A stretch of DNA of 64,000 nucleotides, taken from contig CAMTYB010000001.1 in assembly GCA_947085855.1 (NCBI GenBank), positions 21,788 through 85,787 of the forward strand, read 5' to 3'. The DNA is from an uncultured Candidatus Saccharibacteria bacterium (GTDB lineage: Bacteria > Patescibacteriota > Saccharimonadia > Saccharimonadales > 2-12-FULL-41-12). Every line of letters begins with the position of its first letter. Within the stretch, counting starts at the first letter, position 1. Positions 1-64,000 of this stretch are shown piece by piece. Both the position numbers and the translations under genes were made by a program. Below the pieces are notes generated by a model, which was given only the letters and a program-made list of their open reading frames with translations, ran no database searches and was not told the DNA's origin.

Positions 1-192
1 ACGATAATTGAGAAGAAGAATCAGATTACTACAGGTGGTAGGGGCACCGGAGGAGCGAGTGCATCGGCAAACGTGCTTTTATCTGTTGTGTTAGCGGTCG
101 GGCTTCCATATCTGATTTATTGGCAGATCGGTAACGTATATCTCAATCGTGATTTAAAGAAATATTCACCAAAAATTGGCAAACAACTGTAA
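1..192 (+). CDS. 3' end of unidentified protein with C-terminal membrane anchor (partial, starts upstream of window)
   Basis: Frame 1 open from base 1 to TAA 190-192; translation ...TGGRGTGGASASANVLLSVVLAVGLPYLIYWQ... = Gly-rich linker plus one hydrophobic helix; absent from ORF track because no start codon in window. Confidence 0.35.
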   Translation, partial: TIIEKKNQITTGGRGTGGASASANVLLSVVLAVGLPYLIYWQIGNVYLNRDLKKYSPKIGKQL

Positions 193-302
193 ATCTGTTA
201 AAATATTGACAACTTACTAAATAAATTGCTGACTAAAAGTCGCTACTGCAAGATATAGCGATGTTACAGCAAACGAGCACAGCTCGAGAAGGAATACCAC
301 CT

Positions 303-644
303 ATGGCAGACACATCTGCTCCCAAAAAAACACCTGATGGCAAACAGCGAATTCGCATTCGCCTTAAGGCCTATGACCACAAAGTAATTGACCAGTCTGC
401 TAAGCAGATCGTTGATACAGCGCTTCGCACTGGCGCTACCATTGCAGGTCCAGTACCGCTGCCAACCCGTCGAAGCACATTTACTGTCGTAAAAAGCCCG
501 CACGTCTACAAAAAAGGCCGTGAGCAATTTGAAATGCGCGTCCACAAGCGCCTTATTGATGTTTTGGACCCAACTCCAAAGACAATCGACTCTTTGATGA
601 ATCTCAGCTTGCCAGCCGGTTGCGACGCTGAAATCAAGATGTAA
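303..644 (+). CDS. rpsJ: 30S ribosomal protein S10
   Basis: [21 protein letters not shown]...GPVPLPT...[21 protein letters not shown] is S10; track ORF (261) trimmed to ATG 303 (MADTS...) behind GAAGGA. Confidence 0.95.
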
Positions 645-682
645 TCAACTCTAGCGAACGCCCACAGCAACGGTCTTAACTA

Positions 683-711
683 TTGACATAGTTGCGCATA
701 AGTACTATAAT
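683..711 (+). promoter_or_regulatory. sigma70-type promoter for the inserted secreted-protein gene
   Basis: TTGACA (683-688), 17-nt spacer, TATAAT (706-711): perfect consensus hexamers. Confidence 0.6.
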
Positions 712-747
712 TAGAAGTATAATTATGTTTTATAAAAGAGGTATCAT

Positions 748-1386
748 ATGAAATCACGTACTATGCTTGCTCTTGCTGCTGCTGGCGCCATGACCGGTCC
801 TGCTGTAGCTCAAGCTGAAGTTTCTCCAGAATTTTACGCTACTGGCGGTGCCTTAGCCCCTGCTCTCGGTGAAGGCGAAGTGCCAACAAGCAACTCAGCC
901 GCAAACACCATCCCTGAATTTAAGAGTGTTGTCGGTACTGATGGCGACACCTACCCAGCACCTTGGGTTGCAAGCTGTGTGGCTGAAGCTGCCGGCACTG
1001 ATTCAGTCGATGAACTTAGCTCATTGAATCCGTCGGAATTTGTAGGCTCAGGCTACATTGGTAGAAGTCTAACTCGTTTCCAAGTACGCGTTATTGCCAA
1101 TGATGTATCAGGGCAGTGCGACAACGTAGTGACGAGTCGTGATGTTGCTGTTCAGCAAATCTATGCCGGTAAATCGAACATCAAAGGTGGTCCTGTGCAC
1201 TTTACGAGTCTTGAGGGCTATGACGCAACTCAGCGAGTTGGACTCAAGGCTGCCTTTACTTGTATTCGCGGTAAGCAATCTCGTGGCTATAAGATCAATG
1301 CAACCAACACAGTTGGTCTCGCTGATGGCACATCGTACACCTTTGCAGGTGGTAAGACCATTCGCGGCAAATCTGACGGCTGTTAG
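748..1386 (+). CDS. secreted protein of unknown function (signal peptide, 4 Cys)
   Basis: N-terminus MKSRTMLALAAAGAMTGPAVAQA/EV looks like a Sec signal peptide; RBS AAGAGG; own promoter and terminator; no family recognised. Confidence 0.7.
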   Translation: MKSRTMLALAAAGAMTGPAVAQAEVSPEFYATGGALAPALGEGEVPTSNSAANTIPEFKSVVGTDGDTYPAPWVASCVAEAAGTDSVDELSSLNPSEFVGSGYIGRSLTRFQVRVIANDVSGQCDNVVTSRDVAVQQIYAGKSNIKGGPVHFTSLEGYDATQRVGLKAAFTCIRGKQSRGYKINATNTVGLADGTSYTFAGGKTIRGKSDGC

Positions 1387-1413
1387 ACCTCAGTAAATTA
1401 AGCCAAAACGCAA

Positions 1414-1447
1414 ATACCCGGGAATCACTAGCCCGGGTATTGTTTTT
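1414..1447 (+). terminator. rho-independent terminator
   Basis: atacccggg / cccgggtat 9-bp stem, 9-nt loop, followed by tgttttt. Confidence 0.75.
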
Positions 1448-1468
1448 ATGCTTAACTAATACTATTCA

Positions 1469-1768
1469 ATGCCAAAAAAGAACAAAACTAACAAAAAGCG
1501 ATTAGCACCTAAGCGAGTCAGACAAATTCAAGAGACAGACAGTACGTACCTGTTTAAGCTCGTTATGTATCTAATTTTGGGCAGCTTATGGGTCAAAATT
1601 TCAACTAGTGACAGCTCACAAATTCCAATTCCTGTTGGTTTCATTATTGGCATTATCTTTGCGTCAAAAGATCGCTTCCAAATTGATCGCAAAATTGAGT
1701 ATGCAGTATTACTAATCGCTATGCTGGTCGGCTTCTGGCTGCCAATCGGCGTATATATTTCTTTGTAG
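1469..1768 (+). CDS. small membrane protein, basic N-terminus, 2-3 predicted TM helices
   Basis: MPKKNKTNKKRLAPKRVRQ... then hydrophobic stretches LFKLVMYLILGSLWV, PVGFIIGIIFA, AVLLIAMLVGFWLPIGVYI; no family recognised. Confidence 0.5.
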   Translation: MPKKNKTNKKRLAPKRVRQIQETDSTYLFKLVMYLILGSLWVKISTSDSSQIPIPVGFIIGIIFASKDRFQIDRKIEYAVLLIAMLVGFWLPIGVYISL

Positions 1769-1983
1769 TTTTTGCAACATATTGACAGGTGTTAGTAATC
1801 TGTGGTAATCTGTATTGGTATATACGTTTGCACAAGCAGTGGCGTACTCGGAAGGTCCATCCCATACAGGGGTAGAAACCATCAGTCGCCACAATTTTAA
1901 TGTCTTGCGTAAAAGCACATATTAAACAACAAATCGCATGATCAGGTTGATGATCCGCTGCGAATAATCCTTTCAGGAGCTCT

Positions 1984-2601
1984 ATGAAAGCATTAATTAC
2001 CCAAAAGGTTGGCATGACCAGTACCATCGCAGAAGACGGTACCGTAGCTGCTGTTACCTTGCTTTCCGCTAGTGAGAATGTGGTTACCCAACTTAAGTCA
2101 GACGAAACTGACGGGTATCAAGCGGTGCAAATTGGCTTTGGTGAAGCGAAGCATGTGGCTAAGCCGCAAGCAGGACACCTCAAGTCAGCAAAGAAAAATG
2201 TCAAGACGATGCGCGAAGTGCGCCTCGCAGAAAATTCAGAAGAAGAACTCAAGGTCGGCGATCTATTATCAGCCGATCTTTTTAGTGTCGGTGATGTCGT
2301 GGACGTAACTGGCATTAGTAAAGGCAAGGGTTGGGCTGGCACGATTAAGCGCCATAACTTCCATCGTCAGCGCAAATCGCACGGTGGCAAGGGCAATACC
2401 CGTAAGCCAGGTTCAATTGGTTCTATGTACCCACAGCGTATCTTCAAAGGCAAGAAGATGGCTGGTCAAATGGGACACGAACAGGTGACTGTTAAGAATT
2501 TGAAAGTTGCTTTGGTTGACACGGAATTGAAAGTCATCGGTGTATTCGGTGCTATTCCTGGTCCACGTAAAGGCATTGTACTTATCAAGGAGGCAAAATA
2601 A
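1984..2601 (+). CDS. rplC: 50S ribosomal protein L3
   Basis: QKVGMTS..., GKGWAGTIKRHNFHRQRKSHG motif; RBS AGGAG. Confidence 0.96.
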   Translation: MKALITQKVGMTSTIAEDGTVAAVTLLSASENVVTQLKSDETDGYQAVQIGFGEAKHVAKPQAGHLKSAKKNVKTMREVRLAENSEEELKVGDLLSADLFSVGDVVDVTGISKGKGWAGTIKRHNFHRQRKSHGGKGNTRKPGSIGSMYPQRIFKGKKMAGQMGHEQVTVKNLKVALVDTELKVIGVFGAIPGPRKGIVLIKEAK

Positions 2602-3239
2602 TGGCCACACCTACATTTTCAGCCAAAGGCGTAAAGGCTACTAAGCCAGTTGCTCTCGATAAAGCTGTTTTTAATGTTGAAGTAGCGAACCATCAATTGC
2701 TTAAGGATGCCTATGTTGCGTATCTGGCGAATGGTCGTGAGAACCTCTCTGTTACCAAGACTCGCGGTCTTGTAAGTGGTGGTGGCAAGAAGCCATGGAA
2801 GCAAAAAGGAACAGGCCGAGCCCGTTTTGGTAGCTCTCGAGTGCCAATTTGGCGCGGTGGTGGTATCACCTTTGGTCCAACTGGTAACGAAAACTACACC
2901 AAGAAACTGCACGTTAAAGCTAAGCGAACTGCAACCAGGCAAGCGCTTACCCTAGCGAGCCAAGCTGACAAAATTCGCGTTATTGAATCTTTTGTCAGTA
3001 CTGACGGCACTGTTAAGCCGACCGTTCAGCTGCTGAAAAAGATTGATGCCCAACGGCGTGTACTGCTTGTTGTTGATGTAAAAGACGAAATGGTTGTTCG
3101 TGCAACACGTAACATTGCTAACCTCAAGGTTGTTCAAGCCAACTACGTTAGTGTCTATGATGTGTTAAATGCCGACACCATTGTAATCACAAAACCATCC
3201 CTAGAAATGATTTCTAGCTGGCTCGGAGGCACTAAATAA
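2601..3239 (+). CDS. rplD: 50S ribosomal protein L4
   Basis: GGGKKPWKQKGTGRARFGSSRVPIWRGGGITFGP; start overlaps rplC stop. Confidence 0.96.
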   Translation: MATPTFSAKGVKATKPVALDKAVFNVEVANHQLLKDAYVAYLANGRENLSVTKTRGLVSGGGKKPWKQKGTGRARFGSSRVPIWRGGGITFGPTGNENYTKKLHVKAKRTATRQALTLASQADKIRVIESFVSTDGTVKPTVQLLKKIDAQRRVLLVVDVKDEMVVRATRNIANLKVVQANYVSVYDVLNADTIVITKPSLEMISSWLGGTK

Positions 3240-3625
3240 TGAGTAAATCACTAGCACTCAAGCCTCGTATGAGCGAAAAGACCTATGCAAGCTCACAGAG
3301 CACTAATACATTTGTTTTTGATGTGCCAACCTCAGCCAACAAAGTAGAGGTAGCTGCTGCGGTTGCTGCCCAGTTTGACGTAACAGTTACCAATGTGCGA
3401 ACGATTGTGGTTAAGGGCAAAAAGGCCCGCTCAATCCGACTTGGTAAATACCGTAAGAACGTTATGGGTCAGCGCAAAGACTACAAAAAAGCCTATGTAA
3501 CATTGGCCGAAGGCAATTCAATCCCTGTGTTTGCTGCCGTTGAAGAGGCCGAAGCTGCTGAGGCTAAGGCTACTGAAAAGGCTGAAAAAGCTGCCAAGAA
3601 GACTGAGAAGAAGGAGAAGAAATAA
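3239..3625 (+). CDS. rplW: 50S ribosomal protein L23 (with A/E/K-rich C-terminal tail)
   Basis: Position and L23-like core (FDVPTSANKVEVAAAV...KKAYVTL); tail EEAEAAEAKATEKAEKAAKKTEKKEKK. Confidence 0.92.
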   Translation: MSKSLALKPRMSEKTYASSQSTNTFVFDVPTSANKVEVAAAVAAQFDVTVTNVRTIVVKGKKARSIRLGKYRKNVMGQRKDYKKAYVTLAEGNSIPVFAAVEEAEAAEAKATEKAEKAAKKTEKKEKK

Positions 3626-4479
3626 TGGCAATTAAACTATACAATCCAACCACTCCTGGCCGCCGAGGCATGACTACTCAGGACTTCGATGCCATTACAA
3701 CTAAAAAGCCTCTCAAGTCACTCGTAACTTTTAAGAAGCAGAAAAGTGGCCGTAACAACGCTGGTCGCATTACTACGCGTCACCGCGGTGGTGGTGCTCG
3801 TAAGTTCTATCGAATCATGAATTTCCGCTTGGCTGCAGGTACAACTGCAACCGTTGAACATATTGAATATGATCCAAACCGCAGTGCTCACATCGCTCGT
3901 ATCAAAGACAGTGAAAACAAGTATCACTACATCCTCGCTGCCCAAGGCATGAAGCCGGGTGACACTATTGCAGCTGGCGAAGAAGCTCCGATTGAAGTCG
4001 GTAATCGGCTACCACTTCAAGATATCCCAACCGGTAGTGTGATTCACGCTATTGAATTGCAGGCAGGTAAAGGCGCCCAGATTGTTCGTAGCGCTGGTGG
4101 TAGTGCTCAGTTGGTAGCCAAAGAAGACAATTATGCCCAGGTACGCTTACCGAGTGGCGAAGTTCGACTTGTCCACTTGACGTGCACTGCAAGCATCGGT
4201 GCGGTTGGCAATGGTCAACACCAGAACATCAAGATTGGTAAAGCTGGTCGTAACCGACGAAAAGGTATTCGCCCGGGCGTTCGTGGTGTTGTGATGAACG
4301 CTGCTGATCACCCGCATGGTGGTGGTGACGGTGGTCGTCATGGTATCGGTGGTGGTAAAAACCACGGTGCTGCTCCGCGTACACCATGGGGACAGAAAAC
4401 ACTTGGTTTCAAAACTCGTCGACGCAAGAGTACTAATAAGTTAATTGTAAGAAGCCGACATTCGGCGAAGAGGAAATAG
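3625..4479 (+). CDS. rplB: 50S ribosomal protein L2
   Basis: TTRHRGGGARK..., MNAADHPHGGGDG motif. Confidence 0.97.
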   Translation: MAIKLYNPTTPGRRGMTTQDFDAITTKKPLKSLVTFKKQKSGRNNAGRITTRHRGGGARKFYRIMNFRLAAGTTATVEHIEYDPNRSAHIARIKDSENKYHYILAAQGMKPGDTIAAGEEAPIEVGNRLPLQDIPTGSVIHAIELQAGKGAQIVRSAGGSAQLVAKEDNYAQVRLPSGEVRLVHLTCTASIGAVGNGQHQNIKIGKAGRNRRKGIRPGVRGVVMNAADHPHGGGDGGRHGIGGGKNHGAAPRTPWGQKTLGFKTRRRKSTNKLIVRSRHSAKRK

Positions 4480-4482
4480 TAT

Positions 4483-4758
4483 ATGAGTCGTTCATTAAAG
4501 AAAGGTCCATTTATTGATCCAAAGCTCGCTAAGAAAGTTGAAGCTTTGGGCTCTGAAGACCGAACTATCATCAAGACTTGGGCTCGCGCTTGTGCTATCC
4601 CTCCTGAATTTGTTGGCCGCACTATCGCTGTCCACAATGGTCGTGTTCATGTGCCGGTTTTTGTTACAGAAAACATGGTTGGGCATAAGCTTGGTGAATT
4701 TGCTCCAACTCGTAAGTTCCGCTCACATGGCGGCAAACTCGCGAAAGGTAAGAAGTAA
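4483..4758 (+). CDS. rpsS: 30S ribosomal protein S19
   Basis: SLKKGPFID...[33 protein letters not shown]. Confidence 0.97.
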
Positions 4759-5159
4759 TGAGTGTTAAAGCAACTGCTAAAAGCGTTCGTATGAGCCCCC
4801 GCAAAGTCGGTGTTGTAGCCGCCCTTGTTCGTGGTCGCAGTGTTAATGATGCATTAACTATCTTGCAGCATGTGCCGCGTCGTGCAAGTACTCCTGTCAA
4901 AAAAGTTATTGAAAGCGCCCGTGCTAACGCCGAGAACAACCATAACTACAAGCCAGACAGTCTTGTTATTAGTCACATCTCCGTTACGCCTGGTCCTCGT
5001 TTAAAGCGTTTCCGCCCAGCTGCTCATGGACGTGCCTTGCCATTTGAGCGCAAGACAAGTCACATTTTTGTGCAGGTTGAAGGCGAAGTTAAGCAAGTAA
5101 AGCCAACCAAGAAGCCAGTTGAAAAGGCTGCTCCAAAAGCTAAGAAGGAGGCTAAGTAA
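4758..5159 (+). CDS. rplV: 50S ribosomal protein L22 (K-rich C-terminal tail)
   Basis: SPRKVGVVAALVRGRSVNDALTILQ...; order S19-L22-S3. Confidence 0.95.
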   Translation: MSVKATAKSVRMSPRKVGVVAALVRGRSVNDALTILQHVPRRASTPVKKVIESARANAENNHNYKPDSLVISHISVTPGPRLKRFRPAAHGRALPFERKTSHIFVQVEGEVKQVKPTKKPVEKAAPKAKKEAK

Positions 5160-5788
5160 TGGGACAAAAAGTAAATCCAATTAGCATGCGCCTTCAGGTC
5201 AATAAGGACTGGCGTAGCAAGTGGTTCGCATCAAAGAAGGATTACGCATCGTATCTTACGCAAGATCTTACGGTTCGTCGTCTTATTTCAGATAAGCTTG
5301 GTTCACGTGCTGCTATCAACAAAGTAGACATTGAACGTTCGCCTAACCTCGTAACGGTTACTATCACTACAGCTAAGGCTGGTGTCGTTATTGGTCGTGG
5401 TGGTGCTGGTGCTCAAGAACTTAAGAAAGCCATCGAGAAGATCTACGGAGTTCAGACTCGTGTTAACATCGAAGAAATTAAGAAGTCAGAACTGTATGCT
5501 AAGTTGGTAGCTGAAAATATCGCTCACCAACTAGAGCGACGTATTTCATTCCGACGCGCTATTAAGCAATCATCAGCTGCAACTATGCGTGCTGGTGCCC
5601 TCGGTATTCGCATTGAAGTGTCCGGTCGCTTAAACGGTGCTGAAATGTCACGTCGCGAAAAAGAAGTAGCTGGTTCTGTGCCGCTTCACACTATTCGAGC
5701 AAACATTGACTATGCCCAGGTTGCAGCGCGAACTCCAGCCGGTATCATCGGTGTGAAAGTTTGGATCTATAAAGGGGAGACACTGTAA
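5159..5788 (+). CDS. rpsC: 30S ribosomal protein S3
   Basis: [12 protein letters not shown]...WRSKWFA, KH-domain GRGGAG. Confidence 0.97.
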
Positions 5789-6204
5789 TGTTGATGCCTA
5801 ATAAGACCAAATATCGTCGCGTTATGAAGGGCCGCATTAAGGGCCCGGCTACGAGCGGTAATACGATTGCCTTCGGTACGTACGCCCTACAATCAATGGG
5901 TGCAGAGCGTATTACCAGTCGCCAGATTGAATCTGCTCGACAGGCCATGACTCGCTACATTAAGCGTGGTGGCAAAATTTGGATCCGAATTTTCCCACAC
6001 ACTCCAGTTACCCGTAAGCCACTTGGCTTGAAAATGGGCGGCGGCAAGGGTTCACCAGAATTCTTTGTTGCTAAAGTTCGAACTGGTACCATTTTGTTTG
6101 AAATGCAAGGTGTTAGTGAGGAAGTTGCACGTGAAGCTATGCGTTTGGCTGCCCACAAGCTACCAGTAAAAACCAAGTTCATTATACGGGAGGGTGAATC
6201 ATGA
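5788..6204 (+). CDS. rplP: 50S ribosomal protein L16
   Basis: [16 protein letters not shown]...[21 protein letters not shown]. Confidence 0.97.
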
Positions 6205-6401
6205 AAACCGCCGAAATCCGAAAAATGAAAACTGCTGACATTGCTACTTCTGTTACAACTCTCCGTGAGGAAATAGCCGAATTGCGACGACGCATCCATA
6301 TGGGTGAAACTCAGAACGTTCGTATTTTGCGTAGTAAGCGGAAAGACCTCGCCCGCATGTTAACCATAATGAGTGAAAATCTTGAGAAGGAGACAGCCTG
6401 A
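6201..6401 (+). CDS. rpmC: 50S ribosomal protein L29
   Basis: 66 aa, [11 protein letters not shown]...[13 protein letters not shown]; order L16-L29-S17. Confidence 0.93.
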
Positions 6402-6721
6402 TGGCAAAGACGTTAATCGGTGTGGTTTCATCTGTGGCTCCAAGTAAGACGATTGTCATTACGGTTCACACACGAAAGACACATCCCCTATATAAGAAGC
6501 AATATACCGTTACATCGAAGTATATGGCACATGATGAAAATAATGATTGCGCTGTTGGCGATAAAGTTTCAATTATTGAGACTCGTCCACTGTCTGCGCG
6601 TAAGCGTTATAAGCTTAACGAAATCATCCAGCGTGCCGAGTTATCACAAGCCGACAAGGCTGCGATTACTGACAGTGAAAAAGATGCTCAGACCGAAGAC
6701 AACGAGGAGAAGCAAGCATGA
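6401..6721 (+). CDS. rpsQ: 30S ribosomal protein S17 (acidic C-terminal tail)
   Basis: GVVSS...[18 protein letters not shown]...; tail [16 protein letters not shown]. Confidence 0.94.
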
Positions 6722-7086
6722 TACAGCAAGAATCACGCCTAACTGTTTGCGATAACTCGGGTGCTAAAGAAATCCTTTGCATTCGTGTGCTTGGTGGTAC
6801 TCGCCGTCGGTACGCTCACGTTGGTGACATTATTGTTGCAACTGTAAAGCAAGCTAGTCCAACTGGTACAGTCAAGAAGAAGAGCGTTGTACGTGCCGTA
6901 GTGGTACGAACCCAGAATCAGATTCGACGTAAAGACGGCTCGACCATTAAGTTTGATGATAACGCAGCCGTTATTATTGGCGAAGATAAACTACCACGCG
7001 CTACTCGTATTTTTGGTCCAATCCCACGCGAATTGCGTGATCTGGGCTACAGCAAAATTGTTAGCCTTGCACCGGAGGTCCTGTAA
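6718..7086 (+). CDS. rplN: 50S ribosomal protein L14
   Basis: [27 protein letters not shown]. Confidence 0.97.
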
Positions 7087-7421
7087 TGAGCGACTCAACT
7101 ATCTATAAGATCCGCCTCAAGAAGGATGACACTGTCGTCGTCCTTGCCGGCAAGTACAAAGGCAAAACCGGCAAAATTACTGCCGTACACCCAACCGAGA
7201 ACAAAGTTACTGTTGAAGGCATCAATGTGGTCAAGAAGGCTCTCAAGCCAAGTCAGACCCGTCCACAAGGTGGCATCGTCGAGATTACTAAACCAATCTG
7301 GGTTAGTAAAGTGGCACTCATTGAACCTACGAGCAAGAAACCATCTCGAGTTGGCTATAACATCGATAAAACAGGTAAAAAGGTGCGCGTTTACAAGCGA
7401 ACCGGAAAGGAAGTTAAGTAA
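7086..7421 (+). CDS. rplX: 50S ribosomal protein L24
   Basis: KOW motif KKDDTVVVLAGKYKGKTGKI. Confidence 0.95.
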   Translation: MSDSTIYKIRLKKDDTVVVLAGKYKGKTGKITAVHPTENKVTVEGINVVKKALKPSQTRPQGGIVEITKPIWVSKVALIEPTSKKPSRVGYNIDKTGKKVRVYKRTGKEVK

Positions 7422-8026
7422 TGGCTACAGAAACTAAGTCACCCAAGACCAAAGCTCCTGCTGCATCAGCTGCTACCCTTCCGCGTCTTAAAAAGGCCTA
7501 CCTGGAACAGTACAAGACTGAGCTTAAAGAAGAACTTGGCCTTAAAAATGTTAACCAAGTTCCAAAGCTTGAAAAGATTGTTATCAATGTTGGCATGGGT
7601 CGTTCAAAGGACGATAAGCGCTTATTTGAAGTCGCGACCAACACTATCGAAAAAATCACTGGTCAGAAGCCAATTAACACCTACGCTAAGTTAAGCATCG
7701 CGAGCTTTAAGCTACGAGAAGGCAACAAAGTTGGTATTAAAGTGACCCTTCGAGGTGACAAAATGTATGAATTCATGGATCGCTTTATTAATATCGTCTT
7801 GCCACGCTTGCGTGACTTTCACGGTGTTAGCAATAAAGCGTTTGATAAGCAGGGAAATTACAGTATTGGCGTGATCGAGCAGTCAATCTTCCCTGAGCTT
7901 AGCTTTGAAGAAACCGCCCACCCGCATGGCCTGCAAGTAGTCTTCGTGAGTACGTCACAGGATCCAGCTGAAGCAAAGGCACTATTAGGTAAATTTGGTA
8001 TGCCATTCCAAAAGGAGAATAAGTAG
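7421..8026 (+). CDS. rplE: 50S ribosomal protein L5
   Basis: [18 protein letters not shown]...[13 protein letters not shown]. Confidence 0.96.
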
Positions 8027-8027
8027 C

Positions 8028-8297
8028 ATGGCTCGAAAGTCGAATATAGCACGAGATAAAAAGCGCACTAAAATGATTGATAAGTATGCAGCTAAGCGCG
8101 CTGAGCTCAAAGAGCTCGGTGATCGTGAAGGTCTGCATCTGTTGCCACGCAACTCATCTCCGACTCGTCGCAAGAATCGCTGTACGCAAACTGGTCGTCC
8201 ACATGCTTACATGCGTCAGTTTGGTTTGAGTCGTATCACATTCCGCGAACATGCCTCTAAGGGTGAAATCCCGGGCGTAACAAAGGCGAGCTGGTAA
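8028..8297 (+). CDS. rpsN: 30S ribosomal protein S14 (long, non-zinc-ribbon type)
   Basis: [13 protein letters not shown]...YAAKRAELK...[11 protein letters not shown]; track ORF (7995) trimmed to ATG 8028 right after rplE stop. Confidence 0.93.
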
Positions 8298-8307
8298 AGG
8301 AGCGCAT

Positions 8308-8703
8308 ATGGTAAGTACAGATCCAATTTCAGACATGCTAACGCGCATCCGCAACGCTATTTTGGTTTCCAAAACCGAAACGCGCATGCCGTACTCTAAA
8401 ATCAAAGAGAATGTCGCAAAACTACTAAAAGAAAACAACTTTATTGATGGCGTAGCTGTTGAAGGTGAAGGCATTGCCAAAACCTTGATAGTAACTATCA
8501 ATACGCAAGATGCCAACGCTCGTATTACTGAAATCCAGCGTCTGAGTCGTCCAGGTCGTCGTTCTTACACCACTGTTGATAACATTCCAACTGTTAAGCG
8601 CGGTCGTGGTATCGTCATCATCTCAACCTCAAAGGGCTTGATGACTGGCGACGAGGCCAAGAAGACCCGCATTGGCGGCGAATTAATTTGTAAAGTTTAT
8701 TAG
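8308..8703 (+). CDS. rpsH: 30S ribosomal protein S8
   Basis: DPISDMLTRIRNA... Confidence 0.96.
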   Translation: MVSTDPISDMLTRIRNAILVSKTETRMPYSKIKENVAKLLKENNFIDGVAVEGEGIAKTLIVTINTQDANARITEIQRLSRPGRRSYTTVDNIPTVKRGRGIVIISTSKGLMTGDEAKKTRIGGELICKVY

Positions 8704-8740
8704 AACGTAAAGATTTAAGAAGAATTTAAGGAATATTAAG

Positions 8741-9280
8741 ATGAGTCGAATAGGAAAACTGCCGATTGCTATCCCAAGTGGCGTGACAATCACTGTCGAC
8801 CCAGCAGAAATTACGGTTAACGGTCCCAAGGGATCACTGAGCCAGTTCACAATGCCGGGTATCACCATAAAGCAAGAAGGCAATGAAGTAATTGTCGGTC
8901 GCGACAATGATGAAGCCGTCAACCGTGCTAAACATGGTTTGATGCGTTCACTTATCAACAACATGATTGTTGGTGTTAGCCAAGGTTTTGAAAAGAAGCT
9001 GGAAGTAAATGGTGTTGGCTTTCGCGTCAACTTAGCCGGAAGTGATCTTAAAATGTTCCTCGGTTTCTCACACGAAGTCGTGTATTCATTGCCTCAAGGC
9101 ATTACTGCCAAAGTTGAGCAAAACACAATCACTGTGAGCGGCATTAGCAAACAGCAGGTTGGCCAGGTTGCAGCTGAAATTCGGGCTCTCAAGAAGCCTG
9201 AACCGTACAAAGGTAAAGGTATTAAGTACGCTGATGAGCGAATTATTCGCAAGTCAGGTAAGTCAGGGAAGGATAAGTAA
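8741..9280 (+). CDS. rplF: 50S ribosomal protein L6
   Basis: MSRIGKLPIAIPSGV...; two L6 repeats. Confidence 0.96.
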   Translation: MSRIGKLPIAIPSGVTITVDPAEITVNGPKGSLSQFTMPGITIKQEGNEVIVGRDNDEAVNRAKHGLMRSLINNMIVGVSQGFEKKLEVNGVGFRVNLAGSDLKMFLGFSHEVVYSLPQGITAKVEQNTITVSGISKQQVGQVAAEIRALKKPEPYKGKGIKYADERIIRKSGKSGKDK

Positions 9281-9282
9281 GT

Positions 9283-9636
9283 ATGAATCGTTTAGCGTCT
9301 AAGCGCACAAACAGTCAGCGACGTCAAAATCGAGTTCGAACTACTGTTCGGAATAGCTCTGACCGCCCTCGTTTGAGTGTATTTATCAGCAATCGTCACA
9401 TCTCAGCCCAAATTATTGATGACACCAAGCATGCTACATTGGTTGCAGCTAGTACGGTTGGCAAAAAAGTTTCAGGTTCATTGAGTGAACAGGCTGCAGA
9501 AATTGGCCAAGAGCTTGCTAAGCAAGCCAAAGCAAAAAAGATTAAAACTGTTGTCTTTGACCGCGGACCAAAACTATATCATGGTCGCGTCAAGGCCCTA
9601 GCGGATGCGGCTCGTGCCGGAGGATTGGAGTTCTAA
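9283..9636 (+). CDS. rplR: 50S ribosomal protein L18
   Basis: RPRLSVFISNRHISAQIIDD...YHGRVKALADAAR..GL.F. Confidence 0.95.
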   Translation: MNRLASKRTNSQRRQNRVRTTVRNSSDRPRLSVFISNRHISAQIIDDTKHATLVAASTVGKKVSGSLSEQAAEIGQELAKQAKAKKIKTVVFDRGPKLYHGRVKALADAARAGGLEF

Positions 9637-9638
9637 TT

Positions 9639-10196
9639 ATGGCTGATTATCGAAATAACCAGAAACAGCAAACAGCTGAGGAAAAGCAATTTGATGAACG
9701 TGTTGTTCACATTGACCGCGTAGCTCGCGTTGTAAAGGGCGGTCGTCGTTTCCGATTCCGCGCCCTCGTTGTCGTAGGTGACCGCAAAGGTCGTGTAGGC
9801 ATCGGTATTGCAAAAGGTGCCGATGTGACATCTGCCGTTGCAAAAGCAGTTGATAGTGCTAAGAAGAACTTTGTAGAACTTAAGCTCTACAAGGGATCGT
9901 TTCCTCATGAAGCGCAGGCTAAAGTTGGTGGTTCCAATATCCTTCTCAAGCCAGCCAGCGCCGGTACCGGTCTAATCGCTGGTGGTGTCGTGCGAACAGT
10001 GCTTGAAGTAGCCGGTGTCAAAAACGCTTTGTCTAAATCTCTTGGTTCAGCCAATAAGATTAACACTGCCTACGCTACTATCGCTGCCTTGCAAGAAATG
10101 GAAACAGCAGACAATTGGATTACTCGATCTGGCGACAAAGCTCCAAAAAAGGCTGCTAAACCAGCTAAAGCTGCAGCTGTGAAGGAGAAAGCATAA
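9639..10196 (+). CDS. rpsE: 30S ribosomal protein S5 (K/A-rich C-terminal tail)
   Basis: IDRVARVVKGGRRFRFRALVVVGDRKGRVGIGIAKG. Confidence 0.96.
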   Translation: MADYRNNQKQQTAEEKQFDERVVHIDRVARVVKGGRRFRFRALVVVGDRKGRVGIGIAKGADVTSAVAKAVDSAKKNFVELKLYKGSFPHEAQAKVGGSNILLKPASAGTGLIAGGVVRTVLEVAGVKNALSKSLGSANKINTAYATIAALQEMETADNWITRSGDKAPKKAAKPAKAAAVKEKA

Positions 10197-10681
10197 TGAA
10201 GTTCAACGAACTTAATATCTCTCGCAACAAGTCTGCTAAACGCGTTGGTCGCGGTATTTCAGCCGGTCGTGGCAAGACTGCTGGTCGCGGCACCAAAGGT
10301 CAAGGCGCACGTAAAAGTGGTGGTGTTCGTCCTGGTTTTGAAGGTGGTCAGATGCCTCTGTACATGCGTTTACCAAAGCTTCGTGGTTTTACATCTAAGC
10401 GAACACCTGCAAGCACTATCTATGTCAGTCAGCTTGAATCACTCGGTAAACCGACTGTGGACACCAAGGTTTTGGCTGAAGCTGGTTTGATAGAAAGCCC
10501 CTATGTCCGTGTCAAACTGATCGCTGGTGGCGAACTGAAGAAAAAGGTAGCTGTTAAGCTCCAGGCAGCCAGTAAAAGCGCTGTAGCGACTGTTGAAGCT
10601 GCTGGTGGCTCATTTGAAGCCGTCACACAGCTTAAGCGACCACAGACATCAGCTCGCAAAGCTGCTAAGTCCAACAAGTAG
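10196..10681 (+). CDS. rplO: 50S ribosomal protein L15
   Basis: KRVGRGISAGRGKTAGRGTKGQGAR; start overlaps rpsE stop (ATGA), leaving no room for L30. Confidence 0.95.
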   Translation: MKFNELNISRNKSAKRVGRGISAGRGKTAGRGTKGQGARKSGGVRPGFEGGQMPLYMRLPKLRGFTSKRTPASTIYVSQLESLGKPTVDTKVLAEAGLIESPYVRVKLIAGGELKKKVAVKLQAASKSAVATVEAAGGSFEAVTQLKRPQTSARKAAKSNK

Positions 10682-10771
10682 TCAAGCAAGTAACTTTTAC
10701 AGCATAGCTACTTTGAAGCGCGAGGGTGCGCTATACTGATTATTAGCGTTTAAATTGGGAAAATATATACA

Positions 10772-12280
10772 GTGAACTGGAAGATAATTTGGAAGTCTCT
10801 TGCAGATAGCGACATGCGCAATCGTATTTTGATTGTGCTCGGTATTCTCTTTATTTTCCGTGTTTTAGCTCATATTCCAATCCCAATTGGCGACACTCAG
10901 ACCCTGAAGCAAGTCCTCGATAGCCTGTTTACTTCATCCGACACTCCTCAATTCCTGAGCTTCCTAAACGTGCTGTCTGGTGGTGCTCTTGCTAACTTCT
11001 CAATTATGCTGGTTGGACTCGGTCCATATATTAACGCCAGTATCATTATGCAGCTGCTTACTAAAGCGGTGCCGAAGTTAGAAGCTCTCAATAAAGAAGG
11101 TGAGTTTGGCCGCAAGAAAATTAACCAGATCACCCGTATGTTGACGTTACCGTTGGCAATTATTCAATCAATTGGTGCTATTTATCTCGTTAAACAATCA
11201 GCTTCTCAGATCGCCGGTATTGGCGATATCACGGCCAACGCCTCATTGGGGCAATGGATTCTCATGGTATCAGCACTCACCGGTGGAGCCATGATGTTGA
11301 TGTGGTTAGGTGAGTTAATTACTGAGCAGAATATCGGTAACGGTATCTCCTTGCTGATCACCGTCGGTATCGTGGCTACTTTGCCGCAAACTGTTGCTGG
11401 GCTTGGTGAGTCTGTGTTTGGAGGCGAAAACAAGTGGAGTATCTTTGGTCTGAATTTACCAGTTAATCGTGAAGGGTTCTTGTACGCCTTAGCTATTACC
11501 GTAGCGGTGCTTATAGTCACTATGCTGGTAGTCCGGCTCAATGAAGCTAAGCGAGAGTTAACAGTTCATTATGCCAAACGTGTTCAGGGTAACCGCGTTT
11601 ACGGTGGAGTCACGACTGTTTTGCCGGTCAAACTCATTACTGCCGGCGTGGTGCCGATTATCTTTGCGCTGGCATTCTTGAGCGTACCAAGCTTTGTAGG
11701 TGAATTCTTAAAGAACAATTCAAACGAACGAGTGCAAGAACTCGGCAACAACTTGCTTGCCTGGTTTGCGACGCCTACTTCACAAAGTCTCACAACCGGT
11801 GGCTGGGAAGCCTACATCTACCCAATTACGTACTTCATGCTGGTCTTCCTGTTTACGTTCTTCTACACCAGTATCGCTTTCAACGCCAAAGATATCGCCG
11901 AAAATCTTCAAAAACAAGGTGGTTTTTTGGAAAATGTACGATCAGGTGCTTCAACCGAAAAGTACTTATCTAAAGTCGTAATGCGCTTAACATTGTTTGG
12001 CGCGCTTGCCCTGGGCTTGTTGTCTATCATGCCGATCCTAGCAGAGGCCTTTATCAGTAACGCCAGCAACTTGGCTATTGGTGGTACTACCACCCTAATC
12101 TTGGTGTCAGTATCGCTTGAGACACTGCGTCAAGTTGAATCTCGAGCTCTCATGATTACCTATAATCAATATGATGGATCTGACTTCTTTCAAGAGGTAG
12201 AAGCCGAGAAATATCACCGATTACATCCTAAGCGACTTATCCAATCTGTAAAGTCAGTTCGGAAAAAGCCTAAAAAATAA
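10772..12280 (+). CDS. secY: preprotein translocase subunit SecY
   Basis: ~10 TM profile, ...RILIVLGILFIFRVLAHIPIPIG..., GNGISLLI; GTG start (alternative Met 14 codons downstream). Confidence 0.93.
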   Translation: MNWKIIWKSLADSDMRNRILIVLGILFIFRVLAHIPIPIGDTQTLKQVLDSLFTSSDTPQFLSFLNVLSGGALANFSIMLVGLGPYINASIIMQLLTKAVPKLEALNKEGEFGRKKINQITRMLTLPLAIIQSIGAIYLVKQSASQIAGIGDITANASLGQWILMVSALTGGAMMLMWLGELITEQNIGNGISLLITVGIVATLPQTVAGLGESVFGGENKWSIFGLNLPVNREGFLYALAITVAVLIVTMLVVRLNEAKRELTVHYAKRVQGNRVYGGVTTVLPVKLITAGVVPIIFALAFLSVPSFVGEFLKNNSNERVQELGNNLLAWFATPTSQSLTTGGWEAYIYPITYFMLVFLFTFFYTSIAFNAKDIAENLQKQGGFLENVRSGASTEKYLSKVVMRLTLFGALALGLLSIMPILAEAFISNASNLAIGGTTTLILVSVSLETLRQVESRALMITYNQYDGSDFFQEVEAEKYHRLHPKRLIQSVKSVRKKPKK

Positions 12281-12302
12281 GACAGTTTATTCTAATTACC
12301 TC

Positions 12303-12332
12303 TTTACAAACGTTGTAATTATCTGATATACT
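12303..12332 (+). promoter_or_regulatory. putative promoter upstream of infA
   Basis: TTTACA (12303-12308), 18 nt, TATACT (12327-12332). Confidence 0.45.
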
Positions 12333-12350
12333 GCCTCTCTAGTTATATTT

Positions 12351-12572
12351 ATGGCCAAGAATAAGGAAGTAATCGAACTGACGGGTGTGATAACCGAGAC
12401 ATTACCGGGGACACAATTCCGCGTTGAACTTCAAAATGGACATCAAATCATAGCTCATGTTGCCGGCAAGATGAGGAAACACTTCATTCGTCTTGTTCCT
12501 GGGGACAGCGTTACGGTCGAGTTGACACCTTACGATCTTACTAAGGGCAGAATCACCTATCGCAAATCATAA
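12351..12572 (+). CDS. infA: translation initiation factor IF-1
   Basis: [31 protein letters not shown]...ITYR. Confidence 0.96.
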
Positions 12573-12613
12573 TAACTAAGCAGTGTGTTGTGTCTTAAGG
12601 AGGCATAATCCGT

Positions 12614-12730
12614 ATGAAAGTACGTGCAAGCGTGAAAAAAATTACCGCAGATGACAAGATTGTCCGCCGCAAAGGCCGCATCTATGTTATCAACAAAAAT
12701 AAGCCTAAGCATAAGCAAAGGCAAGGTTAA
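12614..12730 (+). CDS. rpmJ: 50S ribosomal protein L36 (Cys-less form)
   Basis: Not in ORF track (38 aa). ATG 12614 to TAA 12728-12730: [38 protein letters not shown]; RBS AAGGAGG upstream. Confidence 0.93.
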
Positions 12731-12733
12731 TCT

Positions 12734-13120
12734 ATGGCTCGAATCGCAGGTGTAACTATTCCCAACGAAAAGCAGATCCATGTTGCTCTTACCTATGTAT
12801 ATGGTATCGGCCCTAAATTTGCTCAAGAGATCATCACAAAAGCTAAAGTTGAACCTACTGTCCGCGTCAAAGATTTGACTGACGATGAAGTAAGTCGAAT
12901 TTCAGAAGTAATTTCAGCCGACTACACCGTTGAAGGTGAATTACAGCGAATTGTAACCGGTAACATAAAGCGTTTGAAAGACATCAACGCGTATCGAGGA
13001 TTGCGACATAAGTCTAACCTGCCATCACGTGGTCAGCGTACTAAGACTAATGCACGCACTCGACGTGGTCGTAAACTAACGGTTGGTGGAACCGCTAAGA
13101 AAGCACCGTCTAAGACGTAG
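12734..13120 (+). CDS. rpsM: 30S ribosomal protein S13
   Basis: MARIAGVTIPNEKQIHVALTYVYGIG... Confidence 0.96.
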   Translation: MARIAGVTIPNEKQIHVALTYVYGIGPKFAQEIITKAKVEPTVRVKDLTDDEVSRISEVISADYTVEGELQRIVTGNIKRLKDINAYRGLRHKSNLPSRGQRTKTNARTRRGRKLTVGGTAKKAPSKT

Positions 13121-13135
13121 AAAGGATACAAGAGT

Positions 13136-13612
13136 ATGGAAAAACCAACTGAAGAAACTACTACAACTCCAGCCGAAGCTACTCCTGAGACCACTGCGTC
13201 ACCAGCGAGTACTACTGCTACAACCACTGCTCCGGCTCCTAAGCGCAAGAAAGTCAAACGAACGGTTGCGCAAGGCCAGGTTCATGTCCAAGCAACCTTC
13301 AACAACACTATTATCACCGTCACCGACACCACAGGTAACGTTTTGACGAGTGCCAGTGCCGGTGCCTGCGGCTTTCGTGGTAGCAAAAAAGGCACAGCCT
13401 ATGCTGCACAAGTTGCCGCCGAAAAGGCCATCAATGCTGCCAAGCAGCAATATAACGTTTCAAAGGTAGATGTCTATATTAAGGGCATCGGCTTGGGGCG
13501 TGAAGCGGCCGTCCGCGTTTTAGCGAGCGCTAGCGTTGCTGTTGAGTCGATCAAAGACGTCACAGGTGTACCACATGGTGGTTGTCGACCACGAAAGGCT
13601 CGAAGGGTTTAA
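13136..13612 (+). CDS. rpsK: 30S ribosomal protein S11 (T/P/A-rich N-terminal extension)
   Basis: Core GQVHVQATFNNTIITVTDTTGNVL...GFRGSKKGT; ~30 extra N-terminal residues EKPTEETTTTPAEATPETTASPASTTATTTAPAP. Confidence 0.93.
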   Translation: MEKPTEETTTTPAEATPETTASPASTTATTTAPAPKRKKVKRTVAQGQVHVQATFNNTIITVTDTTGNVLTSASAGACGFRGSKKGTAYAAQVAAEKAINAAKQQYNVSKVDVYIKGIGLGREAAVRVLASASVAVESIKDVTGVPHGGCRPRKARRV

Positions 13613-13614
13613 TC

Positions 13615-14232
13615 ATGGCACGAGATACACAATCTATTGTAAAGATGAGCCGTCGTGAGGGCTATGCTCTCCATCCAAAGGCTCATAAGGCGCTCGTAAA
13701 GCGTCCGACTCCTCCAGGCCAAGCTGGTAACGCACGCTTCCGCAGTAAACCAAGCCAGTATTCACTACAACTTCGCGAGAAGCAGAAGGTGAAGCGTTTG
13801 TACGGTTTGCTCGAAAAGCAGTTTAGCAACTTGATGAAAGAAGCCAGTAAGGCTAAGGGTCAATCAGGCGAAAACCTACTTTGTTATCTTGAACAACGTG
13901 CTGACAATGCTGTTTACCGAGCTGGTTATGCAGTGAGCCGCCGTGCTGCCCGTCAATTAGTGACACATGGTCACTTTGAGTTAAACGGCCGCCGTGTGGA
14001 CATTCCATCAATCCGATTAAAAGCTGGTGACAAACTTGTTGTCCGTGCCGGCAGTCAAAAATCTGAATACTTTAAGCAACTTGACGATGTGAGCCCGGCA
14101 GTTAATGACTTGCCAGGCTGGATCAAAGTTAATCGCAAGAAGTTTGAATTAGAGATTACCGGTAAACCAACTCGAGAAGAAGCGGAACCAGACATTAAAG
14201 AACAATTAATTGTAGAGTATTACTCACGCTAA
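13615..14232 (+). CDS. rpsD: 30S ribosomal protein S4
   Basis: MARDT...SRREG..., S4 RNA-binding domain RLDNAVYRAGYAVSRRAARQLV.HGH; track ORF (13582) trimmed to ATG 13615. Confidence 0.94.
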   Translation: MARDTQSIVKMSRREGYALHPKAHKALVKRPTPPGQAGNARFRSKPSQYSLQLREKQKVKRLYGLLEKQFSNLMKEASKAKGQSGENLLCYLEQRADNAVYRAGYAVSRRAARQLVTHGHFELNGRRVDIPSIRLKAGDKLVVRAGSQKSEYFKQLDDVSPAVNDLPGWIKVNRKKFELEITGKPTREEAEPDIKEQLIVEYYSR

Positions 14233-14247
14233 GGAGGCGCAAGCAAC

Positions 14248-15192
14248 ATGTCTAAAATGATTCACACCCCGGGAGTTGTACAGGTTGAGGACCACAGTCC
14301 AAACAGTGCTACTTTCAGTATCGAACCACTACACAGTGGGTACGGTATGACGCTTGGTAATAGCCTGCGTCGCGTAGCCTTGTCTTCAATTTCTGGTGCA
14401 GCTATCACCGGCGTTAAATTTGAAGGTGCTAGTCACGAATTCACTACTTTGCCAAATGTTAAGGAAGATATTGTAGAAATTATCCTTAATCTAAAGTCTG
14501 TCCGTTTTCGAGTTTTTAGCGAAAATACTCAGACGGTTCGTCTCGAGAAAAAGGGAAAGGGTGTTGTAACTGCTAAGGACATCGCCAAAAGCGCCGATGT
14601 TGAAGTTGTTAACCCAAGTCAGGTTATTGCCACCATCGACAACGACAAAGGTTCAATCGCTATCGACATCACTGTTGAAGTCGGCCGCGGTTACCGTACT
14701 GTCGAAGAAGTTGCCAAGCAAAAAACCGTCAGTGACGTTGTAGCTGTTGATGCTATCTTTAGCCCGGTCCAACGAGTCCGCTATAAGGTAGAGAATACTC
14801 GTGTCGGTCAAGTAACTGACCTTGATAAACTAGTTATTACTATCGATACCGATGGCTCTATCACACCTCAAGACGCTTTTGAGGAAGCTGCTGCTATCTT
14901 GGTTAACCAGTACACAGCTTTGGCTGGCCAAACTCGTGTTGAAAGCACTGCTATCGGTGCCGACGATGCTGCAGTTGATGGTCAAGAACTCGGCGAAGAC
15001 TCACCAGCCTTGTTAACTTCAATCGAAGATCTCAACTTGAGTGCTCGTACTACCAATGCTTTGGTAAATAACGACATCCACACATTAAAGGACTTGTTCG
15101 CATTGAGCGACGCCGAGCTACGTGATCTTAAGGGTTTTGGTAGCAAAGCTCTCGACGAAGTTAAAGAAAAAATGGCGGAGATGGAGTTTTAA
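14248..15192 (+). CDS. rpoA: DNA-directed RNA polymerase subunit alpha
   Basis: EPLHSGYGMTLGNSLRRVALSSI.GAA; C-terminal LNLSARTTNAL...I.TL.DL. Confidence 0.96.
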   Translation: MSKMIHTPGVVQVEDHSPNSATFSIEPLHSGYGMTLGNSLRRVALSSISGAAITGVKFEGASHEFTTLPNVKEDIVEIILNLKSVRFRVFSENTQTVRLEKKGKGVVTAKDIAKSADVEVVNPSQVIATIDNDKGSIAIDITVEVGRGYRTVEEVAKQKTVSDVVAVDAIFSPVQRVRYKVENTRVGQVTDLDKLVITIDTDGSITPQDAFEEAAAILVNQYTALAGQTRVESTAIGADDAAVDGQELGEDSPALLTSIEDLNLSARTTNALVNNDIHTLKDLFALSDAELRDLKGFGSKALDEVKEKMAEMEF

Positions 15193-15194
15193 GC

Positions 15195-15662
15195 ATGCAT
15201 CGCCACGGATATAAAGGCCGCAAATTCGGCCGTGAACGTGACCAGCGACGTGCCTTGCTCAAGTCTTTGGCTGAATCACTGATCAAGTACGAATCAATCG
15301 AGACTACTTTGCCAAAAGCTAAGGAAATCGTGCCGTACACCGAAAAACTGATTACCAAAGCCAAAAAAGGTGATCTGCATAATCGCCGACAAATAATCGC
15401 TCGCTTGCAAACACTTGAAAGCGCTCACAAGTTAGTTGACGAAATCGCACCTAAATTAGGCGCCCGTAACAGTGGTCATCTGCGAATTGTACGTACAAGT
15501 GTGCGACGAGGCGATAACGCTCAACTCGCACGCGTCTCATTTGTTGACGATCTAACTGCTGCAGCTCCAAAGGCTGCTAAGCCAAAGGTAGCAACGACCG
15601 CGACCAAGAAACCAGTCGTTAAGGCAAAAGCTGCCCCTAAAGCCAAGAAGGAGTCTAAATAA
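15195..15662 (+). CDS. rplQ: 50S ribosomal protein L17 (K/A/P-rich C-terminal tail)
   Basis: MHRHGYKGRKFGRERDQRRALLKSLA.SLI..E.I.TT. Confidence 0.95.
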   Translation: MHRHGYKGRKFGRERDQRRALLKSLAESLIKYESIETTLPKAKEIVPYTEKLITKAKKGDLHNRRQIIARLQTLESAHKLVDEIAPKLGARNSGHLRIVRTSVRRGDNAQLARVSFVDDLTAAAPKAAKPKVATTATKKPVVKAKAAPKAKKESK

Positions 15663-16105
15663 TGAAGACCTTTTCTGCTAAACCATCAGATGTAACTCGT
15701 GTTTGGTATGTAGTTGATGCCAGTGAATTGCCGCTCGGCCGTTTGTCTACTCAGGTAGCGTCGCTACTTATGGGTAAAGGCAAGCCAAGCTTTACGCAGC
15801 ATATTGACACTGGTGACTACGTCATTGTTATCAACGCCGAAAACCTGGTTGTAACTGGTAAGAAGCTTGAAGACAAGAAATACTATCGTCACAGTAACTA
15901 TCCGGGTGGTCTAAAAGAATCAAGCCTTAAGTTTGAACTTGAAAAAGATCCTACCAATGTAGTCCGACACTCAGTTCGTGGCATGTTGCCAGTCAACAAG
16001 CTCCGAGATGGCCGTTTGGCTCGCCTTAAGGTGTACGCTGGTAGCGAACATGAACACGCTGCTCAAAAGCCTGTAGTTTTGAAACTTGCAAAGGAGAAGA
16101 AGTAA
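15662..16105 (+). CDS. rplM: 50S ribosomal protein L13
   Basis: VTRVWYVVDASELPLGRLSTQVASLLMGK.KP.FT.H.D.GD.V.V.NA; start overlaps rplQ stop. Confidence 0.96.
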   Translation: MKTFSAKPSDVTRVWYVVDASELPLGRLSTQVASLLMGKGKPSFTQHIDTGDYVIVINAENLVVTGKKLEDKKYYRHSNYPGGLKESSLKFELEKDPTNVVRHSVRGMLPVNKLRDGRLARLKVYAGSEHEHAAQKPVVLKLAKEKK

Positions 16106-16495
16106 ATGGGATATTTTTATGCCCTCGGTCGTCGTAAAAGTGCTACTGCCCGAGTTCGTCTCAGCAATGGTAAAGGCAACGTGACCATCAATGACAAGCC
16201 TGCTGCTGAATACTTTGCAGATAGTACCGCTATTTTGAGTGAAATCAGTAAGCCATTTGTTGCCCTCGATATCGAAAATAAGTTTGATATCAGCATCAAA
16301 GTATCTGGCGGTGGTCACATAGGCCAAGTCGACGCCATTCGCCTAGGCATTGCCAAAGCACTCGTAGAGATGAACGAAGACTACAAAAACACACTTCGTC
16401 GTGCAGACCTACTTGGACGCGATCCACGAGAGAAAGAACGTAAGAAGTTCGGCCTCAAGGGCGCCCGTAAGCAACGCCAGTTTACCAAGCGTTAA
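16106..16495 (+). CDS. rpsI: 30S ribosomal protein S9
   Basis: GRRKSATARVRL..G.G...IN...; ends ...RKQRQFTKR. Confidence 0.96.
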   Translation: MGYFYALGRRKSATARVRLSNGKGNVTINDKPAAEYFADSTAILSEISKPFVALDIENKFDISIKVSGGGHIGQVDAIRLGIAKALVEMNEDYKNTLRRADLLGRDPREKERKKFGLKGARKQRQFTKR

Positions 16496-16513
16496 CACAT
16501 CTGTATCGCCTAA

Positions 16514-16545
16514 AAAAGAGCGCGTATTCTATGCGCTCTTTTTAT
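16514..16545 (+). terminator. rho-independent terminator ending the ribosomal super-operon
   Basis: aaaagagcgc / gcgctctttt 10-bp stem, 9-nt loop, T-rich tail. Confidence 0.8.
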
Positions 16546-16588
16546 TTAACTCACTAATTAAAGATTGTAGTGCAATATTTAGAAGTAT

Positions 16589-16617
16589 TTGACAAACAAA
16601 TCTATACACTGTAATAT
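16589..16617 (+). promoter_or_regulatory. sigma70-type promoter of a short transcription unit
   Basis: TTGACA (16589-16594), 17 nt, TAATAT (16612-16617). Confidence 0.5.
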
Positions 16618-16624
16618 ACTCCTC

Positions 16625-16708
16625 ATGCATAAATTCATGCCAAACACATTTAGCTGGTATTTCCTTCGCGCCTATACGCGTGGCGGTTTTTTCAGTGTGT
16701 TTACATGA
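16625..16708 (+). other. short transcript / possibly leaderless 27-codon ORF (MHKFMPNTFSWYFLRAYTRGGFFSVFT)
   Basis: ATG begins 8 nt after the -10 hexamer with no SD; contains cgcc..ggcg + T6 terminator-like motif at 16669-16692. Confidence 0.25.
16669..16692 (+). terminator. weak terminator-like motif, copy 1
   Basis: cgcc-N9-ggcg then gtttttt; shares the 14-mer cgtggcggtttttt with copy 2. Confidence 0.35.
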
Positions 16709-16743
16709 ATTAAATAAAAATTAATAGAATGTACCGATGAGAT

Positions 16744-16764
16744 CGCCACGTGGCGGTTTTTTTT
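16744..16764 (+). terminator. weak terminator-like motif, copy 2
   Basis: cgccacgtggcg palindrome followed by T8; 70 nt downstream of copy 1. Confidence 0.35.
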
Positions 16765-16793
16765 ATTTTAAATAATTTCAAAGGTATATAGAA

Positions 16794-17702
16794 ATGAGTA
16801 TAGAAATAATTCACCCAGGTGAATCATCATTAGAAACGGTTATGTCGGCCGTCGAGGAAGGTACGTCTATCAAACGATCTCCTCATGTTGGAAATGTAAA
16901 CGTAAATGAATTACAACTTGTATTTGGCATCGCTGAAATGGGTGGAACAATGCAACTAGACATGGTTGATAGTATTCAGGGTGATGATAATTACTCTAGT
17001 CCACGACACTTAGTTGTTGATGGTCTTAGCATACCAATTGTCAGCAAAAAGGCAGCCAAAGGTAAAGTTGTTGGCGCGTGTAACATTAGTGAAGAAGGAG
17101 AAATGAATTGCAAAAAATCAGACATAGCTAATGTCAATGAAGGCGACAACGTGCTAGAGTTGCACCAAAACGCACTAGCATCCATATTGCCATCGACTAT
17201 AAGCATGTCTACGTCCACAAAGTTCTTTTCGTCGATTGGAGAACAGGCTTTGACGGCAGTTGCTTCTACTGCGCAAAGTTATGTAGAGAGACCAATCCGG
17301 TGCGTAACTAATGATGGGTCTATAAAGCAAATGTCGCAGGAAACACAGAGTATATTTGGAGTAGGCGAGGACCCAGGGCAAGGCGCTTTGCTGCCCTTAG
17401 AAGCCATGATGGCCGTGGAGCTTATTGGGGCTGCCATGAGTAATAGCGACAAAATTGTTCATGTAGCAGGTCCGGACATGATACGATACACAAAATGCGA
17501 AGCCATTATGCAACCTGTTAAGTCCATCGTGCAAGCTGTACTTGCTGAAGGTGGAATATCTACTACATCTGACATTGCATATGTTTTGCCATGTATGAAG
17601 GAACTGTTGCAAGAATCGGCCTTCCCTAAAATTCTGCCTGAAGCCGGCATCGCATCGCAGCATGACGTGATTACGCAAGGCCTAACAGGATCATCGGTAT
17701 AA
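16794..17702 (+). CDS. hypothetical protein, 302 aa
   Basis: Long ORF with RBS-like AAAGGT upstream, 3 nt from next gene; no motif recognised. Confidence 0.6.
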   Translation: MSIEIIHPGESSLETVMSAVEEGTSIKRSPHVGNVNVNELQLVFGIAEMGGTMQLDMVDSIQGDDNYSSPRHLVVDGLSIPIVSKKAAKGKVVGACNISEEGEMNCKKSDIANVNEGDNVLELHQNALASILPSTISMSTSTKFFSSIGEQALTAVASTAQSYVERPIRCVTNDGSIKQMSQETQSIFGVGEDPGQGALLPLEAMMAVELIGAAMSNSDKIVHVAGPDMIRYTKCEAIMQPVKSIVQAVLAEGGISTTSDIAYVLPCMKELLQESAFPKILPEAGIASQHDVITQGLTGSSV

Positions 17703-17705
17703 GCC

Positions 17706-18428
17706 ATGGATATGACTGCACTATTAACTAGGTCGAAGGATTCTCGGGCAGTTAATTTTAATGGGATTCCATGTTTAGATAACGGCGAGGTGTTGCTATC
17801 AGTAAAGCCTAATGACCGATTAGAAATTCGTCCGATCTGGGACGACCCCATAGATGAGATTGAAGGGCCGCTTTACGCTCAGTATATTAGTAAGCACCCT
17901 AATTATAATGCGGTGTTTGCTCGCAAGACTGTTGTAGCCATGCTAACTAGGGCCGCACACGAACTACCAAGCCAATATAAGCTAATCGTTCGCGCTGGCC
18001 ATCGCCCTAAAGATGTACAGCTGGAGCTTCTTCATATGGTCGCGCACAAACATAAGCTTGAAAACCCCGGAGTGAGTGAGCACGAAGCAATTACGTATGC
18101 TCGAGTCTTCGTGAGCGATCCTGCAGTAAAATTGCCACCGCATTGTTGCGGTGCTGCTGTTGATGTGGACGTATTGGACGTCAAATCAGGGAAGTTGCTT
18201 GATTTCGGTTGTCCGGTCAACACTGATAGTTCAATTGCATTTCTACATAGTTCAAAGATCACTAGCAGTCAAAAAGCTAACCGCATAATGCTACTCAAAG
18301 TCATGCTCAGGGCTGGTTTTGCGAGCTACTATGCAGAGTGGTGGCACTTTAGTTATGGTGATCAACTTTGGGCACATTTCTACAATCAAAAGAATGCACT
18401 ATACGGAGTCATTGAACCAGATGTATAA
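17706..18428 (+). CDS. D-alanyl-D-alanine dipeptidase (M15D, VanX/DdpX-like)
   Basis: RAGHRP..., HCCGAAVDVDV and YAEWWHFSYGD resemble the VanX/DdpX zinc-site motifs (SxHxxGxAxD, EWWH). Confidence 0.75.
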   Translation: MDMTALLTRSKDSRAVNFNGIPCLDNGEVLLSVKPNDRLEIRPIWDDPIDEIEGPLYAQYISKHPNYNAVFARKTVVAMLTRAAHELPSQYKLIVRAGHRPKDVQLELLHMVAHKHKLENPGVSEHEAITYARVFVSDPAVKLPPHCCGAAVDVDVLDVKSGKLLDFGCPVNTDSSIAFLHSSKITSSQKANRIMLLKVMLRAGFASYYAEWWHFSYGDQLWAHFYNQKNALYGVIEPDV

Positions 18429-18443
18429 TGGAGATAGAAACGT

Positions 18444-19475
18444 ATGAGTAAACAGACTATATTAACCGGCATTCGTGCCAACAACGACCTTCATATCGGT
18501 AACTATTTTGGCGCCTTGCTACCTATTGTAGACATGGCTCAGAATAAATCTGGCGAATATACAGTGAATCTATTTTTGCCTGACCTTCACAGCTTCACTA
18601 CGCCAATTGACTATAGCAAGTTAAAGGAGCAGATAGCACAGACGATCCGTGTATTTGCAGCAGCTGGCTTGCCACTGGATAATCCAGACGTCAATGTGTA
18701 CCGTCAGAGTTACATCTCGGCGCACAGCGAGCTCACCTGGATTCTTGATTGCTTTACTGGGTTTGGTGAGCTAAGTCGGATGACTCAATTTAAAGATAAA
18801 TCACAAAAGCTGCAGGCTGATCGGATTAGTGTCGGCCTCTTCAATTACCCTGTATTAATGGCGTGCGATGTTCTGCTTTACAATGCGACCTATGTGCCGG
18901 TTGGTGATGATCAAAGTCAGCATCTCGAGTATATTCGTGATATTGCTCAACGATTAAACGCACAGTTTAACCAGGAATTACTGATAGTGCCGGAATCAGT
19001 TAAAAAACAGCATGAGTTTTTTGGAAAAGACCAAGGTTTACGCATCAAAGACCTGCAGGACCCACGTCGCAAAATGAGTAAAAGTGAAGAATCCGATAAA
19101 GGCGTCATCTTTTTGACGGATGAACCCGAAGTTGCTCGCAAAAAGATCATGTCAGCTGCAACTGATGATATTGCCAAAGTGCAGTATGATGTAGCCAACC
19201 AGCCTGGCATTAGCAACTTATTGCAAATGTTAGCTTTACTCCGACATACATCAATTGATGAGGTTGTAGAAGAATTTAGAGCTGAAACTTCATACGGCTC
19301 CTTTAAAGCGGTGGTTGCCGACGAAATGGCTGCGCTCTTGACCGATTTTCAACAAAAACTGGCACAGGTGGACGATAGTATTGTTCAGGCAAAGCTTGCC
19401 GAATCCGAAGCGACGGTTCGCCCAGTGGCTGAAGCTACATTGTTACGAGTTCAAACAGCTGTTGGTTTACGATAG
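18444..19475 (+). CDS. trpS: tryptophan--tRNA ligase
   Basis: TGIRANNDLHIGNYFGA (HIGH), KMSKSE (KMSKS), ~340 aa class Ic size. Confidence 0.9.
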   Translation: MSKQTILTGIRANNDLHIGNYFGALLPIVDMAQNKSGEYTVNLFLPDLHSFTTPIDYSKLKEQIAQTIRVFAAAGLPLDNPDVNVYRQSYISAHSELTWILDCFTGFGELSRMTQFKDKSQKLQADRISVGLFNYPVLMACDVLLYNATYVPVGDDQSQHLEYIRDIAQRLNAQFNQELLIVPESVKKQHEFFGKDQGLRIKDLQDPRRKMSKSEESDKGVIFLTDEPEVARKKIMSAATDDIAKVQYDVANQPGISNLLQMLALLRHTSIDEVVEEFRAETSYGSFKAVVADEMAALLTDFQQKLAQVDDSIVQAKLAESEATVRPVAEATLLRVQTAVGLR

Positions 19476-19483
19476 GTACTCGA

Positions 19484-20344
19484 ATGCGTCTTGATGTGTA
19501 TTTGCAACAGCAGTATCCAGATGTTAGTCGGGCAATGCTGCAGCGACTTATTAAAAACGGCAAGGCTACGGTAAACGGCACCGCAGAAACACGCCGCAGC
19601 TACTTGGTTAAAGACAGTGATTCTGTTGTTTTAGATTTTAGCTTTGAAACAGCTATTTCAAGTGATCAACTTGAGCTTGAAGTCCTCTATGAAGACAAGG
19701 ACTGCGTTGTGATTAATAAACCAACGGGTATCTTGACCCATAGCAAGGGTGCCTTTAATCCTGAGGAGACAGTGGCAAGCTGGCTGGCGAGACGGCCAAA
19801 CTTTACATTTGCCGACGAGGAAGGTGATAATTTTCGCAAGGGTATTGTTCATCGCCTTGATCGCGCAACGAGTGGTGTGATGATAGCTGCTAAGAATGAA
19901 GCAACTCGCAAGCACCTGCAAAAGCAATTCCATGACCGGAAGGCCAAAAAGACCTACGTAGCCCGCATCGAGGGTGTCCTAGAACCGGTTCAAGCCATCA
20001 TCGACGTGCCAATTGAGCGCAACCCTAAGCAACCACAGCGATTCCGAGCTGGTCATAATGGTAAGTCAGCGCAAACTGAATATGAGAATCTGCAAACAAT
20101 TGTAACTGCTCGCGGAACCGATAGTATTGTCACATTAAAGCCTACGACTGGACGCACCCATCAACTGCGGGTTCATTTAGCTCACCTGCGTCACCCAATT
20201 GTTGGGGACACCTTTTACGATGGACGCAAAGCCAGCCGGCTATTCTTGCATGCTCAGAGCTTAGAAATTACTATACCAACATCTGATAGACGAACGTTCA
20301 CCGTACCAACGCCTGATAGCTTTTTTGCGGAGAATACGTTATGA
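19484..20344 (+). CDS. RluA-family 23S rRNA pseudouridine synthase (RluD-like)
   Basis: N-terminal S4 domain (RLDVYL...), catalytic HRLDRATSGVM, ...GRTHQLRVH. Confidence 0.88.
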   Translation: MRLDVYLQQQYPDVSRAMLQRLIKNGKATVNGTAETRRSYLVKDSDSVVLDFSFETAISSDQLELEVLYEDKDCVVINKPTGILTHSKGAFNPEETVASWLARRPNFTFADEEGDNFRKGIVHRLDRATSGVMIAAKNEATRKHLQKQFHDRKAKKTYVARIEGVLEPVQAIIDVPIERNPKQPQRFRAGHNGKSAQTEYENLQTIVTARGTDSIVTLKPTTGRTHQLRVHLAHLRHPIVGDTFYDGRKASRLFLHAQSLEITIPTSDRRTFTVPTPDSFFAENTL

Positions 20345-21207
20345 CACAACTTCTCATTCACCCATACACGCAACAGCAGTTAGAGCAGGTGATACATCAG
20401 TCGCCGCATGCCATCGGCCTATTTGGCGAAGCTGGGGCGGGGAAGGCACAACTAGCCCGCCACCTGGCAGCGCAGTTGCTCGACAGTGCACCCGAGCAAC
20501 TGGCGAGCCATCCATACGTTTTGCAGCTTGATTGTGCGCGCAAAACTGGCATTGAGGAGGTTCGAGATATGCAACGTTTCCTGAGCCTAACCGTGCCAGG
20601 TCACCAGGCAAAGAGGCGCTGCGTCATTCTTGAAGATGTTCACTACCTCAGCACCGAAGCTCAGAATGCCTTACTAAAAACACTCGAGGAACCACCAGCC
20701 GATACAATTCTCATTGCTACTTTTAGTGATAGCCGAGCTGTACTAGCTACCATTCAATCGCGCTTACAAGTGGAGCGCGTGTTGGCAATTGATTTTGAGC
20801 AAGTGTTGCAGACGTACGGATCAACGCACAGTCCAGAAAAGCTGCAGCGACTGTATTACATGAGTGGCGGACTAGCTGGCCTTCTAACTGCCTTGCTAGA
20901 AGATAGTCATGAGCATCCGCTCGTCGTAGCTGTTAACCAGGCCCGACAATTATTGAGTAGCACTCGCTTTGAGCGAATTATCGCTGTCGATTCGCTCACC
21001 AAGCAAAAAGATATTCCGGTATATGATGTAGTGGACGGGCTGTATAGATTACTTGAAGCGAGTTACCACCAAGCTGTCCGCAGTTCGCAAATAGTCAAAA
21101 CCAAGACTATTGCTACGCGCTTAAGTCTCGTTGATGAGGCATTGCGGGATTTGCGCCATAACGTTAACCCTAAGCTCGTACTTGATCGACTCTTCATGAG
21201 TATCTAA
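20341..21207 (+). CDS. holB: DNA polymerase III subunit delta'
   Basis: HAIGLFGEAGAGKAQLARHLA, NALLKTLEEPPADT. Confidence 0.8.
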   Translation: MTQLLIHPYTQQQLEQVIHQSPHAIGLFGEAGAGKAQLARHLAAQLLDSAPEQLASHPYVLQLDCARKTGIEEVRDMQRFLSLTVPGHQAKRRCVILEDVHYLSTEAQNALLKTLEEPPADTILIATFSDSRAVLATIQSRLQVERVLAIDFEQVLQTYGSTHSPEKLQRLYYMSGGLAGLLTALLEDSHEHPLVVAVNQARQLLSSTRFERIIAVDSLTKQKDIPVYDVVDGLYRLLEASYHQAVRSSQIVKTKTIATRLSLVDEALRDLRHNVNPKLVLDRLFMSI

Positions 21208-21230
21208 AAATGCTATAATTAAAGTACAGT

Positions 21231-21878
21231 ATGTACGAATTAGCTCTAGTATTTGGTCTCGGTCTACTTACGATACGATCGTTCAAACCTCACGAACCAG
21301 AAGTTGAGGTTCATCGCTTTGGCGACAAGGTGGGTAAATTGTGGGACATTGTTCATCAAGGCATGCGGGAAAATCGCTTATTGCGAGCCGAAAAAGCCTT
21401 GCTTACTATCCTTAAGATTGATCAAAAAAATGCCGCTGCCTATAATCGCCTTGGCATTTTGTACGCTAAGCAAAAGGAATATAAGGATGCGATTGATTGC
21501 TTCGAAATTGCCTGTAGCATTGAACCAACGGCCTCTAGCCTTCATAACCTCGGTTTAATCTACTACGAGACCGAAAACTACCAAAAGGCAGTCACAGCCT
21601 TTGAGGAAGCAATTAAGCTTGAGGGCACACTGGCAGCTCGACATATGGCATTAGCGAAAGCACTCGAACGACTCGGCAATCAAAAGGCTATGATCGACAA
21701 GCTCGAGATCGCTGCAGAACTCGAGCCAAACAAAGAAACGTTTACCATTCTGGCACGAAGCTACCGTTCACTGGGCATGGAAGACAAAGCCGATATCGTG
21801 GAAGACAAGCTAGCTAAATTAATCTTGCCAGCCGGACACAAACAACGCGTTAAACGACCAAAACGAGTCGTAGTCTAG
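21231..21878 (+). CDS. TPR-repeat protein with N-terminal membrane helix
   Basis: Repeated AxxYNxLGxxYxxxxxYxxAIxxFExAxxxxP units; N-terminus MYELALVFGLGLLTI. Confidence 0.7.
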   Translation: MYELALVFGLGLLTIRSFKPHEPEVEVHRFGDKVGKLWDIVHQGMRENRLLRAEKALLTILKIDQKNAAAYNRLGILYAKQKEYKDAIDCFEIACSIEPTASSLHNLGLIYYETENYQKAVTAFEEAIKLEGTLAARHMALAKALERLGNQKAMIDKLEIAAELEPNKETFTILARSYRSLGMEDKADIVEDKLAKLILPAGHKQRVKRPKRVVV

Positions 21879-22528
21879 TCTTCGTCACTCATTTCTTTGA
21901 GCAGTTTTTCCTTATCTATCTCTAAAGTAGTTACTCGAGGATTACGGATAATCTTCTTATCCTGGAGTTCCTTCATGACAACTGCAACGCTTTCGCGCGT
22001 TACACCTACAAGATCAGCTAATAGTTGATGGTTGATCGAAAACTGTACCCGCCACCAGCCACTCGGACGCTGCGTAGCATGTCGCACTACCAAGAATCGT
22101 AACGCCACCAGTAGCTTATCGTGCTTTGTGGTTTTACCAAGACTGCTCAGACGAACGAGCAGTTCATGAACGTCTTCAGAGAAATTTTCCGTCAGTGTTA
22201 ACGCGAGTTTGCTATCTGTTTGAATTTGCTTGCGAAGAACCTTCTGGTCAAGTATGTATACGTCGCAATCTGTTAAGGCGCCGTAAAACCAATTGGTAGT
22301 AGAATCAACTCCTGTGAAAAAGGCGAACGGAAATAATGCCGGTGCCTTAATAATGTGAAGGACCTTTTCGTTGCCTTGCTCGTCAATATCGTAAACCTTG
22401 ATGACGCCTTTTTTTATAACAAAGACGTCCCTAACTTCATCACCTTCGTATTGAATAATTTGACCTTTTGGAAACTGTTTCACGCGAGATTCCTTAAGAA
22501 GTTTCGCTAAAGAATTGGGAACAGTCAT
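21875..22528 (-). CDS. Crp/Fnr-family transcriptional regulator
   Basis: cNMP-binding beta-barrel (FPKGQIIQYEGDEVRDVFVIKKG) and C-terminal HTH (LADLVGVTRESVAVVMKELQDKKII). Confidence 0.85.
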   Translation of the reverse strand: MTVPNSLAKLLKESRVKQFPKGQIIQYEGDEVRDVFVIKKGVIKVYDIDEQGNEKVLHIIKAPALFPFAFFTGVDSTTNWFYGALTDCDVYILDQKVLRKQIQTDSKLALTLTENFSEDVHELLVRLSSLGKTTKHDKLLVALRFLVVRHATQRPSGWWRVQFSINHQLLADLVGVTRESVAVVMKELQDKKIIRNPRVTTLEIDKEKLLKEMSDED

Positions 22529-22705
22529 CCCTATATTTTACGGCACGTTTGCATACAACAAAAGCCAAATGTCATATCTCATGCAGTAAAATATTTAGAA
22601 CCTAACTGTGGGTTATTCTTGCAGTATGAGCGATAAACTTTACTGCTGGCTTAGAGCTTGTTGTCTAGTATGATAAGTGCCACGTAATGCAAAAGGAGGG
22701 TCATT

Positions 22706-22861
22706 ATGGCAGACAATACAAGTAAACGAGGCTTCGCAAGCATGAATGCAGACAAACAACGTGAGATCGCCAGCAAGGGTGGAAAGGCCAGCGGGGGCAA
22801 CTTTAAACATGATCCCCAGCGGGCCAGTGTAGCTGGAAAAAAGGGCGGTGAAAGCAGTTAG
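22706..22861 (+). CDS. KGG-repeat general stress protein (YciG-like), 51 aa
   Basis: Not in ORF track. MADNTSKRGFASMNADKQREIASKGGKASGGNFKHDPQRASVAGKKGGESS; RBS AAAGGAGGG 5 nt upstream. Confidence 0.75.
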   Translation: MADNTSKRGFASMNADKQREIASKGGKASGGNFKHDPQRASVAGKKGGESS

Positions 22862-22889
22862 TTAGATACCTTCACCTCAAGGTAGATAG

Positions 22890-22921
22890 AAACGGGAGCT
22901 GGTGAGAGCTCCCGTTTTGTT
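22890..22921. terminator. bidirectional rho-independent terminator
   Basis: aaacgggagct / agctcccgttt 11-bp stem with 6-nt loop, A-run before and T-run after; sits between convergent genes. Confidence 0.8.
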
Positions 22922-24252
22922 TATAGGCGGTCGAGTTTTGAGTGCTTATAGATGTAGAAGTCTCGAAAGCCGTCAGACAGCATTGACACGTAGTTCTCCT
23001 TAAATAACAGGTCATCCATACGTTTTGCTATAGCCTCATTGGCAATATTTTGAGCAAGTAAGTCGTCTAATTCTGCCCTGATCATGTCAAGAATCTGAGC
23101 CGCACCTTCGCCTCGGTAGACAATGTAACCGAAATTGTCTAGTTGGTATTCTTTACCATCTATAGTTTGAGTTTGAGAGTATCTTACGCCGTGCTCTTTG
23201 ACATGATTATCGTATTCAGCGCCGTACTTAATCTGATCTGGGTCACCATCGCCACCGGGTTCCGGGCAGATGACATCTGTGACATAGTCATTAGGTGTCT
23301 TGCTATTGAGGCGCTTCTGAACGAGCATGGCCACTCTAAACGGTGAAGGTGGTGGCGTACCAGGTTCGCTGCTTGTCTGCTCAATGACTGTAGGCAAATC
23401 GTCGCGATGGGTCATGAGCCCAAACTGTTGCTCAGATATATTATATTTTTTGTAAATGCTTTTCAGTAAGGTAGTGAAGCCAGCAAGATCTCCCTTAAAG
23501 AAGCACGTGTAGATGTAGTTCTTGAAGTCATCTTTAGACCACGGTTGAAATGCACCGGTTTCATCCTCTGACCCTAGTCCAAGTGTTATAGCATCGGTTA
23601 TAACCTGATCAAGCAAACCAAGGTAATCACCATAGGTTTCGTGCACGCCAGGCAAGATGTCTGAAGCCAGCATCTCAGTAGTCGCTTCATTAAACGCCAC
23701 GAAATAATCAGAAGTTAGTTCACCTTCTTTGCCAGCACGTATATCTAATCCAAAGAATCTTCGAAAACCGACATTATTATTCTGCGTAATCGGGGAGTGC
23801 TCAGTAACACGCTCGCTATCATCCCATGAATTGTGAGACAAGAAGTGAACGTATTCGTGAACAAACACCTTCATTTGACTAACAGGATCATCTTTAATTT
23901 TGCCTGTGATGATCGCTATTTTATTTTCTGCCGAAGAGAAATAGCCTGCCCATTTAGGGTATTCCGCTGACGCAGCCATAAAGTGAACCTCTGGGAATGG
24001 CAGATTTTCTCTTGTTAATGCGTTGTCGCTACCAAGAATTTCATCAACTTTAGCGTTAACAAGCTCGACACCCTTTTGTACAATCAACTCTGGTTCAGCC
24101 GCATGCTGCTCCTGACCACGTATTACCTGAAAAACACCCGGTTGAAAATCAGTTCCTGGCTGTACACCGTGGAATTCATTATAGTTTCCCAACAACTTCT
24201 CTGGTTCATGTTGCATTATGTATATTGTATCATACAGATACTGTTTTGTCAA
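22921..24252 (-). CDS. putative zinc metallopeptidase (gluzincin-like), 443 aa, no signal peptide
   Basis: VFVHEYVHFLSH (HExxH) followed ~45 residues later by FNEATTEMLA (NEAxxE-type third ligand). Confidence 0.55.
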   Translation of the reverse strand: MTKQYLYDTIYIMQHEPEKLLGNYNEFHGVQPGTDFQPGVFQVIRGQEQHAAEPELIVQKGVELVNAKVDEILGSDNALTRENLPFPEVHFMAASAEYPKWAGYFSSAENKIAIITGKIKDDPVSQMKVFVHEYVHFLSHNSWDDSERVTEHSPITQNNNVGFRRFFGLDIRAGKEGELTSDYFVAFNEATTEMLASDILPGVHETYGDYLGLLDQVITDAITLGLGSEDETGAFQPWSKDDFKNYIYTCFFKGDLAGFTTLLKSIYKKYNISEQQFGLMTHRDDLPTVIEQTSSEPGTPPPSPFRVAMLVQKRLNSKTPNDYVTDVICPEPGGDGDPDQIKYGAEYDNHVKEHGVRYSQTQTIDGKEYQLDNFGYIVYRGEGAAQILDMIRAELDDLLAQNIANEAIAKRMDDLLFKENYVSMLSDGFRDFYIYKHSKLDRL

Positions 24253-24264
24253 TATAGCATGTAT

Positions 24265-24702
24265 CTATGATGGCTTGGAATGCTGACGTAGATTGCTAAT
24301 GAAAGCTGCAATAGCATGCTCAGCGCTAACAAGGTCCTCATATTCGAGTATTGTGGCTCCGGGACTGCCGCCAATCATAGCTGATAGCGTGCGGCCGCTT
24401 GAGGGTCGAAATAGGCACAATATCGGTTTGCCCATCTTTTCGGCAGCTGAAATTTCGTAGCCAACCCCAAGACTCGGGTTTGTGACTTCTGCGATGACTG
24501 CATCTGACTGCCCAATCCAACGTATGTCATTGCTCCATATGTCACCTGAAGCCTTCTGTGTACCTTCGGTTGTAAGAGTTTTGTCGGCAAAAAATTCTGT
24601 GAGTACTTCGCTATACTTTTTAGCAATAGTAACTATATCTTTGTAGTGTTGCACATCCTGTCTTCCACCTCTGATAGAGCAGGCAAAGTAAATTTGCTTC
24701 AT
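24265..24702 (-). CDS. 2'-deoxynucleoside 5'-phosphate N-hydrolase (DNPH1/Rcl-like, nucleoside 2-deoxyribosyltransferase fold)
   Basis: IYFACSIRGGRQD...VLTEF...AVIAEVTNPSLGVGYEI...KPILCLFRP.SGR.LSAMI.G closely parallels DNPH1; start set to ATG 24702 (track TTG 24807 adds an atypical 35 aa; no clear SD for either). Confidence 0.8.
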   Translation of the reverse strand: MKQIYFACSIRGGRQDVQHYKDIVTIAKKYSEVLTEFFADKTLTTEGTQKASGDIWSNDIRWIGQSDAVIAEVTNPSLGVGYEISAAEKMGKPILCLFRPSSGRTLSAMIGGSPGATILEYEDLVSAEHAIAAFISNLRQHSKPS

Positions 24703-24866
24703 AAACCCATGGTACAGTATCGTTTGTGATGCCGGAATTATTTTGCGGTCCTGGATACCGTTGCCCAACCTTCCTTGACAAGCAAGCTGGTTTTCATTGC
24801 CGGGCAAAATACTCTGGGTAAAGTGCTCTGCCTGACAATGATTTTACAGACAACCAGGCATCGTAA
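24703..24866 (-). promoter_or_regulatory. long structured 5' UTR of the DNPH1-like gene (candidate cis-regulatory RNA)
   Basis: ~165 nt between predicted promoter and ATG with stems GCCUG/CAGGC, UUGCCC/GGGCAA, AACC/GGUU; no known riboswitch consensus recognised. Confidence 0.3.
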
Positions 24867-24896
24867 ATTATACCGTTTTGGTTCTGGTTCTCGCAA
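24867..24896 (-). promoter_or_regulatory. putative promoter of the DNPH1-like gene
   Basis: Minus strand TTGCGA (24896-24891), 18 nt, TATAAT (24872-24867). Confidence 0.5.
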
Positions 24897-25030
24897 TGCT
24901 TCTATCAGCGGTGTAGGATATCCCCGCCTACTCGGCGGCTTTACTCAGTCATGCTCAATGCAAGCACCTGCGCGTGGCTTCGTTCGGCCGAACCTCGGCT
25001 ACGCCGTACCGTTCTCATTTACTGACTCTT

Positions 25031-25062
25031 GACCAAAACAAAAACCGGCTTTGCGGCCGGTT
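25031..25062 (-). terminator. rho-independent terminator after tRNA-Tyr
   Basis: Minus strand aaccggc-cgcaaa-gccggtt followed by tttgtttt. Confidence 0.7.
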
Positions 25063-25069
25063 CTAGTTT

Positions 25070-25155
25070 TGGTGCAGGGTGTAGGATTCGAACCTACGAA
25101 GGCATAAGCCGAGAGATTTACAGTCTCTTGTGTTTGACCGCTTCACTAACCCTGC
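25070..25155 (-). tRNA. tRNA-Tyr (anticodon GTA), long variable arm, encoded CCA
   Basis: Minus strand GCAGGGT TA GTGAAGCGGTCAAACAC A AGAGA CTGTAAA TCTCT CGGCTTATGCCTTC GTAGG TTCGAAT CCTAC ACCCTGC A CCA. Confidence 0.95.
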
Positions 25156-25541
25156 AGATTATGGGTGACCTTAAAGGTGGAGTACTTAGGATGTTCTATG
25201 AACAACTCATTTCTTGCTTGGACAAGCTGCCATGGAATGAGGTACATTGCATCTCTCGCAGTATAAACAAAAAGGATATCAAATGCATCACTACTGTACT
25301 TTTTAGCCTTATACCTCGACATATTGCCGCCTGTGGTGCGAAGACCAACTCGACATGTTTTGTCCTTAGAATAGTAAATACCTGCGTATTTGACTTGAAC
25401 CTTCATGAGCTTACCGTCAAGTTCTACAACGATGTCATAGTCAGTTCTGTCGCCAATAGGCAAGCACACCTCGTATCCTGCGTGAATGAAGTACTTTATT
25501 GCTGAGGCTACAGCAATATCACCCTTCTGTTTTGTTAACAT
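25146..25541 (-). CDS. PD-(D/E)XK endonuclease, group-I-intron-associated / homing-endonuclease-like family
   Basis: KGDIAVASAIKYFIHAGYEVCLPIGDRTDYDIVVELDGKLMKVQVKY matches the family pattern (KGD.AE...GY.V..P.GD...YDL.V...GK...VQVK); ATG 25541 preferred over track GTG 25550; stop TAG 25148-25146 lies inside tRNA-Tyr. Confidence 0.7.
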   Translation of the reverse strand: MLTKQKGDIAVASAIKYFIHAGYEVCLPIGDRTDYDIVVELDGKLMKVQVKYAGIYYSKDKTCRVGLRTTGGNMSRYKAKKYSSDAFDILFVYTARDAMYLIPWQLVQARNELFIEHPKYSTFKVTHNLQG

Positions 25542-25581
25542 ACGACCCACAATAGTAGGTTCACATTAAATATTTGTTAAC

Positions 25582-25656
25582 TGGAGCCATCTCCGGGATT
25601 TGAACCCGGGACCCCATCCTTACCATGGATGTGCTCTACCCCTGAGCTAAGATGGC
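25582..25656 (-). tRNA. tRNA-Thr (anticodon GGT), encoded CCA
   Basis: Minus strand GCCATCT TA GCTC AGGGGTA GAGC A CATCC ATGGTAA GGATG GGGTC CCGGG TTCAAAT CCCGG AGATGGC T CCA. Confidence 0.95.
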
Positions 25657-25723
25657 AAAATAACCAAGTTACTATAGCAAAAAACTAGTGATATTTAAAG
25701 GGTAACTAGCACTTTACATAAAG

Positions 25724-26398
25724 ATGCGCTATGTTATGTCTATTGTGAGTGATAGTCCGGAGTTTCCCAAATTTGATATTCCCAGCCTATTGAGTCCAGA
25801 CGGATATCGTTTAGCTGACCATGAGCGCTTTCTTCGAGTTTGTGATATGCCGGACAGAAGTGTCTTTTACGTGCACTGCACAAGCGTTGTTGCTAACGGA
25901 GAAGGTGTTGTCTTGTTAGATAAAGAGGCTAGTGTATTCGCGGAGGCTGATGTTCGCGAGGAGATACTGTTTGAAGATGATGAAAATGCCGCATTTTCTC
26001 GAGTTCTCAAAGTCGAGGGACAATATGTGGTCGATGAGTCATTTGAGAACTTCGAAACACATGAGGAAGTGAAGGACCGCTTTTATTTACCGGACTATCT
26101 TGAAGAACCTACGCTTCACGATGCAATAGCTAACTCGGATAGGTTTGTGCCGGTACTTGGTTGGGCAGGCAATGAATGTCAGCTTGAAAAAGTACTCGAT
26201 GATCTGGCAGATGAATATAACTGGCGCATACATACTCCAAATGTACTGTATCTCATTCATGTTGAGCGTGACGAAGATGATGATACCGACGAGAATGATG
26301 ATGGTTTCGACGATCCAGACGAACCAGATGATAGTGGCCCCGATGGTGACTATGCACCGCTTGGTTCTGAAGATGATGCTGATGATGCTACAGATTAG
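25724..26398 (+). CDS. highly acidic hypothetical protein with poly-D/E C-terminal tail
   Basis: 224 aa; last ~50 residues RDEDDDTDENDDGFDDPDEPDDSGPDGDYAPLGSEDDADDATD; no family recognised. Confidence 0.55.
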   Translation: MRYVMSIVSDSPEFPKFDIPSLLSPDGYRLADHERFLRVCDMPDRSVFYVHCTSVVANGEGVVLLDKEASVFAEADVREEILFEDDENAAFSRVLKVEGQYVVDESFENFETHEEVKDRFYLPDYLEEPTLHDAIANSDRFVPVLGWAGNECQLEKVLDDLADEYNWRIHTPNVLYLIHVERDEDDDTDENDDGFDDPDEPDDSGPDGDYAPLGSEDDADDATD

Positions 26399-26408
26399 AT
26401 AACTCTTG

Positions 26409-26417
26409 TGATATAAT
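26409..26417 (+). promoter_or_regulatory. extended -10 promoter element upstream of tRNA-Thr(TGT)
   Basis: TGaTATAAT at 26409-26417, 43 nt before the tRNA; no good -35. Confidence 0.4.
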
Positions 26418-26459
26418 CTGTTCGTACTCTGAGTTTCGATAACTCAATTGGGCAGCCAC

Positions 26460-26536
26460 GCCACCTTAGCTCAGTTGGTTAGAGCATCGGTTTTGTAAAC
26501 CGAGGGTCGTCGGTTCGAATCCGACAGGTGGCTCCA
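26460..26536 (+). tRNA. tRNA-Thr (anticodon TGT), encoded CCA
   Basis: GCCACCT TA GCTC AGTTGGTTA GAGC A TCGGT TTTGTAA ACCGA GGGTC GTCGG TTCGAAT CCGAC AGGTGGC T CCA. Confidence 0.95.
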
Positions 26537-26555
26537 TTTTAACGTGATTGATATA

Positions 26556-26585
26556 TTTACAGTAATCAGCAAAGTGTGTTATAAT
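26556..26585 (+). promoter_or_regulatory. putative promoter of rpmG
   Basis: TTTACA (26556-26561), 18 nt, TATAAT (26580-26585) preceded by TGTG. Confidence 0.5.
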
Positions 26586-26593
26586 AAATAGAT

Positions 26594-26800
26594 ATGGCAA
26601 AGAAGACTGACAAGCGAAAATTGGTAGGATTGGTATGTGAAGAAACGGGTCACCGTACGTACTATACCGTTAAAAATACCCAAAATACCCCAGACAAATT
26701 ACAGCTTCGCAAGTACAACCCAACTGTTCGACGTCACACGCTTTATGTTGAAACCAAGAAAAATCTTGGCCGCAACGAAGTTAAGCCGCGCAAGAAATAG
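26594..26800 (+). CDS. rpmG: 50S ribosomal protein L33 (non-zinc form, C-terminal extension)
   Basis: ...YYTVKNTQNTPDKLQLRKYNPTVRRHTLYVETKK is L33; only one Cys. Confidence 0.88.
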   Translation: MAKKTDKRKLVGLVCEETGHRTYYTVKNTQNTPDKLQLRKYNPTVRRHTLYVETKKNLGRNEVKPRKK

Positions 26801-26819
26801 TTAATCTCAAGTAAAAATG

Positions 26820-26845
26820 AAAACGAGCCTCATGGGCTCGTTTTT
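26820..26845 (+). terminator. rho-independent terminator after rpmG
   Basis: aaacgagcc / ggctcgttt stem, 5-nt loop, T-run. Confidence 0.8.
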
Positions 26846-26866
26846 AATGCATGAAAAAGCACGAAA

Positions 26867-27373
26867 CTACATGCCAGCGTCAGCCGGTAGTTCAGCGAGC
26901 AGTAGCATGTGCGGTTGCGGACCAATGCCACCTATACTCGCAAATCTGCCCAATTCGATTGTAGTGTCGAGATTTATTGAGTCGCAGGCGAGCACATTCC
27001 CCTCCAGGCGATGAATTTCTTCGTAGATCTGGTTTACTTCATGCGAAAACTGATCAAGTGGCTTCTCATCGAGCTCCATATCGCCAAAGCCGTACGGAGA
27101 AACGACATGCGCCCTGCAGATAGTAGGCTTCGGCGAGGGGTTATCAAACTGTGCAACGTATAATGCGGTGTCAACGAGGCCAAGATTAGGGTCCGCATTG
27201 GCCGGGTAGGCCGCCTGGAGTCTAACGATACTTTGGGTAACAATTTTGCCACCCCGTGATGCTATATCTTCAAAGTACCGATTTGCTATCGATTCAAATT
27301 CTTCACCTGCTAGACAGACTGTCCGTGGATCGCCTTCTCTATAGGATGAGATCAACGTGGTCTCAAAGGCCAT
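26867..27373 (-). CDS. hypothetical protein, 168 aa
   Basis: ORF with AAGGAG RBS on minus strand; no motif recognised. Confidence 0.55.
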   Translation of the reverse strand: MAFETTLISSYREGDPRTVCLAGEEFESIANRYFEDIASRGGKIVTQSIVRLQAAYPANADPNLGLVDTALYVAQFDNPSPKPTICRAHVVSPYGFGDMELDEKPLDQFSHEVNQIYEEIHRLEGNVLACDSINLDTTIELGRFASIGGIGPQPHMLLLAELPADAGM

Positions 27374-27461
27374 ACTTAAACCATAGCTCCTTGAGTGATG
27401 CGTATGCCAGTTGCCGTAACACCTATGCTGCTCATATTAAATAGATACTATACATACTCTT

Positions 27462-28625
27462 TTACACAATCACAACTGAGGGTTTAGGCAGTGAGTTAAA
27501 CTCGGTAGCTAAGGCATATGAATAAGCGCCGATGTTGGGCACTACAATCAAATCGTCGCGCTCCATTTTGGGTAGGTAGACTTTTTGGTCGACGATATCA
27601 ATACTGTCACAGGTGGGACCACCGACAATATATCTTGAACTGGGCTTGACTCCATCAAGCTCCTGAACACCAAACAGCTCATACGTCATGTGGCCAGCTA
27701 TCATATCCGAAAAACTACCATAGACACCATCATTTATGAAAAGCCAGTTCTCTGAGCCGCGCTTAGATTTTGAAACTACACTTGTGAGCAACGTAACACA
27801 AGGGTTAACAAGATAGCGGCCAGGTTCACTGATTATAGTTACACCCGGGAAATCTGTGTCTAAGATATCGTTAATTGCATCAGCAAAATCATGGATACCA
27901 AGCACATTTGCAACATACGGGGCAGGGAAGCCACCGCCAATATCTAATAGGGAGAATTCAACTGAGCGCTCAGCTTTTACCTTGGCGAAAAATTCAGCTG
28001 TTTTATGCAACGCTTCCACATACGGGACAACGCTTTCCGTTTGACTGCCAACATGAAAGCTAACTCCACTAACTGTGTAGCCCTCGTCTAAAAGCCGGTA
28101 CACGGCTTTTACTGCTTCATTTGGCTCAAGGCCAAACTTATACGACAAATCGATTGCAGCGTACTTATTAGGAAAGCTCAGTCTAAACAGTAGATTTATA
28201 TCCTTTTTATATGGTTCTAGAATAGGAATTTCGGACACGTTATCGAGCACGAATGTACGAATACCATAGTCATAGGCGGCCTTCATGTCCTGTGCACGCT
28301 TGTGCGGGTGCGTGTGAATTAATAGTTCCGGTGGATACTGTATGGCTCGTAACATCTCGATTTCGCCGGTAGTGGCTACGTCTAGGCGCGCAGAAATAGA
28401 TTTATATATCTGCAGCAACTCGGGGGCGGGGCACGATTTAACTGCAAAGTGAGGAGTAACTCGGGGCATTAAGGTCTCTAACCCACGGTATCTTTCGATA
28501 ACGAGAGAACTGTTTATGATCTGCAGTGGAGTCCCATGCTTTTGAGCTAAGCTACGCAAAGAATCACGTGTAAAAGTGTTCTGTAACAGATGTAATTGTT
28601 CTTTATGAAACTTTGACGTAACCAT
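27462..28625 (-). CDS. PLP-dependent group IV decarboxylase (ornithine/lysine/DAP decarboxylase family, ODC-like)
   Basis: PHFAVKSCP (PLP-Lys), DIGGGFPAPY, SEPGRYLV, GGPTCDSIDIV. Confidence 0.82.
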   Translation of the reverse strand: MVTSKFHKEQLHLLQNTFTRDSLRSLAQKHGTPLQIINSSLVIERYRGLETLMPRVTPHFAVKSCPAPELLQIYKSISARLDVATTGEIEMLRAIQYPPELLIHTHPHKRAQDMKAAYDYGIRTFVLDNVSEIPILEPYKKDINLLFRLSFPNKYAAIDLSYKFGLEPNEAVKAVYRLLDEGYTVSGVSFHVGSQTESVVPYVEALHKTAEFFAKVKAERSVEFSLLDIGGGFPAPYVANVLGIHDFADAINDILDTDFPGVTIISEPGRYLVNPCVTLLTSVVSKSKRGSENWLFINDGVYGSFSDMIAGHMTYELFGVQELDGVKPSSRYIVGGPTCDSIDIVDQKVYLPKMERDDLIVVPNIGAYSYALATEFNSLPKPSVVIV

Positions 28626-28685
28626 AATCTCTCAGCTTGTATACGGGTGTTCGTCCTCATTATACACCTCAAAGCTAAAATCGTA

Positions 28686-28714
28686 TTGACAATACATAAG
28701 ATAAAGTTTATATA
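28686..28714 (+). promoter_or_regulatory. putative promoter of the M20/ThrC-like/AstE-like operon
   Basis: TTGACA (28686-28691), 17 nt, TATATA (28709-28714) in the divergent intergenic region. Confidence 0.5.
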
Positions 28715-28748
28715 TAGCAACATACTATTAAGTCACAGAGGTGAATGT

Positions 28749-29969
28749 ATGAGCCAGGAAGCTGAATATCGTACCGGAAAAGAGCTGATGGAAGTTATGA
28801 TTGAAAAGAGTCAACGACCTGGCGAAGGCAACCAGGAATTTGTTGATTCGATTGGAGAAATGCTTGATAGCCAAGGGTTTCACATCAGAACTGTTCAGGA
28901 CCCGGAATACGCCGATCGATCTTTGCTGGTAGCTGAAGTAGGCGATGTACATGGCGAGCAGACCATCTCGGCTATAAGTCATTCCGATGTGGTAGGCGTC
29001 GAAGGCCAGCACTGGAAGCACACTCCGTGGCGCCTGCACGAACAACGCGGCAACTGGTTTGGCCGAGGCGCTTGCGATACCCATGGCAGTGGTGTATCCA
29101 TGCTTATCGCGGCCGCTCGACCAGAGGTACGTAAACAGCTCGAAGAAGCTAACAAAAAAGTGAGTGTTATCTTTACCTATGACGAAGAGGCTACTTCACC
29201 TGAATTATCTATGCGAGGCGCGCGTTTGGCAGCAGGCGTTCTTGGCGACGTCGAACCGGTTGCAACTTCGAAATACTTCATAGCCGGTGAACCAACCGAG
29301 CATGAGGGAGCTATTACAGCTATGCGGGCGCATAAGGGTCGCTGGCTCGCCCACTTCACCGTAGACGTTGAGCATTCAGGTCATGTCTCTGAACTTGTCC
29401 AGAATGCATTTATGGCTGGTTCGAGCATCGTGCACGATATCGGCAGATATACGTACTACCTAACTCTTGGCAGTGACGATGATGAAGAAGCAGCTATTTT
29501 TAGCCCCCCACACTCTACTATTCAAGTCTCAGCTGCCCAGGTAAAGAGCGGTGATTACTCAACCACACCGTCCACAGCTACTTTTACAGTCGATATGCGT
29601 ACGTTACCGTTTTCAGACATTCATCACTTCCGAGAACTTGAAGTGAGAGACCTCATTAAAAGAGGCAGCACTGAAGATGGTCACACTGTCACGCTTGATA
29701 TTGTTAAGAACGCCCTCGGTACCGTAACGCCAGCCGAGTCACCAATTGTCCTCTTAGCCGAGCAGGCAACCCACCGGACTGCTCGCGGCTTCAACGGCGG
29801 CGACGAAGGTCGCATTATGCGTCAAATGGCTCAAAAAGAAGGTGTGACGATAGGACCTGGTGAGCTTGGCTTTGCGCACATGCCTGATGAACGAGTAGCC
29901 GTTAGCTCTATCTTTAAAGCCGCTGATATTTACGCCGACATGTTTGCTAAATCTGTACGACTTAGCTAA
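28749..29969 (+). CDS. M20-family metallo-deacylase (ArgE/DapE-like)
   Basis: SHSDVVGV (metal His/Asp), GRGACDTHGSG, TYDEEATS (catalytic Glu pair); track GTG 28647 trimmed to ATG 28749 behind AGAGGTG. Confidence 0.8.
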   Translation: MSQEAEYRTGKELMEVMIEKSQRPGEGNQEFVDSIGEMLDSQGFHIRTVQDPEYADRSLLVAEVGDVHGEQTISAISHSDVVGVEGQHWKHTPWRLHEQRGNWFGRGACDTHGSGVSMLIAAARPEVRKQLEEANKKVSVIFTYDEEATSPELSMRGARLAAGVLGDVEPVATSKYFIAGEPTEHEGAITAMRAHKGRWLAHFTVDVEHSGHVSELVQNAFMAGSSIVHDIGRYTYYLTLGSDDDEEAAIFSPPHSTIQVSAAQVKSGDYSTTPSTATFTVDMRTLPFSDIHHFRELEVRDLIKRGSTEDGHTVTLDIVKNALGTVTPAESPIVLLAEQATHRTARGFNGGDEGRIMRQMAQKEGVTIGPGELGFAHMPDERVAVSSIFKAADIYADMFAKSVRLS

Positions 29970-31090
29970 TGGACAAGAAACTAACGTATTTTGACGTTAC
30001 AAACGGCCAAAAGCAGACCGATCCAGCAAAGCTTTCACCTCATCAAGAGGGATATGACAGTTACTTTATTGAGCTACCGCAGCCGGACCAGCTAATAGAT
30101 CAACGCTGTAAGGGCCTAGGACGCTTTGTGGCTGCTTTGCCAATCGATGCAGCGCCACTGAGTCTTGGTGAAGGAAACACGCCACTTATCGCCTCTAAGC
30201 AACATGAGGGCCTCTACATCAAAAATGAGGGCCACAACCCCTCTGGTAACTTCAAAGATCGTGAGAGCGCAATATCGCTCGCCTTTGCGCACGATCAGGG
30301 GTACAAACGAGTCGCTATTGCTTCATCTGGTAATGCCGCTATATCTTCTGCTCGCTATGCGTCACTCTATAATATTGAGACCACCTGTGTCGTGCCAAAC
30401 CGAACCTCACCCCAAAAGCTCGACCTCATTCGTTTATTTGGTGGCAAGATCAAGTTAGTCGGTGATACGTACGAAGAGTCGTACCACTATCTACGAACAC
30501 ACCCTGAGCCGAATACACTCAATATAACTTCGGGCATGCTGCCAATTCGTTCAGAAGGAGTCAAAACTGTTGCCTATGAAATTTGGGAAGAGCTCAAGTC
30601 AGTACCAGATTCAATTGTCTGCCCAGCCGGTAACGGCTCAGCTTTAGCTGCTATTTATCATGGTTTTCGTGATTTGCAGCGCTGGGGACTTACCGATAAA
30701 ATTCCGGCCATGATCTGTGTGCAAATAGCTAACGCCGATCCAATCAACAAGGCTGTTGAAAATGATGAATGGGTACATGTTGTTAAAGACATCCCAGACT
30801 CTGCGTGCGAAGCCATTGTAGCTGAGGAGTCATTTTGTTCCCCAAAAGCCGTGTATGCAATCAAAGAAAGTAAAGGTTTTGGCGTGTCTTTGACTGATGA
30901 CGAAATTGTAGATGGCCTACGCTACGCAGTCGATAGAGAGGGTATACTTCCCGAACTATCATCTGCCTCCGTTTACGCCGCTTACAATAAGTACGCAGAC
31001 GAAATAAGAGCTCTGGGGCCAACCACTGTACTCATCAACACTGCATCTGGCCTCAAAGATTTAAAAGATATTACCGAACAACTTGCCTAA
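29969..31090 (+). CDS. threonine-synthase-like PLP enzyme (fold type II)
   Basis: LGEGNTPLI, NPSGNFKDRES (PLP-Lys), ASSGNAA, PAGNGSAL; start overlaps previous stop. Confidence 0.75.
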   Translation: MDKKLTYFDVTNGQKQTDPAKLSPHQEGYDSYFIELPQPDQLIDQRCKGLGRFVAALPIDAAPLSLGEGNTPLIASKQHEGLYIKNEGHNPSGNFKDRESAISLAFAHDQGYKRVAIASSGNAAISSARYASLYNIETTCVVPNRTSPQKLDLIRLFGGKIKLVGDTYEESYHYLRTHPEPNTLNITSGMLPIRSEGVKTVAYEIWEELKSVPDSIVCPAGNGSALAAIYHGFRDLQRWGLTDKIPAMICVQIANADPINKAVENDEWVHVVKDIPDSACEAIVAEESFCSPKAVYAIKESKGFGVSLTDDEIVDGLRYAVDREGILPELSSASVYAAYNKYADEIRALGPTTVLINTASGLKDLKDITEQLA

Positions 31091-31114
31091 CTCCATTGCA
31101 TCAGGGGTATAATA

Positions 31115-31939
31115 ATGAACATGTCGGAACTGTTTATTACTCAACCTGAAGCTACGTCCATCGTGTCTAACCGGCCTGGTCCACACTGCATAATTGTGGT
31201 CGGCGTTCATGGTAACGAGCCCGTCGGTATCAATATATTGCCATGGCTACGCAACCTAACTATAGAGTCAGGCACGGTAACTATAATCGTAGCGAATCCT
31301 TCCGCAGTATCTGCGGGACGGCGCTACATAAACGTCAATCTTAATCGACGATTCGGTAAGGCACATGACGAATATCCAGAAGACACGCTCGCTCGAAGTA
31401 TTGAATCGTATCTCGATAAAGCCGATGCTGTGCTCGATATTCATTCATACAATGAGTCTATGGATAAGCCATTTATCATAGCCAATCCCCTCGCAGAAGA
31501 GTTGGCTACAGCCCTACCTGTCGAACTCATTTCTACAAATTGGCATCAACTTTCTTCTGGAGCCACAGATGATTATATGGCCAGCCGGAACAAGCCTGGC
31601 ATCTGCCTCGAGTGCGGAAGCAGCGAAAGGCCGGCCGAATATGAGGCTTTAGCCAAAGCGTCAGTGACAGCCTTCTTGGCTGCAGTTGGTAATATCACTT
31701 CACATGAGAGCCATAAACCAACTCACACCCACCTTGCAATTGTTCGAGCCGAACTAAAAAGCGAGGAAGATTTTAGTTTTGTCCGCGAATTTCAATCATT
31801 CGACAAGCTGGAAGCCGGCGCTGTTTTTGCTCAACAAGGAGATACGACATACATCGCTGGTAAAAATGAGTGCATAGTGTTTCCACGAGCAAATGCTGCT
31901 ATTGGCGATGAAGTATTTATTATTGGCCAGTTAAAATAA
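31115..31939 (+). CDS. succinylglutamate desuccinylase/aspartoacylase-family zinc deacylase
   Basis: VVGVHGNEPVG (H-x-x-E zinc site), NVNLNRRF, VLDIHSY. Confidence 0.72.
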   Translation: MNMSELFITQPEATSIVSNRPGPHCIIVVGVHGNEPVGINILPWLRNLTIESGTVTIIVANPSAVSAGRRYINVNLNRRFGKAHDEYPEDTLARSIESYLDKADAVLDIHSYNESMDKPFIIANPLAEELATALPVELISTNWHQLSSGATDDYMASRNKPGICLECGSSERPAEYEALAKASVTAFLAAVGNITSHESHKPTHTHLAIVRAELKSEEDFSFVREFQSFDKLEAGAVFAQQGDTTYIAGKNECIVFPRANAAIGDEVFIIGQLK

Positions 31940-31941
31940 CG

Positions 31942-33825
31942 CTACATTTTACGTGGCATTGGTATATTGAGCAGGTTTAAGCCATTCTGAAGGACTTGCT
32001 GGGCACTAGCCGTCAATAGTAGGCGAGCAGCTCGCTTTTCAGCGTCTAATTCCTTAAGGATTGGTGTTTGTGCGTAAAACACATTAAACTTATGGGCTAG
32101 ACGGTAGAGATACTCAGACACAACCACCGGAGCATACTTTTCGCCGGCTTCTTTGACTGCTATAGGGAATTCAGCCAGAGTGGCAATAATCTCGCCCTCT
32201 AGGCCCTCTGTGTCGAGCTTAAACATATTTATGTCACTCTCAACGCCTTCTGCCTCTTCTAGCAGGGCAGTCATGCGGGCATGGGCGTATTGTAGATATG
32301 GTCCACTATTGCCTTCAAAGTTAAGCACTTCGTCCCAGCTAAACGTTATCTTTCGATCAGCGCTTTGCTTAAGGTCGTAATAAACAACCGCGCCAACTGC
32401 AACTTGCTGAGCAGCCAGCTCAAGCTCTTCTGGAGTGGCGTCAGTGCCTTTTTGCTGAGCGTTACTAAGCACCTTCTCGTAGGCTCTACTGTAGGCTTCT
32501 TCTAGCACATCGTTAAGAAACACTACATTTCCAGCTCGACTCGACATTTTGCCTTCTGGTAATTCAATCGGTCCAAAGCTAACATGTTTTAGTTCTGGTG
32601 TGTTCATGCCCGCAAGCTGCGTGAAACCGTCAAAAACTTGCTTAAAGTAATCTCGCTGCTCACTGCCGACTACATAGATAATTTTTTCAGGATCAAACCA
32701 GGACATACGAGCGCAAAGCGCGGCGATATCACGCGTGCCATAGAGCGAGGAGCCGTCAGATTTGCGAATTGTGAGTGGGTGGAGGTGTGAATTGGATGGA
32801 ATAATTTTTAAACGATTTTTCTCGTCGAGCTGGGCAATCCCTCGTGCCTCCATGACATCGTATACATCACTGCTCATGTCGGCGTATTCAGACTCGCCAA
32901 GGATGTATTCAAAATCAACGCCCAGTGCTTCGTACACTTTCTCGAACTCTTGCATGCTCAGATTCCACGCCCATTGCCAAAGTTCACGGGCTTGAGGGTC
33001 ACCTTGCTCAAGACGGGTAAACCACTGTCTACCAGCTTCCTCGAGTTGCGAATCACCACTGTCGTCTGCTGCCTTTTCGGCAGCGATAGCCTGGTTTATA
33101 CGAATATAGAGCTTCTGTAGGCCAGCCACTTGCTGCGCTTCATCCTGCAGCTCTGGAACTTCATCATGCCATAAATCATAGGCGTGCGATAGGATGCCAA
33201 ATTGGGTACCCCAATCACCGAGGTGATTATCACGAATCGTTTTGTAGCCATTGGCAAATAATATTCGCGACAAGGCTTCGCCAATAACCGTCGAGCGCAA
33301 GTGGCCAAGATGCATATTCTTGGCGATATTGGGCGAAGAAACATCCAAGACCACGGTGTCACCCAATCCCTCGTTGTTGTACCCATACATGTCACCTTGT
33401 TCGGCAATTTCATCAAAAACATAGTGGGCTAACATGAGACGATTTTGCCTAAGATTGATAAAGGGACCGGCTTGCTCAACCTCAGTGTCGTCACTTAGGT
33501 GCATCTTTAATTTCTCGGTTAATGAGGTGACGGCTTCTATTCCATCGCTTTGCATAAGTCTATGAGCTGGAACGGCGAAATCTATAGAGTCCTGCAAACG
33601 TTTCTCAGGTTTTACAGCAGTCAGAGGCTTTGCTCCGAGCATCATAAGTTGGAAATTTGTCCTCTCTTCAAGTCGAGGTAAAGAATATTGACGATAATCA
33701 GGCACATCTTCAGGCGGTACAGCCGGTTCAAGGTTTGCAGGTGGAAGCGGTGGTATGCGGACGCCTAGAAACTCCTGTGGTATCTCAGGTGATGGTTGGC
33801 GTAGAGTTTCATGATCGTCTGCCAC
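31942..33825 (-). CDS. argS: arginine--tRNA ligase (Pro-rich N-terminal extension; start uncertain)
   Basis: SSPNIAKNMHLGHLRST (HIGH), anticodon-binding C-terminus ending ...MPRKM. Confidence 0.9.
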   Translation of the reverse strand: MADDHETLRQPSPEIPQEFLGVRIPPLPPANLEPAVPPEDVPDYRQYSLPRLEERTNFQLMMLGAKPLTAVKPEKRLQDSIDFAVPAHRLMQSDGIEAVTSLTEKLKMHLSDDTEVEQAGPFINLRQNRLMLAHYVFDEIAEQGDMYGYNNEGLGDTVVLDVSSPNIAKNMHLGHLRSTVIGEALSRILFANGYKTIRDNHLGDWGTQFGILSHAYDLWHDEVPELQDEAQQVAGLQKLYIRINQAIAAEKAADDSGDSQLEEAGRQWFTRLEQGDPQARELWQWAWNLSMQEFEKVYEALGVDFEYILGESEYADMSSDVYDVMEARGIAQLDEKNRLKIIPSNSHLHPLTIRKSDGSSLYGTRDIAALCARMSWFDPEKIIYVVGSEQRDYFKQVFDGFTQLAGMNTPELKHVSFGPIELPEGKMSSRAGNVVFLNDVLEEAYSRAYEKVLSNAQQKGTDATPEELELAAQQVAVGAVVYYDLKQSADRKITFSWDEVLNFEGNSGPYLQYAHARMTALLEEAEGVESDINMFKLDTEGLEGEIIATLAEFPIAVKEAGEKYAPVVVSEYLYRLAHKFNVFYAQTPILKELDAEKRAARLLLTASAQQVLQNGLNLLNIPMPRKM

Positions 33826-33839
33826 ATTTGGTCCCTCGT

Positions 33840-34388
33840 CTAGTCTACAATATTAGTTATATCATAAACTCGGCCACAACAGGCCTTATTTTCCTCAAGA
33901 GCCTCTTCGTAAAAGCGGCAGGTATGACAAATTTTCCAAACTTCGTCTGGCAAACTGGCAGCATCCTCTATTTGATCACCTCCAAGTTTTTTGAAAATTG
34001 GGGCACTGTCAGTGTTAGAGAAGGCAATAATTTGATGTGGATCCATTATCTCTCTGGCATGTTCTACGACTGCCTTGGTAAGTAGTGATCCAACACCGCG
34101 ACCACGAACAGCGCTACTTACCATGAGGCCGCCGAGCTCCATTACATCGGGAGAGTAGATATGAGTAATCGCAGCATAGCCAACCAGTTCGTTATCATCT
34201 GCGATATAGGCAGCCTTTGCAAAATTGTGCGTATGAATAGACAAAGCACCAATAGCTACCATGCTTTCACGAGTTGACCAGCGAACAATCTGATTGATTG
34301 CTTCTTCGTTTTCTGGACTATTATGCAAGAAGTCACGAATTTCAATACTAGAGTCAGGTAAATAATATGACGGAGCTGGTGTCACCAA
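33840..34388 (-). CDS. GNAT N-acetyltransferase with Cys-rich C-terminal tail
   Basis: Acetyl-CoA motif VSSAVRGRGVGSLL; tail CHTCRFYEEALEENKACCG. Confidence 0.75.
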   Translation of the reverse strand: MVTPAPSYYLPDSSIEIRDFLHNSPENEEAINQIVRWSTRESMVAIGALSIHTHNFAKAAYIADDNELVGYAAITHIYSPDVMELGGLMVSSAVRGRGVGSLLTKAVVEHAREIMDPHQIIAFSNTDSAPIFKKLGGDQIEDAASLPDEVWKICHTCRFYEEALEENKACCGRVYDITNIVD

Positions 34389-34952
34389 TTACCTCACTAT
34401 GCGATTGGTAGGGAATGGCAGTTCTGGTAGATCAGCAGTTTTGATGCTTAATATCGTGTCGCAACAGATGTTGCCAAGTTGTCGAACCTCGCATACTCGA
34501 GGACAGCCGACACAGTTCGCTAAGCTCTGTTCGGGAACTTCATCGGGCTCAGCCACACTAAATCCAAGGTTAAGGTTGAGCTGTAAACTACTTTCATTTG
34601 CGAAGGTGATGACCGTATGAATGCGTTTAAGCCTTCGGACTGTTTCAAAGAGCTCCGCCTTGATAGGCTTGGTCAAGCCACGGTTCCGGTGCTCCGGATG
34701 CACATAGAGGCCACCCACCTCAGCTACACCGTTCCCGTATTCAAAGATGACAGCGTTATACGCAACAGGTTCGTCGTCCTGAGTCACGACTACACCGATG
34801 GTGTGATTTGCCATTATTTCTGGACCAAGCGGAAGCATGGTGACAACTGGTTCCTCGCGGGAACGTACATCCTCAATTTGACGGGCATAGCCTACATGTC
34901 GTTCATTGAACGGATCGTAGTGCTCGAAGGTGTATAAATCGTGTCCTATCAT
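34389..34952 (-). CDS. GNAT N-acetyltransferase with Cys-rich C-terminal tail (paralogue of the downstream gene)
   Basis: VHPEHRNRGLTKPI; tail CVGCPRVCEVRQLGNICCD; abuts next gene with no gap. Confidence 0.72.
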   Translation of the reverse strand: MIGHDLYTFEHYDPFNERHVGYARQIEDVRSREEPVVTMLPLGPEIMANHTIGVVVTQDDEPVAYNAVIFEYGNGVAEVGGLYVHPEHRNRGLTKPIKAELFETVRRLKRIHTVITFANESSLQLNLNLGFSVAEPDEVPEQSLANCVGCPRVCEVRQLGNICCDTILSIKTADLPELPFPTNRIVR

Positions 34953-35071
34953 CGTAACCTCGTGTAATTTCTCATAAATTTAACAATAAACAGTCAAATT
35001 ATGCAACTACATTTTTGAAAAACCTAAAGGGTCAGAAAAAATGCTTCACTACACCTCAAGAGCAGCAACGT

Positions 35072-36061
35072 TTAACTCTGTCCGCTCGCTACCCATTCAT
35101 CAATGACTTCTGTTACTGCGTTACCCCAGTTATTTTGCTCCCACAGGAAGGTAACACCACCGGCTGCTGCTGCTCCGAGTTGCCGGCGGACCGCTAATTC
35201 TTCGCCGGAATCAACGCCAAGCGTGCTTATCACTTCAATCTCGTCGCCAAGTAGCTCTTGCCACATCTTTAGCTGTTGTCGGCCGATCTCTTTAGCCGCA
35301 GATCCACTCATGCCACCAGCACCACCGGGGACAGTTAATATAGGGTCTCCTCGCTCGTCTCGAGCTACTTGATTGGGAATTGTATTGGCGGTAACAATGA
35401 AACCAAATACTCGACGTTCTTTGAATAACTTTGCGAGTTCAGGCACTATTTGTCTTTCTTCGTCCGAAATATAGGGAGGTAGTTTTACGCCGACATTGCT
35501 ATGTAGCGTTCCCGTCCAGGGTGCTAGTTCGTCTACCATTTCCTGCATGCCTTCGAGGTCATAGCCCAGGATAGGTTTGCGGCCGCCACCATCTGTCACC
35601 ACGTTAGGACAGCTCGTGTTGACCTCTACCAAATCTACGCCTGCTAGCTGAGTCTCGTATACCAATCTGTTCATTTGCTGAAATGCGTTGCCGATTGCAG
35701 CAGTAGGCTGAGTAGGCGAGACACTGGCAATTACTGGCTTGTTTTTGTCATGAGCCACAGCCAAAATCTGCGGCATCAGCTCCTTGGCAGTCGCTAAGCC
35801 GATGTTTGGCAAGCCCATGGAGTTGTAAGTAGCACCGGTTGCCTTATCGTGATAATAGGTTGGTCCACCAAATGTAACTTCGTTTCCTGCCTGTGTGGGA
35901 ACCGTAAATGAGCCAACAGTAATAGCCCCGATAGCCGTATCGGCCAATGATTTCACTTCTCGCAATATGAGTTCCGGACTCGTTCCATTTACGGAACCAG
36001 CGGCATTAAGCAGCGGCGTTTCCATTTCGTATCCGCAGATTGAGTAATCATGGTTTGTCAT
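35072..36061 (-). CDS. dihydroorotate dehydrogenase-like flavoenzyme (class 1 DHOD/DHPD fold)
   Basis: PLLNAAGS, NSMGLPN, EVNTSCPNV, VTANTIPN, GGAGGMSG. Confidence 0.75.
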   Translation of the reverse strand: MTNHDYSICGYEMETPLLNAAGSVNGTSPELILREVKSLADTAIGAITVGSFTVPTQAGNEVTFGGPTYYHDKATGATYNSMGLPNIGLATAKELMPQILAVAHDKNKPVIASVSPTQPTAAIGNAFQQMNRLVYETQLAGVDLVEVNTSCPNVVTDGGGRKPILGYDLEGMQEMVDELAPWTGTLHSNVGVKLPPYISDEERQIVPELAKLFKERRVFGFIVTANTIPNQVARDERGDPILTVPGGAGGMSGSAAKEIGRQQLKMWQELLGDEIEVISTLGVDSGEELAVRRQLGAAAAGGVTFLWEQNNWGNAVTEVIDEWVASGQS

Positions 36062-36126
36062 TTCACCTCACATACTATGCTAGATTATTTAAGATCATTT
36101 TATAGCAAAGTATGAGTTAAAACGAA

Positions 36127-36408
36127 TCAAGGTCGGTCATGCCGAAATGAAGAGGGCAAAAGACTTCTCAATCCGTCCCTGATAGAAGATAAGATAGTCT
36201 GGGACGGTAGAATTTCTTGGACTGGTTCTGTGGGACGATTAAACTCTTCGTACTCCTCTAGCGAAGTGAAATGGCCGGTGACTTTCGGTGCATCTATGCC
36301 CCGTGCAACAACTGTGACGGATCCGTCTTCGTGGTATGAGACAAATTCAAGTGACATTATGGACAACAATATATCATTTATTAACTTGTATGTGTACTCG
36401 GTTTTCAT
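36127..36408 (-). CDS. hypothetical small protein (start may be Met at 36357)
   Basis: ORF only; track start overlaps the upstream hydrolase stop by 35 nt; no motif recognised. Confidence 0.35.
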   Translation of the reverse strand: MKTEYTYKLINDILLSIMSLEFVSYHEDGSVTVVARGIDAPKVTGHFTSLEEYEEFNRPTEPVQEILPSQTILSSIRDGLRSLLPSSFRHDRP

Positions 36409-37153
36409 TTTTTGAAATATTATCTAACAGATTAGCCAGTAAAGCGGGCTGTGATAAGAATGATGAATGGCCAGTGGGGATCAGGACCGGCTTGATGTCA
36501 AGCCAAGTCTCGGCAATATACCTTGACCACTCAGGCCGCACCATACGATCATCGGTACCAATAATATAGTTTTGAGGAAGGTTAGGCCAAACATCCATTT
36601 TAGGCTCAATATCTGGCCGATTCTGAGGCTTTAGGTGTCGAATAGCTCTTTTTACTATATCCTTATCTTCTACATCATGGTACAGAAACTCTTCAGCAAA
36701 TGTAGGGTCAATAGCTCGCATATTTCTTCCAAGGCCAGGTTGTGCCACAATAGCTTTTCTAGATTCAGCGCTGTTTCGAGCCGGTACATTTTCGTCCTCC
36801 TTAGGTCTACCTAGAGCATGTAAGGTGTCGGCTTCAAAAGAAGCATGCAGAAATACCATTCGCTGCACAGCAATTTTTCCGTTACGTTCTAATAATGTAT
36901 TGAACGCACGTGGCCCATAGTTACCAGCTCTAGAATGAAAAACACCTACAATGTTTTCTTTGCCTTCCAGCGCTTCAGCTATAACAGAGCCGTAGCTATC
37001 AAAGTTGCCATTAGGATCGGTAATCGGTAAATCAAAAGTTACTGCCTGATGTCCTCGTTGTTCAAGTTCGCTTTTTAGAAAATTCCAATGCCATGCTTCA
37101 TGACAAAATCCCTGCACAAGAGCGAATGTTTTGACCTCAGTTTGGTCTGTCAT
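36374..37153 (-). CDS. alpha/beta-fold hydrolase (methylesterase/SABP2-like)
   Basis: FALVQGFCHEAWHW... typical N-terminus of the family, ...IPTGHSSFLSQP (catalytic His region); track start trimmed to ATG 37153. Confidence 0.65.
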   Translation of the reverse strand: MTDQTEVKTFALVQGFCHEAWHWNFLKSELEQRGHQAVTFDLPITDPNGNFDSYGSVIAEALEGKENIVGVFHSRAGNYGPRAFNTLLERNGKIAVQRMVFLHASFEADTLHALGRPKEDENVPARNSAESRKAIVAQPGLGRNMRAIDPTFAEEFLYHDVEDKDIVKRAIRHLKPQNRPDIEPKMDVWPNLPQNYIIGTDDRMVRPEWSRYIAETWLDIKPVLIPTGHSSFLSQPALLANLLDNISKNENRVHIQVNK

Positions 37154-37246
37154 ATTGATATGATAGCAAATAAATCTAGGGAGGCACGTGGAAGACAGCA
37201 TTTCGTCGCATGCTCAAAGCGAGCTTTTGCGCCTGCTCCTCATGAA

Positions 37247-37260
37247 CGAACCACGATCTA
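37247..37260 (-). repeat. 14-nt exact copy of the tRNA-Trp variable/T-arm segment
   Basis: cgaaccacgatcta at 37247-37260 equals 37359-37372 inside tRNA-Trp; embedded in nested inverted repeats 37211-37291. Confidence 0.8.
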
Positions 37261-37304
37261 GCTCACTGCGCTCGCGGATCGTGCTTTGAGCCATGTGTCT
37301 TGCA

Positions 37305-37339
37305 TAGAAAAAGACCCTCCTTTGGAGAGTCCTTTTCTA
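37305..37339 (-). terminator. rho-independent terminator after tRNA-Trp
   Basis: Minus strand AGAAAAGGACTCTCC-AAA-GGAGGGTCTTTTTCT (two G-U pairs). Confidence 0.7.
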
Positions 37340-37414
37340 TGGCAGGGGCACGTGGAATCGAACCACGATCTAAGGTTTTGGAGACCTTCATACTAGCCGT
37401 TGTACTATGCCCCT
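37340..37414 (-). tRNA. tRNA-Trp (anticodon CCA), encoded CCA end
   Basis: Minus strand AGGGGCA TA GTAC AACGGCTA GTAT G AAGGT CTCCAAA ACCTT AGAT CGTGG TTCGATT CCACG TGCCCCT G CCA. Confidence 0.93.
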
Positions 37415-37506
37415 AGACGTACGGTGTTGTATTGTAACAGATATGATGGCTGATTTTAAGCCAAGATAGGGTAAGCAGTTAACAAAACTATATTATCTGA
37501 TATACA

Positions 37507-38181
37507 ATGGATGTATATATGAGTTCTGCAAAGATCGTGCCAAATAAGCCCTTTTTACTACTTTTGTATGGTTTTCCAGGTTCTGGAAAGACAGCTTTTG
37601 CGCGTGAATTGGCAGATGAGATCAAAGCAGCCCACTTGCAACAGGACCGGCTAGCACATGAGCTGTACGGAGAAAGCAGCGAAAAGACTCAAGTGTCGAG
37701 CCGACAAGCTATGAATTATATGGCCCGCGAGTTTTTGCGAGCCGGTGTATCAGTTGTGTATGATGCCGATGCCTTTCGTCTTGGCGAACGACGTAAACTG
37801 CGTGAACTGGCTCGGGCAACTAAAGTTACCCCATTGATTGTCTGGATACAGATTGACCCTGATACTGCCTTTATTCGAGCTCGTAAACGCGATCGCCGTA
37901 AGGCTGACGACCATTATGCTCGCGAGATTAATGCCGATGAGTTCGGAAGCGCACTTAATAAGATGCAAAATCCCATCAACGAAGACTATGTTGTTATCAG
38001 CGGCAAACACACTTTTCATACTCAGAAGGCAGCTGTGCTCAAGAAATTTTACGAACTTGGCGTATTGACCCCTGAACAATTGAGCGGCAACATGGCTAAA
38101 CCCGAGCTGGTAAATCTGGTTCCCCAACCGTCAATTGGCGGCCGACCAGAGATTACGCGTCGCAATATCACGATTCGATAA
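37507..38181 (+). CDS. P-loop kinase (AAA_33 / zeta-toxin-like fold)
   Basis: Walker A LLLYGFPGSGKTAFAREL; ~220 aa. Confidence 0.6.
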   Translation: MDVYMSSAKIVPNKPFLLLLYGFPGSGKTAFARELADEIKAAHLQQDRLAHELYGESSEKTQVSSRQAMNYMAREFLRAGVSVVYDADAFRLGERRKLRELARATKVTPLIVWIQIDPDTAFIRARKRDRRKADDHYAREINADEFGSALNKMQNPINEDYVVISGKHTFHTQKAAVLKKFYELGVLTPEQLSGNMAKPELVNLVPQPSIGGRPEITRRNITIR

Positions 38182-38186
38182 CCTCT

Positions 38187-38903
38187 ATGTCCAAATCTAC
38201 TCATGATGTGCCAGGTATTGGCACTATTCATTTCACCAAAAAGCGCGGCCAACGTACCATGCGCTTACGCGTCGATAATAAAGGTCTGGTACAGGTCTCT
38301 ATGCCCTGGTATGTACCAAAATCTACTGCTATGGAGTTTGTGGCTACCAAGAAGCAGTGGATTCTTGATCAGCAAGCTGAGTATGTGTTCCAGCCATACG
38401 ACGGCATGTTATTGGGCAAAACCCTCAGACTGCGTATTATCCAAAACAGCAGCAAATCACGCTCCAAGCCGGCTGCAAATGAGGTGGTCGTGCATGTTGC
38501 TGGGCATTTTGACACATCAGATGCTGTCCAAGCGGCCAAAGTTCATAAGGCTATCATGGCGGCCCTCCGGACAGAAGCCGAACGTGTTCTGCTGCCGCGC
38601 TTACGCGACCTGGCAGAGCTATATGATTTTACCTATACCAACGCCCGCATCAAGAAAGTTACAGGCCGATGGGGTAGCTGCGACTCAAAGAAACAGATCG
38701 CTCTGAGCCTTTATCTGGTACAAATGCCGATTGAGCTCATAGATTACGTTATCATTCATGAGTTAGCCCATACCAGGCACTTAAATCACAGCTCACAGTT
38801 CTGGGCTGAGGTTGCACGGTACTGTCCGGACTACAAAGAACTGCGCAAGCAGATGCGTGATTTGCGGCCAAAGATTTATGATGCCAAAACCTTTATGTCA
38901 TAA
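38187..38903 (+). CDS. YgjP-like metal-dependent hydrolase (DUF45, M48-like)
   Basis: TGRWGSCDSKKQIALSLYL......YVIIHELAHTRHLNHSSQFW. Confidence 0.82.
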   Translation: MSKSTHDVPGIGTIHFTKKRGQRTMRLRVDNKGLVQVSMPWYVPKSTAMEFVATKKQWILDQQAEYVFQPYDGMLLGKTLRLRIIQNSSKSRSKPAANEVVVHVAGHFDTSDAVQAAKVHKAIMAALRTEAERVLLPRLRDLAELYDFTYTNARIKKVTGRWGSCDSKKQIALSLYLVQMPIELIDYVIIHELAHTRHLNHSSQFWAEVARYCPDYKELRKQMRDLRPKIYDAKTFMS

Positions 38904-38911
38904 TACAGCTA

Positions 38912-40009
38912 ATGGTTAACAGCAGTGAGCAAACAGACTCAGCAAAATTTGAACGGGAGCGCCTAACGAGCCTTATAAATAGCATGGCCGATGGCGTGAT
39001 TGCCACCGACGAGGCTGGCAATATTGTGCTCTATAATGGTGCTGCTCTTAATATTCTCGACATTAACGGCGAACTAAAAGGCAAACGCCTTGAAGATGTA
39101 GCCAAAATAATTGATGAGAATAATCAGCCTGTCGACACCACCCAACTTATTACCAACACCAAGAACCAGGTCACCAACAGAGATTACTGCCTTGCGTATA
39201 GCGACGGCAGCAAAAGCAACTTATATCTCAGTATTGCTCCCGTTAAGCTCGGTTTTGGCAAGAGTGGCAATAAAGGCTTCGTTGTCCTATTGCGCGACAT
39301 CACGCGAGAAAAATCTCTAGAAGAAGAACGCGATGAGTTTATTAGTGTTGTCAGCCACGAACTACGTACACCAATTGCTATTGCCGAGGGCAACATAGGC
39401 AACGCTGAGTTTGTAGCCAAAAAAGCTCAGCTTGACCCGGCCATTACCAAAGCTCTCGAACAAGCTCACGAACAAATACTCTTCCTCGGTAGTATGGTAA
39501 ATGATCTGTCGACACTGTCTCGGGCCGAGCGAGGTGTTTTGCAGGTAGAAGTAGAGTCTATCAAAGTCTTTGACCTGTTGAACGAGCTTGCTAAAGCGTA
39601 CACACCTCAGGCAGAGAAGAAGGGCCTCAAGCTGGTCAGTAAGCCAGCCAACAACCTGGAGATCCTATCATCATGTGGCCTCTACGTTAAAGAAATCCTG
39701 CAAAACTTTATTACCAACGCCATTAAATATACTGAAACAGGTTCCGTAGCTATCAGTGCCAGTCAAAAAGAAAACGGTGTTCAATTTGAAATTTCTGACA
39801 CTGGCATTGGTATAAGCAAGGCCGATCAGGAAAAAGTCTTTGATAAGTTCTTTAGGAGTGAAGATTATCGAACACGAGCTAATAGCGGCACCGGGCTTGG
39901 GCTCTATGTGACTATGAAGCTAGCCAAGTTGGTACATGCCGAGATACGACTCGAAAGTGAACTTAATAAGGGCTCAACATTTTCTATCTTTATACCAAAT
40001 CTCAAATAG
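38912..40009 (+). CDS. cytoplasmic sensor histidine kinase (PAS-HisKA-HATPase), no adjacent response regulator
   Basis: SVVSHELRTPI (H-box), N/G boxes (QNFITNAIKYT, DTGIGIS, GTGLGLY); no TM helix. Confidence 0.88.
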   Translation: MVNSSEQTDSAKFERERLTSLINSMADGVIATDEAGNIVLYNGAALNILDINGELKGKRLEDVAKIIDENNQPVDTTQLITNTKNQVTNRDYCLAYSDGSKSNLYLSIAPVKLGFGKSGNKGFVVLLRDITREKSLEEERDEFISVVSHELRTPIAIAEGNIGNAEFVAKKAQLDPAITKALEQAHEQILFLGSMVNDLSTLSRAERGVLQVEVESIKVFDLLNELAKAYTPQAEKKGLKLVSKPANNLEILSSCGLYVKEILQNFITNAIKYTETGSVAISASQKENGVQFEISDTGIGISKADQEKVFDKFFRSEDYRTRANSGTGLGLYVTMKLAKLVHAEIRLESELNKGSTFSIFIPNLK

Positions 40010-40023
40010 CTCAAGCATCTCTG

Positions 40024-40052
40024 TTGACTAAATACCGTAAGTTTAGTACTAT
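40024..40052 (+). promoter_or_regulatory. putative promoter of secE-nusG
   Basis: TTGACT (40024-40029), 17 nt, TACTAT (40047-40052). Confidence 0.45.
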
Positions 40053-40118
40053 TGACATCGAACGACCTACTCTATATTTGAGTAGGTTTATTTAATGTAG
40101 TGATAGTGGAGACGCACT

Positions 40119-40550
40119 GTGGCCAAGGCTGATAAACCAAAAAAGAAACTAGCGGCAAAGAGGTCGGCTCCAAAGAGTCCGACCAAAAAGCAACAAACAG
40201 TTCGGGAACGAACTCAAGTTGCAGCCAATAAACAGCCTCGTCGTGTTCGACAGGCAGCTTCTAAGTTGTCGTCACCTATTAAAAAGGTTCGTCACCACGG
40301 CAAACGAGAAGTTCACATTCCGCTACCAGATAACCGAGCTGGCCGTATTTTAGGCAAGCGAGTTCGATTGGTACCACGCTTTGTCCGTGAGGCCTGGCAA
40401 GAGATTCGATTGGTCCACTGGCCAAATCGCAAAGAAACCATTCGCCTCACCATAGCAGTGTTTGTTTTCTCGGTAGTTTTTGCCGTTATTGTCGGTTTAA
40501 TCGACTTTGTATTAGATAAAGTATTTAGAGAGGTAATTATAGGCCGATGA
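40119..40550 (+). CDS. secE: preprotein translocase subunit SecE (long basic N-terminal extension)
   Basis: C-terminal FVREAWQEIRLVHWPNRKETIRLTIAVFVFSVVFAVIVGLIDFVLDKV is the SecE core; GTG start. Confidence 0.85.
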   Translation: MAKADKPKKKLAAKRSAPKSPTKKQQTVRERTQVAANKQPRRVRQAASKLSSPIKKVRHHGKREVHIPLPDNRAGRILGKRVRLVPRFVREAWQEIRLVHWPNRKETIRLTIAVFVFSVVFAVIVGLIDFVLDKVFREVIIGR

Positions 40551-41089
40551 GCAAGCGATATGATTCTCAAAAGCATTGGTACGCCATCCACACCTATAGT
40601 GGATATGAAGAAAAGGTTGCCGAAAGCATTCGTCAGCGTGCCGATAGCTTAGACATGAAAGACAAGATCTTTCAGGTTCTCGTACCAAAAGAAAAAATGA
40701 TCGAAATCAAGAATGGCAAACGAAAAGTTGTCGAAAAGCGGATTTTCCAAGGCTATGTCTTGGTACAAATGAAGTTGAGCGAAGACGCTTGGTTTATCGT
40801 CCGTAACACCCCGTCAGTTACCGGTTTTGTTGGTACTGGCGCCGATCCAACTCCTGTCAGCGATGACGAAATGGAAAAAATCAATAAGCGTATGGGTCGC
40901 GATCAGCCGAAGCACAAGATTGACTATAAAATTGGCGAGGTTGTTAACATCATCGACGGTCCGTTTAAGGGCTTCGATGGCTCAATCAATGAAATCGACC
41001 AGACTAAAGGCAAGCTTAAAGTCTTGGTTAACATGTTCGGCCGCGAAACTCCTGTCGAACTCGACAGCCTCCAAGTTAAGCGCGTTTAG
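40547..41089 (+). CDS. nusG: transcription termination/antitermination factor NusG
   Basis: HWYAIHTYSGYEEKV; KOW GEVVNIIDGPFKGFDG. Confidence 0.95.
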   Translation: MSKRYDSQKHWYAIHTYSGYEEKVAESIRQRADSLDMKDKIFQVLVPKEKMIEIKNGKRKVVEKRIFQGYVLVQMKLSEDAWFIVRNTPSVTGFVGTGADPTPVSDDEMEKINKRMGRDQPKHKIDYKIGEVVNIIDGPFKGFDGSINEIDQTKGKLKVLVNMFGRETPVELDSLQVKRV

Positions 41090-41202
41090 ACATTTGTCCG
41101 TTAATGTAGTATAATTTACAGGTTACGCACTTCTGTCTTTTAGTAATGTAAAAAGAAAGGGAAGGAGAGCGGTTGAGCCTAGCTCCCGTTCGACACAATC
41201 TT

Positions 41203-41634
41203 ATGGCAGATGCAAAGAAAATTAAAGCAAACTTAAAAATGCGCATTCCAGCTGGCAAAGCGAGTGCTGCACCACCGGTTGGTAGCACACTTGGGCAGTA
41301 TGGCGTTAACATGATGGATTTTATCCAACCATTTAACGACGCTACAAAGGAATTACGCGGCATTGTAACGGCGCATATCACTATTTACGATGACCGTTCA
41401 CTGGACTTCCGCGTGGTTAACGAACCAGTTGACGACCTGATTAAGTCAAAGCTAGGCGTCAAAAAGGGCTCTGGCCGACCAAACACCGAAAAACTCGACA
41501 AGAAACTTTCGCAAGCTGACCTAACAGCGATTGCCGAAGTTAAAGCTCAGGACATGAATACTGATGATATCGAAGCTGTCAAAAAGATGGTGGCCGGTAC
41601 AGCACGTTCAATGGGCGTTGAAGTAGAAGGCTAA
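41203..41634 (+). CDS. rplK: 50S ribosomal protein L11
   Basis: KMRIPAGKASAAPPVGSTLGQYGVNMMDF; track TTG 41173 trimmed to ATG 41203. Confidence 0.95.
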   Translation: MADAKKIKANLKMRIPAGKASAAPPVGSTLGQYGVNMMDFIQPFNDATKELRGIVTAHITIYDDRSLDFRVVNEPVDDLIKSKLGVKKGSGRPNTEKLDKKLSQADLTAIAEVKAQDMNTDDIEAVKKMVAGTARSMGVEVEG

Positions 41635-41725
41635 GCCAACCGAACCTTAGAAGTTCGCAGGGAATTGAAAGATTAAGTAATAAATTTGTGGGAGGCTGCA
41701 TAGCCGCTTGGACCACGAAGGAGTA

Positions 41726-42661
41726 ATGATGACTGATAAGAAAACTGACGAAAAAGCTAAGAAAGTAGAAGAAGTTATAGAAGCACCTGTAGCTACTGAA
41801 GCTGAGGTCACCGAAGAAAAAACCGTAGCCAAAGCTGGCAAGCGCAGTGCAAAGGCTATTGCCGAAAGCGAAGAAAAGGTAGCAAAAGAAGCTCGCAAAG
41901 AAGCCGTTAAAGATGGTGAAGAGGCCGACAGCAAGCCAAAGCAACCAGTTAAGCCAGCTCGTAGCCGCTTAGAGCGTCGCAGCAAGAAATATCGCAAGGC
42001 GGCCGAACAAATCGACAAAGCCAAGCACTATAGCTTAAAAGAGGCCCTTGATCTGGCCACCAAGACCAGCACAACTGCCTTTGACGCTAGTGTAGAGATG
42101 CACATTCGCTTGGGCGTAGACCCACGTCAGGCAGACCAGAATATTCGAGACAACATCGTACTGCCTGCCGGCACTGGTAAAACTATGCGCATTGCCGTCT
42201 TTGCTGACGAGGACGTTGCCAAAGAAGCTAAAAAGGCCGGTGCTGATGTAGCGGGTAGTGATGACTTCCTTGCACAATTAGAGAAGGGCACGATTGATTT
42301 TGACGTCTTGATTGCCACTCCAAACGTGATGGCTAAACTCAGTAAGTACGCCCGTGTACTCGGACCGAAAGGCCTCATGCCTAACCCTAAAAGTGGTACT
42401 GTGACTACCGATGTTACCAAAGCTATCGAGCAAGCCAAGGCTGGTAAAGTCGAGTATCGCGTCGACACCACCGGTATTGTTCACCTGGGCATTGGCAAGG
42501 TCAGCTTTGGAACCGGTAAGCTCGGCCAAAACGCTGATGTAGTCGTAGCGAGCATCAAGCAGAACAAGCCAGCGAGCCTTAAGGGTGCCTACGTCAGAAG
42601 CGTAGTCGTGACTACCAGCATGGGTCCGGGCATTAAAGTCCTTCCAAGCGAATTCAACTAA
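41726..42661 (+). CDS. rplA: 50S ribosomal protein L1 with ~80-aa K/E-rich N-terminal extension
   Basis: Core from ...SKKYRKAAEQIDKAKHYSLKEA... GPKGLMPNPKSGTVT, AKAGKVEYR; ATG 41726/41729 behind GAAGGAG. Confidence 0.9.
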   Translation: MMTDKKTDEKAKKVEEVIEAPVATEAEVTEEKTVAKAGKRSAKAIAESEEKVAKEARKEAVKDGEEADSKPKQPVKPARSRLERRSKKYRKAAEQIDKAKHYSLKEALDLATKTSTTAFDASVEMHIRLGVDPRQADQNIRDNIVLPAGTGKTMRIAVFADEDVAKEAKKAGADVAGSDDFLAQLEKGTIDFDVLIATPNVMAKLSKYARVLGPKGLMPNPKSGTVTTDVTKAIEQAKAGKVEYRVDTTGIVHLGIGKVSFGTGKLGQNADVVVASIKQNKPASLKGAYVRSVVVTTSMGPGIKVLPSEFN

Positions 42662-42767
42662 ACACACTGTTATTTTAAACTGTTGTAGTATGCGCATATT
42701 ACTTGCGCCGACTCCTGATTAGTTTGTACAATAGCTCTAACATATTACGTGGTGAGGGGTCCTACGA

Positions 42768-43475
42768 TTGTCTGTTTATAGCAACACACAAATTATAAAA
42801 GCATTGGATGAGGGACATATCGTCATTCATCCCTTTGTTGCTGAGCATCTTGCTGGCAGTAGCATCGATGTGACACTTGGGCACTGGTATTACCGTACGG
42901 AACGACCAAGTGAAGGTGGCTTTTATAATCCGTTTGATGAGACAGCAGTTGATAACTATTTTAGTGGCGCCCAAAAAGCTGAAATTCACGCCGATTGGGC
43001 CCACAAACATGGTCGACAACTCTTCAAGAATATACCTCCGGATCAGCCAATCATCGTTTTGCGACCACATGAGCGCATTTTGGCACACACTCATGAATTT
43101 GTTGGTATCAAAGCACCGGGCACCAGCACTATGCAAGCCCGCAGCACCTGGGGCCGCAATGGCATAGCCGTTTGCCTGGACGCAGGCTGGGGTGATCCCG
43201 GTTATATCAATCGTTGGACAATGGAAATCTATAATATGAACCAACACGAAAGTGTTGTTTTGCCGGTGGGTGAGCGAATTGCTCAGATCGTTTTTTATGT
43301 AACAGGACCTGTCGATAAAGAATACAAGAAGCTAAGCGGCAAATATCAACCAAACGTTAGTGCCAACTTAGAAACAATTGTCGCAAACTGGAAGCCAGAA
43401 CAGATGCTACCGAAGGCTTACAAGGACCAACGACGAAAGCCCATAAAGATCAAAGGACTGAAAGCCTATGTTTAG
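42768..43475 (+). CDS. dcd: dCTP deaminase family protein (dUTPase fold)
   Basis: HIVIHPF....L.GSSIDVTLG, ARSTWGRNGIAV, GWGDPGYINRWTMEIYN, GERIAQIVF; TTG start. Confidence 0.8.
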   Translation: MSVYSNTQIIKALDEGHIVIHPFVAEHLAGSSIDVTLGHWYYRTERPSEGGFYNPFDETAVDNYFSGAQKAEIHADWAHKHGRQLFKNIPPDQPIIVLRPHERILAHTHEFVGIKAPGTSTMQARSTWGRNGIAVCLDAGWGDPGYINRWTMEIYNMNQHESVVLPVGERIAQIVFYVTGPVDKEYKKLSGKYQPNVSANLETIVANWKPEQMLPKAYKDQRRKPIKIKGLKAYV

Positions 43476-43518
43476 ACTCACTCAACCGAAAACAATAACA
43501 GGGTGGGGGAGCAACTAA

Positions 43519-45855
43519 ATGACAAAGCATAAAAAATCTGGATTCTTTTTAGCCCTCGAAGGCACTGACGGGTCTGGCAAAGGCACCCAGTACCAAGAAC
43601 TCGTGAAGCGTCTAACTGACGAAGGCTACGATGTAGCTTCATTTGATTTTCCACGCTATCATGAGCCATCAAGCTACTTTATTGGTAAATATCTGAACGG
43701 TGACTATGGCACAGTCGATGAAGTCGGGCCGTATACTGCTTCATTGTTCTACGCCCTCGACCGCTACGAAGCGGCAAAGGACATTCGCCAGGCACTCAAT
43801 GAAGGCAAAATTGTTATTACAAACCGCTTTACCGGCTCAAACATGGCCCATCAAGGTACCAAATTCGATAATCCAGAAGAGCGCAAAGGCTATTTCCTGT
43901 GGGTCGACTCCATTGAATACCAAATGCTCGGCATACCTCGTCCGGACTTATCACTTGTATTGCGCGTACCAGCAGATCTAGCCCAAGAGCTCGTTGACGA
44001 AAAAGCTGCCCGCAATTACACCTCAAAAAAGCGAGATCTACATGAAGCGAGCCTTGATCACCTTGAAAAGTCTGTTTTGGTATACGACGACCTCTGTCAG
44101 CTATTCCCCAAAGACTTCAAGCAACTCGACTGCGTACGCAGCGGTAAGCTTATAAGTATAGAGGCAGTGCACAAATTAATATGGGAGACAGTAAGTCCTA
44201 TGTTGCCATCAAAAAAATCCAAATCCAAGACTCCCGGCGATGCAAAGGCGCAATCGGAATTAGACAACCCATACCTTGAGAGCCGCGAGCATGGCTTAGT
44301 TATGACGGACGCCGGCAGGGAAAAACTACAGGATATTGTCACTAACACCGAGGCACCAGTTTATGCCTTTAGCGAAGCGATTAGCCCACAAACAATTGCT
44401 GCTGCCATGGCACGATTGAGTCGACGCGGTGACGACATGCGTATCACGCTCCTCGATGAGTTCATTGATGCCGCCGGCAAAGACGAGAAACTCCTTCAGC
44501 GTGTTATAACAGCTTACGGAGACGACTCAGTTCAACAGCTAACTGGAATGCACGTAGTAGTCGAAGAAGCCAGCAACCTGCTTACAAAGAAACTTGAGTG
44601 GGGTCGCTTAGCCTCATACCTCGAACAATCGACTCGCTATATCTATTTTGACCAAAAGGACGCAGACGGGGCCTATCGCTACCATACTCCAGATCACTTT
44701 GACACTAAAACAAAGCGCGCCTACACAACAATCATGGATCAAATTTTTGATACATACTCCCGCTTGGTTCGTGAACTGACTGACTATGTTCGCACCAATT
44801 CAAATGTACCGAAAGATGAGCAAGACATGGCCTGGCGTGGCGCTACACGAGCCCAAGCCTGCGATGCCATGCGACCGATTCTACCAGTAGCTACTACCTC
44901 TACGGTTGGTATTTTTGCCTCTGCACAAGCTATGGAAAGCTTGATCATGCATCTGCAAAGCGACACATTGCCCGAAGCTCAAAAGACAGGCGACGCCATT
45001 CTGAAAGAAGTCAGAAAAGTAGCACCGGTCTTTTTTGAGCGAGCCGACAAGCCTGAGCGTGGCGGTGCCTTTGTTGCGTATCGTGCCGAAACCGCTAAAA
45101 GCGTCAAAACCCTAGCCGACAGCTATCTGCCAGATGTGCACAGCGCCGGAGCTCAACCTGTTACACTCGTGAATGTATGGCCTCGCAATGAGCTAGATGC
45201 TGTGGCTGACATGCTCTACGAACACAGCGCTTGGCCACTTGAGGAAATCACCCAAGAAGTAAACGGCTGGTCATACGATCAGAAAATTGAAGTTTTTAAC
45301 GCCTATATGGGTGAACGACTTAACCGTCGTCACCGACCAGGCCGTGCTCTAGAAAAGATCCACTATTCATGGGATTTGATGTGCGATTACGGTATTTTCC
45401 GAGACCTTCAACGACATCGCATGGTAGACGATCTCGAATGGCAGGAATTAACCCCACGCTACGGCTATGAAGTACCAGCCCTGGTAGAAGAAGCTGGTTT
45501 GAGCGATGATTTCGAAGCCTGCTTTGACGCCAGCCTCAAGCTATACAGTATTTTGCAGGGCGCCGGCTATACCACCGAAGCTCAGTATGCAACTCTGCTC
45601 GGTCATCGTATGCGTTGGAAGGTTACCTATAATGCCCGTGAAGCCTTTCAAATGCTTGAGCTGCGCTCTAGTCCACAAGGGCACCCTGGTTACCGCAAGC
45701 TAGCTCATCAGATGTATGAAAAAATTGCCGAAGTCCACCCTGAACTCGCTGCCGCCATGAAATTTATAAATCAGGATGAAGACCCCCAGCTAACCCGTTT
45801 GGCAGCCGAACGCTACACCCAATTTAAACTCAATAAACTTGATACAGGAAGCTAA
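43519..45855 (+). CDS. fusion protein: thymidylate kinase + two tandem ThyX (flavin-dependent thymidylate synthase) domains
   Basis: aa 1-225 Tmk (FLALEGTDGSGKGTQ, DRY, SNMAHQG); aa ~260-510 ThyX-like (AMARLSRR, EWGRLASYLEQSTRY, MRPILPVATTST); aa ~545-760 ThyX (RDLQRHRMVDDLEWQELTPRY, YNAREAFQMLELRSSPQGHPGYR). Confidence 0.85.
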   Translation: MTKHKKSGFFLALEGTDGSGKGTQYQELVKRLTDEGYDVASFDFPRYHEPSSYFIGKYLNGDYGTVDEVGPYTASLFYALDRYEAAKDIRQALNEGKIVITNRFTGSNMAHQGTKFDNPEERKGYFLWVDSIEYQMLGIPRPDLSLVLRVPADLAQELVDEKAARNYTSKKRDLHEASLDHLEKSVLVYDDLCQLFPKDFKQLDCVRSGKLISIEAVHKLIWETVSPMLPSKKSKSKTPGDAKAQSELDNPYLESREHGLVMTDAGREKLQDIVTNTEAPVYAFSEAISPQTIAAAMARLSRRGDDMRITLLDEFIDAAGKDEKLLQRVITAYGDDSVQQLTGMHVVVEEASNLLTKKLEWGRLASYLEQSTRYIYFDQKDADGAYRYHTPDHFDTKTKRAYTTIMDQIFDTYSRLVRELTDYVRTNSNVPKDEQDMAWRGATRAQACDAMRPILPVATTSTVGIFASAQAMESLIMHLQSDTLPEAQKTGDAILKEVRKVAPVFFERADKPERGGAFVAYRAETAKSVKTLADSYLPDVHSAGAQPVTLVNVWPRNELDAVADMLYEHSAWPLEEITQEVNGWSYDQKIEVFNAYMGERLNRRHRPGRALEKIHYSWDLMCDYGIFRDLQRHRMVDDLEWQELTPRYGYEVPALVEEAGLSDDFEACFDASLKLYSILQGAGYTTEAQYATLLGHRMRWKVTYNAREAFQMLELRSSPQGHPGYRKLAHQMYEKIAEVHPELAAAMKFINQDEDPQLTRLAAERYTQFKLNKLDTGS

Positions 45856-46482
45856 TTAAGCAGCGACTGCCACAGGAGCACGTTCTTCTACTTCTAGGTC
45901 TTCAGCTGGTGACTGCTCTTCATGTTGTTTATAGAGCACGGGCTTTTGCTCTCCAAGCACTGCAATACAAAACTGTGAAGACGGTAAGAAACTTAAGCCT
46001 TGGCAAAAGCGGCTCTGAATTTCTAATACTTCATCTGTAATTTCTGTTTGCAGACCTGAGGCAATGATAAGATCAACCCCACAGAGAGGAGGTCTCGTGT
46101 ACCAACCCCTGATGTGCTCGTATGTCGCCGCTTGACTGATCGGGTTAGATGCAGCTACTCCTAGGTCAACGTGAGTAACTTGCTTGAGGCCGTATGTCTT
46201 AAAAGCAACTTGGGCCATGCTCATCACAAGTGGCGTGACATGTTCGCGAGAAACATTGTGAAATACCGATGGATTACCGTCATATGCAGTTTCGGCAGGG
46301 CTGAGAATAGACGATAAGCAGAGGTCACTCCGCTCCATTGTGGCCGGCACAAGCTCCTCGGCCGCTACATGTAAAGAAGCCCCCATCTCTGAAGGGTATA
46401 CGGTTTCTAAAAGATCAGGCTTGATTGTGGTTAAGGCGCTCTCGACCTTAGCTCGCTCTAGCACTTCTCGGTAACTTGTCAT
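45856..46482 (-). CDS. hypothetical protein, 208 aa
   Basis: ORF with GAGGAAAA RBS on minus strand; no motif recognised. Confidence 0.55.
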   Translation of the reverse strand: MTSYREVLERAKVESALTTIKPDLLETVYPSEMGASLHVAAEELVPATMERSDLCLSSILSPAETAYDGNPSVFHNVSREHVTPLVMSMAQVAFKTYGLKQVTHVDLGVAASNPISQAATYEHIRGWYTRPPLCGVDLIIASGLQTEITDEVLEIQSRFCQGLSFLPSSQFCIAVLGEQKPVLYKQHEEQSPAEDLEVEERAPVAVAA

Positions 46483-46732
46483 GATTTTCCTCGTTAAAAA
46501 AGACTCCTCGCTGTTGCTTGGAGCCCGTTATGGTTCTATTAGTTATTGGGTTTCCAAGCATTCTAGCACAGCGCAATAATCACGTGCTTGTAAGCAAATG
46601 ACTTGGCGTTGAGACTAGTGCGATTGGTGTGTGTTGTCACAAGCCAGAATTATAGGCCTTTTTTTAATTTTGTCAAAAATCTCACAAAACATTATACGCA
46701 ACAGATAGCTCCAGAATGCAAACATATTATAT

Positions 46733-46761
46733 TTGACAGTATATTTTGTCTTTGTTACAGT
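46733..46761 (+). promoter_or_regulatory. sigma70-type promoter
   Basis: TTGACA (46733-46738), 17 nt, TACAGT (46756-46761). Confidence 0.5.
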
Positions 46762-46769
46762 CAAACACT

Positions 46770-46841
46770 ATGGTTACTATGACTTCAAGCAAACTCGTGA
46801 GCCTCGTGATTTTTGAACGCGGCTTGTTTGTTGATGCTTAG
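46770..46841 (+). other. possibly leaderless 23-codon upstream ORF (MVTMTSSKLVSLVIFERGLFVDA)
   Basis: ATG starts 9 nt after the -10 hexamer, no SD; its 3' end forms the 5' arm of a long hairpin. Confidence 0.3.
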
Positions 46842-46890
46842 AAACCTTTAGATCAACAGCAAACAAGCCGGGTCAACACCCGGCTTTTTT
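46821..46890 (+). promoter_or_regulatory. attenuator-like pair of overlapping hairpins ending in an intrinsic terminator
   Basis: ggcttgtttgttgat (46821-46835) pairs with atcaacagcaaacaagcc (46852-46869); terminator gccggg-tcaaca-cccggc-T6 (46867-46890) shares gcc with the first hairpin. Confidence 0.55.
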
Positions 46891-46908
46891 AATGCCTCAG
46901 GAGAGGAT

Positions 46909-47874
46909 ATGAGTCCAGAATTATTACTCCAGAAAGCACCAGAAGCAACTACGCAGAACACCTCGGATCTAGAGATCATCATGCGAGCTGCTCAAGTGCA
47001 AGAAAAAGTTCGCAGCCGTCTATGGTTTAAAAAGGGTGCAACTATTGACTCTCTGTACGAATCCGGTATAACAAATTGCTCCGGTTATGCAATTGTTGGT
47101 TCTGAGGAGCTAGAAAAGCAGGGCATACCACACTTTGTTGGCATGGCGAATACTCATGCAGCCACGTATGTTGTCACTTCTAGCGATATCTGGCTTTTTG
47201 ATATACTATCTCCTGAATTAAGCAAGCCTATTACTCAAGATATTAACTACTTCGATGATACTAATAAAGATAGGATACTCGCTCGCCTTAATGCCCGAAA
47301 CATCACATTTGCTACAGAAGGCGACTATATGTCTATCCTTAGCGAAAATGAATGGCTGAGCATACGCAAGGACTTTGACGCAAGAGGTCGTGCGGAAGGT
47401 CAATATGCCCGTCATTGCCAAAGTCTAGTCCTGGCTTTATTCACACCAAAGCTTGGCAGAGCAATGGTCTACCAGAGACAGAAATTTGTTGACGCCCACG
47501 AGTCTGGAGACGTTATAGGAGCAGCAAACGCATTGCTCAACATGAAAGGCCAGTTTCCAGACCTTGATTTGCGTACAGAGACACCTGAATGCGTAAAAAC
47601 AACAGTAAAAAGGCTATCGAGCCGCGGTTCGTATGTTATGGCTCGCAAAGTAACAGATGCATATTTTGAATCCTTTCAAGGCATTAGCGATAGTCGAGTT
47701 AAGGAGTATCAAGCGGACTGTCTGCGCTATATTGCAAAATTTTCTCGACAGGGCAACCTCGCTCAGCGAGCAATTAAACTTTATGAATCAACTATGCACA
47801 ATCCCAAGTCATACCGCTCATCAATAAAAGCCAAGATCGACCTGTGCGCACCATTAACTAAAGAAAGTATTTAG
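46909..47874 (+). CDS. hypothetical protein, possible transglutaminase-like cysteine peptidase core
   Basis: Candidate Cys-His-Asp triad context NCSGYAIV ... NTHAATYVV ... IWLFDIL; weak, by eye only; RBS CAGGAGAGG. Confidence 0.35.
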   Translation: MSPELLLQKAPEATTQNTSDLEIIMRAAQVQEKVRSRLWFKKGATIDSLYESGITNCSGYAIVGSEELEKQGIPHFVGMANTHAATYVVTSSDIWLFDILSPELSKPITQDINYFDDTNKDRILARLNARNITFATEGDYMSILSENEWLSIRKDFDARGRAEGQYARHCQSLVLALFTPKLGRAMVYQRQKFVDAHESGDVIGAANALLNMKGQFPDLDLRTETPECVKTTVKRLSSRGSYVMARKVTDAYFESFQGISDSRVKEYQADCLRYIAKFSRQGNLAQRAIKLYESTMHNPKSYRSSIKAKIDLCAPLTKESI

Positions 47875-47882
47875 TACTAATT

Positions 47883-48290
47883 ATGAAAAAACAAGATAAA
47901 CGTATAACCAACGCACACATCAGCGATTTTCGTCCGGAGACAAGTCCATTCAACACCGAGGCGGCAAGTTTTCTGCATGATCTTCACATGGCCCATGCCT
48001 GTCAAACCGGTACTCTGCGAAAAATGAATCATGAAACCGGCAAAACCGAAATTGAACAAGAGTATTTTTTCACCAGCCATAAAGCCGTAGAGGAATTTGG
48101 CGCCATATCTGTTAAACACGCAAGTTTAGTTGCTGAGGAACAAAAGATCCAAGCCAGAGCAGATGCCGAAGCTGCCATGGCTGACGAGCACTGGTCTTTT
48201 GGCGCCAATGAACTCCATGGACTCCTCGGGCGAACTGTCCGAGCTGCCGCTCAATCGCAACCCCATGAACGTACCCTTATAGCAGCTTGA
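47883..48290 (+). CDS. hypothetical protein, 135 aa
   Basis: ORF 8 nt after previous gene; no motif recognised. Confidence 0.45.
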   Translation: MKKQDKRITNAHISDFRPETSPFNTEAASFLHDLHMAHACQTGTLRKMNHETGKTEIEQEYFFTSHKAVEEFGAISVKHASLVAEEQKIQARADAEAAMADEHWSFGANELHGLLGRTVRAAAQSQPHERTLIAA

Positions 48291-48299
48291 TAATTTTCT

Positions 48300-48445
48300 G
48301 GTAATTTGCTAAAATAACACTAGTTACCGAAGACAGTAGCGGCCAAGAACATCGTTCGAAGCTTAAGAAGGCTACCGAGGCAATACATGACAACTCGTTT
48401 GCATAGTATGTTTTTCGTCTTTGGTTAACTACCAAAGATTTTTTT
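48300..48445 (+). promoter_or_regulatory. candidate L10-leader-type attenuator upstream of rplJ
   Basis: Stems ggtaa/ttacc, gtagc/gctac, then terminator tctttggt-taact-accaaaga-T7 (48418-48445) 72 nt before rplJ ATG. Confidence 0.35.
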
Positions 48446-48517
48446 ATGTAATAAATAAATGGTCGATACATTCTTTGGTATTAATCGAATCAAAAATCTA
48501 ACCATAAAGGTAGATAC

Positions 48518-49042
48518 ATGGCTTTATCAAAGCAAAAAAAGCAAGAAGTTATCGCCGAAGTTAGCCAGCTATTGGAAGCTTCAAAATTAACTGTTGTTGC
48601 CAAATACCAAGGCACTACTGTTAAGCAGCTCCAGGAGCTCCGCAAACAAGCGCGCGATAACAACACACAAGTAAAAGTCATCAAGAACCGTCTTGTAGTT
48701 AAGGCACTCGCAGGCAGCGAACTGTACAAGGACGCTGACTCAAGCGAGCTTACCGCTCAGTTGCTGTATGCTTTTAATGACAGTGACGAAGTAGCCCCAG
48801 CTAAGGCTTTGGCAGACTTCGCCAAGAAGAATCCTTCAATTCAATTTGTTGGGGCCTTCACGTCAGAAGGTATTTTCATTAGCGCTGACGAAGTAAAAGC
48901 GTTGGCTTCACTACCAAGCAAGGATCAGCTATTGGCTGGTATTATCAATACCCTCAATGCTCCAGTCCGCGGCGTGGTCAGTGGCCTATCAGGCAATCTA
49001 CATGGCTTACTACAAGGTTTAGAAGCAAAAGCTTCATCATAA
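48518..49042 (+). CDS. rplJ: 50S ribosomal protein L10
   Basis: KQKKQEVIAEV...LTVVAKYQGTTVKQLQELRKQAR....V.VIKN.L. Confidence 0.93.
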   Translation: MALSKQKKQEVIAEVSQLLEASKLTVVAKYQGTTVKQLQELRKQARDNNTQVKVIKNRLVVKALAGSELYKDADSSELTAQLLYAFNDSDEVAPAKALADFAKKNPSIQFVGAFTSEGIFISADEVKALASLPSKDQLLAGIINTLNAPVRGVVSGLSGNLHGLLQGLEAKASS

Positions 49043-49066
49043 AGAAAGTAAAGGATATTTAAAGAC

Positions 49067-49450
49067 ATGGCAGCAGATTTAAAGAAATTGGCAGAACAGC
49101 TCGTTAACTTGAGCGTTCTCGAAGTAAACGAACTCGGTACCATCCTAAAAGATGAGTACGGTATTGAACCAGCCGCCGCTGCAGTAGCAGTAGCCGCTCC
49201 AGCCGCTGGTGATGCAGCTGGCGAAGCAGCAGAAGCAAAGAGCGAATACGATGTCGTTCTTAAAGACGCTGGCGCTCAAAAAGTAGCCGTTATCAAGGCC
49301 GTAAAAGACATTACTGGTCTTGGTCTTGGTGAAGCTAAGGCACTCGTTGACGGTACTCCTAGTACTGTTAAGGAAAAGGCTCCAAAAGAGGAAGCCGAAG
49401 CCGCAAAGAAAGCTTTGGAAGAAGCTGGCGCAACTGTCGAATTGGCATAA
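49067..49450 (+). CDS. rplL: 50S ribosomal protein L7/L12
   Basis: Ala-rich hinge then [28 protein letters not shown]...KEEAE..KK.LEEAGA.VEL. Confidence 0.96.
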
Positions 49451-49467
49451 TTACCAACTCGACGCCC

Positions 49468-49504
49468 AAAAAGACCCGCCTGGTTATACCAGCGGGTCTT
49501 TTTA
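49468..49504 (+). terminator. rho-independent terminator after rplL
   Basis: aagacccgc...gcgggtctt stem followed by tttt. Confidence 0.8.
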
Positions 49505-49686
49505 TGTTATAAGTACTCGTAAAATCAGCAAAAAATTGTGTAGCCTGGTTATCTCCAGATGAAGCAATATCTACAACGAGTGATGCTGACCTGTGTATAA
49601 AGTGCTTTACTACGCAAAAAATCCATGTTACCCTTCGGGGGAAGGTGTACAAGAACAAACACTGATGAGGAATAGAGACTAGAGAC

Positions 49687-50196
49687 ATGGCAGAAGTTCC
49701 AGACAAACAGATTAAACGACTACGTGCCCTCATTGCAGAAGCTGAAACCAGCCTGGCTGCAGTGAAAGAATTGTTATTGAGCCTACTTGGTGAAGATCCG
49801 GTAGCCACTTCTCAGGCTAAAGAAGAAAACATCGGTAAAGTTATCGAGGGTGTCTTTGATGGTCAGAATATGGTTGGTAGTGACAGCAAGACCTACCCAG
49901 TTCCAGCTAACTACGCGAGCAAATCTAAGCTCGTTCAGGGCGACATCCTTAAATTGACAATCGCTGACGATGGAACCTTTCTTTATAAGCAAATCGGTCC
50001 AATTCCACGCAAACAGGTGGTTGGCGGTTTAGAATTAGTTGACGGTCACTATTTTGTAAAGGTTGGCGAGAAACAATACCGCGTATTGCTAGCCAGCGTT
50101 ACGTACTTCAAAGCCAAGCCTGGTGATCAGGTAAGTGTTAACGTTCCTCAAGATGATGTTAACGCCGAATGGGCCGCTCTCGAAGCTGCTTTATAG
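49687..50196 (+). CDS. hypothetical protein, 169 aa
   Basis: ORF only; N-terminal coiled-coil-like helix then beta-rich region; no motif recognised. Confidence 0.5.
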   Translation: MAEVPDKQIKRLRALIAEAETSLAAVKELLLSLLGEDPVATSQAKEENIGKVIEGVFDGQNMVGSDSKTYPVPANYASKSKLVQGDILKLTIADDGTFLYKQIGPIPRKQVVGGLELVDGHYFVKVGEKQYRVLLASVTYFKAKPGDQVSVNVPQDDVNAEWAALEAAL

Positions 50197-50216
50197 CTCG
50201 CATAGATTTTTCTACT

Positions 50217-50377
50217 AAAACACAACTCCGATCCTGTTCACATACGAAAAGCATGCTATGGCAATACAAAATTGCTGTTCTTGTGACGAGGCATATCTAT
50301 AGATATGGCGAGGAGGAAAACAGTAATTTAGCAGGCCATGCATGATTTGTAGAAGAACAGGATCGGAGTTGTGTTTT
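50217..50377 (+). repeat. 161-nt element bounded by perfect 23-bp inverted repeats (rod-like structured RNA or MITE-like element)
   Basis: aaaacacaactccgatcctgttc (50217-50239) is the exact reverse complement of 50355-50377; inner stems gcatgctatggc/gccatgcatg, aaattgctgtt/aacagtaattt and a perfect 16-nt palindrome catatctatagatatg (50292-50307). Confidence 0.7.
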
Positions 50378-50427
50378 TATATATTTAGCTTTATAGCTAA
50401 TCAAATCCGTTTTATACTAGTAAGTCT

Positions 50428-51936
50428 ATGGGGAAAGCACTTTACCGACAATATCGGTCAACTTCATTTGATGAAGTCCTGGGCCAAGAGCACATTACTG
50501 AAACGCTCAAAAACAGCATTGCGAAGCAGTCGATTGGCCACGCCTACCTCTTGAGCGGACCACGAGGCGTTGGTAAAACCAGCGTTGCTCGCATCTTGGC
50601 TTACGCAGTGAATGGTTTACCGTACGATGCCGACGGTAATCATTTAGATATTATCGAAATTGATGCTGCTTCAAATCGGCGAATTGATGAAATTCGCAGC
50701 TTACGGGAGCGTGTTCACATTGCGCCAGTGTCAGCCACATATAAGGTCTACATTATCGATGAAGTCCACATGCTGACCAAAGAAGCTTTTAACGCGCTCC
50801 TCAAAACGCTTGAGGAACCACCAGCCCACGTTATCTTTATCTTGGCTACCACCGACGCCCACAAGCTACCGGACACCATTGTCAGCCGCTGTATCCGTTT
50901 TACCTTTCGACCTATCGACCAGGCCGCTATTGCTCAGCATTTAACGCATATTGCTCAATCGGAAAATATCACCATCAGCGATGAAGCTGTAGAACTCTTG
51001 GCGCAACACGGTGATGGTAGTTTTCGCGACAGTATCTCACTGCTTGACCAGGTAAAGAATGCTGGTGAAACCATAGAATTGGCTGATATTGAACGAGCGT
51101 TGGGACTGGCTCCAGATGCTCTTGTGGAGCAGATTTTTAGCGCTGTCAGTGCAGGCAACCCAAAAGCCCTAGACGATACATTGCTTGCCGCATACAGTAG
51201 TGGCGCCAGTGAGTTACATCTGGCTAAGCAGCTGGCTGCCAATACACGCACCCGATTATTTGAACAGTCTCTGCCGTTCTCGGCACAACTAGCAACGACT
51301 TTTTTGGAACAACTACTCGATGTACCGGCCTCGCCTAAACCACGAGCCAGCCTTGAGCTGACACTCCTCAAGCTACTCTTTGCTATCGGTGAAACAAACG
51401 GTCCTTCCGCCGCACAAACTACCGAACCGCCGACACCACCAGTACCACCACAACCTCCTAAAACGAAAGTAGAGTCTCTACCTAAAAAAGCTGCCGTGGA
51501 GTCAGACGAGGCCGGCGTCGGCGAGAAGTCAGTAGTAAAAATTGCTGCCAAAGGCGCCGTAAAGCCCGCAGAAGCTATGAGTCTGCAGCCTGGCCAAGAT
51601 GTCTGGCCGAGCGTCCTAAAGCAGTTAAAGACGCAGAACAATACGCTGTACAGCATTGCACGCATGGCTCAGACCAAGTCAGCCAATGATGTGCTTGAAG
51701 TTGGTTTCACGTTTCCGTTTCATTACAAGCAGGTTAACCAGCCAAAGAACAAGGCTCTCTTGCAATCTGTGCTAGAAACATTAGGTCAGAACGGTTTACA
51801 GCTTGAGATTCGATTGATAGAAGAGTCTAGCGAGGGTAAGCAGTCAGTACCAAGTTCAAAAGTTCATTCTACGTCAGACCCGGCCATGGAAAGCATTACC
51901 AATATTTTTGGCGCCGGTGAAGTGCTAGAATCATAG
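50428..51936 (+). CDS. dnaX: DNA polymerase III subunit tau/gamma
   Basis: YRSTSFDEVLGQEHI, GPRGVGKTS, IIDEVHMLT, NALLKTLEEPP, SRC. Confidence 0.93.
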   Translation: MGKALYRQYRSTSFDEVLGQEHITETLKNSIAKQSIGHAYLLSGPRGVGKTSVARILAYAVNGLPYDADGNHLDIIEIDAASNRRIDEIRSLRERVHIAPVSATYKVYIIDEVHMLTKEAFNALLKTLEEPPAHVIFILATTDAHKLPDTIVSRCIRFTFRPIDQAAIAQHLTHIAQSENITISDEAVELLAQHGDGSFRDSISLLDQVKNAGETIELADIERALGLAPDALVEQIFSAVSAGNPKALDDTLLAAYSSGASELHLAKQLAANTRTRLFEQSLPFSAQLATTFLEQLLDVPASPKPRASLELTLLKLLFAIGETNGPSAAQTTEPPTPPVPPQPPKTKVESLPKKAAVESDEAGVGEKSVVKIAAKGAVKPAEAMSLQPGQDVWPSVLKQLKTQNNTLYSIARMAQTKSANDVLEVGFTFPFHYKQVNQPKNKALLQSVLETLGQNGLQLEIRLIEESSEGKQSVPSSKVHSTSDPAMESITNIFGAGEVLES

Positions 51937-51938
51937 CA

Positions 51939-53309
51939 ATGCCAGATAACAAAGCACAGGATGCGACTCAGCTACCACAGAACCCCGAGGCAGAAGCCAG
52001 CCTACTGGGCGCAATACTCATCGACAGTGATGCCATCGTCAAAATTGCCGACAACGTAGCGGCCGACGACTTTTACGACGAAAGACACCGACACATTTAT
52101 ACAGCTATTCGTAATCTGTACGAAAAGCACAGTCCGATTGACGTTCTGACGCTAGCTAATGAGCTCCGCAACCAAGGCATAATTGATGCAGTTGGTGGGC
52201 CAGCATATCTGACCGAACTTACTAACTTTGTGCCGACCGCCGCCCACGTACTACAGTACGCCGATATTGTGGCCACCAAAGCGCTACGGCGTAAACTTAT
52301 CAAAGCCAGTAAAGATATCGCGCAGCTTAGCTATGACGAGTCTGAAGGCCTGCAAGCGTTAATTGAACAGGCAGAAACTCGTCTGTTTGAAGTAAGCCAA
52401 AAACAGATCAAGCAAGATGTCGTTAGCCTCGAGCAAGTACTCGGCGAAAGTTTTGAGCGACTTGATGAACTTCACAAAGATAAGGGGACAATCCGTGGCG
52501 TGCCGACCGGCTATAAGGACCTCGATAATATCTTGGCAGGCTTACAGAAAAGCGATTTATTCGTCTTGGCTGCCCGTCCAAGTATGGGAAAGACAGCCAT
52601 GGTGCTAAACCTGGCTCACAACGTTGCCGTCGGCTCAGGCCAACCGGTGCTCATCTTCAGCCTGGAAATGGGCAAAGAACAGCTCGTTGACCGCATGCTG
52701 GCTCGTGAATCTGGCGTCGATGCTTGGGCTCTCAGAACAGGCAACTTAACTGATGCTGATTTTGAGAAAATCGCCCATGCCATGGGCACTTTGAGCGAAG
52801 CGCCTGTTTATATTGACGATAGTCCCGGTATTACCGTCAGCGATATGCGCACCAAAGCTCGACGCGAAGCCCACCAGCGACCACTTGGGTTAGTGATCGT
52901 CGATTACCTGCAGCTTATGAGTGGCGGCACTAAGTTTGGTGGCGGTGACGGTAACCGAACTCAAGAAATTTCGGAAATTTCTCGTGGCCTAAAGGGAATT
53001 GCTCGCGAACTTAATGTGCCCGTATTGGCCTTGAGTCAGCTAAGTCGCTCAGTAGAAAGCCGCAATCCGCAAATTCCACAACTAGCCGACCTCCGTGAGT
53101 CTGGTTCGATTGAGCAAGACGCTGATGTGGTAGCCTTTTTGTACAGAGAAGAGTACTACAACCCAGAAACTGAACGTAAAAACATTATGGACGTTTTCAT
53201 CAAAAAGCACCGTAATGGTCCAACCGACAGCGTCGAGCTTTATTTTGACCGCGAAAAGCAGCGAATTCGCAGCATCGACAAGCGACAAGCTTCACCATTC
53301 GATAACTAG
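51939..53309 (+). CDS. dnaB: replicative DNA helicase
   Basis: PQNPEAEASLLGAIL, ARPSMGKTA (Walker A), IVDYLQLM, SQLSR, ADLRESGSIEQDAD. Confidence 0.95.
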   Translation: MPDNKAQDATQLPQNPEAEASLLGAILIDSDAIVKIADNVAADDFYDERHRHIYTAIRNLYEKHSPIDVLTLANELRNQGIIDAVGGPAYLTELTNFVPTAAHVLQYADIVATKALRRKLIKASKDIAQLSYDESEGLQALIEQAETRLFEVSQKQIKQDVVSLEQVLGESFERLDELHKDKGTIRGVPTGYKDLDNILAGLQKSDLFVLAARPSMGKTAMVLNLAHNVAVGSGQPVLIFSLEMGKEQLVDRMLARESGVDAWALRTGNLTDADFEKIAHAMGTLSEAPVYIDDSPGITVSDMRTKARREAHQRPLGLVIVDYLQLMSGGTKFGGGDGNRTQEISEISRGLKGIARELNVPVLALSQLSRSVESRNPQIPQLADLRESGSIEQDADVVAFLYREEYYNPETERKNIMDVFIKKHRNGPTDSVELYFDREKQRIRSIDKRQASPFDN

Positions 53310-53370
53310 GCTTGAGGCTGGAGAAGAGTTCTGAGATAGGGCCTCGTCAATCTGCTACAATAAAGCGTAC

Positions 53371-54552
53371 ATGAAAAAACAATTCAAAAAGCTAAAAGAC
53401 CTGGTCATTCGCCCAGTACCATTATCGGTGGGATTGTTTTTGTTTACCGCCAGTCTACTCCTCTATAAGTTGCTTACCCTCGTACCGTTTGGTCAGCGCG
53501 AGCAGGCACAAGAAATTGGTGCCGCTAGCCTCAGCCAAATCAAAACCGAAGTCTTATTTGCGCCTATGAAAGGTCTGCAATTTGCCATTATTAAATTTGG
53601 CGACAACGACGCATGGTTGCGTTTTGCGTCAGTGGCCGTTGGACTCGTAGCAGCCTACTTTCTCTATTTGATGCTCCGCAAGTGGTACACACCGCGCGTA
53701 TCACTTCTTACCACACTGATGTTTGTAAGTTCCAGTTGGTTTTTGCACGTCAGCCGGCTGGCGAGCCAGGACGTGATGTACCTGAGCGTGGTACCGGGCT
53801 TAATTTTGATCTGTTTATGGTTCCTCTCCAAGAAAAATGACTTGAAGTTACCGCTTGCTGCCATACTGCTTGGACTCTTACTCTACGTGCCAGGTGCAGC
53901 TATTTTATTGTTGGCTGCGCTCGTGTTATTTCGCAAATATTTGGTCAAAACAATACCAAAATTACCGCTAAAATTTAAACTTCTTGGTTCACTGGCATTC
54001 TTAGTAACACTTGCGCCATTGTTTTATAGTTTTGCTTTTCGTCAGCGTCAAATTATTGAGTGGCTTGGCTTTAATGAACATCAATCTTTTGATGCAAGCT
54101 CCATAGCTGCTAACTTGATAGAAATTCCGAGGCAGCTATTTGTAAGCGGCCCTTCGGACGCTGCAGTCTGGCTTGTTGGCACCCCTGTGCTTGATATCTT
54201 TAGCGTCGTCATGCTTGGTCTTGGCATTTACGCGTATCGAGCCGGGTATTATCCGGCTCGTGAGCGGCTGGTTTTTTCACTTTTGGCAGTCACATTTGTG
54301 ATTATCTGGCTTGGTAACGTCGCTACGATAAGCCTCATGTTGCCACTTTTGTATGTTTTTATCGCCAATGGTATTGCCTACATGCTACAGAGCTGGTTTA
54401 CGGTGTTTCCTCGGAATCCGTTGGCTCGATCGATTGGTATAGCCACCGTTACAGTTGTGGTTTTAATTTCGTGCAGCTATCACATTCAGCGTTATTTTGT
54501 GGCGTGGCCACAGGCCGAACACACCAAGCGTACCCTGTTAATTAGTCAGTAG
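53371..54552 (+). CDS. polytopic membrane protein (possible GT-C-type glycosyltransferase)
   Basis: ~10 hydrophobic helices; overall resembles ArnT/PMT-like topology; no catalytic motif verified. Confidence 0.4.
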   Translation: MKKQFKKLKDLVIRPVPLSVGLFLFTASLLLYKLLTLVPFGQREQAQEIGAASLSQIKTEVLFAPMKGLQFAIIKFGDNDAWLRFASVAVGLVAAYFLYLMLRKWYTPRVSLLTTLMFVSSSWFLHVSRLASQDVMYLSVVPGLILICLWFLSKKNDLKLPLAAILLGLLLYVPGAAILLLAALVLFRKYLVKTIPKLPLKFKLLGSLAFLVTLAPLFYSFAFRQRQIIEWLGFNEHQSFDASSIAANLIEIPRQLFVSGPSDAAVWLVGTPVLDIFSVVMLGLGIYAYRAGYYPARERLVFSLLAVTFVIIWLGNVATISLMLPLLYVFIANGIAYMLQSWFTVFPRNPLARSIGIATVTVVVLISCSYHIQRYFVAWPQAEHTKRTLLISQ

Positions 54553-54594
54553 TTTGTTACAATATAGGGACACAAACGAAAAGGAGTTAGACTG

Positions 54595-54888
54595 GTGAGT
54601 AGATTTGACCAAGCCAAGATGCTGATGAAGGTTAAGAAGATGCAGAAAGAGCTGCAGAAGCAGGTTATTACCGTATCTGCAGGCGACGAAGCCGTAACGG
54701 TAGAAATTACTGGTGAGCAGAAGATTAAACGGATTCACATCGACCCTGAGCGCGTTGACCTCGACGACATTCGAACGACTGAAAAGTATGTAGAAGAAGC
54801 CGTTAAGCAAGCTATCTCGGAGAGCCAAAAAGTTGCTGCCGAAAAAATGCAACCAATGATGGGTATGCTCGGCAACTTAGGCCTCTAA
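54595..54888 (+). CDS. ybaB: nucleoid-associated protein YbaB/EbfC
   Basis: ...MLMKVKKMQKELQK....V..S.G...V.V...G...I..I.I; GTG start; precedes recR. Confidence 0.85.
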   Translation: MSRFDQAKMLMKVKKMQKELQKQVITVSAGDEAVTVEITGEQKIKRIHIDPERVDLDDIRTTEKYVEEAVKQAISESQKVAAEKMQPMMGMLGNLGL

Positions 54889-54944
54889 GTAATCTGCTTG
54901 CCCGGTTAGACCCGGACTCGACGATCTAGAAAGACAAACAAACT

Positions 54945-55553
54945 ATGTCAAATGTTCTACCAAAAGCTCTCCAAGCTGCCATTGAAGCACTCGGTGTACT
55001 ACCCGGCGTTGGGCCGCGCAGTGCCGAACGCTACGCTTACTTTTTACTCCGAACCGATCCAGTCAAAAGCCACCAATTGGCCACCGTCTTAGATGACTTA
55101 CATAAAAACATTGCTTATTGCCCCAAAACGTTTGCTTTGATTGACGCGCATGAGGACGTCTCGCCACTCTATACCGATCCTACGCGCGACAAAACCGTTG
55201 TAGCAGTCGTAGAAGACCCCTTTGATATCGCTGCACTCGAGCGAACCGGCCAGTTTAAGGGTACGTACCATGTTTTGGGTGGACTTATTTCGCCAATTGA
55301 TAACGTTGGGCCAGAAAAGCTACACATCAAGCAATTAATTGAACGGATTGACCACGACAAAGTAACAGAATTAATTCTAGCCACCAATGCGAGCGTAGAA
55401 GGTGAGTCAACCGCTCTCTATATCGCCCAAGAAATTGGTGATCGAGGCGTCAAAATTACTCGTCTGGCTCGTGGTTTGCCAATAGGCTTAGACCTGGAAT
55501 ATGCCGACCAAATCACCCTGGCTCGCGCCCTCGAAGGCAGGCAAGTGCTCTAA
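54945..55553 (+). CDS. recR: recombination protein RecR (zinc-finger Cys tetrad not visible)
   Basis: LPGVGPRSAERYAYFLL; Toprim VVEDPFDIAALERTG.F.G.YHVLGG.ISP. Confidence 0.93.
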   Translation: MSNVLPKALQAAIEALGVLPGVGPRSAERYAYFLLRTDPVKSHQLATVLDDLHKNIAYCPKTFALIDAHEDVSPLYTDPTRDKTVVAVVEDPFDIAALERTGQFKGTYHVLGGLISPIDNVGPEKLHIKQLIERIDHDKVTELILATNASVEGESTALYIAQEIGDRGVKITRLARGLPIGLDLEYADQITLARALEGRQVL

Positions 55554-56602
55554 TGGCTCGCGATACTGTCCATGCTATCAAACAGGCTGTTGAGCAAGCT
55601 CAGCATATTGTTGTAGTGCAAGCCGACAATCCTGACGGCGACAGTCTTTCAAGTGCTCTGGCGCTCGAAAGCATCCTAGGAGACCTTGGAAAAGACGTGA
55701 CACTCTACTGCGGGGTAAACATTCCAACCTATTTGCGCCACCTCGAAGGTTGGGACAGAGTCCAGGCCGAACTGCCGCATAGCTTTGACCTCAGTATTAT
55801 CGTTGACACGAGCGCCCGCAGTTTACTGGAGCAATTAGACACAAGTGGCGAAATTAAATGGCTGGCTGCTAAGCCAAGTATTATCATCGACCACCACACG
55901 GCTTCTGAGCCAACGATTGATTTTGCAACTATCGCACACATTGTGCCAGGCGTGTCCGCCACAGAGGTTATTTATGAGCTCAGCCAAGCGCTATCGTGGC
56001 AGCGCGATCACACTGCCAACTATATGATTGCAGCTGGTATTTTATCCGACAGCCTGGGACTCATGAGCGAGGGTACCTCTCCGCGCAGTATTCACATAAT
56101 CGCCGAATTAGTCGAACAAGGCGTTAGTATTCCTGAGTTAGAAAATGCCCGTCGTAGTACTCAGAAAAAGAGCCAAGCGATCCTGGATTACAAAGGCAGG
56201 CTGTTGCAGCGAGTGGAGTATGAGGCTGACCAGAGAATTGCCACAGTCACGATTCCATGGGAAGAAATTGAAAAGTATAGCAACGAATACAATCCATCGA
56301 TGTTAGTCATTGATGAAATGCGCATGGTTGATGATGTGTCGATTGCAATTGCCTTTAAGACATACCCTGACGGCCGTATTACGGGTAAAATTCGAGCCAA
56401 CTATGGTTTCGCTATCGCTGCCGATCTAGCCAGCCACTTTGGTGGCGGCGGTCATCCATACGCTGCTGGTTTCCGAATAACTGACGGCAGATCAATTAGC
56501 CAGGTAAAGTCAGAATGTATCGAGCGTGCGACGCAACTTCTTGATACACTTAAACAAGGTACTGACAATGAAACTATTCAACACCAACACGCGATCGATT
56601 GA
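55553..56602 (+). CDS. DHH/DHHA1 phosphoesterase (NrnA-like oligoribonuclease/pAp phosphatase)
   Basis: DNPDGDSLSS, IIVDTS, IIIDHH, GGGGHPYAAGF. Confidence 0.85.
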   Translation: MARDTVHAIKQAVEQAQHIVVVQADNPDGDSLSSALALESILGDLGKDVTLYCGVNIPTYLRHLEGWDRVQAELPHSFDLSIIVDTSARSLLEQLDTSGEIKWLAAKPSIIIDHHTASEPTIDFATIAHIVPGVSATEVIYELSQALSWQRDHTANYMIAAGILSDSLGLMSEGTSPRSIHIIAELVEQGVSIPELENARRSTQKKSQAILDYKGRLLQRVEYEADQRIATVTIPWEEIEKYSNEYNPSMLVIDEMRMVDDVSIAIAFKTYPDGRITGKIRANYGFAIAADLASHFGGGGHPYAAGFRITDGRSISQVKSECIERATQLLDTLKQGTDNETIQHQHAID

Positions 56603-57965
56603 GGAGATCACTCCACTCCACGACAACACCATTGGCTTTTACGCCTGCGGTCCAACCGTCTACGCTACACCCCAGATTGGTAACTGGGTGGCCTATATCC
56701 GCTGGGATGCATTAGCTCGAACACTTCGCCAGTCATTTGACCTCAACTGGTACATCAATATTACCGATGTCGGGCATTTAGTGAGTGACGCTGATGATGG
56801 CGAAGATAAGCTCGAAAAAGGAGCACGACGTGAAGGCCTTACCGCGTGGGAAGTCGCCGAAACGTACACCAAGGAATTTGTAGACGGTCTTGATGCTCTC
56901 AATATTTCGATTGATCGATCGCACCTCGTGAAGGCCACCGACAACATCGATGAGCAAATCCAACTTATTACTGCGCTCGAACAAAAAGGCTACACCTATA
57001 TCATCAAGGATGGTGTTTATTTTGATAGTACGAAGTTTGCAGATTACGGCAAGATGGCTCGACTCGATATTGCAGGCTTGCAGGCCGGTGCCCGGGTAGA
57101 CGTTGGCGAGAAAAAACACTCCACTGATTTTGCGCTCTGGAAATTTACCCCCAAGGGCCAACGCCGCGACATGGAATGGGACAGTCCGTGGGGCACAGGC
57201 TTTCCAGGCTGGCACATTGAGTGTTCGGCCATGGCCATGAAGTACTTGGGCGAAACGCTCGACATCCACGCCGGTGGCATCGACCATATTCCGGTTCACC
57301 ACACCAATGAAATTGCCCAATCAGAGGCCGCCACTGGCAAACCGTTTGCCAAAACCTGGGTACATAGCAACTTTATGCTAGTAGATGGCCAGAAGATCTC
57401 TAAAAGTTTACAAAATGGCTTTACCCTAGCTGATTTAGCCAAAAAGGGCTTTGACGCACTCGACTTGCGCATGCTCGTACTGCAAAGCCATTTCCAGACT
57501 GAGTCTAATTTTACATGGGAAGTACTAGCAGCTGCCCGTACCCGTCGCAAAGAACTACAGGCCGCCGCAGACCAACGTTATCAGCTGCACACGAGCGCGA
57601 CGTATGAAAATATTGATTTTGCAGATGTCGGCAGGCAGATACAGGCTGTACTCGACAATAATTTGAATACGCCACAGGCGTTAGCTTTAGTCAGTTCGCT
57701 CGTAAACGACATCGAGAAGCATGGTGTTTCTCAAACTCAGGCTGCAGAATTTAGCGAGCTGCTACAACTGCTAGACGACTTACTTGGCTTTAATGTACTG
57801 ACATCTGAAGACATCACAGGTGAACAGCAAAGCATCATACAAGAGCGAGAAGCAGCCCGTAACGCTAAAGACTGGGCTACATCCGACAAACTGCGCGACA
57901 CACTACAAACCGAAGGTATCGGTCTAAACGATACCGCGCGTGGTACCGTGTGGTACAGGCTTTAG
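56568..57965 (+). CDS. cysS: cysteine--tRNA ligase
   Basis: FYACGPTVYATPQIGN, NITDVGH, PGWHIECSAM, HHTNEIAQSEA, KISKSL; track start trimmed to ATG 56568 (overlaps previous gene by 35 nt). Confidence 0.9.
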   Translation: MKLFNTNTRSIEEITPLHDNTIGFYACGPTVYATPQIGNWVAYIRWDALARTLRQSFDLNWYINITDVGHLVSDADDGEDKLEKGARREGLTAWEVAETYTKEFVDGLDALNISIDRSHLVKATDNIDEQIQLITALEQKGYTYIIKDGVYFDSTKFADYGKMARLDIAGLQAGARVDVGEKKHSTDFALWKFTPKGQRRDMEWDSPWGTGFPGWHIECSAMAMKYLGETLDIHAGGIDHIPVHHTNEIAQSEAATGKPFAKTWVHSNFMLVDGQKISKSLQNGFTLADLAKKGFDALDLRMLVLQSHFQTESNFTWEVLAAARTRRKELQAAADQRYQLHTSATYENIDFADVGRQIQAVLDNNLNTPQALALVSSLVNDIEKHGVSQTQAAEFSELLQLLDDLLGFNVLTSEDITGEQQSIIQEREAARNAKDWATSDKLRDTLQTEGIGLNDTARGTVWYRL

Positions 57966-57971
57966 TTAAGG

Positions 57972-59060
57972 CTACGCTTCCTTCAGATTCTTGCCAGACC
58001 GCTGATCAAAGTAGTCTTCAACTAGAATCTTTATGCACCCAGCAATTGGTATTGACACAACAGCACCCAAAAATCCACCGAAGCCAATACCTAAGATAGC
58101 AGCAACAAATACGATCAATGGCGTCAAGTTGCTGCCACGAGACTGTACATAAGGTTGAATGGTTACATTTTCGATCTGTTGGTAGACGATAAAGTAAATA
58201 CCGACAGCAATCGCCAGTGGCACAGAGACTAGCAGGCACGCCAGTACAACGATAATCGAACCAATAATGGTTCCGATTAACGGCAGCAGAGCAAACATGC
58301 CAATAATGCCTCCAAGCGCAATGGCATTGACCGGCGCATCAAAGACCTGACTCATGATATAGATCACTATGGTTGCAAACAAACCACCCAGCAAGGCTAT
58401 AAAAACTTGGCCGTTAAAGTAGTTCGTCACCACCCGGTACATTCGTTTTGCCAGCGTTTGCCGATGGGCACGCTTCTTTGGATCTTGAATTGCCCAAAAG
58501 CGATTGAGCCACGTATGGCCTTCTACCAGCATCATAAAGGTTAAAACCAGTACAGTAACAAGGCTAATCAAGGCTGAGCCGATGGTGCCAACGGTCGACA
58601 ATAGAGGGCCGTTGATGTCGCTAAAACGGTTGCCAAATTCATCAGAAAACTTATTGACGTCTTCTTCTAAATTATATTTTTGAACGAAATTGTTAAAGCT
58701 TGAATCTTCCCGCGTAACATTCTCGATCGTATTCGGTACTTCCTGCACAAAATCAACAGTTTGTCGGATCAGCGGCGGTACTACAAATGATATAAACAAG
58801 CCCAGGAAGGCGATAACCAACACATAGGCTGCGGCAGTAGCCTTAACTCGACTTGGTGCCCGTAAACGATTAGCGATTGCCGTTACAATCGGGTTCAAAC
58901 CAAGCGCAAAAAAGAACGAGATAGCTATCAACGTCAATGAATGAGCAATGCGTTCAAAAAAACTCAGCGCCAGCAAGGTTATTACAACCAGCACGAGTAC
59001 ACGAACGACCGTGCCAGATTCAATGTTGATGACGACTTGTTTGTCTGATAGTTTAAACAT
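57972..59060 (-). CDS. AI-2E family transporter (PerM/UPF0118)
   Basis: ~8 TM helices, family-typical layout with central soluble loop. Confidence 0.7.
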   Translation of the reverse strand: MFKLSDKQVVINIESGTVVRVLVLVVITLLALSFFERIAHSLTLIAISFFFALGLNPIVTAIANRLRAPSRVKATAAAYVLVIAFLGLFISFVVPPLIRQTVDFVQEVPNTIENVTREDSSFNNFVQKYNLEEDVNKFSDEFGNRFSDINGPLLSTVGTIGSALISLVTVLVLTFMMLVEGHTWLNRFWAIQDPKKRAHRQTLAKRMYRVVTNYFNGQVFIALLGGLFATIVIYIMSQVFDAPVNAIALGGIIGMFALLPLIGTIIGSIIVVLACLLVSVPLAIAVGIYFIVYQQIENVTIQPYVQSRGSNLTPLIVFVAAILGIGFGGFLGAVVSIPIAGCIKILVEDYFDQRSGKNLKEA

Positions 59061-59085
59061 TTTTACCTCTGTAATACTGTTCTTA

Positions 59086-60222
59086 TTATCGTTGGCTGCG
59101 AGTCTTTTTGCAAGTACGGTAGAACTGTTCTACCTGTTTACCGACAACTTCTACGTCAAATTGCTGCACAAGCTTCTGTTGTTTGGTGTACAATTTTTCT
59201 CGTTTCTGGGGATTTACCAAAAAACTATGCAGCTGTTCAGCTAACACATCCGGCTGACTGGCCTCGACAATCGCCTCTGGCGTGTCCGACAATACACTCT
59301 GATAGCCTGGGTTATTACCTCCCAACACAACCGGACGTCCAGCCGCCATGGCTTCCAGTAAGACAATCCCAAAACTTTCTCCAGCCAGTGCCGGGAAAAC
59401 CGCAATATCAGCCCGCTGCAGTACGGCAATTTTTTTGGCTTCGCTCACAAAGCCATGAAACGTAACTTGCTGGGTCAAACCAGCCTCTGCGACCATGGTT
59501 TGCAGCGTAGCTTTAAGAGGCCCTTCGCCACACAGCTCGAGCGTGGTCGACTGTTCAAGACGACCGCTTTCATGTAATTGCACCAACGCACTGATGAGTT
59601 GTCGGCAACCTTTGCGCTCGACTAAGCGACCGACAAAGACAATTCGTAGTCCTGAGCCTTTTTTGACTGCAACTTTTTTACTCGGCCGAAAGGACTTGGT
59701 AGAAACAGCGTTTGGGATTATCTCACTCGTAATGCCAAAGGTCTGTCTGGCAAAGCGGGCTGCTGGCTGTGACACACTCATGAAGCCATCAAAACGACGC
59801 ACGTTATTCCACAGGACTAAGCCGAGTAGCCACGTACCGATGTACGCCAGAGCCCCAAACGGCAAAATGTGAAAGGTCCCGACAATAACTGTGTCTGGTG
59901 CTGCTCGCCGAACAACTTTAGCTCCCATAAATGGGCTGTGTGGTGTTTGGACGTGCAGCACATCAAATTTTTCTTTTTCTAACAGTGCTGTAATGTTTCG
60001 ACCTGAGGTAGGCAAGGGGATAGTCAGCGAGTTGCCATTAAAGTGTACCCGTATATTTTTGGCCATGGAATGCAAGTTCGGTATATCATCACGCTGCGTT
60101 TCACCAACCAAATAGTGTACTTCGTGACCACGACTTCGCATGTAAGTTCCGAGCATTATAATATACTGCTGTACGCCATCTGGTTTGTTTAAGCCGTCGT
60201 CCAGCACAAAACCAATCTTCAT
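59086..60222 (-). CDS. glycosyltransferase family 4 (GT-B)
   Basis: MKIGFVLDD..., C-terminal FPALAGESFGIVLLEAMAAGRPVV (E-x7-E). Confidence 0.85.
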   Translation of the reverse strand: MKIGFVLDDGLNKPDGVQQYIIMLGTYMRSRGHEVHYLVGETQRDDIPNLHSMAKNIRVHFNGNSLTIPLPTSGRNITALLEKEKFDVLHVQTPHSPFMGAKVVRRAAPDTVIVGTFHILPFGALAYIGTWLLGLVLWNNVRRFDGFMSVSQPAARFARQTFGITSEIIPNAVSTKSFRPSKKVAVKKGSGLRIVFVGRLVERKGCRQLISALVQLHESGRLEQSTTLELCGEGPLKATLQTMVAEAGLTQQVTFHGFVSEAKKIAVLQRADIAVFPALAGESFGIVLLEAMAAGRPVVLGGNNPGYQSVLSDTPEAIVEASQPDVLAEQLHSFLVNPQKREKLYTKQQKLVQQFDVEVVGKQVEQFYRTCKKTRSQR

Positions 60223-60224
60223 GA

Positions 60225-61364
60225 CTAACTCGCTTGAGCGTGCCCATGCTTTTTGGCATAGGCCGCTTGGTAGAGCGTTACATACTGATCAACTATTCGC
60301 TCATAATCATACTTTTTGACTTCTTCCAGCGCCCATTTGCGCCAGAGTGTCCGCAACTCTTCGTCGGTACCTAACAACGCCAAGCGGCGAGCAAATTCAA
60401 CCGTATCCTTGGGATTAACTAAAGAAAGCTGGCCTTTACCTTTCAGCACACCTTCATAACCAGTGTTATTGCCAGCCACGGTCACGCAGCCGCTCGCCAT
60501 AGCTTCTAAGAGAACGATACCAAAGCTTTCGCCGTACAGAGCAGGCGAACAAAAAACATCGCTTTGGCGCATAAGCTCTGATTTTTCAGTGTCCTCGATG
60601 TAACCCAAGAATTCAACATCACGAATCTTGTTATCCTTAACTATGCTTTCCAGACGTTCTCGTTCAGGACCATCACCAGCGATCAGCAACATAAATTCCG
60701 GGTGCAGTTCTTTGAGGAGGGCAAAGGCTTCCAGCAAATAACGAACGCCTTTGCGCTTTTCTAAACGGCCAACATATAAAATTGTCCGTTTCTTGGGGTC
60801 AGATGACCATTCAGTTGATGGTGCGTATTTCTGTAAGTCAATACCGTTACCAATGATGGTGATCTTCCGGTCAGTCAGCGAGCCAATCAGGTTTGTCGCC
60901 GTAGTCGATACGGCTGTCATAATGTCGATGTACTTCAAAATTGATTTTGTATACGGCGTGATGATCTTCTCGACCGTTTTAGATGTCCGGCGCTCACTCA
61001 TGGCAGCGTGAAAGGTCGCGATATGAATAGCATCGGAGCGGCTCATGATCTGAATAGATAGCATTGGATTCCACGGTTCGTGAAAATGAATAATGTCAAA
61101 CTTTTCACGCTTCAGCATTTCGGTCAGGCTAGACATGTCAACACTGGCCGAAATATCGCCTTGGGTCCGTGCTGCCCGAAACGGAACCGATCCACCAAGA
61201 AAAATAATACCTTCCGGCGCCTTCAACTTTTTGTCGCGAGGCTGTGGGGTGATGATATACGCCTCATGGCCACGAGCTACAATGCCTTCACGGAGCGCCA
61301 AGACAACTTCTTGGACTCCGCCACCACGAAACATATTGTAGGGACAAACTAATCCTACCTTCAT
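60225..61364 (-). CDS. glycosyltransferase family 4 (GT-B)
   Basis: MKVGLVCPY..., SPALYGESFGIVLLEAMASGCVTV. Confidence 0.85.
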   Translation of the reverse strand: MKVGLVCPYNMFRGGGVQEVVLALREGIVARGHEAYIITPQPRDKKLKAPEGIIFLGGSVPFRAARTQGDISASVDMSSLTEMLKREKFDIIHFHEPWNPMLSIQIMSRSDAIHIATFHAAMSERRTSKTVEKIITPYTKSILKYIDIMTAVSTTATNLIGSLTDRKITIIGNGIDLQKYAPSTEWSSDPKKRTILYVGRLEKRKGVRYLLEAFALLKELHPEFMLLIAGDGPERERLESIVKDNKIRDVEFLGYIEDTEKSELMRQSDVFCSPALYGESFGIVLLEAMASGCVTVAGNNTGYEGVLKGKGQLSLVNPKDTVEFARRLALLGTDEELRTLWRKWALEEVKKYDYERIVDQYVTLYQAAYAKKHGHAQAS

Positions 61365-61452
61365 TTGCCCAAATTATAGCACGAAAACAAACACTTACGG
61401 CTGTATGGGCACTCTTTGAGGATCTGCGCTATCAATTTAAACACCTCTGGCG

Positions 61453-62247
61453 CTAATTAACGAGACGCATACTCAAGCCCTTGCCGCCAAACTCTTGGCA
61501 GACAAAAGCCGGCTCTTGTGGCTTGCTGAGACGAGGGTCATACTTATAGCCAATATCATCAAAGCCAGCGACGTCCTGACTGCTCGTAATTTCGTGCCGT
61601 ATCAACCAACTCGCCAGCGCTCCCCGGGCGATCTTGCTATGAACCACGACAAACGTTGGCTTACCGGTTTTGGGATCAACTGTCCAAAAGGTAGGGGTAA
61701 TGATGCGCTCAGGCTCAACATAAGGAGTAATCGTCTTGCTATACTCCACTGATGAAGTGTTAATAATGACCTCGTCGACTGGCAATGTCGACGCAATACG
61801 ATCACCCCAAAAGGCGTACAGGTCACGATATTGTCTGGCAGGCAAACGATAACCCATCTCTAAGCGATACGGGTAAATACCGTCAAGCGGTCGCAAAATA
61901 CCATACAGACCAGAGAAGATACGAAGGGTTCGCTGAGCGAAGTCTCGGTTTGCCTCTGACCATTTACTGGCCTGGAGGCCGCTATAGATGTCGCCAATAA
62001 AGCAATCGACCGCGGCTTGCTGCGCATCTGGTCGACTGGTCCAAGCTGCCAGTAGGTCATGTGTTTTGTCCGCCAATTTGCCAGAAACCTTCATGGCTGT
62101 GGCTAACTCGGCAGAGGAAAGCGTCTTCACGTATTGAACGAGCTCCTCTGCTTGAGGCAAGAACTGTGGAATCGAAATTGGCAGGCGGGTCTTGTCGGCC
62201 AATTCGGGTTGGCGCATCGTTTTGGAGGAGTGGAGCAATATGATCAT
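61453..62247 (-). CDS. yaaA: peroxide stress protein YaaA (DUF328/UPF0246)
   Basis: MIILLHSSKTM..., GDIYSGL, FSGLYGILRPLDGIYPYRLEMG. Confidence 0.88.
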   Translation of the reverse strand: MIILLHSSKTMRQPELADKTRLPISIPQFLPQAEELVQYVKTLSSAELATAMKVSGKLADKTHDLLAAWTSRPDAQQAAVDCFIGDIYSGLQASKWSEANRDFAQRTLRIFSGLYGILRPLDGIYPYRLEMGYRLPARQYRDLYAFWGDRIASTLPVDEVIINTSSVEYSKTITPYVEPERIITPTFWTVDPKTGKPTFVVVHSKIARGALASWLIRHEITSSQDVAGFDDIGYKYDPRLSKPQEPAFVCQEFGGKGLSMRLVN

Positions 62248-62265
62248 TGCTTACAGCATAGCAGG

Positions 62266-62691
62266 CTATTTGTTAGGAGAGGCGACTTCTGGGGGTGAAA
62301 TATTGACCATCCAGTCGACACCGAATTTGTCGGTTAGGGTGCCGAAAATGTCACCCCAAAACTCTTTTCGTAACGGCACAATATTGGTCGCATCTTCGTT
62401 CAACGCGTTAAAGGCCTCAGTTAACTTTTCTTCATCGTCGCCAACGAGCGAGAGGGTGACTTTAGCAGATTGAGCGCTGGCCTCTGCAGTGTCACTCGCC
62501 ATGATAGTAAAATCTGGCGTATCTAAGCTCACGTGCATAATATGGTCGGGCGACATACCCTCAACTTCCATGCCGCTTTCGGCATATGTCTGTAAAGACA
62601 ACTCGCCACCAAAAATGCCTTTATAAAATTCGATTGCCTGACGACAATCACCTTTGAAAAATAGATACGGATGCAATGCTACTTTTGTCAT
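62266..62691 (-). CDS. VOC-family protein (PhnB-like)
   Basis: HPYLFFKGDCRQAIEFYKGIFGGEL..., DKFGVDWMVN. Confidence 0.8.
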   Translation of the reverse strand: MTKVALHPYLFFKGDCRQAIEFYKGIFGGELSLQTYAESGMEVEGMSPDHIMHVSLDTPDFTIMASDTAEASAQSAKVTLSLVGDDEEKLTEAFNALNEDATNIVPLRKEFWGDIFGTLTDKFGVDWMVNISPPEVASPNK

Positions 62692-62705
62692 AATTAACCC
62701 CTTTG

Positions 62706-63140
62706 TTAGTCTTCTAATATTAATCTTCCACTATTTACCCAGGTCCGCACCAGTGGCGGTAGATCTCGTTCGCGAATGCGACCCAAGGCATTCCGGGCAA
62801 GTATCTGAATAGACTTGGTGTCGAGCTCTTTTATCCGTCTCCCGTCGCTCGGCAACTGCTGTTCTTCGTACGGACCACTGTAACCGAGAGCTAAGTTGAA
62901 GCCAAACAATAATCCAGTTCGTTCTTCGGCAGGAACGGGAAATTTAAAGCCTTCTTCTGGTTCAATGACTTCTTCATGCGCGATGCCAGGGACTGGGCTA
63001 GGTGGCATGCCTTGAGCTACTCGATCAAGCATAGCACCGAGCACGTTGCCGGTTGAGGTACCTGCCAGAAAGGCATGGGCTACTCGTACCTGCGACTCTG
63101 TTAGTATGTACGGATCTAATTCGGCCATGATCATCTCCAA
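62706..63140 (-). CDS. hypothetical protein, 144 aa
   Basis: ORF only; no motif recognised. Confidence 0.45.
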   Translation of the reverse strand: MEMIMAELDPYILTESQVRVAHAFLAGTSTGNVLGAMLDRVAQGMPPSPVPGIAHEEVIEPEEGFKFPVPAEERTGLLFGFNLALGYSGPYEEQQLPSDGRRIKELDTKSIQILARNALGRIRERDLPPLVRTWVNSGRLILED

Positions 63141-63219
63141 CTTTGGTATGGGGTTAATGTAAACTTATAATACCGCCTTGATAATAGCTGTCAAACTAAA
63201 GCCGTGTATACTGAACGAT

Positions 63220-63660
63220 ATGAGTAAAGCAGCCCGTGCCATTATCCTAAAAGAAGACAAGCTACTGCTAATGCGTCGCCTCAAGCACGGCTCAGAATAC
63301 TACACCTTGGTTGGCGGCCGGCTTAACGGCGACGAATCACCGCAAGAAGCCGTCATACGCGAAGTCAAAGAAGAGACTGGCCTAGACATCATAGCCGGCC
63401 GCTTAGTCTTTGCCGAGAAACACCCAGAGCCCTACAACAGCCAATACATTTTCCTATGCGAAGTTGCACCGCACAGCACAGTCGAGATCCAGTCAACATC
63501 CGAAGAAGCTCTTATGAATCATGTCGGCATTAACATGCACATCCCAGAGTGGGTAAGCGTCAAAAACTTCGACAAACTACACTTCAACACCATGCAACTT
63601 CAAAGGGCTATTCTTGACGGCTTAGCCAATGGCTTTCCCGATGAGCCGGTAGTTTTGTAG
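63220..63660 (+). CDS. NUDIX hydrolase
   Basis: Nudix box GGRLNGDESPQEAVIREVKEETGL; track start trimmed to ATG 63220. Confidence 0.88.
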   Translation: MSKAARAIILKEDKLLLMRRLKHGSEYYTLVGGRLNGDESPQEAVIREVKEETGLDIIAGRLVFAEKHPEPYNSQYIFLCEVAPHSTVEIQSTSEEALMNHVGINMHIPEWVSVKNFDKLHFNTMQLQRAILDGLANGFPDEPVVL

Positions 63661-63693
63661 CTTTGCAGCTACAGAGTTATTTGTCTTCTGAAA

Positions 63694-64000
63694 TTACTTG
63701 TCTTCCGGTTCTTGTAGCGGGATGATTCCGTCGCGAAGCGCCATGAGCGCGACTTGCTGAGAAGTCTGAGCCCGAGTGACAACAAAAATCTTATGAATAT
63801 GAGTCCGAGCAGTCGCCACTGAAATATTGTAGGCCTGAGCAATTTCTTCGTAGGTTGAAGTAGGGTAGTGCTCTTTTAAAATTTGAAGAGGTTTTCCTTT
63901 GAGCTTGTCTGTTCGGCCTTCTGGGACATCACGCAAACTAATTAAGCCTTTGCGAGCTGCAAAAATAATCAGTTCTTCACAGTTTCTGAGCTTGAAGCGC
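63694..64000 (-). CDS. LuxR-family regulator, C-terminal part (partial; continues beyond window) with two tandem HTH modules
   Basis: Frame stays open to the window edge: ...RFKLRNCEELIIFAARKGLISL (end of one LuxR HTH) then PLQILKEHYPTSTYEEIAQAYNISVATARTHIHKIFVVTRAQTSQQVALMALRDGII. Confidence 0.7.
   Translation of the reverse strand, partial: RFKLRNCEELIIFAARKGLISLRDVPEGRTDKLKGKPLQILKEHYPTSTYEEIAQAYNISVATARTHIHKIFVVTRAQTSQQVALMALRDGIIPLQEPEDK

Follow-up and report, generated by a model that had tools for sequence, protein, structure and literature searches.

A gene of the I-Ssp6803I endonuclease family set against the 5' end of tRNA-Tyr in a Saccharibacteria genome

Introduction

Nearly all that is known of PD-(D/E)XK homing endonucleases comes from I-Ssp6803I, whose family is marked by a tetrameric enzyme, sequence-specific double-strand cleavage and a target of about 23 bp. 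For I-Ssp6803I itself homing activity is proven and the target is 23 bp long, and in a 2012 review its close homologues were described as "generally encoded in cyanobacteria" (PMC3384342). Intron-encoded endonucleases of the same Pfam family, PF11645, have been described in tRNA-Arg(UCU) of Bacteroidota and Campylobacterota and in tRNA-fMet of Cyanobacteriota, in a survey of tRNA introns in Patescibacteria that reports neither PF11645 in Patescibacteria nor free-standing copies (PMC13011429). A second kind of association with tRNA genes is provided by SegB, a free-standing homing endonuclease of the T4 tRNA gene cluster: its 27-bp recognition site takes in the TpsiC stem-loop, a motif conserved in tRNAs, and the enzyme drives the inheritance of itself and of the flanking tRNA genes (PMC2330249). 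The locus described here, in a 64-kb stretch of the genome of an uncultured Candidatus Saccharibacteria bacterium (the window), has features of both.

A reading frame that ends inside tRNA-Tyr

All features of the locus lie on the minus strand. An intact tRNA-Thr(GGU) with an encoded CCA end (25582-25656; ARAGORN; Rfam RF00005, 65.2 bits) is followed by a PD-(D/E)XK endonuclease gene of the I-Ssp6803I type (25146-25541) and then by an intact tRNA-Tyr(GUA) whose acceptor stem pairs perfectly over 7 bp and whose CCA is encoded (25070-25155; ARAGORN, Rfam and the sequence itself). ARAGORN and Rfam agree on both tRNAs, and the gene order proposed in a first-pass annotation stands. The conserved start of the open reading frame (ORF), judged from the alignment of homologs, is the ATG at 25541, which gives a protein of 131 aa; the list of reading frames also holds an in-frame GTG at 25550, which would give 134 aa (25146-25550).

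The ORF has about 40 nt before it and 0 nt after it. Its 3' end reads ...CAT AAT CTG CAG GGT TAG, the G of CTG being the first base of tRNA-Tyr, so that gene and tRNA overlap by 10 nt (25146-25155) and the stop codon TAG (25148-25146) forms tRNA positions 8-10. The annotation had placed the stop there correctly; its count of three full sense codons inside the tRNA has to be reduced to two, CAG and GGT, and a single base of CTG.

A consensus scan picked out two promoter-like sites. P1 (TTTAAA-17-TATAGT, with TG before the -10 hexamer; 25671-25699) lies upstream of tRNA-Thr and is putative in function; P2 (TTAACA-17-TACTAT; 25552-25580) lies in the spacer between tRNA-Thr and the ORF and ends 10 nt before the ATG. 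Starting 5 nt past tRNA-Tyr is a hairpin that resembles an intrinsic terminator (25041-25064), with a 9-bp stem, 5 G-C pairs and a T-run in the tail TGTTTTGG. The other neighbours are a nucleoside deoxyribosyltransferase-like gene and unannotated ORFs.

Family, fold and catalytic residues

The ORF is a member of the PF11645 / I-Ssp6803I family by profile search, PDB sequence search and fold search. It matches PF11645 (PDDEXK_5) with 79.9 bits against a cutoff of 26.1, over profile positions 1-108 of 138, which bears out the family that the annotation had proposed, as group-I-intron-associated; all 90 homologs (90/90) carry the same domain, and an NCBI protein (P0001) is 99% identical. In the PDB sequence search the ORF matches I-Ssp6803I (2OST) with E=1.4e-10. 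An AlphaFold2 model of the ORF (pLDDT 85.8) has 2OST chains at Foldseek ranks 1-4 (E=4.6e-10, TM 0.75, 28% identity in the fold-search alignment). Residues D39, Q52 and K54 (134-aa numbering) align with the D...Q-V-K of 2OST and are taken here to be catalytic, from the alignment and general knowledge of the PD-(D/E)XK motif; P31, D34, D39, V51, Q52, V53 and K54 are invariant in 32 homologs. The tail encoded by the tRNA (residues 132-134) is modelled with a pLDDT below 50.

The same searches bear on whether the protein is a stand-alone nuclease of another kind (defence- or restriction-like, or resembling a Holliday junction resolvase) that lies near tRNAs merely because these are integration hot spots. 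At Foldseek ranks 5-50 the matches share the PD-(D/E)XK fold, which is common to Hjc, the SPARDA nuclease domain and restriction enzymes; the protein matches a PADLOC model, and some phage records label homologs 'Holliday junction resolvase'. Yet 2OST stands far ahead of all other matches, with E of about 1e-10 where the rest reach 3e-3 at best, and the one PADLOC model matched is itself named 'HEase, homing endonuclease'. An NCBIfam search gave no meaningful match. The candidate inserted segment holds a single gene; partner genes, an integrase and a methyltransferase are all absent, there are no defence partners among the neighbours, and the constancy of its position against the tRNA 5' end, at the level of nucleotides, is unlike the integration of an island. 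A nuclease of this other kind is therefore very unlikely, and both homology and fold searches lead back to I-Ssp6803I rather than to an unrelated family.

Absence of a group I intron

Membership of PF11645 raises the possibility that the gene is the relic of an endonuclease once encoded in a tRNA group I intron, its ribozyme having decayed or become too divergent for detection. The family is known from introns in tRNA-fMet and tRNA-Arg(UCU), and tRNA group I introns are abundant in Patescibacteria (PMC13011429). Against this, both flanking tRNAs are complete and uninterrupted by ARAGORN and Rfam. Searches with the Rfam group I intron families gave no match at the gathering threshold in the whole 64-kb window and none at E<=10 in 23500-27500, where only tRNAs and noise were returned. 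The ORF flanks, of about 40 and 0 nt, leave no space for a ribozyme core, and empty sites in relatives consist of a simple short spacer. These observations effectively refute an intron relic at this locus, which we regard as extremely improbable; the ORF is not embedded in a ribozyme that interrupts a host gene, and the earlier remark that no intron is evident agrees with the negative search, the intact tRNAs and the lack of room.

A conserved position at the 5' end of tRNA-Tyr

A genome survey yielded 68 loci with homologs, mostly in Patescibacteria, and 55 full-length copies were measured, the gap to tRNA-Tyr being counted from the first in-frame stop of each ORF (for example, +4 at L019). 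The 55 copies share the strand of tRNA-Tyr and end between -38 and +30 nt from it, whatever its acceptor-stem type, and eight other genomes share the exact -10 overlap of the window. The neighbouring tRNA is always tRNA-Tyr in the Patescibacteria copies, and at L018, L025 and L059 it adjoins the endonuclease copy. Because this arrangement recurs in dozens of independent genomes, it is far beyond chance: the position of the family at the tRNA-Tyr 5' end is conserved across many deep lineages of Patescibacteria. The upstream tRNA-Thr is missing at about half of the occupied loci, so what is conserved is the link to the 5' end of tRNA-Tyr rather than to the Thr-Tyr pair.

The stop codon lies inside the tRNA in 17 of the 55 full-length copies, and the overlap looks like an incidental outcome of a near-zero gap, not a designed feature: where the gap is essentially zero, the U8-A9-G10 of the tRNA would read as TAG in frame.

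Homologs in phages and archaeal viruses also lie in tRNA arrays, where they often precede a tRNA by 0-14 nt, and a tRNA was present within 200 nt of the homolog in 19 of 21 viral records inspected. In Pseudomonas phage KoPa-4 the gene, as annotated, has a -10 overlap with tRNA-Leu. Among T5-like phages it occurs at a tRNA-Ser junction in one of 451 records.

Occupied and empty sites among relatives

Occupancy was estimated from 120 metagenome loci picked by tRNA-Tyr sequence alone. Three are occupied, one of them by a pseudogene, and about 107 are empty, mostly with tRNA-Thr 1-50 nt upstream of tRNA-Tyr, so that some 3% of the sampled Saccharibacteria-type tRNA-Tyr loci carry the gene. A comparison of Thr-Tyr spacers proposed in the first-pass annotation thus found both states, and the conserved Thr-Tyr pair that it had pointed to appears as an ancestral tight pair. 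A six-frame hmmsearch for remnants in 30 longer 'empty' spacers (90-335 nt) returned only L076 and L082, already counted as occupied.

The closest empty site, L176, has the junction GGCTCCA-gttaacat-GCAGGGTTAGTG, and the spacer in the window corresponds to gttaaca[418 nt]t. The candidate inserted segment (25157-25574, about 418 nt) would then comprise a promoter-like site and the ORF and fill the Thr-Tyr spacer, with boundaries that are suggestive only, as they rest on a 7-nt match that could be due to chance. At another empty site, L086, tRNA-Tyr is identical to that of the window (86/86) and the spacer is 6 nt.

Seven copies are degraded: L022 (premature stop), L048, L063, L064, L065, L066 and the frameshifted L082. 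Host divergence was judged from the syntenic neighbour protein in place of tRNA-Tyr identity, a proxy that was dropped because identical tRNAs occur in hosts with proteins only about 69% identical; a pair with identical tRNA and endonucleases at 55% is for that reason weak evidence. Between endonuclease and neighbour protein the Spearman coefficient of divergence is 0.41, and host pairs at 82-88% identity in the neighbour protein carry endonucleases at 53-65%. By this measure, the divergence of the endonuclease is only loosely tied to that of the host, and together with the degraded copies it gives the pattern of invasion, decay and loss. The neighbour-protein comparison found no pair whose endonucleases are much closer to each other than their hosts are, and so gave no direct signature of recent transfer across lineages. 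The identities of the endonucleases to that of the window, 52-64%, overlap those of host housekeeping proteins, which fits a history in which the gene may have resided vertically for long periods and been lost often.

The gene is thus intergenic, lies at one specific site and has occupied and empty alleles among relatives, as a free-standing homing endonuclease gene does. The view of it as a selfish, mobile gene draws support from the occupancy of about 3%, the pseudogenes, the divergence decoupled from the host, and presence or absence among near-identical phages.

A cassette promoter and the question of a host function

Most copies are preceded by a cassette-specific palindromic promoter motif (ACAG...CTGT) that overlaps the -10 box, and palindrome and gene occur together in phage tRNA arrays too. 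L015 and L029 are among the relatives that bear the palindrome, AACAG-N9-CTGTT. The weight matrix of the cassette palindrome has no match in the window. Compared with the upstream regions of L001-L066, P2 appears to be the weak counterpart of the cassette promoter of the relatives, lacking the ACAG...CTGT palindrome. At several loci, L015, L035 and L036 among them, a hairpin resembling a terminator stands ahead of the cassette, whose promoter may then be the only one to serve tRNA-Tyr.

The palindrome was also considered as a lead to the target site, and rejected. With a symmetrised matrix, 74 of 95 empty loci have their best match on the anticodon arm of tRNA-Tyr, but these matches score about 6, where real sites score about 21, and lie only around the 95th percentile of random sequence; their constant position follows from tRNA homology alone. 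The tRNA of the window itself gave no match to the matrix.

Intact copies have dN/dS values of 0.03-0.12, with synonymous sites saturated at 85-93% protein identity, which indicates strong purifying selection. Such values denote a stronger constraint than is expected of a purely selfish gene, and could reflect a role that benefits the host. The gene might then be domesticated and no longer selfish, kept for example as a DNA-binding regulator of a promoter that also drives the single-copy tRNA-Tyr. A position kept across deep Patescibacteria lineages, a palindrome over the promoter directly upstream of ORF and tRNA-Tyr, and the hairpins that may leave this promoter to drive the tRNA alone would all suit such a role. 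The low occupancy, the pseudogenes and the host-decoupled divergence do not, nor do the presence of gene and motif in phage tRNA arrays (one in 451 T5-like phages) and the lack of the palindrome in the window copy; domestication is accordingly judged unlikely.

A model for insertion and expression

The reading preferred here, with a probability of about 0.75, takes the ORF for a homing endonuclease gene of the I-Ssp6803I / PF11645 family that is free-standing and intron-less and was inserted in the Thr-Tyr spacer, normally 1-50 nt long, against the 5' end of tRNA-Tyr. In related genomes the enzyme would cut Thr-Tyr or tRNA-Tyr 5' junctions that are unoccupied, and repair by recombination with an occupied copy would bring the endonuclease gene in. 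The recognition site is expected to span the insertion point: since an identical tRNA-Tyr is found at an empty site, the tRNA-Tyr carries no protective change.

Once inserted, the gene would be transcribed within the tRNA operon, in the order P1, tRNA-Thr, P2, ORF, tRNA-Tyr, terminator, and RNase P, cutting at tRNA-Tyr +1, would create the 3' end of its mRNA. Processed transcripts would then be without a stop codon and, speculatively, less well expressed. Interference of this kind between RNase P and the stop codon, as suggested in the first-pass annotation, may reasonably be expected from the layout; the promoter-like P2 between tRNA-Thr and the ORF complicates it.

A broader and rather doubtful proposal extends this reading to the whole family. 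PF11645 would be a homing endonuclease lineage specialised on tRNA 5' junctions and travelling as a minimal cassette: a palindromic self-operator over an extended -10 promoter and a leaderless ORF that lacks a 3' UTR, with an mRNA 3' end made by RNase P, a stop codon present only on the precursor in about one-third of copies (the window included), and the cassette serving as the tRNA-Tyr promoter in many hosts. If so, tRNA processing would turn the mRNA into a non-stop message and tie nuclease dosage to RNase P and tmRNA activity, and a cassette acting as promoter of the single-copy, essential tRNA-Tyr would be hard to lose.

For the window alone the outcome is less dramatic: one well-explained selfish gene. 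Taken together, the data point to a far wider intron-independent life for PF11645, at tRNA 5' ends in genome-reduced Patescibacteria, in phages and in archaeal viruses. The family offers natural, very small nucleases (about 125 aa) that are presumed to be site-specific, with targets that are probably tRNA-gene junctions, and a natural system in which termination of mRNA translation and 5' maturation of a tRNA fall on the same nucleotides. There is also a lesson for annotation: these genes often carry a wrong start, are merged with tRNAs, or are labelled "hypothetical" or "Holliday junction resolvase".

Comparison with known systems

I-TevI represses its own synthesis, the endonuclease binding an operator that overlaps its own promoter. 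The palindrome over the -10 box in most family members may be an analogue of that operator, although I-TevI is a GIY-YIG enzyme and the window copy has no palindrome. The best functional analogue is SegB of phage T4, encoded, like the window protein, by a free-standing endonuclease gene between tRNA genes. It is also a GIY-YIG enzyme, of an unrelated catalytic family, and belongs to a phage, whereas the window gene lies on a bacterial chromosome; it is not reported to keep a fixed zero gap to the 5' end of a tRNA. The intron-encoded PF11645 endonucleases share family and tRNA habitat with the window gene, but all lie inside group I introns. The same holds for I-Ssp6803I (2OST), from a group I intron in Synechocystis tRNA-fMet, which the window protein resembles in domain (PF11645), fold (TM 0.75), D...QxK motif and tie to a tRNA, being somewhat shorter (131 aa against about 150). 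The gene for I-Ssp6803I sits within a self-splicing intron of the anticodon loop; its counterpart in the window has no intron around it and lies in the spacer, immediately 5' of a tRNA-Tyr that is intact.

An intron-free nuclease gene between two tRNAs

The gene lodged between tRNA-Thr and tRNA-Tyr is an intact, selected I-Ssp6803I-family nuclease gene that represents a sporadic, site-specific insertion against tRNA-Tyr. On the minus strand, tRNA-Thr(GGU) (25656-25582) and tRNA-Tyr(GUA) (25155-25070) were called by ARAGORN and matched the Rfam tRNA model, with scores of 65.2 and 61.4 bits. The intervening minus-strand ORF was listed mechanically from a GTG (25550-25146, 134 aa); alignment with 31 homologs points instead to the ATG at 25541 as the conserved start (131 aa). 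The ORF ends CAT AAT CTG CAG GGT TAG and the first base of tRNA-Tyr is the G of CTG, giving 10 nt common to both, with the stop TAG at tRNA positions 8-10. This is the layout of the first-pass annotation, except in one trivial respect: the tRNA holds two full sense codons and one base, not three sense codons. A sequence scan of the same strand found promoter-like sites 5' of tRNA-Thr (P1, 25699-25671) and in the 40-nt Thr-to-ORF spacer (P2, TTAACA-17-TACTAT, 25580-25552), and a clear terminator-like hairpin 3' of tRNA-Tyr (25064-25041), so that the unit looks like P1 - tRNA-Thr - P2 - ORF - tRNA-Tyr - terminator.

The surroundings are those of housekeeping genes. A plus-strand tRNA-Thr(UGU) with an L33-like ORF after it (26460-26800; identified as rpmG by eye), a minus-strand tRNA-Trp (37340-37414) and a plus-strand L10 leader (48309-48453; Rfam, 64.4 bits) confirm that the window is bacterial chromosome, not phage. 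Two ORFs without a Pfam match flank the unit, one of 224 aa with a strongly acidic, Asp/Glu-rich C-terminus (25724-26398, plus strand) and one of 443 aa with an HExxH-like motif, HEYVH (22921-24252, minus strand). The NCBI protein P0001, 99% identical to the window ORF, is annotated from an internal start (107 aa).

The family had been named on first reading as the group-I-intron-associated PD-(D/E)XK nucleases, and profile search bears this out: the ORF scores 79.9 bits against Pfam PF11645 (PDDEXK_5; cutoff 26.1). The only significant sequence match in the PDB is 2OST, the structure of I-Ssp6803I (E=1.4e-10). A fold search with the AlphaFold2 model (pLDDT 85.8, pTM 0.81) returned the four 2OST chains at ranks 1-4 (E=4.6e-10, TM 0.75), followed by the SPARDA nuclease domain and Hjc resolvases at E values of 3e-3 or weaker. 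D39, Q52 and K54 (134-aa numbering), which do not vary among the 32 aligned sequences, correspond to the D...Q-V-K of I-Ssp6803I. The final three residues, encoded by the tRNA overlap, have a pLDDT below 50, which fits an incidental tail. PADLOC gave a single match, to a model named ‘homing endonuclease’; PHROGs placed the protein in phrog_5018 (‘unknown function’), and an NCBIfam profile search gave nothing useful.

No intron had been evident on first reading, and Rfam searches found no group I intron in the whole window (gathering threshold) or in 23500-27500 (E<=10). Both neighbouring tRNAs are uninterrupted, and the ORF has flanks of 40 nt and 0 nt, so a ribozyme would not fit around it.

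Position against tRNA-Tyr in cellular genomes

A scan of the genome collection for homologs gave 68 loci, nearly all in Patescibacteria MAGs (labelled Saccharibacteria, Paceibacterota/Parcubacteria, Yonath-, Berkel-, Roizman-, Davies- and Liptonbacteria, and Minisyncoccia). Fifty-five full-length copies sit directly 5' of tRNA-Tyr(GUA) on the same strand, next to every lineage-specific acceptor stem (GCAGGGT, GCGTCGG, GCGCAGG, GCTGGGG, CCAGAGG). tRNA-Thr lies upstream in only about half of the loci; the constant partner of the gene is therefore the tRNA-Tyr 5' end, not the Thr-Tyr pair.

With the ORF end taken as the first in-frame stop, the gap to tRNA-Tyr is +1 to +18 nt in 36 of these 55 copies and +28 or +30 in two; about two thirds of copies thus have their own stop 1-30 nt 5' of the tRNA. 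The others overlap it, by -38 (one copy), -32 (three), -31 (one), -10 (eight) or -6 (four). When a very short gap holds no stop codon, the frame enters the tRNA and ends at the tRNA's own in-frame stop: T8-A9-G10 at gap -10, the TAG at positions 4-6 of GCGTAG-type tRNAs at gap -6, and, in the remaining overlaps, a stop some 30-38 nt inside the tRNA. Present in 17 of 55 copies, such an overlap is thus a by-product that recurs, and the one in the window is no unique design.

Among the exceptions, two genes (L003, L006) lie between a divergent tRNA-Thr(UGU) and tRNA-Thr(GGU), 47-54 nt 5' of the latter; two (L009, L052) have no tRNA-Tyr directly downstream, and for three (L013, L047, L053) no downstream tRNA was found, whether or not the contig ends there. 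In two Acidobacteriota/Pyrinomonadaceae MAGs (L067, L068), homologs of 26-32% identity lie 6-29 nt 5' of tRNA-Pro(CGG), and the tRNA-junction habit may extend beyond Patescibacteria, to other tRNAs in cellular genomes.

Occupied and empty junctions

Metagenome contigs were scanned with the 5' half of the Saccharibacteria-type tRNA-Tyr, a pattern free of endonuclease sequence. Only three of the 120 tRNA-Tyr loci are occupied: L076, L090 (where the contig end cuts the gene) and L082, a pseudogene with matches spread over three reading frames. About 107 are empty, 99 of them with at least 450 nt upstream and no match and the other eight with tRNA-Thr too near tRNA-Tyr for the gene to fit; 10 were unscorable and belong to neither count. 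Most empty sites have tRNA-Thr (UGU or GGU) 1-50 nt 5' of tRNA-Tyr, which confirms the conserved tight pair first proposed. Longer empty spacers held no detectable decayed endonuclease remnants.

At the closest empty site, L176 (tRNA-Thr(GGU) 93% and tRNA-Tyr 95% identical to those of the window), the spacer reads gttaacat. The window has gttaaca, 418 nt and then t, so the insertion appears to take up essentially the whole Thr-Tyr spacer, at about 25574-25157. The GTTAACA of L176 is also the -35-like box found right after tRNA-Thr in the window (25575-25581) and in several occupied loci; it could have been left by a lost cassette, belong to the target site or be there by chance. At another empty locus, L086, a tRNA-Tyr identical to the window's (86/86) follows tRNA-Thr by 6 nt. 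The window tRNA-Tyr therefore carries no protective substitution, which would imply that an active enzyme has a recognition site spanning the insertion point.

Phages and archaeal viruses

The tRNA-adjacent habit of the PF11645 family reaches viruses. All eight IMG/VR homologs scanned (of 10 returned, L189-L198) lie inside phage tRNA arrays, and 74 GenBank phage records hold homologs at 27-38% identity. The phage loci L199 and L201-L219, together with the IMG/VR set, place the gene within tRNA arrays of haloarchaeal viruses and of phages infecting Escherichia, Vibrio, Bacillus, Acinetobacter, Pseudomonas, Klebsiella, Mycobacterium, Streptomyces, Arthrobacter and Pectobacterium; it often overlaps the next tRNA or stops 0-14 nt short of it. 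A tRNA lies within 200 nt on the same strand in 19 of the 21 viral records inspected, and two haloarchaeal viruses carry a PF11645 gene beside a tRNA. The next tRNA is repeatedly tRNA-Tyr, as in L190, Acinetobacter CP14 (gap +1), Escherichia UPEC06 (L206; +1, tRNA unannotated) and Klebsiella K54lambda1.1.1 (L208; about +3 from the match end, tRNA unannotated); in the last record, one CDS is annotated straight across four tRNAs. Other partners are tRNA-Pro (Vibrio phage Pylo, 0 nt), tRNA-Lys (Mycobacterium Kahlid, +11), tRNA-Leu (Pseudomonas KoPa-4, overlap -10), tRNA-Ile (Pectobacterium My1, overlap -7) and tRNA-Ser (T5-like SelmaRatti, L199, +2; Bacillus BCP12, +14; Arthrobacter Talia1610, overlapping; Streptomyces Braelyn, L215, overlapping, tRNAs unannotated in the record).

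SelmaRatti is the sole carrier of the gene among 451 T5-like records that share the flanks of its locus. Salmonella phage S124 (H64) carries a different annotated homing endonuclease at the same tRNA-Ser junction, so endonuclease genes of unrelated kinds may share this landing site. Two Pseudomonas phages have the match across a CDS annotated ‘DNA polymerase part II’ (phiIBB-PAA2) or ‘part III’ (BUCT640), a classic habitat of mobile elements.

A cassette-specific upstream motif

The sequence CAG-N9-CTG occurs 5' of the ORF in 38 of 58 loci, compared with a background of 3.6%, with a spacing of 9 without exception, and mostly ends 13-14 nt 5' of the ATG. Its consensus is AaCAGcattATACTCTGTTATAAT, also given as AaCAG-N9-CTGTTATAAT, about 10-40 nt 5' of the ORF starts in L001-L066; in the viral loci L190-L196 (about 2953-2979) it is a perfect 9-1-9 palindrome, AACAGAGTA-a-TACTCTGTT. 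The motif forms an inverted repeat and overlaps an extended -10 box; TTxACA often lies 17 nt further upstream. Since only 6-7 nt separate the -10 hexamer from the ATG in motif-bearing loci, a leaderless mRNA is predicted.

A weight-matrix scan of both strands of all loci and the window (1.33 Mb) gave 60 matches, all 60 directly 5' of a PF11645 gene and including both occupied metagenome loci that reach the gene start (L076, L082) and the viral loci L190-L196; there were none in any empty locus and none in the window. Gene and motif therefore move together in bacteria and phages alike. In the simplest interpretation, the motif is a putative autoregulatory operator bound by the endonuclease itself; I-TevI is a precedent for an endonuclease that binds its own operator. 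The window copy and several others lacking the palindrome (L021, L026, L028, L034, L041, L044) retain a -10-like box 5' of the ATG, most with a TTxACA -35 box as well.

In seven loci (L012, L015, L035, L036, L037, L046, L064), a terminator-like hairpin with a T-run lies 60-70 nt 5' of the ORF start, directly before the cassette promoter, which may therefore be the sole promoter of the single-copy tRNA-Tyr. If so, the element would be hard to lose.

Selection and inheritance

Purifying selection on intact copies is strong (dN/dS 0.03-0.12 where calculable, synonymous sites being saturated at 85-93% protein identity), which shows that the protein is functional. The chief support for the rival view, in which the gene is kept because of some role for the host, comes from this same constraint. 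The first-pass reading of a selfish gene in a tRNA spacer is upheld by its sporadic insertion, by degraded copies (six of 68 genome copies, with premature stops in L022, L048, L065 and L066 and frameshifts in L063 and L064) and by an identity only loosely tied to that of the host.

Endonuclease identities to the window copy of 52-64% are not unusual in themselves, because the sampled hosts are all fairly distant from the window genome (L33 65-85% identical, the syntenic TPR neighbour 50-70%). With this neighbour protein as host proxy at 25 loci, endonuclease and host identities have similar means (0.60 and 0.63) but only a weak correlation (Spearman 0.41, Mantel p=0.001). In several pairs the hosts are 82-88% identical and their endonucleases only 53-65% (L001/L026, L026/L031, L003/L043); no reverse pair, with the endonuclease much closer than the host, occurs among the 25 loci. 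The pattern is consistent with diverged lineages having repeatedly invaded this specific site or replaced one another there, and the comparison gives no direct signature of recent long-range transfer.

Proposed mechanism and relation to known systems

We infer that the enzyme cuts the empty junctions of related genomes and that the gene is copied in by repair. The ORF would be transcribed from P1, P2 or both, together with tRNA-Tyr, and the mRNA 3' end would be set by RNase P cleavage at tRNA-Tyr +1. In the window copy this cleavage would remove the stop codon from the mRNA, which makes the proposed interference between expression and tRNA maturation logically sound; the family as a whole does not require such interference, because two thirds of the copies stop ahead of the tRNA.

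Taken alone, the window holds a well-explained selfish gene. In a 2026 survey of tRNA introns, the only PF11645 genes listed lie within introns, those of tRNA-fMet in Cyanobacteriota and of tRNA-Arg(UCU) in Bacteroidota and Campylobacterota; from Patescibacteria tRNA introns the survey reports endonucleases of the HNH type, not PF11645, and free-standing copies go unmentioned (PMC13011429). The open-access literature yielded no account of PF11645 genes that stand free against the 5' end of a tRNA. Enzyme family and lifestyle are each known, but their combination and the habitat appear undescribed. I-Ssp6803I, the founding PD-(D/E)XK homing endonuclease, is a tetramer with a 23-bp pseudo-palindromic target (PMC3384342); its gene lies inside a tRNA-fMet intron, whereas the window gene stands without an intron against the 5' end of tRNA-Tyr. 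The likeness to SegB of phage T4 is that of a free-standing endonuclease gene among tRNAs, but SegB, encoded in a tRNA cluster, is a GIY-YIG enzyme recognising the tRNA TpsiC motif (PMC2330249), and the window enzyme is of the PD-(D/E)XK type.

What the first reader, a model, noticed from the sequence alone, without database searches (positions are those of the whole stretch)
43519..45855. Triple fusion Tmk-ThyX-ThyX' with complementary degeneration of the ThyX signature
One 778-aa ORF encodes thymidylate kinase (aa 1-225: EGTDGSGKGTQ P-loop, DRY, AHQG) followed by two ThyX-like domains. The ThyX signature is RHR-x7-S followed by RY.
- Domain 1 (nt 44596-44640) reads EWGR-LASYLEQ-S-TRY. The first Arg and the His are lost, while the third Arg, Ser and RY are retained.
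- Domain 2 (nt 45409-45462) reads QRHR-MVDDLEW-Q-ELTPRY. RHR is retained and the Ser is replaced.
ThyX active sites are built at subunit interfaces, so a covalent pseudo-dimer with split motifs implies fewer, asymmetric active sites. Fusion to Tmk would channel dUMP to dTMP to dTDP in one polypeptide. dcd lies immediately upstream, so the locus encodes dCTP to dTDP.
Basis: partly seen in the sequence, partly recalled or inferred. Interest (0 to 1): 0.65.

Follow-up and report, generated by a model that had tools for sequence, protein, structure and literature searches.

The report
Thymidylate kinase fused to double ThyX
One real 778-residue gene in a Saccharibacteria genome joins thymidylate kinase to a duplicated flavin-dependent thymidylate synthase, and the catalytic residues are split between the two synthase halves, so each protein chain probably builds one active site instead of two; this design is widespread and already machine-annotated but has apparently not been characterised.

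Summary
Window 43519-45855 (+) is one 778-aa ORF: Tmk (aa ~9-228), a disordered linker, then two ThyX-fold halves. Each half passes Pfam Thy1 alone. It is not an artefact: more than 120 full-length homologue clusters and 33 fused loci from Saccharibacteria species genomes share the architecture.

The motif split is real, extends beyond the signature and holds across the family (313 sequences).
- Half 1 keeps the dUMP-loop residues (Tm E86, S88, R90, Y91, R147 equivalents). It has lost R78, H79, N163 and R165; R174 is His here and Arg in about a third of the family.
- Half 2 keeps R78, H79, R80, N163, R165, R174 and H178. It has lost S88, R90 and R147.

In solved ThyX tetramers these two sets reach one site from different subunits. 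The best reading is therefore one complete site per chain. This is inferred, not shown.

The tandem ThyX occurs without Tmk in at least 596 species genomes. It was noted in 2009 as an uncharacterised "domain duplication". JGI already names the fusion.

AlphaFold gives a flexible Tmk tether, so proximity is plausible but a channel is not shown. The dCTP-to-dTDP claim needs a dUMP-forming Dcd, which was not tested.

Verdict: a new variant of a known kind, of moderate interest.

The parts
42768..43475 (+). dcd (dCTP deaminase-like, 235 aa), probably co-transcribed upstream gene
   Evidence: Pfam PF22769 at 3.3e-32. TIGR02274 scores 92.5 bits against a cut-off of 92.8. The best solved relative is 4xjc at 1.1e-14. 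A dcd is on the same strand upstream in 32 of 36 Saccharibacteria-type loci.
43519..45855 (+). Whole tmk-thyX-thyX' fusion ORF (778 aa plus stop)
43519..44202 (+). Thymidylate kinase module (aa 1-228), mycobacterial-type. Contains P-loop G15-T23, D81-R82-Y83, and LID basic residues K162, R165, K170, R172.
   Evidence: Pfam PF02223 at 1.9e-18. M. tuberculosis TMPK 1g3u at 5.7e-19 over aa 10-193. NF005923 scores 124.9 bits, below its cut-off of 193. Key residues are invariant in homologues.
44203..44274 (+). Lys/Ser-rich linker of variable length (aa 229-252)
   Evidence: Length and sequence vary in the alignment. pLDDT is below 50 for aa 233-248.
44275..45063 (+). ThyX half 1 (aa 253-515), the 'dUMP-loop donor'. 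Keeps K357, R363, E369, S371, R373, Y374, D449, R452. Lost the R78 (W361), H79 (G362), N163 (S468) and R165 (Q470) equivalents; the R174 position is H478 here and Arg in 99 of 313.
   Evidence: Pfam Thy1 72.1 bits. Alignment to 2af6. Family frequencies.
44596..44640 (+). Half-1 motif E-W-G-R-x7-S-T-R-Y
45064..45150 (+). Inter-half connector with a long helix (aa 516-536)
   Evidence: DSSP on both models.
45151..45852 (+). ThyX half 2 (aa 545-778), the 'flavin/uracil-side donor'. Keeps E612, R628, R632, H633, R634, N705, R707, R716, H722. Lost the S88 (Q642), R90 (L644) and R147 (Q689) equivalents.
   Evidence: Pfam Thy1 62.3 bits. Alignment to T. maritima ThyX. Family frequencies.
45322..45354 (+). 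Half-2 family-specific motif N602-R-R-H-R-P-G-R609-A-L-E612, of unknown role
   Evidence: R603, R609 and E612 are invariant in 52 diverse members.
45409..45462 (+). Half-2 motif Q-R-H-R-x7-Q-ELTP-R-Y

Best explanation
The gene encodes a bifunctional dTMP synthase and dTMP kinase. The C-terminal 525 residues are an ancient internal duplication of the flavin-dependent thymidylate synthase fold, and the two halves have subfunctionalised.
- Half 2 supplies the residues that hold the flavin and activate uracil (RHR, Asn/Arg of the N-x-R element, the R174-equivalent R716, and H722).
- Half 1 supplies the mobile dUMP-binding and catalytic loop (E369, S371, R373, Y374) and the R147-equivalent R452.

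In canonical homotetrameric ThyX these two sets reach each active site from different subunits. One chain should therefore form a pseudo-heterodimer with one complete site and one degenerate site. Two chains should form a pseudo-tetramer with two working sites instead of four.

Tmk is tethered by a flexible linker. It converts the dTMP product to dTDP, giving one kinase site per synthase site. The upstream dcd feeds the pathway. The three activities sit as a conserved module between rplA and rplJ.

Shown: the domain identities, the folds, the residue partition and its conservation, the reality and spread of the fusion, and the synteny.
Inferred: the quaternary arrangement, the number of active sites, catalytic competence, and any kinetic benefit of the fusion.
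For: - Domains and folds. Pfam Thymidylate_kin and Thy1 x2 are found. The AlphaFold model of the tandem part has pLDDT 94.4 and pTM 0.91. Foldseek hits only ThyX chains, with probability 1.00 and target TM about 0.70.
- Residue partition over 313 sequences. Half 1 has S 300, R 298, Y 297, E 305 and R147-equivalent R 300; its R78 position is W 230 / R 42, its H79 position is G 252 / H 4, and its R165 position is Q 277. Half 2 has RHR 302/299/299, N 299, R 304, R174-equivalent R 297 and H 298; its S88 position is Q 301 and its R147 position is Q 245.
- The same invariants appear in 52 diverse standalone members at 29-54% identity.
- Published structures. In MtbFDTS, dUMP is held by Arg95(A) and Arg199(A) plus Arg87(C), Ser105(C), Arg107(C) and Tyr108(C) (PMC6514825). 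In PBCV-1 ThyX, Gln75 and Arg182 come from monomer A and Ser88 and Gln89 from monomer B (PMC3498832).
- S88, R90, Y91 and R174 matter for catalysis (PMC8316439).
- The fusion is under selection. There are 33 fused loci. They carry two different Tmk types that are only 27% identical to each other, on tandem ThyX parts that are about 70% identical. Two lineages have adjacent but unfused tmk and thyXX genes.
- Synteny. dcd lies upstream in 32 of 36 loci. rplA and rplJ flank the module in 24 and 27 loci.
Against: - No coordinates were available, so I could not verify that R632/R716 of half 2 face S371/R373/Y374 of half 1 in the model.
- No oligomer was modelled.
- No biochemical data were found for any member of this tandem family in the searchable literature.
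- The protein fails the TIGR02170 thyX equivalog cut-off (61.9 against 87.9 bits).
- In most non-Saccharibacteria members half 1 still has Arg at the R174 position (99 of 313), and 42 of 313 keep the first Arg. The 'dead' site is therefore not equally degenerate everywhere.
- The full-length model gives no fixed Tmk-ThyX contact (pTM 0.62). A channelling benefit is unsupported.
Confidence: 0.7

Rival explanations
1. The tandem ThyX is a neofunctionalised paralogue that methylates or modifies something other than dUMP (compare the UMP C5-methylase PolB of the ThyX fold). The Tmk-like module would then phosphorylate that product.
For: It scores below the TIGR02170 equivalog cut-off. The two halves are very divergent from solved ThyX (about 19% identity). 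There is a family-specific invariant motif NRRH(K/R)PGRAxE of unknown role. No member has been characterised: it is described as 'not characterized' in PMC3224940.
Against: Every residue known to bind or activate dUMP and to hold FAD is present once per chain. The partner is a bona fide Tmk of two different subtypes, one of which passes the TIGR00041 equivalog cut-off. dcd is syntenic. Chloroflexi with the duplicated form are reported to have only this ThyX (PMC3224940). No other thyX or tmk lies in the 64-kb window.
Confidence: 0.1
2. Half 1 is only a structural pseudo-enzyme scaffold. Catalysis uses half 2 alone, in homotypic half 2-half 2' sites, with other residues replacing Ser, Arg and Tyr.
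For: Half 2 keeps the classical RHR and most flavin-side residues.
Against: A scaffold would not keep exactly the catalytic loop E, S, R, Y and the R147 equivalent invariant in at least 297 of 313 sequences. Half 2 has no conserved Ser, Arg or Tyr at or near the loop position across the family.
Confidence: 0.05
3. Both pseudo-sites work, giving four sites per pseudo-tetramer. The substitutions W361/G362/H478 and Q642 would be tolerated variants.
For: R363 (the R80 equivalent) is kept in half 1. Some members keep Arg at the R78 or R174 positions of half 1.
Against: The second pocket would lack S88, R90 and Y91. It would also lack R78, H79, N163 and R165 and, in this protein, R174. S88A, R90A and Y91A are strongly defective, and R174 activates dUMP, in T. 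maritima ThyX (PMC8316439).
Confidence: 0.04
4. The fusion is an assembly or sequencing artefact that hides a stop or frameshift between tmk and thyX.
For: Two Saccharibacteria lineages (L032, L034) do have separate adjacent genes.
Against: More than 120 independent clusters of 759-806 aa from many assemblies cover 98-100% of the query. There are 33 fused loci in species-representative genomes. The reading frame is continuous through a conserved junction.
Confidence: 0.01

Closest known systems
Canonical homotetrameric flavin-dependent thymidylate synthase ThyX (T. maritima TM0449, PDB 1O26; M. tuberculosis Rv2754c, PDB 2AF6)
   Same: The fold is the same in both halves (Foldseek probability 1.00, target TM about 0.70). 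Pfam Thy1 matches each half. All catalytic, dUMP-binding and flavin-binding residues are present once per chain. Active sites are built from more than one ThyX unit.
   Different: Two ThyX units sit in one chain and are barely alike (hhalign E 0.003, 9% identity). Neither unit has a full RHR-x7-S motif. Two complete sites per pseudo-tetramer are expected instead of four. It scores below the TIGR02170 cut-off. It is fused to Tmk.
'Domain-duplicated ThyX' of Chloroflexi noted by Valas and Bourne 2009 (PMC3224940)
   Same: The architecture is the same (two ThyX domains in one protein). The family found here includes a Dehalococcoidia (Chloroflexota) locus, L069, at 43% identity.
   Different: That note gives no analysis of motifs and states the protein is uncharacterised. 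It describes no Tmk fusion. I did not test directly that the Chloroflexus-type proteins they meant belong to this family.
Chlamydia trachomatis ThyX (Griffin et al. 2005, J Biol Chem 280:5456; cited)
   Same: From memory only: the protein is annotated at about 529 aa, which is tandem length, and was shown to be an active flavin-dependent thymidylate synthase.
   Different: If it is a member, the catalytic competence of the tandem form is already known.
Mycobacterial-type thymidylate kinase (M. tuberculosis TMPK, PDB 1G3U)
   Same: It is the best solved relative of aa 10-193 (5.7e-19). It shares the P-loop, the FPRY segment, D-R-Y and a basic LID.
   Different: It scores below the NF005923 and TIGR00041 equivalog cut-offs. 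It is covalently joined to ThyX.
Bifunctional DHFR-TS of protozoa and plants (established knowledge)
   Same: It is a fusion of two enzymes of thymidylate metabolism in one chain, read as coupling of consecutive or linked steps.
   Different: The enzymes are unrelated (ThyA and DHFR). It has a defined interdomain geometry, whereas here only a flexible tether is predicted.

Membership tests
ThyX / Thy1 (flavin-dependent thymidylate synthase) | Sequence match to Pfam PF02511 above the gathering score | tested here: met
   Whole protein 127.8 bits. Half 1 alone 72.1 bits and half 2 alone 62.3 bits, against a cut-off of 24.8.
ThyX / Thy1 (flavin-dependent thymidylate synthase) | NCBIfam equivalog TIGR02170 cut-off | tested here: not met
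   61.9 bits against a cut-off of 87.9.
ThyX / Thy1 (flavin-dependent thymidylate synthase) | ThyX signature RHR-x7-S (followed by x-R-Y) within one domain | tested here: not met
   Half 1 reads W-G-R-x7-S-T-R-Y. Half 2 reads R-H-R-x7-Q with no aligned S, R or Y. The signature is complete only when the two halves are combined.
ThyX / Thy1 (flavin-dependent thymidylate synthase) | ThyX fold | tested here: met
   AlphaFold model with pLDDT 94.4. Foldseek against PDB: the top 50 hits are all ThyX, probability 1.00, target TM 0.66-0.72.
ThyX / Thy1 (flavin-dependent thymidylate synthase) | Flavin-side residues (Tm R78, H79, R80, N163, R165, R174, H178) | tested here: met
   All are present in half 2: R632, H633, R634, N705, R707, R716, H722. 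Each is kept in at least 297 of 313 sequences.
ThyX / Thy1 (flavin-dependent thymidylate synthase) | Homotetramer with four sites, each built from three subunits | not testable with these tools
   No multimer prediction and no model coordinates were available. A dimer of tandem chains is inferred.
ThyX / Thy1 (flavin-dependent thymidylate synthase) | FAD-, NADPH- and CH2H4folate-dependent dUMP-to-dTMP activity | not testable with these tools
   Needs biochemistry or thyA complementation.
Thymidylate kinase (Tmk) | Pfam PF02223 above the gathering score | tested here: met
   67.3 bits against 27.
Thymidylate kinase (Tmk) | NCBIfam equivalog cut-offs (NF005923, TIGR00041) | tested here: not met
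   124.9 bits against 193, and 71.7 bits against 83.25, for the isolated domain.
Thymidylate kinase (Tmk) | P-loop, D-R-Y/H/F motif and basic LID | tested here: met
   G15-x-x-G18-x-G20-K21, D81-R82-Y83, and K162, R165, K170, R172 are all invariant or nearly so in homologues. They align to M. tuberculosis TMPK.
dCTP deaminase (Dcd), upstream gene | Pfam PF22769 and TIGR02274 | tested here: inconclusive
   PF22769 scores 112.1 bits against 27, which is met. TIGR02274 scores 92.5 bits against a cut-off of 92.8, just under. Whether it is monofunctional (dUTP-forming) or bifunctional (dUMP-forming) was not resolved.

The most novel reading that the evidence does not exclude
The tandem ThyX is an obligate pseudo-heterotetramer with only two catalytic sites, and the two degenerate pockets have not simply decayed. 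They have been remodelled into a new functional site, for example for NADPH or for an allosteric nucleotide. Half 1 keeps R363, D335 and S337, and half 2 carries the invariant NRRH(K/R)PGRAxE element. The repeated capture of two unrelated Tmk subtypes would then show that a one-to-one physical coupling of dTMP synthesis and phosphorylation is itself selected in these reduced genomes.
Probability: 0.2. Interest if true: 0.65.

Novelty: new variant of a known kind. Interest (0 to 1): 0.45.

Why it matters
ThyX is an antibacterial target, and its chemistry depends on sites shared between subunits. A natural, widespread form in which duplication has divided the site-forming residues between two covalently linked halves is a clean case of duplication, degeneration and complementation inside an oligomeric enzyme.

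It gives testable predictions: one FAD and one dUMP per chain, and distinct mutational sensitivity of the two halves. It also offers a simpler asymmetric scaffold for mechanistic and inhibitor work.

For Saccharibacteria and other reduced-genome bacteria, it defines how dTDP is made. A compact dcd plus tmk-thyXX module sits inside the ribosomal-protein cluster.

It also shows that current equivalog models (TIGR02170) miss this large family.

Tried and rejected
- Single-sequence search of the tandem part against PDB sequences found nothing. A family profile was needed.
- Global hhalign of half 1 against half 2 gave a meaningless alignment. Local mode gave a weak but colinear match.
- The AFDB50 fold library was unavailable. 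I could not use it to name characterised tandem relatives such as Chlamydia.
- Cluster look-up of ten representatives gave almost no names or organisms.
- Literature searches found nothing on the fusion or on a split motif. I tried ThyX with Saccharibacteria, tandem, fusion, CT632 and tmk+fused. Only one 2009 remark on a 'domain duplication' turned up.
- Key primary papers are not held: Leduc 2004, Ulmer 2008, Liu and Yang 2004.
- My first column mapping of the 313-sequence alignment was wrong because of insert characters, and I redid it (superseded).
- The assembly-artefact idea is rejected.
- The idea that R647-Y648 of half 2 is the canonical R-Y is rejected.
- A phage origin was considered. 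Only one jumbo phage carries a tandem ThyX, and no phage carries the fusion.
Full report
**Observation.** The window holds one uninterrupted ORF at 43519-45855 on the + strand, 778 aa. It has a Shine-Dalgarno-like GGTGGGGGAG 8 nt before the ATG. A 43-nt gap separates it from the stop of the upstream gene, with no terminator-like site in the gap. Pfam finds Thymidylate_kin (aa 13-204, 1.9e-18) and Thy1 in two stretches (5.8e-37). Cut in two, aa 253-515 scores 72.1 bits and aa 516-778 scores 62.3 bits against Thy1, whose cut-off is 24.8. The upstream gene at 42768-43475 is dCTP-deaminase-like (PF22769, 3.3e-32).

**Not an artefact.** A search of the large protein collection returned more than 120 clusters of 759-806 aa. 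They cover 98-100% of the query at 67-97% identity and come from many independent assemblies. JGI names several of them 'thymidylate kinase/thymidylate synthase ThyX', and NCBI names them 'FAD-dependent thymidylate synthase [Candidatus Saccharibacteria]'. In one-genome-per-species contigs, 33 Saccharibacteria-type loci carry the fusion. The junction is a Lys/Ser-rich segment of variable length. AlphaFold predicts it to be disordered (aa 233-248, pLDDT below 50).

**The tandem ThyX is a large family of its own.**
- The 525-aa tandem part alone found 3571 representatives at 50% identity clustering, 716 of them below 1e-30.
- Of the best 150, 86 are standalone proteins of 480-640 aa and 33 are at least 640 aa with a Tmk module.
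- After the Saccharibacteria, the best loci are Acidimicrobiia and other Actinomycetota, Acidobacteriota, Dehalococcoidia and Rokubacteria. All of these are standalone, with no tmk or dcd within 4 kb.
- No solved structure of a tandem form exists among the PDB matches. All matched chains are 270 aa or shorter.

**Alignment of each half to solved ThyX.**
- A profile of 52 diverse members (A2, 29-54% identical to the window protein) aligns half 1 to M. tuberculosis ThyX (E 5.5e-12). W361, G362, R363 fall under R95, H96, R97. S371, R373, Y374 fall under S105, R107, Y108. R452 falls under the 'AAR-xx-LP' arginine. H478 falls under R199.
- The same profile aligns half 2 to T. maritima ThyX residues 57-180. 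E612 falls under E58, R628 under R74, RHR under R78-R80, N705 and R707 under N163 and R165, R716 under R174, and H722 under H178. The canonical S88-G-R90-Y91 is treated as an insertion missing from half 2, and Q689 falls under R147.
- The two halves are barely alike: local hhalign gives E 0.003, 9% identity, colinear over 211 columns. The duplication is therefore old.

**The partition is conserved.** The counts come from 313 sequences with at least 430 aligned positions.
- Half 1 keeps E 305, S 300, R 298, Y 297 and the R147-equivalent R 300.
- Half 1 has W 230 / R 42 at the R78 position, G 252 / H 4 at H79, S/T 278 / N 28 at N163, Q 277 / R 24 at R165, and H 154 / R 99 at R174.
- Half 2 keeps R 302, H 299, R 299, N 299, R 304, R 297 and H 298.
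- Half 2 has Q 301 / S 2 at the S88 position, L 286 at R90 and Q 245 at R147.
- The set is weighted towards Saccharibacteria. However, the 52-member diverse set shows the same invariants, and the commonest residue patterns are the same in the Actinomycetota loci.
I do not count it.

**Why this implies one site per chain.** In solved ThyX tetramers each site is built from three subunits.
- A review of the M. tuberculosis and H. pylori structures assigns Arg95 (the first Arg of RHR) and Arg199 to subunit A. It assigns Arg87, Ser105, Arg107 and Tyr108 to subunit C of the same site (PMC6514825).
- The PBCV-1 inhibitor complex likewise has Gln75 and Arg182 from monomer A and Ser88 and Gln89 from monomer B (PMC3498832).
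- R78 contacts the flavin (PMC11940539).
- R174 activates dUMP, and S88A, R90A and Y91A are strongly defective (PMC8316439).
- The residues kept only in half 2 are therefore the 'subunit A' set, and those kept only in half 1 are the 'subunit C' set. A half 2-half 1 pairing gives one complete site. The reciprocal pocket lacks both sets.
- This step is inference. The tools return no coordinates and no multimer model.
- The tandem model itself is confident (pLDDT 94.4, pTM 0.91). That fits a fixed pseudo-dimer.

**The kinase and the fusion.**
- The N-terminal module is closest to M. tuberculosis TMPK (5.7e-19). It has an intact P-loop, D-R-Y and basic LID residues, all conserved in homologues. 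It falls below both NCBIfam equivalog cut-offs.
- In the full-length model pTM drops to 0.62. AlphaFold thus sees a tethered kinase, not a docked one. Proximity is plausible but a channel is not shown.
- Unexpectedly, 13 of the fused loci and 17 of the fused representatives carry a different Tmk. This is the canonical TIGR00041 type (100.7 bits, above its cut-off), only 27% identical to the window's Tmk. It sits on tandem ThyX parts that are about 70% identical to the window's.
- Two lineages (L032, L034) have tmk and the tandem thyX as adjacent separate genes.
- Together these points indicate fusion from a tmk-thyXX gene pair, followed by module replacement or repeated fusion. That argues the fusion itself is selected.

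**Context.**
- A dcd lies upstream on the same strand in 32 of 36 Saccharibacteria-type loci.
- The module sits between secE-nusG-rplK-rplA and rplJ in the window. rplA is upstream in 24 related loci and rplJ is downstream in 27.
- No second tmk, thyX or dcd is in the 64-kb window.
- The claim that the locus covers dCTP to dTDP requires the Dcd to form dUMP, or a separate dUTPase. The Dcd is just under the TIGR02274 cut-off, and its best solved relative is 4xjc. From memory, 4xjc is a bifunctional enzyme, but this is not settled here.

**What is known.**
- Searches for the fusion or for a split motif found nothing.
- From memory, and untested: Chlamydia ThyX is about 529 aa and was shown to be active (Griffin et al. 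2005). Liu and Yang (2004) described 'distinctive ThyX motifs' in Trichodesmium.
- If those proteins belong to this family, catalytic competence of the tandem form is already established, and part of the motif oddity has been seen before.

**Verdict.** The core interpretation (a pseudo-dimer with complementary loss, and hence fewer sites) is well supported by conservation and published structures but is not shown directly. The channelling and full-pathway statements are unproven. The thing is widespread and machine-annotated, so it is not categorically new. It is an uncharacterised variant of ThyX with a clear, testable mechanism, plus a recurrent Tmk fusion.

Noticed in passing
L005:3251-3940 (also L006, L011, L012, L016, L017, L020, L025, L027, L028, L036), compared with window 43519-44202: Two unrelated Tmk subtypes are fused to nearly the same tandem ThyX in Saccharibacteria. 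One is the mycobacterial type, as in the window. The other is the canonical TIGR00041 type. They are 27% identical to each other, while the ThyX parts are about 70% identical. This points to module swapping or independent fusions.
   Followed up: partly
L032:2898-5605 and L034:2989-5575: In two Saccharibacteria lineages, tmk and the tandem thyX are separate adjacent genes (95-nt and 40-nt gaps, different frames). The L032 ThyX has an acidic N-terminal extension of about 100 aa. This is probably the pre-fusion state, although frameshift errors in these MAGs are not excluded.
   Followed up: partly
window 40119-49042; L001-L036: The dcd plus tmk-thyXX module, with a few unannotated ORFs, splits the otherwise near-universal secE-nusG-rplK-rplA / rplJ cluster. 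This placement is conserved in related species genomes (rplA upstream in 24 loci, rplJ downstream in 27).
   Followed up: partly
window 45322-45354 (aa 602-612): Half 2 carries a family-specific, almost invariant motif N-R-R-H-(K/R)-P-G-R-A-(F/L)-E just before the E58 equivalent. Canonical ThyX has nothing like it. Its role is unknown; it may replace the H53 region.
   Followed up: no
P0198, P0199, P0231, P0233, P0238, P0243, P0252, P0264: A subgroup of standalone tandem ThyX keeps the N163 and R165 equivalents, and a Lys at the R174 position, in half 1 (pattern D-x-R / N-R-K). The second pocket is therefore less degenerate in some lineages.
   Followed up: no
P0126 (729 aa): A fused relative has an N-terminal kinase-like module with a ruined P-loop ('LLDGPDDLYVV'). 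This may be a decaying Tmk domain.
   Followed up: no
PP885688.1 46495-47979 (hit H1): Tunturiibacter phage Tunturi_5 is a 309-kb jumbo phage of an Acidobacteriota host. It encodes a tandem ThyX that matches query aa 276-748 at 24.6% identity and is annotated 'thymidylate synthase'. No phage in the collection has the Tmk fusion.
   Followed up: no
window 42768-43475: The Dcd is long (235 aa) and falls 0.3 bits under the TIGR02274 cut-off. Its best solved relative is 4xjc rather than E. coli Dcd. Whether it forms dUTP or dUMP is open.
   Followed up: partly
window 45856-48290: Three ORFs lie between the fusion gene and rplJ: 208 aa on the minus strand, then 321 aa and 135 aa on the plus strand. 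None has a Pfam match. Only the 321-aa ORF has a relative in one related locus (L002).
   Followed up: partly
window 41708-42661: Ribosomal protein L1 has an N-terminal Lys/Glu/Ala-rich extension of about 115 aa before the Pfam L1 domain, which matches aa 119-307.
   Followed up: no
L021 (DATHJH010000006.1): A contig labelled Candidatus Limnocylindria (Chloroflexota) carries a Tmk-fused copy 68% identical to the window's, with rplK, rplA and dcd upstream. It looks like a Saccharibacteria contig that was mis-binned.
   Followed up: no
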